In this document: one piece after another, positions 1 to 5,974 of the stretch
Layout of the letters: every line of letters begins with the position of its first letter
How positions within the stretch are numbered: position 1 is the first letter of the stretch
NCBI GenBank assembly: GCA_964457525.1
Contig: CAYWGS010000078.1
Coordinates: 1 to 5,974 of the forward strand
Direction: 5' to 3'
From: an uncultured Erysipelotrichaceae bacterium
GTDB lineage: Bacteria; Bacillota_I; Bacilli_A; Erysipelotrichales; Erysipelotrichaceae
Length of the DNA stretch: 5,974 nucleotides
Translations under genes and position numbers: made by a program
Notes under the pieces: model-generated
What the model was told of the DNA's origin: nothing
Databases searched by the model: none
What the model saw: only the letters and a program-made list of their open reading frames with translations

Positions 1-10
1 TTATAGAAAG

Positions 11-19
11 TGTAATATT
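11..19 (+). promoter_or_regulatory. Candidate extended -10 element (TG-T-AATATT) for the first transcription unit; any -35 would lie upstream of the window
   Basis: TG at 11-12 is followed one base later by AATATT (14-19), a 4/6 match to TATAAT. A start near 26 would leave a roughly 30-nt leader containing the RBS at 47-55. AT-rich context makes chance matches likely, and the window edge cuts off the -35 region. Confidence 0.2.
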
Positions 20-58
20 GATATTAGTTAACATTATTAAATAAAAAAAGGAGAGATT

Positions 59-691
59 ATGCGTTTATTCGATGAATTCTATCAAGCATTTGAAAATTTA
101 GAACAAGAAAAATGTATAGATTTAGTCAGTAATGCACTTAAGAATCAAGAGATTACAATCACTGATTTGTATGAGAATGTGTTACGAAAATCCATGTCGC
201 ATTTAACAGATGTAGAAACAGATGTTAATCATAAAATATGGAAAGAACATATCCAATCGGGTATTGTTCGCAGTGTGATTGAAATGGCATATCCGTATGT
301 GTTAAACAATCGTTCAAGTAAGTCAATTAAGAGAGCTGCTGTTATTTGCCCTGATGGGGAGCAACATGAACTTGGGGCTCGTATGGTAAGTGATTATATT
401 AGAATGATGGGTTTTGAAACATTTTTTGTTGGTCGTGATACACCACGAAAAGAATTGTATGATTTGATAAATACACTCAAATTGGATTTAATTGCGATCA
501 GTGTTACCAATTATTACAATATTTCAAAGGCGATTCAAATGGTTTCTTTTATTGAGTCTAACTTTCCATCTATTAAGTTAATTGTTGGTGGTAAAGGCTT
601 TGAAATGAATCCACATTTATTCGATGAAAATAGTGTTCATATTACACACAGTTATGAAGATATTAAGAAAGTGTTGGGAGAATTAGTATGA
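59..691 (+). CDS. Standalone cobalamin (B12)-binding domain protein: helical cap plus Rossmann-type B12-binding domain, CarH/AerR/corrinoid-protein-like module, no output domain
   Basis: 210-codon ORF with ATG at 59 preceded by AAAGGAGAG (47-55). The C-terminal half reads AVICPDGEQHELGARMVSDYIRMMGFETFFVG...LIAISVT...IKLIVGGKG. This gives E101-x-H103-x-x-G106, then 41 residues to S148-x-T150, then 26 residues to G177-G178 (hand counted). That fits the E/DxHxxG-(41)-SxV/T-(22-27)-GG base-off/His-on cobalamin signature known from MetH, corrinoid proteins and CarH. The N-terminal ~90 aa looks helical (B12-binding_2-like cap) and contains W61-K-E63-H64. There is no signal peptide, TM segment or DNA-binding domain. 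Confidence 0.85.
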   Translation: MRLFDEFYQAFENLEQEKCIDLVSNALKNQEITITDLYENVLRKSMSHLTDVETDVNHKIWKEHIQSGIVRSVIEMAYPYVLNNRSSKSIKRAAVICPDGEQHELGARMVSDYIRMMGFETFFVGRDTPRKELYDLINTLKLDLIAISVTNYYNISKAIQMVSFIESNFPSIKLIVGGKGFEMNPHLFDENSVHITHSYEDIKKVLGELV

Positions 692-1821
692 AATTTGCCT
701 TTTCAGTTGCGAAAAGATTTCTAGGATACAACAAAGGACAAACCCTAATGATTATGATTGGGATTGCGATTGGGGTATCTGTCCAAATATTTATTGGTTT
801 ATTAATTTCTGGTCTTCAAGAAAGTTTAATTGATAAGACAGTTGGTAGTACACCACATATTACAATTACTCAAGAAGAAGATTTAAGTTTTGGTGATTTT
901 GAAATTAAAAATGATGAATTTACAGCGGTTGCATATCAAGCGGAAGGTCCTGCATTTGCGATCACAGAAGATGATGATGCGTCTATTTTATTAAGAGGTC
1001 TCAGTGCTGAAGGTGATCAACTATATAAACTCAGTGAAAAAATAGTGGATGGTAAAATGCCTTCACAAAAGAATGATGTTATTGTGGGATTAGGGTTAAA
1101 GGAAAAATTGAATTTAAAGGTTAATGACACATTGACTTTAAGAACAATTAACAATCAAACTGTGGATGTTAAAGTGGTTGGAATTGTAGATTTAAAAGTT
1201 GATTCGATTAATAACTCATGGGTTTTATCGACACTACCGACTGCTCAAGGTTTATTTGAAATGGATGATAAAATTACATCCATTGCGATTCAAGTTAAAG
1301 ATGTCTTTACAGCAGATACATTAGCTGAAGAACTTAAAGCTGACATGCCAGTTACTGACTTGGAAGTTGTTAACTGGAAAGAACAGAATGAAGATTTATT
1401 AAGTGGTTTAAATGGTCAAAGTATTTCGAGTATTATGATTCAAGTGTTTGTATTGGTTTCTGTTGTGCTTGGTATTGCGAGTGTTCTTGCGATAACAGTT
1501 CTTCAAAAATCTAAACAAATTGGTATCTTAAAAGCGATGGGAATTCCTGATAATACTGCAAGTCAAATATTCTTATTCCAAGGATTAATCTTAGGATTCT
1601 ATGGTGCTATTCTTGGTGTACTCTTTGGATTAGGTTTAATACTAGCGTTTACGACATTTGCTCGTAATCCAGATGGATCTGCGTTGATCCCAATTAATTA
1701 TGATATTCCGTTTATTTTATTCTCAGGATCAGTAGCGATTCTATCTGCTTTAATCGCATCATTTATTCCTGCGGCTCGTTCTAAGAAGTTAAGCCCTATG
1801 GAGGTTATTCGAAATGGATAA
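688..1821 (+). CDS. ABC transporter permease, MacB/LolCE/FtsX family (type VII ABC fold), 4 TM with ~200-aa extracytoplasmic domain
   Basis: 377-codon ORF. ATG 688 overlaps the upstream stop (ATGA, 688-691), and GGGAG lies at 676-680. One N-terminal TM (LMIMIGIAIGVSVQIFIGLLISG) is followed by a hydrophilic domain at aa ~45-245 (MacB periplasmic-core-like). Three C-terminal TMs follow, with the FtsX-domain hallmark region NWKEQNEDLLSGLNGQSISSIMIQVFVLVSVVLGIASVLAITVLQKSKQIGILKAMGIPDNTASQIFLFQGLILG. Confidence 0.9.
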   Translation: MKFAFSVAKRFLGYNKGQTLMIMIGIAIGVSVQIFIGLLISGLQESLIDKTVGSTPHITITQEEDLSFGDFEIKNDEFTAVAYQAEGPAFAITEDDDASILLRGLSAEGDQLYKLSEKIVDGKMPSQKNDVIVGLGLKEKLNLKVNDTLTLRTINNQTVDVKVVGIVDLKVDSINNSWVLSTLPTAQGLFEMDDKITSIAIQVKDVFTADTLAEELKADMPVTDLEVVNWKEQNEDLLSGLNGQSISSIMIQVFVLVSVVLGIASVLAITVLQKSKQIGILKAMGIPDNTASQIFLFQGLILGFYGAILGVLFGLGLILAFTTFARNPDGSALIPINYDIPFILFSGSVAILSALIASFIPAARSKKLSPMEVIRNG

Positions 1822-2509
1822 TATTGTAGAACTAAAAGAAATAACAAAAATTTATGGTGATAAAGTTAAAACTCAAGTCCTTCATGGATTAAATCTATCA
1901 ATTGAAAAGGGAAGCTTTAACTCAATTATTGGACAATCTGGAAGTGGTAAGAGTACATTACTTAATATTTTAGGAACCTTAGATCGTCCCTCTGGTGGAG
2001 AAATCATTATCAATGGTGTTAACACAAAGGCGATGAGTTCGAATCAATTAGCTAAGTTAAGAAATGAAACATTAGGCTTTATCTTCCAATTTCACTTTTT
2101 ACTCCCTGAATTTACAGCATTAGAAAATGTATTAATGCCTTACCGTATCATGGGGAAAAAGATTGATGATAAAGTAATGGAACGTGCAAATGAGCTTATT
2201 GAACTTGTTGGTTTAACTAAGGTTAAAAACAATTTAGCGACTCAAATGTCTGGTGGTCAACAACAACGTACTGCAATTGCTCGTTCACTTATGAATAATC
2301 CGAGTATTATTCTTGCGGATGAACCTACAGGTAACTTAGATTCTGATACAACTGAACAAATCTATGATTTAATGCGTAAGATTAATAAGAAGTATAATAC
2401 GACATTCATTATTATCACACATGATCAACACGTGGCTGAAAAGACAGATCGTATCATTGAAATTAAAGATGGACGAATTGTAATGGATGTTAAGCGTGTA
2501 AATGAATAA
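1814..2509 (+). CDS. ABC transporter ATP-binding protein, MacB/LolD/FtsE-like subfamily
   Basis: 231-codon ORF. ATG 1814 overlaps the permease stop by 8 nt (ATGGATAA), and GGAGG lies at 1800-1804. Motifs present: Walker A GQSGSGKST (nt 1931-1957), Q-loop FQFHFLLPEFTALENV, signature MSGGQQQR, Walker B/D-loop [13 protein letters not shown]-loop ITHD. All catalytic motifs are intact. Confidence 0.95.
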   Translation: MDNIVELKEITKIYGDKVKTQVLHGLNLSIEKGSFNSIIGQSGSGKSTLLNILGTLDRPSGGEIIINGVNTKAMSSNQLAKLRNETLGFIFQFHFLLPEFTALENVLMPYRIMGKKIDDKVMERANELIELVGLTKVKNNLATQMSGGQQQRTAIARSLMNNPSIILADEPTGNLDSDTTEQIYDLMRKINKKYNTTFIIITHDQHVAEKTDRIIEIKDGRIVMDVKRVNE

Positions 2510-2537
2510 TATCTTCCATTTGGAAGATATTTTTTTA
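2509..2537 (+). terminator. Rho-independent terminator ending the first transcription unit
   Basis: Perfect inverted repeat ATATCTTCCA (2509-2518) / TGGAAGATAT (2521-2530). Realistically this forms a 9-bp stem with a 4-nt loop. A T-tract (2531-2536) follows immediately, and the structure starts at the last base of the stop codon of the ATPase gene. Confidence 0.8.
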
Positions 2538-2538
2538 T

Positions 2539-2592
2539 CTTAATCTAAGATTAATATTAACTGTGTTACACTAAGACTGTAATTAATCATAT
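2539..2592 (+). promoter_or_regulatory. Intergenic region expected to carry the promoter of the second unit; only weak sigma-A-like elements are visible
   Basis: The region lies between the terminator and the RBS AGGAGG (2593-2598). The best -10-like hexamers are TAATAT (2552-2557, 4/6) and TGTAAT (2578-2583, 5/6). Neither has a convincing -35 at 16-18 nt spacing. GTTACA (2565-2570) is -35-like, but its cognate -10 would overlap the RBS. Confidence 0.25.
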
Positions 2593-2605
2593 AGGAGGAA
2601 AGACG

Positions 2606-4033
2606 ATGAATTTTCTTAAACGAGCATTTCTAAGCTTATCAAGACGAAAAGGTAAATCACTCATACTTTTAGTTATTATTTTTATTTTGAGTAATGTTAT
2701 GGCAGGGTCCATTGCGATTGGACAAGCTTCTAATAATGTCGAAAAGACAATTAAATTACAATTAGGTGCAAATGCGAGTGTTGAACTTGATTGGGAGAAA
2801 ATGCAGGATTGGACTGAAGAACAATGGAACTCATTACAATATGTCACTCCAGAAATGGCAGATAAGATTGGTTCATTGTCTTACGTTAAGTATTATGACT
2901 ATAGTTCAGAGTCCTATATTAATTCTACAACTCTAACTCAATATGATCCTAATATGGTTGAGGTTCCTACGATGAGCTATTTCCCATTAAAGGGTGTTCA
3001 ATATGCGCCAATAATGGATATTGCGAATGGTAGTGCAACTTTAGTTGAAGGACGTACTTTTGATGAGAACGAGATAACAAATGCGGATTATGTTGCATTA
3101 ATCTCGGATAAAGTAGCCGAAATTAACAATGTGTTTGTTGGTGATGTCATTTATCTTCAAAATACATTCACAATTTGGAAAGATGACAATACAACAGAAG
3201 AAATCAAACGTGATATCGCTCTAGAAATTATCGGTATCTTTACACCTAAAGTTGAACAAAATGAAGAAAATAATGGTGGTTGGATTGATTATACGCCATT
3301 CAATCGTATCTATGTTCCTAATGGTGTAGTTCATGCGGAAAATCGTTGGATGAATGAACAGTATGCGGCTGCATATCCAGATTCAAATTTTCAAATTGAT
3401 CAAATTTATATTACTCCAACATTTGTTTTGAATAATCCAGAAGATGTTGAAAGTTTCAGAACTGAAGCAAAGGGTTTATTACCTGATTATTATAAAGTTA
3501 CTGTTTCTAGTGATGCATATGATTCAGTTGCTGGCCCAATTAAGTTTATTGGTTCTCTATCAAATATCATTCTTTATGTGGCAATTGGTGCTACGATCTT
3601 AATCCTAAGTTTAGTTGTAATTCTATTCTTGCGTGATCGTAAGCATGAGTTAGGTATCTATTTATCGCTCGGTGAAAGTAAAGCTAAAGTTGTTGGTCAA
3701 ATCTTGATTGAAGTTGTAACAATTGCTTTAATTGCGATTACATTATCGCTCTTGACGGGTAATTCAATTGCTGAATCTACGTCTCAATCAATGATTGATT
3801 TAAGAAATGAAATTGCTGGTACGAATGATGATAATGGAATTGTGTATCGCAATATGGGTTACTATCCAGGTAATGGTGTAACTGAAGATGATGTAATGGA
3901 AGCATATAAAATTGAATTTTCTTGGGACTATGTAATTATTCTTTATGGTGTAGGTCTTGGCACAGTGTTACTATCTAGTATCGCTCCAATGGTTTATATC
4001 TTAAGATTGAAACCTAAGAAGATCATGATGTAG
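2606..4033 (+). CDS. ABC transporter permease, MacB/FtsX family, with enlarged (~275 aa) extracytoplasmic domain and a long TM3-TM4 loop
   Basis: 475-codon ORF with AGGAGG at 2593-2598, 7 nt before the ATG. TM1 is aa ~18-39 (LILLVIIFILSNVMAGSIAIG) and the hydrophilic domain is aa ~40-315. TM2 is aa ~316-342 (SNIILYVAIGATILILSLVVILFL), followed by the FtsX-type cytoplasmic turn RDRKHELGIYLSLGESKAKV. TM3 is aa ~361-385, a ~55-aa hydrophilic loop spans aa 386-440, and TM4 is aa ~441-466. Confidence 0.9.
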   Translation: MNFLKRAFLSLSRRKGKSLILLVIIFILSNVMAGSIAIGQASNNVEKTIKLQLGANASVELDWEKMQDWTEEQWNSLQYVTPEMADKIGSLSYVKYYDYSSESYINSTTLTQYDPNMVEVPTMSYFPLKGVQYAPIMDIANGSATLVEGRTFDENEITNADYVALISDKVAEINNVFVGDVIYLQNTFTIWKDDNTTEEIKRDIALEIIGIFTPKVEQNEENNGGWIDYTPFNRIYVPNGVVHAENRWMNEQYAAAYPDSNFQIDQIYITPTFVLNNPEDVESFRTEAKGLLPDYYKVTVSSDAYDSVAGPIKFIGSLSNIILYVAIGATILILSLVVILFLRDRKHELGIYLSLGESKAKVVGQILIEVVTIALIAITLSLLTGNSIAESTSQSMIDLRNEIAGTNDDNGIVYRNMGYYPGNGVTEDDVMEAYKIEFSWDYVIILYGVGLGTVLLSSIAPMVYILRLKPKKIMM

Positions 4034-4044
4034 GAGGTAAACCC

Positions 4045-4719
4045 ATGGCAATTCTAAAAGCAAATAATTTAAAATACTATTATCAAGATGGTGAAAATAT
4101 TCGTACAATTTTGAAGGATTTAAGCATTGAGTTTGAAAAAGGGAAATTCTATACCATCTTAGGACCTTCTGGTAGTGGTAAGACTACGTTATTATCTCTG
4201 TTAGCAGCACTTGATGAACCTAAAGAAGGAAAGATCTTATATAACGATCAAGATATTAAAGCAATTGGTTATGAAAAATATCGTAGAAATATGGTAAGTA
4301 TCGTTTTCCAAAGCTACAATCTTGTTCCATATATGACAGCTGTTGAGAATGTAATGATTCCTATGGCAATTACTGAGAATGAAATTCCGAAGAATACTAA
4401 AGAAGTTGCATATAATTTATTAGATTATATTGGAATTACTAAATCTAAAGCAGATCGTATTGTAAATAAACTATCGGGTGGTGAGCAACAACGTGTTGCG
4501 ATTGCTCGTTCACTAGCAAGTAACGTTGATATTATTTTCGCAGATGAACCTACAGGTAACTTAGATTCTGAATTAGAAGATGAAATCATTGAGATTTTTA
4601 AGACCTTAGCACATGAGCATAACAAATGTATTATTATGGTTACTCACTCTAAGGAAATTGCTGATAAGTCTGATGTTTCATATCAGTTGAAAAAAGGAGT
4701 GTTATTGCAAAATGAGTGA
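4045..4719 (+). CDS. ABC transporter ATP-binding protein, MacB/LolD/FtsE-like subfamily (paralog of 1814-2509)
   Basis: 224-codon ORF. AGGAGG (4032-4037) overlaps the permease stop codon. Motifs present: Walker [11 protein letters not shown]-loop [16 protein letters not shown], signature LSGGEQQR, Walker B/D-loop [13 protein letters not shown]-loop VTHS. Confidence 0.95.
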
Positions 4720-5974
4720 CTTCTTAAATAAGTTTTCTAAAAAAGATTACAAAAGTGAATCTCAAGAGAAACCAAAATCGATCGAAACGCCAAAAGAAGA
4801 AGTGAAGACAGTTGAATCAAAACCTGTCGAAACTGTAAAACCAACTCCTGTTGTTTCTACTTCACGTCACGAGGAAGAAGTACATATTGATCCTAGCTAT
4901 CGTAGGAACCAAAGAAATAAGATAATTATTGGTGCTGTTGCGATTGTCGCATTGCTTGCCTTATCATTTGGAGTTTACTACTTGCTTAATCAAGTTCAAA
5001 TTCCTGATTATGTAAATAAACCATTATCAGAATTAAAAACATGGGCATCTAGAAATAATATTGCTTTAGAAACAGAGTATCAATTCAATTTAGAAGTAAA
5101 TAAAGACTATATTATTGATTTAAATCCTGTCGCGAACTCAAATATTCAGAAGGGTTCTATCCTAAAAGTTATTGTTAGTGATGGTGCGGACCCTGATGAA
5201 CAGATTCAAGTTCCTGATTTTACCGGTAATACTTATTATCAAATTCAAGAATGGTTAAGTACGAACAAGATAAATAATTTGCGTATTACTTACGAAAACA
5301 ATGAAGATATTCCAGTGAATGAATTTGTTCGTATCGTATTCAATGATAAGACGATTACAAGTGATTCTTATACACGTAAAGATTATGGCTTAATCTATTT
5401 GTCTAATGGTCCTGTTGTATATGAAAAGAATATTAAAGTACCAAATTGGACAACTGCTGCGACAAGTGTAGTAAGTGCTCAAGCTTGGGGATTAGAACAA
5501 GATGTAGAGGTAATTGTAAATTTAGTTAATTCTACATCAGTACCTAAAGATATTATTATCTCTCAAAGTATTGCTCCAGATACAATGATTGCGAAGAAGA
5601 GTAAGATTACGATTACTGTTTCTCTTGGTCAAATTGTCACAGTTCCTGATTTCTCTAAGATGTCGAAAGAAGAAGCTGAAAACACATCCTTAAGTAATGC
5701 GGTTGTTAAGTATGTTGAAATGTATCAACCAAAAACAGGTGCTACTTATGGCTCATATATCTGGCAAGATGTAAAAGCTGGAACAAATATCGATCAAAGT
5801 AGTGCAACTAAATTGGTTATTACAGTCTATTACTCATTGGGTCAACCATATTTGAGTTCAATGGTAGGTCATTCTGAAGCTGAAATTCCAACATTTATAT
5901 ATGATCAAAATCTAAAGAGTGCAAATTTTACTTTTGAAGTACAAGCTTCAACCATTAATGAGGCTCCTAAAGGT
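4712..5974 (+). CDS. Bitopic membrane protein with tandem extracellular PASTA-like domains (3' end beyond window); no kinase or transpeptidase domain upstream of the repeats
   Basis: This ORF is not in the supplied track because it has no stop inside the window. Hand translation from ATG 4712 gives 421 sense codons with no stop up to 5974. The frame opens after TGA at 4688-4690, and 4712 is the first start codon in it. AAGGAG lies at 4694-4699, and the ATG overlaps the ATPase stop by 8 nt (ATGAGTGA). The protein starts [73 protein letters not shown] helix IIIGAVAIVALLALSFGVYYLL follows, then repeats of ~65-70 aa, each opening with (I/V)-x-(I/V)-P-(D/N)-(Y/F/W) and closing with hydrophobic-x-V-S-x-G. 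Confidence 0.85.
   Translation, partial: MSDFLNKFSKKDYKSESQEKPKSIETPKEEVKTVESKPVETVKPTPVVSTSRHEEEVHIDPSYRRNQRNKIIIGAVAIVALLALSFGVYYLLNQVQIPDYVNKPLSELKTWASRNNIALETEYQFNLEVNKDYIIDLNPVANSNIQKGSILKVIVSDGADPDEQIQVPDFTGNTYYQIQEWLSTNKINNLRITYENNEDIPVNEFVRIVFNDKTITSDSYTRKDYGLIYLSNGPVVYEKNIKVPNWTTAATSVVSAQAWGLEQDVEVIVNLVNSTSVPKDIIISQSIAPDTMIAKKSKITITVSLGQIVTVPDFSKMSKEEAENTSLSNAVVKYVEMYQPKTGATYGSYIWQDVKAGTNIDQSSATKLVITVYYSLGQPYLSSMVGHSEAEIPTFIYDQNLKSANFTFEVQASTINEAPKG
4994..5974 (+). repeat. Tandem array of at least 5 PASTA-like protein modules (protein-level repeats, diverged at DNA level)
   Basis: Module boundaries from hand translation are as follows. Module 1, aa 95-157 (nt 4994-5182): VQIPDY...IIDLNPVANSNIQKGSILKVIVSDG. 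Module 2, aa 165-233 (5204-5410): IQVPDF...LIYLSNG. Module 3, aa 241-306 (5432-5629): IKVPNW...IIISQSIAPDTMIAKKSKITITVSLG. Module 4, aa 308-376 (5633-5839): IVTVPDF...KLVITVYYSLG. Module 5, aa 379-421 (5846-5974) is truncated by the window. The pattern v-x-vPd-x-G...vi-x-Q-x-P-x-x-G...v-x-l-x-vS-x-G is the PASTA consensus. The recurring TTCCTGATT (VPD/IPD) at 4997, 5210 and 5642 marks module starts at DNA level. Confidence 0.7.

Follow-up and report, generated by a model that had tools for sequence, protein, structure and literature searches.

A standalone predicted cobalamin-binding protein encoded with a LolDF-like type VII ABC transporter in bacteria and archaea

A three-gene unit from an uncultured Erysipelotrichaceae bacterium encodes a standalone protein with the fold of the cobalamin photoreceptor class (ORF1), an FtsX-type permease (ORF2) and its ATPase (ORF3), and in the loci examined the linkage of the ORF1 subfamily to the permease is universal. 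The explanation we favour, at somewhat less than even confidence, is that ORF1 is a cobalamin sensor subunit, probably light-responsive, that gates a LolDF-like type VII ABC machine.

Organization, conservation and spread of the unit

The window, that is, the whole stretch of DNA analysed, is 5,974 nucleotides long, and the features of the unit are listed in Table 1. The initial annotation had described three genes with 4- and 8-nt overlaps, a helical cap plus B12-binding Rossmann domain in ORF1, and a four-TM FtsX/MacB-type permease with its ATPase. The layout was borne out by the ORF list and sequence reading, the module by PF02310, the AF2 model and PDB profile matches, and the transporter by Pfam and hydropathy. 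Among the Pfam domains it had expected, PF02310, PF12704, PF02687 and PF00005 were recovered, while PF02607 was weak (0.0042; 17.7 bits against a cut-off of 23). The unit is discrete, with terminator-like hairpins on both sides: the downstream hairpin proper occupies window positions 2508-2531 (L001 10762-10785), directly 3' of the ORF3 stop, and a second lies at L001 8208-8227, just 5' of the window. The genes 5' of the unit in its own genome are a split transketolase, AsnA and MscS.

Table 1. Features of the three-gene unit (window positions)
Feature	Position	Strand	Basis or remark
RBS of ORF1, GGAG	50..53	+	Sequence reading; 5 nt 5' of the ATG at 59
ORF1, soluble standalone cobalamin-binding module (predicted), 210 aa, 'IWxEH' subfamily	59..691	+	ORF list, Pfam, AF2
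Cap motif I60-W61-K62-E63-H64	236..250	+	E63-H64 supplies 'EH' of the light-responsive signature
His-on lower-ligand loop E101-Q-H103-E-L-G106 (E/DxHxxG; GxxH is G100..H103)	359..376	+	Predicted, motif
G125-R-D-T-P129, GxxxP element of the light-responsive signature	431..445	+	Motif
S148-V-T150-N151, SxL/T-type corrinoid-tail motif	500..511	+	Motif
GG motif, G177G178 of ORF1	587..592	+	Motif
ATGA start/stop overlap ORF1/ORF2, 4 nt	688..691	+	Sequence reading; translational coupling
ORF2, 4-TM FtsX-type permease, 377 aa	688..1821	+	Pfam, PDB search, hydropathy
GGAGG ahead of ORF3	1800..1804	+	Sequence reading
ORF2/ORF3 overlap, 8 nt	1814..1821	+	ORF list, sequence reading
ORF3, LolD/MacB-type ABC ATPase, 231 aa	1814..2509	+	PF00005, LolD matches
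Intrinsic-terminator-like hairpin AATATCTTCC-ATTT-GGAAGATATT plus T-run	2508..2539	+	Closes the three-gene unit

ORF2 matched PF12704 (MacB_PCD, 1e-14) and PF02687 (FtsX, 1.4e-14), and its hydropathy profile gave four TM segments (approximately residues 22-40, 253-271, 300-318 and 342-360) with a loop of approximately 210 aa between TM1 and TM2 that contains a MacB-type periplasmic core domain. ORF3 matched PF00005 (1.8e-32) and has no extra regulatory domain; by hydropathy, neither ORF1 nor ORF3 has a TM segment. Judged by sequence, ORF2 appears LolF/LolE-like (best PDB matches LolF, 2e-19, and LolE, 4e-17) and ORF3 LolD-like (LolD, 1e-63), yet both fall below the NCBIfam equivalog cut-offs (135 bits for ORF2 against TIGR02212 lolCE; 275 bits for ORF3 against TIGR02211 LolD, cut-off 308). 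Since there is a single permease gene, ORF2 is presumably a homodimer, as in LolDF. ORF2 has the four-TM FtsX fold of LolDF, LolCDE and MacB, in which a periplasmic core domain separates TM1 from TM2. Unlike those systems, the cassette occurs in monoderm, wall-less or archaeal hosts with no outer membrane to serve, includes a dedicated cytoplasmic protein predicted to bind cobalamin, and has no LolA/LolB or MacA/TolC genes among its recurrent neighbour families.

Linkage was assessed in a genome set (404 species-level genomes with an ORF1 relative, 80 loci fetched) and a metagenome set (553 ORF1 relatives; 80 contigs, short), the denominators being loci or contigs with enough downstream DNA. 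In the genome set an ORF2 orthologue began no more than 15 nt after the B12 gene in 78/78 loci, with a 4-nt overlap in 34 of them. An ORF3 orthologue came next, within 20 nt, in 72/73, and the 8-nt permease/ATPase overlap seen in the window recurred in 62/73. The permease was next in 71/71 metagenome contigs and the ATPase in all 47 contigs with room. When loci were picked through ORF2 homologues rather than ORF1, the B12 gene lay upstream in 3/3. The FtsX permease is therefore immediately downstream across genera, and the ABC linkage is not unique to this genome; these three genes are the only ones common to all loci, with no other conserved neighbour.

Bacterial hosts of the cassette are Erysipelotrichaceae, Carnobacteriaceae, Clostridia, Acholeplasma/Izemoplasmatales (Mollicutes-like), Dehalococcoidia and Kosmotogaceae; the host range also includes Methanomassiliicoccales, and anaerobes and MAGs make up nearly all of the hosts. 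Five archaeal MAGs carry it, and the contigs bearing two of these copies measure 367 and 793 kb. In the archaeal copies each of the three proteins is most closely related to clostridial or Dehalococcoidia counterparts, and the cassette appears to travel as a whole unit across phyla and domains.

The cobalamin-binding module and its relatives

ORF1 matched PF02310 above cut-off (8e-13), and its AF2 model (pLDDT 89.5, pTM 0.86) consists of a helical bundle at residues 2-83 followed by the Rossmann domain. Together with PDB profile matches spanning residues 6-208, the model confirms the helical cap despite the weak Pfam score. ORF1's best sequence relatives among solved structures are photocobilin (4e-21), CtMerR-CBD (1e-20) and CarH (PDB 8j2w, 8jbs and 5c8d), which also have its two-domain fold (Foldseek TM 0.82-0.85 for photocobilin and CtMerR and 0.75 for CarH); on profile and model comparison, ORF1 appears closest to these B12 photoreceptor modules. 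Its nearest longer relatives are fused to signalling outputs, namely a HisKA/HATPase histidine kinase and a bilin-binding domain with GGDEF, and standalone cobalamin-binding proteins of the out-group that carry the canonical Wx9EH motif are encoded next to other effectors, such as PAS-GGDEF-EAL. Among the best 150 representatives, none had the B12 module fused to the permease or ATPase. In contrast to CarH, CtMerR and photocobilin, ORF1 has no fused output (MerR/HTH, bilin-binding, GGDEF), and the invariable partner of this putatively light-responsive protein is an ABC transporter rather than DNA or an enzyme domain.

The predicted corrinoid-binding motifs of ORF1 are intact, and across 68 orthologues conservation of most reaches 97% or more: E101, H103, E104, G106, S148, G177 and G178 are invariant, and W61, E63, H64, G125, T128 and P129 are conserved at 97% or above. 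A published light-responsive signature has four elements, EH, GxxH, GxxxP and GxxW (PMC11796333). ORF1 keeps the first three, which it has in common with CarH, CtMerR and photocobilin along with the ExHExG His-on loop, and fails the full signature because GxxW is absent. Its cap motif aligns with 'IWEEH' in CtMerR (PDB 8jbs), a validated photoreceptor that bears the same 'IWxEH' tryptophan, and W61 probably stands in for the missing one. In CarH and CtMerR the GxxW tryptophan comes from the neighbouring protomer and packs against AdoCbl; since ORF1 lacks it, CarH-type dimers may not form and its oligomeric switch may differ from theirs. The 'CarH/AerR-type' label of the initial annotation therefore holds on the CarH side, through EH, GxxH and GxxxP, but not for GxxW, and the resemblance to AerR is weak.

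Genomic neighbourhoods

Light- and UV-related genes adjoin the cassette in approximately 17 of 80 genome loci (approximately 21%), in arrangements that vary by family. UvdE or a UvdE-DUF1722 fusion is near the cassette in nine loci of this set and photolyase in five. Six Carnobacteriaceae/Atopostipes loci have a crtN-crtM-tetR-[cassette]-uvdE operon, in which the TetR gene ends approximately 20 nt 5' of the B12 gene. Locus L058 has a YbgA-like gene and then photolyase directly 3' of the ATPase, and L060 reads B12-FtsX-ABC-photolyase-DUF2177-FakA/DegV-DUF1295, with an HTH-CBD regulator of CarH-like architecture divergent from the cassette, the single such case. Because this regulator already gives light-dependent transcription, ORF1 could do something other than sensing. 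The DUF2177/DegV/DUF1295 trio recurs with photolyase in L169 and L170 and without it in L022. Photolyase, carotenoid genes and a CarH-like regulator are company that the cassette has in common with CarH, CtMerR and photocobilin. The three families of the trio are signature neighbours of heliorhodopsins, whose neighbourhoods also have photolyase in common with cassette loci (bioRxiv 10.1101/2021.02.16.431466), and singlet oxygen induces DUF2177 and DUF1295 genes in Chlamydomonas (PMC4067076). BLAST of the fetched loci with an approximate heliorhodopsin query, a weak test, gave no match.

On the short contigs of the metagenome set light/UV neighbours were seen in one or two loci, and the window's own genome had none. 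A rough chance expectation for light/UV adjacency is approximately 1 locus in 80. MarR, WYL and LysR regulators are sporadic near the cassette, and no transcription factor is conserved beside it across loci.

The initial annotation had seen no methyltransferase, DNA-binding domain or B12 riboswitch, and this holds with wider context. The 244 first and second neighbours yielded no recurrent methyltransferase (MT1/MT2), cob, btu or substrate-binding-protein family; the window's own context, including upstream genes, had no methyltransferase; no DNA-binding domain was found in ORF1-ORF3; and the Rfam cobalamin riboswitch was found in 0/19 loci (291 kb covered).

Proposed function and alternatives

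In the mechanism we propose, a cytoplasmic corrinoid-binding sensor of the CarH/photocobilin structural class would be coupled to a homodimeric LolDF/LolCDE-like type VII ABC composed of two ORF2 and two ORF3. ORF1 would take up cobalamin base-off/His-on via H103, and the cofactor would most likely be adenosylcobalamin because E63-H64, the adenosyl-contacting pair in CarH-type receptors, is kept (at least 97%). Translational coupling would fix the ORF1:transporter ratio, and ORF1 would dock on the transporter's cytoplasmic face, at the ORF3 ATPase dimer or the ORF2 elbow/coupling helices. The cofactor state would act as the on/off switch for ATPase-driven mechanotransmission, most probably through Co-C bond photolysis by UV to green light, and the output would be a photoprotective membrane/envelope activity. 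Context alone suggests two speculative candidates for the substrate, membrane lipids that are damaged or remodelled, and photosensitising tetrapyrroles.

We know of no type VII ABC system with a cytoplasmic regulatory subunit. The initial annotation was aware of no characterised pairing of a B12 module with such a transporter, and no prior description was found in the literature, but a photoreceptor-ABC precedent with another receptor and transporter class exists. Heliorhodopsin, encoded in the same operon as the ABC transporter OmrDE, binds that transporter and, in light, up-regulates it (Cho et al. 2024, PMC11109279). By analogy this is the nearest precedent, although heliorhodopsin is a membrane retinal protein and ORF1 a soluble predicted B12 protein, and OmrDE is a heterodimeric multidrug exporter whereas ORF2/ORF3 belong to the type VII mechanotransmitter class. 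The comparison with hrtRBA made in the initial annotation stands for the order sensor-permease-ATPase only, because HrtR is a TetR-family DNA-binding repressor and not a transporter subunit; ORF2 and ORF3 are, moreover, LolF/LolE- and LolD-like by sequence, and searching PDB sequences with ORF2 gave no HrtB chain at E<=1e-3.

Corrinoid handling, the other role suggested initially, is unlikely though worth weighing. ORF2/ORF3 would import, export, extract or detoxify corrinoids and ORF1 would be a cytosolic carrier holding any cobamide base-off/His-on. The complete and strictly conserved predicted corrinoid site is consistent with this, as are the many corrinoid-dependent anaerobes among the hosts (Dehalococcoidia, Methanomassiliicoccales, Clostridia, Kosmotogaceae) and the tetrapyrroles handled by other MacB-type systems (heme by HrtBA, protoporphyrin by MacAB). 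Light destroys AdoCbl and MeCbl, so that light-linked corrinoid replacement or disposal is conceivable and would suit the UV-gene context. Gene context nevertheless offers no support: B12 transporters in these phyla are typically under riboswitch control, whereas the 19 loci had no such riboswitch, and the btu, cob and substrate-binding-protein families are missing from the recurrent neighbours. The lack of an HrtB match also counts against it, and type VII ABC structures, as far as we know, have no transmembrane path from the cytoplasm. On the upper-ligand face, W61, E63 and H64 are strictly conserved, and this points to recognition of one specific cofactor form, as in a sensor, rather than to a generic carrier. 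A sensor could also work in the dark, with ORF1 reporting cytoplasmic cobalamin or cobalt oxidation state to gate the transporter and light playing no physiological part. This draws on the same linkage and sensor-class evidence as our favoured explanation, has analogues in GlnK plugging AmtB and MetNI trans-inhibition, and would suit largely anaerobic or MAG hosts, the missing signature tryptophan and a riboswitch absence that could mean post-translational control instead. It leaves unexplained, however, the repeated company of photolyase, UvdE, carotenoid genes, DUF2177/DegV/DUF1295 and a CarH-like regulator, and we consider it distinctly improbable.

We likewise give little credence, and slightly less, to ORF1 acting as an anti-repressor that contacts lineage-specific transcription factors in a cobalamin-dependent manner, the transporter being merely co-transcribed in the same regulon. 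AerR, a standalone cobalamin-binding protein, acts on transcription factors in this way through protein contacts, and as a standalone module like AerR/PpaA, ORF1 would be expected to work by contacts with a co-encoded partner. AerR (7te2) matches at a profile value of 1e-5, a TetR gene precedes the B12 gene in the six crt-uvdE operons, and other regulators are sporadically nearby. However, the universal partners are the permease and ATPase, with no conserved transcription factor, and start/stop overlaps in nearly all loci and in two domains of life argue for stoichiometric co-production with the transporter. AerR has an N-terminal upper-ligand histidine, which ORF1 lacks (its first histidine is H48); CrtJ/PpsR, the AerR/PpaA partner, has no gene nearby; and AerR/PpaA hosts are purple bacteria, whereas those of ORF1 are anaerobic Bacillota, Chloroflexota and archaea. 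An ordinary methyltransferase corrinoid protein (MtaC/MtbC/MttC type) adjoining an unrelated transporter by chance would account for the JGI label 'methanogenic corrinoid protein MtbC1' on some homologues and for the fold matches to MtmC (3ezx, TM 0.84) and MttC (7xcn, 3e-14). This identity is effectively refuted by gene context, since ORF1 orthologues are not beside MtaB/MtbA-type methyltransferases and the transporter linkage is universal across the loci examined; the NCBIfam corrinoid-protein models also scored 27 bits against cut-offs of 215 and 350, and the His loop is the photoreceptor-like ExHExG rather than DxHDxG.

The interpretation in the initial annotation is thus partly supported, its cobalamin- or light-responsive regulatory subunit appearing more plausible in view of the photoreceptor-class relatives, signalling fusions and UV, carotenoid and light-stress neighbours. 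On our favoured explanation, the cassette, which hundreds of anaerobic bacteria and some archaea carry, points to an undescribed B12-controlled, and probably light-controlled, membrane machine.

The three-gene unit and its transporter

The window contains six genes in one orientation, and the finding concerns the first three, which encode a B12-binding protein (ORF1), an FtsX/MacB-type permease (ORF2) and its ATPase (ORF3). The initial annotation had described these as a unit joined by two short gene overlaps, and both the ORF calls and the sequence itself confirmed that layout. Terminator-like hairpins on both sides mark ORF1-3 as a discrete transcription unit. In exact-match contigs, split transketolase genes, asnA and an MscS channel gene lie upstream of the unit and a second FtsX/ABC pair with a PASTA-repeat protein lies downstream; no methyltransferase and no DNA-binding protein is encoded in this context.

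Coordinates of the cassette genes and of other features at the fetched loci (L numbers; L001 is the window's own extended contig)
Feature	Sequence	Position	Strand	Remarks
ORF1, B12-binding protein	window	59-691	+	210 aa; GGAG ribosome-binding site at 50-53
ORF2, permease	window	688-1821	+	377 aa; start inside ATGA at 688-691
ORF3, ATPase	window	1814-2509	+	231 aa; 8-nt overlap with ORF2
Terminator-like hairpin	L001	8208-8227		just upstream of the window
Terminator-like hairpin	window	2508-2531		directly 3' of the ORF3 stop
Second type VII ABC unit	window	2606-5974		ORF4-ORF6
ORF4, FtsX/MacB_PCD permease	window	2606-4033	+	475 aa
ORF5, ATPase	window	4045-4719	+	overlaps ORF6 by 8 nt
ORF6, PASTA-repeat membrane protein	window	4712 to beyond 5974	+	451 aa
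Two unusual ABC genes	L001	823-4187		~4-7.5 kb upstream of the window
Fructose-type PTS operon	L007	10578-14119		example from L007-L015
RAGATH-18 RNA	L023	5764-5825		63.7 bits
Out-group cobalamin-binding gene and PAS-GGDEF-EAL gene	L088	3455-6720		last base of the former is the first of the latter
crt-uvdE seven-gene operon	L020	2008-8757		also in L021, L026, L027, L029, L037
HTH_3-cobalamin-binding regulator	L060	6959-7834	-	291 aa
Similar protein with cobalamin-binding domain	L128	3071-3925	-	284 aa
DUF1295, DUF2177, FakA-DegV trio	L169	4192-13152		also in L170
DUF1295, DUF2177, FakA-DegV trio	L022	4673-7975
DUF1295, DUF2177, FakA-DegV trio	L060	11880-14927
PAS-GGDEF protein	L034, L063	5378-7865
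PAS-GGDEF protein	L046, L068	~6100-8000
PAS-GGDEF protein	L053	6944-7846
PAS-GGDEF protein	L169	9614-11842

The downstream FtsX/ABC pair (ORF4 and ORF5) was considered as part of the system and rejected, being confined to Erysipelotrichaceae and hence not core. Its permease has a longer extracytoplasmic loop, and ORF6, which follows it, resembles the extracellular part of PknB/Stk1 without the kinase domain. In related loci (L007 to L015) the ORF3-like and ORF4-like genes are separated by 3.7 kb that is missing from the window's genome. This block was examined as a possible photolyase or UvdE locus and discarded as irrelevant, since it is a fructose PTS operon (EIIA, DeoR, PfkB, EIIBC). Further upstream on the window's contig are genes for a 441-aa product with ABC_tran and FtsX matches and a 676-aa ABC_tran protein, homologues of which recur upstream in other Erysipelotrichaceae loci.

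Pfam searches recovered the domains that had been predicted for the three proteins. MacB_PCD (PF12704) and FtsX (PF02687) in ORF2 and ABC_tran (PF00005) in ORF3 all scored above their cut-offs; ORF1 contains a B12-binding domain (PF02310, 8e-13), with the cap domain (PF02607) recovered below threshold. By hydropathy, ORF2 has four TM segments with a loop of approximately 210 aa after TM1, and no membrane segment is present in ORF1 or ORF3. The four-TM FtsX permease, the extracytoplasmic core between TM1 and TM2 and the separate ATPase are the features of a type VII (MacB/FtsX-fold) system, and the PDB matches of ORF2 and ORF3 included LolF, LolE, MacB and LolD. ORF2 is most like LolC/E (TIGR02212, 135 bits vs a cut-off of 362; closest solved chains LolF and LolE) and ORF3 is LolD-like (275 bits vs a cut-off of 308; LolD in the PDB at 1e-63), both thus scoring below the equivalog level of LolCDE/LolDF. 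No HrtB chain passed the PDB search with ORF2. The presence of one permease gene only implies a homodimer of the LolDF kind. Conservation in ORF2 is highest in the membrane helices and stalk, which are rich in invariant Gln, Ser and Thr, and lower in the extracytoplasmic domain. The hosts belong to Bacillota, Mollicutes-like lineages, Chloroflexota and the archaea rather than to diderms with LolA/LolB acceptors, the setting of LolCDE and LolDF; they lack an outer membrane, some of them also a cell wall, and the job of the transporter is therefore neither classical lipoprotein release nor peptidoglycan remodelling.

Conservation and spread of the gene pairing

A pattern scan using one genome per species found a relative encoded in 404 genomes, and 80 loci were fetched. 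Their hosts include Erysipelotrichaceae, Carnobacteriaceae/Atopostipes, many Clostridia, Acholeplasma, Izemoplasmatales, Dehalococcoidia, Kosmotogaceae and archaea. The archaeal carriers are five MAGs (Promethearchaeota twice, Methanomassiliicoccales, Thermoplasmata and Methanobacteriota), subject to the usual caveat on MAG taxonomy, and two of the archaeal copies sit on contigs of 367 and 793 kb. The B12-FtsX-ABC unit, hereafter the cassette, is widespread and crosses domains of life.

The linkage is universal in these data. Every genome locus with enough downstream DNA carries the B12 gene, then an ORF2 orthologue (41-88% identity), then an ORF3 orthologue (57-92%). The permease follows directly across genera: in 78/78 loci no more than 15 nt separate it from the B12 gene, 34 of these loci having a 4-nt overlap, and the permease and ATPase genes overlap by 8 nt in 62 of 73. 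In a separate metagenome scan seeded from a clostridial member (553 relatives, 80 contigs fetched), the gene next after the B12 gene was that for the permease in 71/71 usable contigs, with the ATPase behind it in the 47/47 that had room. When the loci were approached from ORF2 homologues, the B12 gene lay upstream in 3/3 look-ups, and the ORF2 homologue lists never left the B12-linked family. Neighbour clustering indicated that only the B12, permease and ATPase genes are common to the loci, all other neighbours being clade-specific. The out-group of cobalamin-binding proteins with the canonical Wx9EH motif adjoins other genes, such as those for an alpha-amylase or a PAS-GGDEF-EAL protein. Members of this out-group, which is very numerous among the sequence representatives searched, have approximately 350 aa, including an N-terminal extension of approximately 140 aa.

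The archaeal copies have their nearest relatives among clostridial or Dehalococcoidia copies, and this holds for each of the three proteins, consistent with the cassette having been transferred whole. A tblastn search of plasmid records found no family members, only distant cobalamin proteins of at most 29% identity.

ORF1 and the signature of light-responsive B12 domains

The AlphaFold2 model of ORF1 (pLDDT 89.5, pTM 0.86) consists of a helical bundle followed by a Rossmann domain, so that on the model the helical cap is real. The corrinoid-site residues are intact and nearly invariant (E101-x-H103-E-x-G106, G125xxxP129, S148-x-T150 and G177G178). Standalone homologues are approximately 210 aa long, with identities down to approximately 32%. 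In a profile search of the PDB the best matches were photocobilins (4e-21), the CtMerR cobalamin-binding domain (1e-20) and methyltransferase-system corrinoid proteins (MttC, 3e-14), followed by CarH (6e-8) and AerR (7te2, 1e-5). Foldseek gave TM scores of 0.82-0.85 for photocobilin and CtMerR, 0.84 for the methylamine corrinoid protein 3ezx and 0.75 for CarH.

Light-responsive cobalamin-binding domains share a signature of four elements, GxxW, EH, GxxH and GxxxP, of which GxxW (G128..W131 in TtCarH) ends the third helix of the cap and EH (E141 H142) contacts the adenosyl group (Yu et al. 2024, PMC11796333). In ORF1, EH is present as E63-H64, which is invariant in 68 orthologues and aligns to E166-H167 of CtMerR; GxxH, containing the lower axial His, is G100-E-Q-H103, and GxxxP is G125-R-D-T-P129. 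Conservation of all three elements is at least 97%, H103, G125 and P129 included. GxxW is absent, with T50-D-V-E53 at the aligned position, and its Trp is replaced by acidic residues throughout the subfamily of ORF1 and its standalone orthologues. In this subfamily, which we call IWxEH, an invariant Trp stands two positions ahead of EH instead; CtMerR, a validated photoreceptor, has both this Trp and the canonical one. The canonical Trp that acts on AdoCbl in CtMerR and CarH comes from the neighbouring protomer, and its absence from the IWxEH subfamily suggests a change there in the head-to-tail dimer of the CarH type. With GxxW missing, the subfamily would fail the signature with which Yu et al. 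mined databases (PMC11796333).

ORF1 lacks the fused N-terminal MerR-type DNA-binding domain of CarH, having no HTH in its 210 aa, and scores 36 bits vs a cut-off of 400 with the CarH model NF052513, matched in the cobalamin-binding part only. Methyltransferase corrinoid models gave 27 bits vs 215 (TIGR02370) and 27 vs 350 (MtbC). Public labels of its homologues are generic or wrong ('MtbC1', 'MerR family light-induced regulator'). A profile search of 1.84 billion representatives returned 1,303 matches at E<=1e-30. Among the best 150 of these, at least 67 clusters are of the standalone IWxEH type, and the next nearest are Wx9EH modules of approximately 350 aa, some fused to HisKA/HATPase or to a bilin-type domain and GGDEF. 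The long proteins in the same 150 are kinase, GGDEF and N-terminally extended forms; none fuses the B12 module to an FtsX/permease or ABC/ATPase domain, an arrangement that would have proved contact.

Genomic company and proposed role

Genes connected with light or UV recur most often beside the cassette. Within 5 kb of it, nine loci have UvdE, usually in the form of a UvdE-DUF1722 fusion, and five have photolyase. In six Carnobacteriaceae/Atopostipes loci the cassette lies inside a single operon, crtN-crtM-tetR-[B12-FtsX-ABC]-uvdE, which encodes a crtN-like desaturase, a crtM-like synthase and a TetR protein ahead of the cassette and a UvdE-DUF1722 fusion after it. At L058 a YbgA-like DUF523/DUF1722 gene comes after the ATPase gene, and photolyase comes next. 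The operon at L060 runs B12-FtsX-ABC-photolyase-DUF2177-FakA/DegV-DUF1295, and divergent from it is a gene for a regulator of CarH-like architecture, in which the cap and B12-binding module are fused to a non-MerR, XRE-type HTH_3 domain; L128 encodes a similar protein. The trio of DUF1295, DUF2177 and a FakA-DegV fusion (fatty-acid kinase plus binding protein) also flanks the cassette in L022 and, with photolyase, in L169 and L170, relatives of the window's lineage. DUF2177, DegV and DUF1295 are characteristic heliorhodopsin neighbours in Firmicutes and Chloroflexi, a company that also includes cobalamin-binding proteins and ABC transporters and for which light-linked membrane-lipid remodelling has been proposed (bioRxiv 10.1101/2021.02.16.431466). 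DUF2177 and DUF1295 genes are induced in singlet-oxygen acclimation of Chlamydomonas (PMC4067076).

Light/UV genes were found at approximately 17 of the 80 genome loci, in arrangements that differ between families; as a rough expectation rather than a formal null, and assuming at most two photolyase or UvdE genes per ~2.5-Mb genome, a random 16-kb window would hold one approximately 1% of the time. Such neighbours are absent at the window's own locus, and in the short metagenome contigs they are rare, L104 being the sole case. A BLAST search with an approximate heliorhodopsin sequence, a weak test, found no match beside the cassette. PAS-GGDEF proteins adjoin the cassette at several loci, which hints at a link to c-di-GMP signalling; they are PAS-GGDEF-EAL or PAS-GGDEF-HD-GYP proteins in several clades, directly upstream in four loci.

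An Rfam search of both strands of 19 diverse loci (291 kb) found no cobalamin riboswitch at the gathering threshold, its only match being a RAGATH-18 RNA, which lies approximately 90 nt upstream of a formate-tetrahydrofolate ligase gene and approximately 2.2 kb upstream of the cassette. Among the 25 commonest families that Pfam gave for the 129 first neighbours, and likewise for the 115 second ones (244 in all), there was no methyltransferase (MT1/MT2), cob or btu family. The earlier impression that no methyltransferase, DNA-binding domain or B12 riboswitch accompanies ORF1 holds in the extended context.

What is observed directly is the anatomy of the unit, its motifs, the fold class of ORF1, the recurrent themes among the neighbours and the universal linkage, a genetic coupling of the B12 protein to the ABC transporter. 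We infer corrinoid binding, contact with the transporter and light as the signal. The reading we favour, at a little under even confidence, is that ORF1, as a cobalamin sensor subunit, is produced in a constant ratio to a LolDF-like ABC machine on which it acts directly. AdoCbl would be the probable cofactor and light the most likely signal, and the output would be a photoprotective membrane function. The logic has one precedent: heliorhodopsin and the ABC exporter OmrDE are encoded in one operon, and the photoreceptor binds the exporter and, in light, up-regulates it (PMC11109279), whereas for the cassette the coupling demonstrated is genetic. A more elaborate version, which we regard as rather unlikely, makes the soluble AdoCbl photoreceptor a detachable subunit of a type VII mechanotransmission system, a light-gated LolDF-like extractor that would clear or remodel photo-damaged lipids or photosensitising tetrapyrroles. 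The extractor would have spread horizontally through anaerobic bacteria and into archaea, and photolyase, UvdE and the DUF2177/DegV/DUF1295 genes known from heliorhodopsin neighbourhoods would be its partners in one light-stress programme. As substrates, both lipidic material and photosensitising tetrapyrroles are speculative.

Several other roles could be imagined for a standalone B12 module beside a transporter. With its corrinoid site intact, ORF1 might be a cytosolic carrier in corrinoid trafficking; this is improbable, as there is no riboswitch in the 19 loci searched and no btu/cob context among the recurrent neighbour families, and the known type VII architecture speaks against it. A dark sensor of B12 status or redox state gating the transporter would be compatible with the same coupling but leaves the company of UV genes unexplained, and we give it a small chance. 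Smaller still is the chance of an AerR-like anti-repressor merely co-transcribed with the transporter. ORF1 shares the standalone architecture of AerR/PpaA, but the similarity is weak (to 7te2), no conserved transcription factor of the CrtJ/PpsR repressor type or any other adjoins the cassette, and ORF1 is translationally coupled to the permease. An ordinary methyltransferase corrinoid protein, which the structural match to 3ezx might have suggested, is effectively refuted by the gene context.

Full-text literature searches found no description of a B12 module paired with an FtsX/MacB/Lol system, although the component parts are of known kinds. B12-based sensors have so far been known to act through DNA-binding domains, anti-repression, c-di-GMP enzymes, kinases and bilin domains, and a sensor subunit of the kind we favour would add a new class of output. 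To our knowledge, no cytoplasmic regulator under cofactor control has been described before for a type VII ABC mechanotransmitter, and this one would be the first. The cassette is experimentally approachable, being carried by cultured strains of Clostridium (C. amylolyticum DSM 21864, L064; C. punense DSM 28650, L043) and Acetivibrio (A. alkalicellulosi DSM 17461, L055), and a small soluble protein by which green light switches an ATPase would, if true, have uses in optogenetics. Should corrinoids instead be what the unit moves, it would represent a novel type of B12 transporter, found in organisms central to corrinoid cross-feeding. The cassette bears on the role of the heliorhodopsin-associated DUF2177/DegV/DUF1295 genes and on how strict anaerobes handle light and photo-oxidative stress, and it would offer a tangible way into the function of LolCDE-like transporters in hosts without an outer membrane, including archaea and wall-less bacteria.

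Follow-up and report, generated by a model that had tools for sequence, protein, structure and literature searches.

A candidate three-part cell-envelope machine comprising a MacB-type ABC transporter and a kinase-less PASTA protein

Three consecutive genes in a 5,974-nucleotide stretch of DNA from an uncultured Erysipelotrichaceae bacterium (hereafter the window) encode a MacB-type ABC permease, its ATPase and a PASTA protein without a kinase domain, and the same trio is kept in well over a hundred loci from two phyla. We found no literature on a permease–ATPase–PASTA module, and the arrangement points to an undescribed three-part cell-envelope machine. We consider it rather probable that the trio forms a dedicated three-component type VII ABC machine with an accessory role in envelope stress or antimicrobial defence.

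Gene layout and predicted products

The genes lie back to back on one strand (Table 1). Re-reading the sequence, we found the open reading frames, the 11-nt gap between the permease and ATPase genes (4034–4044) and the 8-nt overlap between the ATPase and PASTA genes to be as the preliminary description had given them. Within the overlap, codons 2 and 3 of the PASTA gene (Ser-Asp) form the ATPase stop codon; judged by its sequence, the overlap is a translational-coupling junction. The trio, and no further gene, is enclosed by terminator-like hairpins, of which the upstream one closes a preceding ABC operon and sets the trio apart from it. The leader between this hairpin and the permease gene contains a direct repeat with an 11-nt period (CTTAATC-N4-ATTAATA, 2539–2556) and a ribosome-binding site (AGGAGGA, 2593–2599); no strong sigma-70 match was reported within it. 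A single transcription unit is the best explanation of this layout, as part of an overall reading that we hold with moderate confidence.

Table 1. Features of the trio and its upstream region, in window coordinates (the corresponding coordinates on the 40-kb contig, L001, are higher by 7395)
Feature	Position	Strand	Basis or remark
Terminator-like hairpin AATATCTTCC-ATTT-GGAAGATATT, then a T run	2508..2531	+	equals L001 9903–9926
Leader and putative promoter region	2532..2605	+	sequence; kept in close relatives
Type VII (MacB-fold) ABC permease, 475 aa	2606..4033	+	Pfam, AlphaFold2 model, Foldseek
ABC ATPase, 224 aa	4045..4719	+	ABC_tran, E = 1.7e-33
8-nt overlap ATGAGTGA	4712..4719	+	PASTA start codon and ATPase stop TGA
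Kinase-less bitopic PASTA protein, residues 1–421 of 451	4712..5974	+	gene runs 93 nt past the window end
Conserved cytoplasmic N-terminal peptide	4712..4750	+	consensus M-S-D-F-L-S-[NK]-F-x-x-[DE]-N-Y
Single TM helix, residues 63–92	4898..4987	+	AlphaFold2 model
Extracytoplasmic PASTA array	4991..5974	+	AlphaFold2 model, Foldseek

The permease matches the Pfam families MacB_PCD (E = 4.5e-8) and FtsX (E = 5.2e-8), and its AlphaFold2 model shows an alpha/beta ectodomain (residues ~54–300) together with four long TM helices. An N-terminal amphipathic helix is followed by TM1, the ectodomain, TM2, the coupling loop LFLRDRKHELGIYLSLGE, TM3, an outside loop of ~38 aa, TM4 and a C-terminal tail; both the coupling loop and the tail, RL(K/N)PKKIMM, are invariant. 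The ectodomain had been described as unusually large, which overstates its size: it measures ~245–255 aa (the Pfam match spans 36–288 against a 207-position profile) and, since that of the neighbouring paralogue measures ~200 aa, it is only moderately large. In Foldseek searches of the PDB the permease matched Spr0694-0695 (5xu1, E = 3.6e-13), MacB (5gko, E = 3.8e-13) and LolCDE (9rld, E = 9.7e-13), with the best TM-score over the query going to Bacillus subtilis YtrEF (9o9x, TMq 0.50) and weaker matches to BceAB structures (E = 1e-6 to 1e-5). Its fold is nearest to these first four, and YknZ and BceAB also count among its closest structural relatives. In sequence, all solved members are only marginally similar to it (profile E ~1e-3), and among NCBIfam models a single one (ADOP) is matched, with 27 bits. 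The four-TM FtsX domain, the large extracytoplasmic domain that separates TM1 from TM2, and the overall MacB/LolCDE-like fold are those of a type VII ABC permease, which presumably dimerises.

Its cognate ATPase has intact catalytic motifs in translation: Walker A (GPSGSGKT), Q-loop, signature (LSGGEQQR), Walker B with the catalytic Glu, and H-loop. The best NCBIfam match, TIGR03608, scores 188.4 bits, below the cut-off of 254.85, and assignment to the lactococcin 972-type bacteriocin ABC transporters was rejected on this score.

The PASTA protein is complete on the 40-kb contig. PASTA is the sole Pfam family that it matches (E = 3.9e-21, in three stretches), with no match to Pkinase, and the kinase model NF033483, whose cut-off is 450 bits, gives 101.6 bits and aligns only at profile positions 282–474, the TM and PASTA part. 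The AlphaFold2 model (pLDDT 85) consists of a disordered tail, one TM helix and five PASTA-like modules (residues 94–157, 165–232, 243–305, 309–376 and 380–445, the last cut at residue 421 by the window end). Its best Foldseek matches are the ectodomains of PrkC (3py9, E = 3.6e-13) and PknB (2kui, E = 1.6e-9), so that Pfam, AlphaFold2 and Foldseek agree on tandem extracellular PASTA modules after a single TM helix. The anchor is an ordinary N-in TM helix, and the protein contains no lipobox or cleavable signal. The 13-residue N-terminal peptide is followed by a disordered linker and then, just before the TM helix, by a conserved juxtamembrane DPxY motif (residues 60–63). Codon 2 is AGT in 69 of 72 genes. 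Leu5 is invariant yet is encoded by six different codons, which argues for selection on the protein. The ligands ascribed to PASTA domains are peptidoglycan fragments, lipid II or beta-lactams; the ectodomains of PrkC and PknB bind peptidoglycan fragments or lipid II (PMC5786024, PMC6428115) and, by analogy, the array described here may bind peptidoglycan precursors or fragments.

Conservation of the trio and its neighbourhood

In a search from the PASTA protein, the order permease–ATPase–PASTA was found in 77 of 80 genome loci. Two of the three exceptions are cut by contig ends, and in the third (L038) the PASTA gene has no ATPase gene in the 360 nt available upstream. A search from the permease found the trio in 51 of 59 informative metagenome loci. 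All six distant PASTA proteins (665–1019 aa, with seven to nine modules) are likewise encoded downstream of a permease–ATPase pair, although at one of these loci (L173) the upstream product is cut and has no Pfam call. The trio occurs in Erysipelotrichaceae, Enterococcaceae, Vagococcus, Listeriaceae, Carnobacteriaceae and Bacillaceae, as well as in Tissierellia, Lachnospiraceae and Coriobacteriales; we saw none under a model-organism name. Its flanking genes change completely from locus to locus and it is sometimes present in two copies, but gene order, strand and overlap stay, the exact 8-nt overlap being kept in 67 of 71 triads. Across the 80 loci there is no conserved neighbour beyond the trio and no hydrolase, adaptor, coiled-coil activator or PBP gene cluster. 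In none of ten extended family members is an FtsX or ABC domain fused to a PASTA array. Permease relatives without a PASTA gene do occur, in permease–permease–ATPase arrangements (L155, L160 and L161) and as orphan permeases (L129, L131, L132 and L164).

Of the three proteins the ATPase varies least, with a mean pairwise identity of 72%. In all three the best-conserved regions are cytoplasmic: the mean frequency of the commonest residue is 0.80 in the ATPase, 0.89 in the permease coupling loop, 0.93 in the permease C-tail and 0.78 in the N-terminal motif of the PASTA protein, whose juxtamembrane motif also belongs here, as against 0.47 in the permease ectodomain and 0.52–0.63 in the PASTA modules. 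Relatives differ in their ectodomains and in how many PASTA modules they have. Pairwise distances of the three proteins correlate (r = 0.80–0.86), a part of which shared genome history is expected to explain, and paralogous copies in the same genome cluster together for each of the three proteins, indicating that the trio duplicates and diverges as a unit.

Taken together, the arrangement of these loci indicates that the linkage of the three genes is not due to chance, and it strongly supports the PASTA protein as the partner of the ABC pair; physical contact and the function proposed below are inferences. Conservation of the linkage had been set beforehand as a test on which the proposed partnership could fail, and it holds across related and distant genomes. 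The conserved linkage, start/stop overlap and co-divergence also support the further claim of a dedicated partner of a new type, but the label "FtsEX-like" that accompanied it applies only at the superfamily level.

Genes for an OmpR-type response regulator and a histidine kinase adjoin 18 of 125 core triads and four of the six distant ones; the other 107 core triads have no adjacent two-component system, and the window's own contig has none within 10 kb. Some loci also carry an extra FtsX/ABC pair, which in several Enterococcus loci lies between the two-component system and the triad. The neighbouring histidine kinases are ordinary in size (325–565 aa) and have no match to a curated family; they differ from the BceS type, which is short and senses within the membrane. 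Neither the N-terminal peptide nor the recurrent two-component system figured in the preliminary description. Together they suggest that coupling may take place via the cytoplasmic face, and that the role of the trio may be stress sensing or defence instead of housekeeping wall remodelling.

Proposed mechanism and alternatives

In the machine that we propose, a permease dimer and an ATPase dimer would form a MacB-fold mechanotransmission engine, to which the PASTA protein, made in step with the ATPase by virtue of the stop/start overlap, would be added as third subunit. The PASTA protein would dock on the transporter by its TM and juxtamembrane segment, with the tethered N-terminal peptide docking onto the transporter's cytoplasmic face, and its rod of five to nine or more modules would extend into the wall, where it may bind peptidoglycan precursors or fragments as the ectodomains of PASTA kinases do. 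[quoted passage not shown] Three lines of evidence suggest a role in defence. First, the neighbourhoods are variable, two copies occasionally occur and none was seen under a model-organism name. Second, an OmpR-type regulator and kinase are adjacent in some loci, sometimes with the extra FtsX/ABC pair. Third, the closest structural relatives include pneumococcal Spr0694-0695, YknZ, MacB and BceAB. A role in the housekeeping division machinery is less likely.

Since the PASTA protein has no kinase domain, its output should pass through a partner, most plausibly the ABC transporter. More tentatively, the trio may represent kinase-independent PASTA signalling, in which binding of lipid II or muropeptides would be relayed by the TM helix and the MSDFLS[NK]F peptide to the ATPase or the coupling elements of the MacB-type transporter, gating its ATP-driven mechanical work. 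The route might also run in reverse, with the motor pulling on wall-bound PASTA modules, and activity might be reported to a two-component system where one adjoins.

We think it unlikely that the trio instead serves FtsEX-like wall remodelling, in which the transporter of a growing or dividing cell would exert mechanical control over a hydrolase or synthase of peptidoglycan, and the PASTA array would either bring the transporter to nascent peptidoglycan or be the actuated element itself. Such a role would suit a tightly linked trio whose permease is a type VII ABC protein with an ectodomain and has its best TM-score to YtrEF; moreover, in kinases and PBPs the PASTA domains localise to where wall is being made. 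Yet the permease matches none of the FtsX family models NF038347, NF038346 and TIGR00439, the ATPase scores 169.5 bits on the FtsE model TIGR02673 against a cut-off of 264.85, and genes for hydrolases, coiled-coil activators or PBPs are not conserved nearby. An accessory trio that is sometimes duplicated and lies in variable neighbourhoods is also a poor fit to housekeeping division.

It seems similarly doubtful that, in the way BceAB reports its activity to BceS, the transporter and PASTA protein are mainly the input device of the OmpR-type regulator and kinase, the PASTA array acting as ligand antenna and other genes carrying the resistance. The adjoining two-component genes and the second FtsX/ABC pair of several Enterococcus loci speak for this, as do the upstream direct repeats of the window's clade and of loci L077 and L018, which have the 11-nt period typical of OmpR-family sites. 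Against it, most triads, the window's included, have no such system nearby, the kinases are neither BceS-like nor members of a curated family, and the leader repeat motif is not family-wide, occurring in just 2 of 74 loci.

Very improbable, in our judgement, is a LolCDE-style process in which the ABC pair extracts, inserts or positions the PASTA protein or its lipid-bound ligand: the permease fold resembles LolCDE and strict co-occurrence is equally expected of a dedicated cargo, but the anchor is an ordinary N-in helix without lipobox or cleavable signal, the conserved cytoplasmic peptide better suits a stable partner, and the permease has no match to the LolCE model besides its low score to ADOP. 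Hardly more credible is a PASTA protein acting alone, for example as decoy or scaffold for PASTA-kinase signalling or PBPs, and having nothing but the operon in common with an ordinary efflux pump; some relatives of the pump do lack a PASTA gene, but order, strand and overlap persist across two phyla despite wholly changed flanks, the unit duplicates together, and distant members with more modules keep the same arrangement.

Type VII ABC transporters perform mechanical work on partners outside the membrane, and the partner types known to us are few: hydrolase activators, LolA, MacA and TesA. PASTA arrays are, to our knowledge, the main wall-precursor sensors recognised in Gram-positive bacteria, understood only as kinase inputs or parts of PBPs. 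If the dedicated three-component machine is real, an operon of kinase-less PASTA protein and MacB-type motor would join the two fields. The more tentative kinase-independent route would give type VII ABC transporters a class of partner that is new and PASTA sensors a new mode of output, and it would be widespread in Bacillota and present also in Coriobacteriia. Present in cultivable Enterococcus, Vagococcus, Brochothrix and alkaliphilic Bacillaceae, the trio is a simple system, tractable by genetics, for studying what is sensed by PASTA domains and what gates type VII motors. In enterococci such as E. casseliflavus, E. gallinarum and E. raffinosus it may be an overlooked determinant of how well antimicrobial peptides or cell-wall antibiotics are tolerated. 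Most Gram-positive type VII ABC members have no assigned function (PMC11466899, PMC12646458).

Comparison with known systems

The trio resembles FtsEX in combining a type VII ABC engine with a putative dedicated extracytoplasmic partner, and the output of FtsEX is thought to be conformational work on such a partner, which is encoded or acts together with it (PMC7668044, PMC11491553). Membership was rejected on the FtsX and FtsE model scores and on a partner that matches PASTA only. Unlike PcsB, CwlO, EnvC and RipC, the PASTA partner is membrane-anchored and has neither a coiled coil nor a hydrolase-activating domain, and we know of no FtsEX partner with a conserved cytoplasmic peptide. The trio is also accessory and patchily distributed.

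BceAB acts on targets of the lipid II cycle and often lies beside an OmpR-type two-component system (PMC7038271). The likeness lies in a type VII-related ABC transporter and, in part of the family, an adjacent two-component system. However, a BceAB-type permease has 10 TM helices in one chain as against four in the 475-residue window permease, which was not assigned to that type; the PASTA subunit has no Bce counterpart, and the two-component system is missing at most trio loci.

With the PASTA kinases PrkC, PknB, StkP and IreK the third protein shares N-in topology, one TM helix and a linear PASTA array, and their ectodomains are its best match by fold as well as by profile. It lacks their Hanks-type kinase domain and has a cytoplasmic part of just ~60 residues, and was not placed in the Stk1/PknB family.

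Like MacA of MacAB-TolC, it is a single-pass membrane protein whose gene accompanies those of a MacB-type transporter, and its large extracytoplasmic part would carry the machine outward from the membrane (PMC5985334), but it has no HlyD/membrane-fusion fold. A tripartite pump of the MacAB or YknXYZ kind was rejected, no HlyD-family adaptor gene being present in the window, on the contig or among conserved neighbours. Gram-positive hosts have no outer membrane duct, and we know of no channel formed by PASTA rods. LolCDE membership was rejected as well, the permease not reaching the LolC/LolE cut-offs; the upstream paralogue (688–1821) alone matches TIGR02212, with 134.7 bits against a cut-off of 362.

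The best structural matches to the permease are the Gram-positive MacB-type systems (Spr0694-0695, 5xu1; YknYZ, 5f9q; YtrEF, 9o9x), several of which are linked to antimicrobial-peptide resistance or have no function assigned (PMC11466899, PMC5985334). They share the four-TM FtsX-type domain, a MacB_PCD ectodomain placed between TM1 and TM2, and, likewise, a separate 224-aa nucleotide-binding subunit. By contrast, the gene order here is permease then ATPase, and the third gene encodes a PASTA protein in place of the membrane-fusion adaptor (Spr0693 or YknX). Relative to its MacB-type kin, the window permease is set apart by its invariant coupling loop and C-tail and by a longer outside loop between TM3 and TM4.

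Organization and conservation of the permease–ATPase–PASTA genes

All ORFs of the window lie on the plus strand. A terminator-like hairpin closes the upstream ABC genes, and in L001, a 40-kb metagenomic contig carrying the same genes and a complete PASTA protein of 451 aa, another lies directly 3′ of the PASTA gene; because such hairpins stand on both sides, we regard the permease, ATPase and PASTA genes as a separate unit. Read off its translation, the ATPase has a complete set of catalytic motifs. The window has a GC content of about 33% and its nearest named relatives are uncultured Erysipelotrichaceae. An Rfam scan of the window found no RNA elements, and a sigma-70 scan showed no enrichment, with no clear promoter in the leader at 2532-2605. 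An ORF encoding a PBECR4 protein (phage Barnase-EndoU-ColicinE5/D-RelE-like nuclease) occupies positions 14653-15276 of L001, about 1.2 kb downstream of the PASTA gene and past a gene for an NAD(P)H-binding protein, and is probably unrelated to the triad.

Features of the window and predicted structural elements of the PASTA protein
Feature	Position	Strand	Basis or remark
B12-binding-domain protein, 210 aa (B12-binding_2 and B12-binding)	59-691	+	ORF and domain assignment
LolCE-like MacB_PCD/FtsX permease	688-1821	+	ORF and domain assignment
LolD-like ATPase	1814-2509	+	ORF and domain assignment
Terminator-like hairpin	2508-2531		directly after upstream ABC genes
Permease, 475 aa	2606-4033	+	Pfam MacB_PCD and FtsX
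ATPase, 224 aa	4045-4719	+	Pfam ABC_tran
PASTA ORF	4712 to past window end	+	Pfam PASTA, E 3.9e-21, three stretches; no kinase domain
PASTA protein, short N-terminal helix, then disordered stretch	residues 14-57 (disordered)		AlphaFold2
PASTA protein, one TM helix	residues 63-92		AlphaFold2
PASTA protein, five PASTA-like alpha/beta modules	residues 94-157, 165-232, 243-305, 309-376, 380-445		AlphaFold2

The preliminary description had reported an 11-nt gap between the permease and ATPase genes and an 8-nt overlap (ATGAGTGA) between the ATPase and PASTA genes, in exact agreement with the sequence, and had proposed the conservation of the linkage as a check. That linkage is conserved from both ends. 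A protein search with the PASTA protein returned about 105 clusters of kinase-less PASTA proteins of 420-680 aa, the sole kinase-containing match being the weakest (E 7.6e-5). When one genome per species was scanned for the PASTA gene (80 loci), the upstream sequence was long enough in 77, and every one of these has the genes in the order permease, ATPase, PASTA on the same strand. The hosts are Erysipelotrichaceae, Enterococcus, Vagococcus, Brochothrix, Granulicatella, Isobaculum and many alkaliphilic and halophilic Bacillaceae, together with Tissierellia, Lachnospiraceae, Peptococcaceae, Culicoidibacterales and Coriobacteriales. Two of the remaining three loci end at contig ends and the third, L038 (1-1698), has only 360 nt of upstream DNA, in which no ATPase was found up to the contig end; it is the sole such gene of the PASTA family, and its product begins MNEFLSQF. 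Orphan permeases (L129, L131, L132 and L164) come from the same sample, and a scrambled arrangement in the lineage of L038 is suggested. In the reverse test, a metagenome scan from the permease gave 80 loci, 59 of them informative, and ATPase and PASTA genes lay downstream in 51; the other eight comprise three permease–permease–ATPase loci without a PASTA gene, which form a sister group (L155, L160, L161), four orphan permeases and one rearranged tandem. Some loci (L130, L133, L137) have two tandem permease genes upstream of the ATPase and PASTA genes, which suggests a heterodimeric permease variant, as in LolC/LolE.

The exact 8-nt overlap recurs in 67 of 71 triads, and the codons for Ser2 and Asp3 in the PASTA gene supply the TGA stop of the ATPase gene. 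On average, the ATPases are 72% identical in pairwise comparison, the permeases 42% and the PASTA proteins 41%, and the three pairwise distance matrices correlate with r of 0.80-0.86, a correlation partly expected from shared ancestry. Where a genome carries two copies (Enterococcus sp. 5H, E. rivorum, E. innesii, E. entomosocium), the three proteins of each copy share one sub-lineage, and therefore the unit duplicates or transfers whole. The trio is co-transcribed and co-diverging, and it is probably translationally coupled. Searches of plasmids found the module on E. raffinosus megaplasmids only, and not on ordinary mobile plasmids. An intact copy resides on NZ_CP072889.1; on NZ_CP081847.1 (957570-959100) a decayed copy lies between two IS110 transposase genes, its PASTA gene in two annotated fragments that adjoin a response-regulator fragment.

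Genes flanking the triad are otherwise unrelated between loci, the commonest neighbour cluster after the trio being a response regulator (20 of 80 loci). In the window, the genes at 59-2509 make up a second three-gene unit with terminator-like hairpins on either side, in which the B12-binding gene overlaps the LolCE-like permease gene by 4 nt and the latter overlaps the LolD-like ATPase gene by 8 nt. No DNA-binding or enzyme domain was found in the B12-binding protein. This trio is intact in the close relatives L008, L009, L087 and L091 at a varying distance from the PASTA module, and since it is retained only in close relatives and with variable spacing we rejected it as part of the module. 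The linkage of a cobalamin-binding protein with a type VII ABC pair is unusual in itself.

Fold, family assignment and the conserved cytoplasmic peptide

The AlphaFold2 model of the PASTA protein (36-sequence alignment, pLDDT 85) matched the PrkC ectodomain (3py9, E 3.6e-13), PknB PASTA arrays and the PASTA domains of PBP2x and PBP1 in a Foldseek search against the PDB. In the permease model (pLDDT 77.5), four long TM helices are accompanied by an alpha/beta ectodomain of some 245-255 residues; the outside loop between TM3 and TM4, about 38 residues long, is modelled as disordered. The structures closest to the permease are pneumococcal Spr0694-0695 (5xu1), MacB, LolCDE, YbbAP, HrtBA and YtrEF, the last with the highest TM-score over the query (0.50), and BceAB matches more weakly; sequence similarity to solved structures is marginal (E ~1e-3). 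These fold matches bear out the type VII ABC label of the preliminary description, which overstated the ectodomain as unusually large, since it exceeds the ectodomain of the paralogue next to it by about one quarter.

That description had also proposed the pair and the PASTA protein as a candidate FtsEX-like module, and a remodelling machine of the FtsEX kind is one alternative reading of the triad. The type VII fold agrees with the label, but the permease has no match to FtsX models and the ATPase falls under the FtsE cut-off, and we rejected FtsEX as the identity of the pair. BceAB was rejected because the permease is not a 10-TM BceB, and LolCDE because a family-model test rejected the permease as LolCE. 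The lactococcin-972 ABC group is the best NCBIfam match of the ATPase, yet under the cut-off, and was rejected as well. No gene for a membrane-fusion adaptor was found in the window, on the L001 contig or among the conserved neighbours of the 80 loci. The PASTA protein is not a PASTA kinase since it has no kinase domain.

Across the triad, conservation, taken as the frequency of the commonest residue averaged over each region, is highest in cytoplasmic regions: 0.93 in the permease C-tail, 0.89 in its TM2-TM3 coupling loop, 0.80 in the ATPase, and 0.78 and 0.71 in the N-terminal and juxtamembrane motifs of the PASTA protein. The PASTA modules reach 0.52-0.63, the permease ectodomain 0.47 and the outside TM3-TM4 loop 0.33. 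In the family alignment the PASTA N-terminus is near-invariant, M-S-D-F-L-S-[NK]-F-x-x-[DE]-N-Y, and a variable disordered linker joins it to a DPxY motif directly N-terminal of the TM helix. The overlapping ATPase stop codon partly dictates Ser2 and Asp3. At Phe4, Leu5 (six different codons), Phe8 and Tyr13 the residue is kept although the codon varies, and there is therefore selection on the peptide. The D-F-L-x-K core of the peptide may bear a faint resemblance to the FtsZ C-terminal peptide. A profile of the cytoplasmic tail and TM segment, designed to detect the peptide on other ectodomains, gave a single fragment. From this pattern of sequence conservation we infer that at least part of the contact between the PASTA protein and the transporter may lie at the cytoplasmic face and in the membrane, and that the ectodomains would adapt to lineage-specific walls or ligands.

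The wider family and adjoining two-component systems

An exhaustive profile search (E up to 1e-30) gave 1,105 representative proteins (50% identity clusters). The best 150 all have E < ~1e-104, many aligning over their full length, and among them 57 of 137 new representatives carry the N-terminal xDFLxxF motif, many others starting with a related xSFL[DE]. The best profile matches also include giant proteins (1,300-3,300 aa) that contain 10-29 PASTA-like stretches (P0228, P0229, P0230, P0234, P0270 and others). In none of ten extended family members is PASTA fused to an FtsX or ABC domain; their additional parts are PASTA modules or linkers.

Six divergent kinase-less PASTA proteins (L168-L175; 665-1019 aa, xSFL[DE] motif, up to nine Pfam PASTA stretches) all have a permease–ATPase pair upstream, although the truncated upstream product in L173 has no Pfam call. 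The triad might instead be a sensory input device for a two-component system: an OmpR-type response regulator and a histidine kinase adjoin four of these six loci, and 18 of 125 core triads have an OmpR-type regulator next to them. Three layouts occur, with the regulator and kinase genes before the triad, after it, or before it and separated from it by an extra FtsX/ABC pair. In the last, exemplified by L018 (1951-7321) and L077 (1803-7238), the extra pair is a further divergent FtsX-type permease and ATPase, and this seven-gene cluster with two ABC systems, found in several Enterococcus species and one Culicoidibacterales MAG, recalls paired sensing and detoxifying transporters. B. subtilis YclHI-YclJK, a cluster of permease, ATPase and two-component-system genes with no PASTA gene, may be similar as well.

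Direct repeats with an 11-nt period are present in the window (2539-2556, CTTAATC-N4-ATTAATA, conserved in its close relatives), in L077 (~5600-5625, CTTAACAGTAG-CTTAACAGTAA) and in L018 (3696-3718, AGTTAACATTC-AGTTAACAATT, upstream of the extra ABC pair), and they look like OmpR-family response-regulator sites. As a family-wide feature the OmpR-like repeat TTAAY-N6-TTAAY was rejected, occurring in two of 74 upstream regions.

Proposed function and comparison with known systems

We found no description in the literature of a type VII ABC transporter that has a PASTA protein as its partner, or of a kinase-less, stand-alone PASTA module of this type, and no functional paper on YtrEF; the word PASTA is absent from a MacB-family review, a 2025 YbbAP-TesA paper and a B. 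subtilis ABC survey. Databases name the triad proteins only "PASTA domain-containing protein", "ABC transporter permease" or, wrongly, "serine/threonine protein kinase", and the absence of the module from model organisms is judged from named matches only. We regard the triad as a type VII ABC transporter that has its own dedicated partner, which is a known theme; the class of partner would be new.

We propose that the three proteins assemble into a single membrane complex. Its PASTA rod would bind peptidoglycan precursors or fragments, by analogy with the ectodomains of PrkC and PknB, which do so (PMC5786024, PMC6428115), and this binding may be coupled to ATP-driven ectodomain movements of the kind typical of MacB-type transporters (PMC5985334). 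Less likely readings are that the ABC pair handles a cargo and that the three genes are merely co-transcribed. Our confidence is higher in the partnership than in any particular role. As to the role, several features of the triad are closer to BceAB-RS, which serves antimicrobial-peptide sensing and detoxification (PMC7038271), than to housekeeping FtsEX, namely the patchy distribution, the variable neighbourhoods, the occasional second copy, the recurrent but non-universal two-component system and the occasional extra FtsX/ABC pair, and on this analogy we favour, with modest confidence, an accessory role in envelope stress or defence.

Follow-up and report, generated by a model that had tools for sequence, protein, structure and literature searches.

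We report that a gene at the end of the window (the whole 5,974-nt stretch of DNA analysed here) encodes a membrane protein with an array of PASTA modules, and that this protein is probably (we put the chance at roughly 0.6) the third subunit of a conserved three-gene Type VII (MacB-like) ABC system, in which it would be the partner that binds the cell wall or lipid II. Work on PASTA domains has centred almost exclusively on two settings, the sensor part of Ser/Thr kinases and an appendage found on penicillin-binding proteins (PBPs), and the way in which they read the wall remains a matter of debate. Full-text literature searches found no description of this PASTA family or of a PASTA–ABC partnership, and no curated family was found for the PASTA–ABC partner protein.

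A PASTA-array gene at the window edge

A stop-free frame of 421 codons runs from ATG 4712 to base 5974 (chance probability ~2 × 10−16 at 32.7% GC) and is absent from the list of open reading frames because it runs off the window end, with its stop codon beyond; on rereading, both the frame and the reason for its omission were as the first-pass annotation had given them. Comparative evidence confirms the accompanying claim that the frame is a real gene for a PASTA membrane protein: dN/dS was 0.11–0.13 against three relatives, indicating purifying selection, 103 full-length homologues (430–600 aa) were found, and 1280 representative clusters match the protein at an E value of 1 × 10−30 or better. 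The overlap with the ATPase gene, previously taken to argue for co-translation, recurs with the same 8-nt start/stop arrangement at 52 of 55 junctions, and a Shine–Dalgarno-like motif lies at most 22 nt upstream of the PASTA start in 54 of the 55 loci (Table 1), a conservation that shows, at the level of junction sequence, translational coupling of the PASTA gene to the ATPase gene.

The protein consists of a 69-aa cytoplasmic tail, one transmembrane (TM) helix and exactly five PASTA modules, the first of which begins three residues past the helix. This is the layout recorded at first pass (a tail of ~69 aa, one TM helix at nt 4919–4987 and an array three residues after the membrane), except that the 'at least five' modules then counted within a PASTA array, itself borne out, are now fixed at five, of which the window holds modules 1–4 and ~60% of module 5. 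The C terminus was checked through a 99%-identical full-length homologue (P0001, 451 aa), which ends 30 residues past the window edge and has nothing after module 5; a further domain is therefore absent, and the case of a C-terminal catalytic domain, which would have placed the protein in a known family, does not apply. In the AlphaFold model the helix through the membrane spans residues 63–92, and four positive charges (YRRNQRNK) on its N-terminal side fit an N-in topology. Neither a Pkinase nor a transpeptidase domain was matched in Pfam, and the PknB_PASTA_kin model (NF033483) reached 101.6 bits against a cut-off of 450, with only profile positions 282–474 matched (by residues 15–206), in agreement with the earlier view that the protein carries no kinase and no PBP domain. 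Pfam and the AlphaFold model likewise gave no coiled coil and no hydrolase domain. Together, these features show a bitopic, N-in/C-out protein without a catalytic domain.

Assignment of the array to PASTA, for which a PF03793 search and a structure prediction had been proposed at first pass, held under both. The protein scored 75.2 bits (cut-off 23.2) over three stretches; when the modules were also scanned one by one, with module 5 taken full-length from P0001, modules 1 and 3 alone exceeded the gathering score and modules 2, 4 and 5 gave weak PASTA matches. PASTA was the top match for modules 4 and 5 and ranked below two weak ubiquitin-family matches for module 2, which is atypical in sequence but in which R222 is invariant and Y220 and D224 are each at least 90% conserved. 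The AlphaFold model contains five units of one helix plus three strands, one for each module (ectodomain pLDDT mostly >90), and nearly all of the top 30 Foldseek matches are PASTA structures, the best being the PASTA ectodomains of Staphylococcus aureus PrkC (3py9, E = 4 × 10−13) and Mycobacterium tuberculosis PknB, with further matches to the PASTA domains of PBP2x and PBP1.

Table 1. Features of the permease–ATPase–PASTA unit in the window
Feature	Position (nt)	Strand	Evidence and remarks
Terminator-like hairpin plus T-run	2508..2531	+	10-bp stem, loop of 4, T-run
Shine–Dalgarno AGGAGGA of permease gene	2593..2599	+	Sequence; 6 nt before ATG 2606
Type VII (MacB-like) ABC permease, 475 aa	2606..4033	+	Pfam MacB_PCD 34 bits, FtsX 33 bits; AlphaFold pLDDT 77
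ABC ATPase (nucleotide-binding domain), 224 aa, no extra domain	4045..4719	+	Pfam ABC_tran 116.6 bits
GGAG, Shine–Dalgarno-like motif of PASTA gene	4696..4699	+	Within 3' end of ATPase gene (K-K-G codons)
8-nt overlap ATGAGTGA: PASTA start codon and ATPase TGA stop	4712..4719	+	Sequence; overlap in 52/55 loci, identical octamer in 50/55
PASTA-array membrane protein gene, residues 1–421 of 451	4712..5974	+	Frame, Pfam, homologues, AlphaFold model, fold matches, dN/dS; last 30 codons beyond window
N-terminal cytoplasmic peptide, residues 1–14	4712..4753	+	Most conserved segment of family
Disordered Lys/Glu/Pro-rich cytoplasmic linker, residues 15–56	4754..4879	+	Low pLDDT, conservation 0.30
Juxtamembrane segment, residues 57–69	4880..4918	+	Conserved D-P-(S/T)-Y (residues 60–63, nt 4889–4900), then basic residues
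Single TM helix, residues 70–92	4919..4987	+	Sequence; AlphaFold model
PASTA module 1, residues 93–164	4988..5203	+	Pfam 29 bits alone; helix 105–114 plus strands in model
PASTA module 2, residues 165–240	5204..5431	+	Pfam 13 bits; helix 175–184 plus three strands
PASTA module 3, residues 241–308	5432..5635	+	Pfam 32.4 bits; AlphaFold model
PASTA module 4, residues 309–378	5636..5845	+	Pfam 21.1 bits; AlphaFold model
PASTA module 5, first part, residues 379–421 of 379–451	5846..5974	+	Full module from P0001 16.1 bits; helix 389–401 plus three strands

A conserved transporter–PASTA unit

The permease encoded upstream has four TM helices (model helices 15–53, 303–354, 359–403 and 440–466); an extracytoplasmic domain of ~270 aa separates TM1 from TM2, and a ~53-aa loop joins TM3 to TM4. 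Its top Foldseek matches are MacB, Spr0695 (5xu1), LolC/E, YbbP, HrtB, YtrF and BceB, and the YknZ ectodomain also matches the fold; Spr0695 is the best sequence match among solved structures and the second-best fold match, and FtsX is a sequence relative in the same solved-structure search. The FtsX equivalog model did not match the permease, and the ATPase scored below the cut-off of every NCBIfam equivalog (for example, 169.5 bits for FtsE, cut-off 264.85). The hairpin upstream of the permease gene marks the end of a LolCDE-like ABC operon and is the 5' boundary of the permease–ATPase–PASTA unit; the two ABC systems are separate units, because a fructose PTS operon intervenes between them in two related loci (L002 and L003). 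No promoter is claimed, since the scan gave 27 sites against 30 expected from shuffled sequence. The window contained no Rfam match at gathering thresholds, and no ORF in the window or in locus L004 matched a HlyD-family membrane fusion protein (MFP) domain. The long TM3–TM4 loop, with its conserved DDVxxAY, was considered as a marker of PASTA coupling and rejected, loops being 47–65 aa in coupled and uncoupled permeases.

An ABC transporter was present in 15 of the 15 PASTA-side neighbourhoods examined. The order MacB-type permease, ATPase, PASTA gene was found in L001–L004, L007–L010 and L012 and, with longer PASTA arrays, in L093, L094 and L097; the PASTA gene comes first in L096, and an ABC-2-type transporter lies beside it in L011 and L095. 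From the permease side, a survey of 80 metagenome loci recovered the trio, in the order permease, ATPase, PASTA gene, in 49 of the 56 informative ones, with the 7 that lack a PASTA gene all at 39% permease identity or less (a further 2 were tandem-module loci and 22 lay on truncated contigs). Homologues are thus nearly always encoded next to an FtsX/MacB-type ABC pair, the point on which the first-pass annotation had proposed a survey. On this gene order, a Type VII permease, an ABC ATPase and the PASTA protein are encoded as a conserved unit with the PASTA gene as third cistron, and gene neighbourhoods across Bacillota and Coriobacteriia show that the PASTA gene is inherited together with the transporter. 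Distances among the three proteins were strongly correlated (Mantel r = 0.90–0.93; 37 complete trios), a co-divergence also expected simply from the common phylogeny of adjacent genes. Fragmented copies of the PASTA gene occur in several Enterococcus raffinosus strains and in L058; these E. raffinosus copies and the seven permease relatives without a PASTA gene indicate that the partner is dispensable in some lineages.

In distant members of the family, the neighbouring genes give the module a cell-envelope context. Two-component systems adjoin it in L010, L069, L077, L093, L094 and L097, the operon in L094 including a UppS-like prenyltransferase; an NlpC/P60 hydrolase gene adjoins it in L097 and L095, where in L095 it lies upstream, as does a gene resembling class A beta-lactamases; and the module of Enterococcus termitis is next to uppS. 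No two-component system or regulator lies beside the module in the window, in L004 or in most close relatives, and no hydrolase or synthase gene was consistently linked to it in the neighbourhoods examined. Plasmid matches were solely on non-mobilisable E. raffinosus megaplasmids of ~1 Mb. A mobile resistance element was rejected for want of a match on mobilisable plasmids, as was anti-phage defence, for which PADLOC gave just PD-T4-6 on the PASTA modules and generic ATPase matches, with no defence context.

A conserved cytoplasmic peptide

Conservation along the PASTA protein was highest in the N-terminal peptide (mean 0.72, versus 0.52–0.57 for the PASTA modules and 0.30 for the linker), in which M1, S2, D3, F4, L5 and F8 (MSDFLxxF) are invariant or at least 90% conserved and pN was 0 against L001. 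The linker that follows is close to neutral (pN 0.43 versus pS 0.56), with pLDDT <50 for residues 16–57 of the AlphaFold model. Of 239 family sequences, 147 carry MSDFLxxF and most others have an FL motif of looser form; 96 of the 147 MSDFLxxF-bearing members also have D[PQ]x[YF] ahead of the TM helix, and the aspartate (D60) is at least 90% conserved. The looser FL motif is also kept in relatives tied to the ABC-2 transporter class, and, as the nucleotide-binding domain is the sole component common to both ABC classes, this distribution points to the shared ATPase as the putative docking site of the N-terminal peptide. In a kinase-bearing relative (P0103), alignment with P0001 begins at residue 60 and covers the TM helix and modules 1–3 (24% identity), so the N-terminal peptide and most of the tail have no counterpart there. 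A conservation gradient that might mark a membrane-proximal contact with the permease was sought and not found, all five modules lying within the same range. The peptide, the ABC-2-linked relatives and the occasional adjacent two-component systems had gone unmentioned in the first-pass annotation.

Proposed function and alternatives

In our preferred reading, the PASTA array would bind peptidoglycan stem peptides or lipid II, by analogy with kinase PASTA domains, and the protein would serve as an extracytoplasmic partner, the role that EnvC, PcsB, LolA, MacA or TesA has in other Type VII systems. Not all PASTA domains bind the same ligand, and some may bind none. Movements that ATP drives in the permease ectodomain would target the state of the wall or of lipid II, or be gated by it; the peptide MSDFLxxF at the N terminus, on its flexible linker, probably docks on the ATPase or on the membrane–cytoplasm interface of the transporter, and such docking would link ATPase activity with the ectodomain. 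Wall remodelling and the shielding of lipid II from antibiotics are both possible outputs, and the evidence favours neither. Published accounts describe Type VII systems as characteristically working with a dedicated extracytoplasmic partner (PMC12646458) and PASTA ectodomains as binding muropeptides or lipid II (PMC5786024, PMC6428115). The evidence at hand, all of it genomic, suggests a transporter–PASTA complex.

Known systems each share part of this architecture. Type VII systems (FtsEX–EnvC/PcsB/RipC, LolCDE–LolA, MacAB–TolC and YbbAP–TesA) have the MacB fold with four TM helices and a large TM1–TM2 ectodomain, a separate ATPase and, mostly outside the membrane, a third component that is genetically dedicated to them; here, however, the partner is a bitopic PASTA array rather than a coiled-coil hydrolase activator, lipoprotein chaperone, MFP or esterase. 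Gram-positive MacB-like pumps with an MFP (Streptococcus pneumoniae Spr0693-0694-0695 and Bacillus subtilis YknXYZ) come close, in that the permease matches Spr0695 and the YknZ ectodomain and the third component is N-in with one TM helix and a large ectodomain, but in the window that component is made of PASTA modules and the operon has no HlyD match. Class B PBPs with C-terminal PASTA domains (PBP2x, PBP2B, SpoVD and S. aureus PBP1) share the PASTA fold (2z2l, 7o61 and 1qmf), whereas the window protein has no transpeptidase or dimerisation domain and its array starts three residues past the membrane.

Two alternatives are narrower versions of the preferred explanation. In one, antibiotic sensing with target protection, the PASTA array might recognise lipid II or undecaprenyl-linked intermediates, from which the MacB-type transporter, in the manner of BceAB, would strip lipid II-binding antimicrobials at the cost of ATP, perhaps also reporting to a two-component system; we consider this version rather unlikely. 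The fold relatives of the permease include BceB, BceAB–BceRS likewise pairs an FtsX-domain permease with an ATPase and acts on the lipid II cycle, whose intermediates BceAB-type transporters are described as protecting as targets (PMC7038271), and the distant loci with two-component systems (including the L094 operon with its prenyltransferase), the beta-lactamase-like and NlpC/P60 genes of L095 and the uppS neighbour in E. termitis are in keeping with it, as is the variable presence or decay of the module on E. raffinosus megaplasmids, a behaviour common among accessory resistance genes. Yet the permease is a 475-aa protein with 4 TM helices, not the ~650 aa and 10 TM helices of BceB; no Bce module includes a PASTA subunit; a two-component system or regulator is absent from beside the window locus and most of its close relatives; mobilisable plasmids gave no matches; and the L069 histidine kinase (the one kinase read, by eye) appears to have an extracellular stretch of ~135 aa, unlike intramembrane-sensing BceS-type kinases, the other module-adjacent histidine kinases being 471–620 aa long. 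Control of wall remodelling in the style of FtsEX, with the ATP cycle of the transporter reshaping a catalytically inert PASTA adaptor (compare EnvC) that would recruit or activate a peptidoglycan hydrolase or synthase at the nascent wall, would suit the sequence relationship of the permease to FtsX, the housekeeping context of the window locus, with no regulator, and the NlpC/P60 neighbours in L097 and L095. StkP PASTA domains reportedly interact with the hydrolase LytB and influence septal wall thickness, which also speaks for such an adaptor. FtsEX systems are described as acting through an inert or regulatory partner (PMC7668044, PMC11491553), but neither protein here reaches its FtsEX equivalog, no hydrolase or synthase gene is consistently linked, and the partner consists of PASTA modules only, with no hydrolase domain, coiled-coil activator or coiled coil of the kind that FtsX ectodomains bind, which makes this version doubtful.

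Further from the preferred explanation, a kinase-less sensor copy could rival the resident PASTA kinase for ligand or pair with it as a heterodimer, in which case linkage of its gene to an ABC transporter would be incidental. PASTA Ser/Thr kinases (PknB, PrkC, StkP, Stk1 and IreK; NF033483) share with the window protein a single TM helix followed directly by tandem extracellular PASTA modules, their ectodomains are its best fold matches (3py9, 3m9g, 2kui and 5e12), its juxtamembrane, TM and PASTA region aligns to their family profile, and the TM helix and first three modules align with a real PASTA kinase. Unlike these kinases, it has no kinase domain, five modules and a 69-aa cytoplasmic part whose conserved N-terminal peptide is missing from the kinase compared, and its gene sits in an ABC transporter operon and not with a PP2C phosphatase. 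The ABC linkage is too consistent to be incidental (more than one phylum, three gene orders and two transporter classes), and an 8-nt overlap as fixed as this one implies that the PASTA protein and the ATPase are co-expressed stoichiometrically, so we regard a kinase modulator as very improbable. That the frame is non-functional, left over from the decay of a PASTA kinase or PBP gene or open by chance, would fit the fragmented copies in L058 and E. raffinosus strains and a gene cut by the window edge, but is refuted for practical purposes by the improbability of a chance frame (P ~2 × 10−16), the dN/dS of 0.11–0.13, the 103 full-length homologues and 1280 clusters, the confident fold and the conserved start, Shine–Dalgarno-like motif and overlap.

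Implications

Together, these results suggest an undescribed transporter-plus-wall-sensor machine in Gram-positive bacteria, in which the PASTA protein is most likely the wall- or lipid II-binding partner subunit of a mechanotransmission ABC system. If so, this would be a third, independent system in which to ask about PASTA ligands and transmembrane signalling; Type VII ABC mechanotransmission systems, each of which acts via a dedicated partner on the outside, would likewise gain a new partner class. More tentatively, enzyme-less PASTA arrays may be a general, unrecognised class of monoderm ABC subunits, serving the unrelated Type VII and ABC-2 permease architectures through a conserved N-terminal FL peptide that would bind the shared ATPase and linking ATP hydrolysis with the condition of lipid II or nascent peptidoglycan; were this true, PASTA domains would gain a third functional context besides kinases and PBPs, and cells a new means of cell-wall homeostasis or of shielding lipid II from antibiotics. 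Culturable hosts (Enterococcus raffinosus F162_2, E. termitis, Amphibacillus marinus and Erysipelothrix sp. HDW6C) make the hypothesis testable. The unit may be an unrecognised module of wall homeostasis or antibiotic tolerance in the Erysipelotrichaceae, halophilic Bacillaceae, some enterococci and the Coriobacteriia.

The PASTA protein and its relatives

The frame that opens at ATG 4712 stays open for 421 codons until the window ends, as proposed in a first-pass annotation made from the sequence, all of whose coordinates were correct; the frame is missing from the ORF list solely because it runs past the window end, and at the window's G+C of 32.7% so many codons without a stop would arise by chance with a probability of ~2 × 10−16. 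Comparison with a 99% identical, full-length homologue of 451 aa (P0001) indicates that the window is without the last 30 residues, which complete a fifth module. The annotation had described an array of PASTA modules beyond a single transmembrane (TM) helix. The protein scored 75.2 bits with the Pfam PASTA model (PF03793; gathering threshold 23.2), the only Pfam match of note, and when its repeat units were scanned singly (29, 13, 32, 21 and 16 bits), PASTA ranked first or near first for every unit. The TM helix was predicted where the annotation had placed it, the first repeat starts three residues past it, and the four basic residues on its N-terminal side fit a cytoplasmic N-terminus. An AlphaFold model of P0001 (66-sequence alignment; mean pLDDT 86.5, ectodomain mostly >90) contained disorder at residues 16–57, a helix at 63–92 and five modules, each with the predicted PASTA fold of a single helix and three strands; its pTM was 0.45, at which the arrangement of the modules relative to one another is uncertain. 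Its best solved-structure matches were the entire Staphylococcus aureus PrkC ectodomain (3py9, E = 4 × 10−13) and the PASTA domains of PknB (2kui, 5e12 and 5e10), PBP2x and S. aureus PBP1.

The suggestion that the array has neither kinase nor penicillin-binding protein (PBP) attached was upheld, because the NF033483 kinase model matched at positions 282–474 only (101.6 bits; cut-off 450), from the juxtamembrane region through the TM helix into the first PASTA units, and a true kinase–PASTA protein (P0103) aligned only over the TM helix and modules 1–3 (24% identity). Full-length P0001 is also free of any C-terminal catalytic domain, which the annotation had named as a finding that would speak against its reading. 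The protein belongs to the PASTA domain superfamily; with neither a kinase nor a transpeptidase domain, it lacks what defines each of the two canonical families. A search of 5.8 billion proteins returned 103 relatives, nearly all of 430–600 aa with PASTA as the only domain.

When 1.84 billion cluster representatives were searched with a profile, 1280 proteins matched at E ≤ 1e-30, the best 150 of which were mostly full-length, single-stretch matches of 410–590 aa; longer relatives (560–1019 aa) had PASTA domains only. At the top of the representative search stood giant proteins of 1300–3346 aa (P0224–P0228, P0234 and P0316) with 8–29 separate PASTA-profile stretches. A role in anti-phage defence was considered, as PADLOC PD-T4-6 models matched P0001 residues 35–401 (E = 1e-17), and rejected: the match is likely due to PASTA-like repeats in those models, and no other feature of the locus suggests defence.

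Coordinates of features in the window and at homologous loci (L-numbers)
Locus	Feature	Position (nt)	Details
Window	B12-binding-domain protein, upstream system	59–691	210 aa; PF02310, 48.7 bits; weak PF02607
Window	Overlap of B12-protein stop and permease start	688–691	ATGA
Window	LolC/E-like Type VII permease, upstream system	688–1821	
Window	LolD-like ATPase, upstream system	1814–2509	
Window	Terminator-like hairpin	2508–2531	Perfect 10-bp, with T-run; right after first ATPase gene; called on minus strand too
Window	Permease, second system	2606–4033	475 aa
Window	N-terminus of this permease	2606–2632	MNFLKRAFL
Window	ATPase, second system	4045–4719	224 aa
Window	PASTA gene	4712 to window end	
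Window	ATPase/PASTA overlap	4712–4719	ATGAGTGA
Window	N-terminus of PASTA protein	4712–4738	MSDFLNKFS
Window	TM helix of PASTA protein	4919–4987	Residues 70–92, predicted
L002, L003	Four ORFs between both ABC systems	4244–7787	
L011	ABC-2-type system with PASTA third gene	3169–7791	Permease ABC2_membrane/DUF2705
L095	ABC-2-type system with PASTA third gene	3114–7686	Permease ABC2_membrane/DUF2705
L094	Regulator–kinase pair adjoining module	655–3745	
L097	Regulator–kinase pair adjoining module	1–3608	
L093	Regulator–kinase pair adjoining module	8197–10546	
L010	Regulator–kinase pair	2653–5062	
L069	Regulator–kinase pair	1411–3511	By eye
L077	Regulator–kinase pair	1593–3720	By eye
L099	Intact module, Enterococcus raffinosus F162_2	1828–5443	Megaplasmid
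L098	Split PASTA gene, E. raffinosus	5025–5980	Two ORFs; IS110 transposases flanking
L058	PASTA gene in two frames	5858–7449	Profile positions 3–260 and 260–449

Linkage to a Type VII ABC transporter

The PASTA gene is translationally coupled to the ATPase gene, as the start–stop overlap had suggested. The octamer ATGAGTGA holds both the PASTA start codon and the TGA of the ATPase ORF, with GGAG 12 nt 5′ of it, and the exact 8-nt overlap recurred at 52 of 55 junctions (50 with the identical octamer), 54 of which had a Shine–Dalgarno-like motif upstream of the PASTA gene. The permease is a Type VII (MacB-like) ABC permease: it matched Pfam MacB_PCD and FtsX, and its AlphaFold model (pLDDT 77) had four TM helices, the first two separated by a large ectodomain, and fold matches to MacB, pneumococcal Spr0695, LolC/E, YbbP, HrtB, YtrF and BceB. 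Neither permease nor ATPase reached NCBIfam equivalog thresholds, those for FtsX and FtsE included, and the transporter differs from FtsEX, BceAB, LolCDE and the MacB-plus-fusion-protein pump in lacking the defining features of each.

A survey of whether homologues lie beside FtsX-type ABC pairs, advised in the first-pass annotation, found an ABC transporter in every readable PASTA-side neighbourhood. The order permease–ATPase–PASTA was present in three Erysipelotrichaceae or Bacillota genomes (L001–L003), a contig near-identical to the window (L004), Erysipelothrix sp. HDW6C, Amphibacillus marinus, Enterococcus termitis, a metagenome contig (L012) and a Coriobacteriales genome whose ATPase had been overlooked in gene calling; an intact copy lies on the Enterococcus raffinosus F162_2 megaplasmid. 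Approached from the permease side, an alignment of seven permeases yielded 80 metagenome loci, 49 with the three genes in order (a count without taxonomic assignment, in which close relatives may be over-represented), 7 informative loci with the PASTA gene absent (each ≤39% identical to the window permease), 2 tandem-module cases and 22 contigs ending too early to tell. Pairwise distances of the three proteins were strongly correlated (Mantel r = 0.90–0.93 in 37 complete trios; 0 of 2000 permutations reached the observed values), so the PASTA gene and the transporter are co-inherited without partner swapping, a co-divergence that falls short of proving interaction because adjacent genes with a common phylogeny yield the same result.

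Six loci (L052, L054, L074, L076, L079 and L083) had two tandem permease paralogues before a single ATPase, possibly forming heterodimers (compare LolC/LolE); a PASTA gene was present in L052 and L083 and absent from L074, L076 and L079, and the L054 contig ends too early. In E. raffinosus, where the megaplasmid is ~1 Mb, the PASTA gene was matched only in fragments in four other strains, and in the one of these that is annotated (L098) it was split into two ORFs with IS110 transposases on either side, indicating that the module is dispensable there. In L058 the two frames of the gene come from a frameshifted pseudogene or else from a misassembly.

The linkage extends to other arrangements. 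Three longer relatives (P0349, P0365 and P0364; 729–803 aa) lie 3′ of a MacB-type permease and ATPase, each adjoined by a two-component system, and another (P0377) lies ahead of its own permease and ATPase. Two further proteins (P0100, 596 aa; P0373, 561 aa, from Clostridium sp.) directly follow an ABC-2-type ATPase (~307 aa) and permease (~600 aa); here the PASTA gene stands third behind transporter genes of another class, structurally unrelated to the first.

Selection and the cytoplasmic tail

The PASTA gene is under purifying selection (dN/dS 0.11–0.13 against three relatives), which acts unevenly over its length. In the comparison with L001, residues 1–14 had zero non-synonymous change and the linker (residues 15–56) was near-neutral (pN 0.43, pS 0.56). 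Across the family, conservation was highest in residues 1–14 (mean 0.72; PASTA modules, 0.52–0.57; linker, 0.30), with M1, S2, D3, F4, L5 and F8 invariant or nearly so. Because the ATPase overlap covers just the first eight nucleotides of the gene, it does not explain why F4, L5 and F8 are conserved, and the Coriobacteriales gene, which has no overlap, retains the motif as well. A further motif lies ahead of the TM helix: D-P-(S/T)-Y and then basic residues. A looser form of the N-terminal motif, [S/N/D]-F-L-[D/E/N/S]-x-hydrophobic, occurred in the longer PASTA classes and in the ABC-2-linked proteins (MNNDNNFLEMY, MESDNPFLSAY). As the motif thus accompanies both transporter classes, whose sole common component is the ATPase domain, we infer that the N-terminal peptide, on its flexible linker, probably docks on the ATPase or the adjoining membrane–cytoplasm interface. 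The permease N-terminus resembles that of the PASTA protein; both could be interfacial amphipathic helices, and the resemblance may be coincidental.

Two ABC systems in the window

The window holds two separate ABC systems, divided by the hairpin that ends the upstream one. The upstream trio, also found in L002, L003 and L004, has overlapping genes at both junctions (8 nt between permease and ATPase). It is unusual for a cobalamin-binding cytoplasmic protein to be translationally coupled to a MacB/Lol-type ABC system, and this protein may be a second uncharacterised accessory subunit. The second system begins with a strong Shine–Dalgarno sequence ahead of the permease, ATPase and PASTA genes. 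L002 and L003, unlike the window and L004, have four ORFs between the systems, the last three of which are probably a fructose PTS operon (DeoR-type regulator, 1-phosphofructokinase and PTS permease; judged by eye); this insertion in related genomes marks the two systems as independent units.

Proposed function

Published work describes Type VII ABC systems as performing extra-membrane mechanical work via a dedicated partner (FtsEX–EnvC, LolCDE–LolA, MacAB–TolC and YbbAP–TesA; PMC12646458, PMC7668044), BceAB-type relatives as shielding lipid II cycle intermediates from antibiotics (PMC7038271), and muropeptides and lipid II as ligands of kinase PASTA ectodomains (PMC5786024, PMC6428115). We consider it probable (roughly 0.6) that the PASTA protein is a wall- or lipid II-binding partner subunit, in a complex suggested by genomic linkage, that directs permease movement or gates the ATPase. 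It would steer the permease ectodomain, moved by ATP, to nascent-wall sites or, alternatively, gate the ATPase by the state of the wall.

The output of such a partner subunit could take two forms, about equal in standing and each tentative. Bce-like target protection or sensing would fit the patchy distribution of the module and the two-component systems that neighbour some modules, which are OmpR-type response regulator and HisKA kinase pairs, in one case (L094) in an operon with a UppS-like prenyltransferase. FtsEX-like control of wall remodelling, via an inert adaptor, would fit a window locus set in housekeeping surroundings and NlpC/P60 neighbours, such as the NlpC/P60–SH3 hydrolase that follows the two-component operon in L097. 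Together, the two-component pairs, the UppS-like gene and the NlpC/P60 neighbour hint at cell-envelope stress regulation. That the protein is instead a decoy for a resident PASTA kinase is quite unlikely given its linkage to ABC genes, and a dead gene can in practice be excluded.

Databases name members of the family only as "PASTA domain-containing protein" or, in error, as "serine/threonine protein kinase"; we found no dedicated Pfam or NCBIfam model for a PASTA–ABC partner family, and full-text literature searches, whose coverage omits most subscription journals and may have missed reports, returned no description of the family or of any PASTA–ABC partnership. The findings place a new type of partner beside a known transporter class, and a known domain, PASTA, in a third architectural and genomic context.
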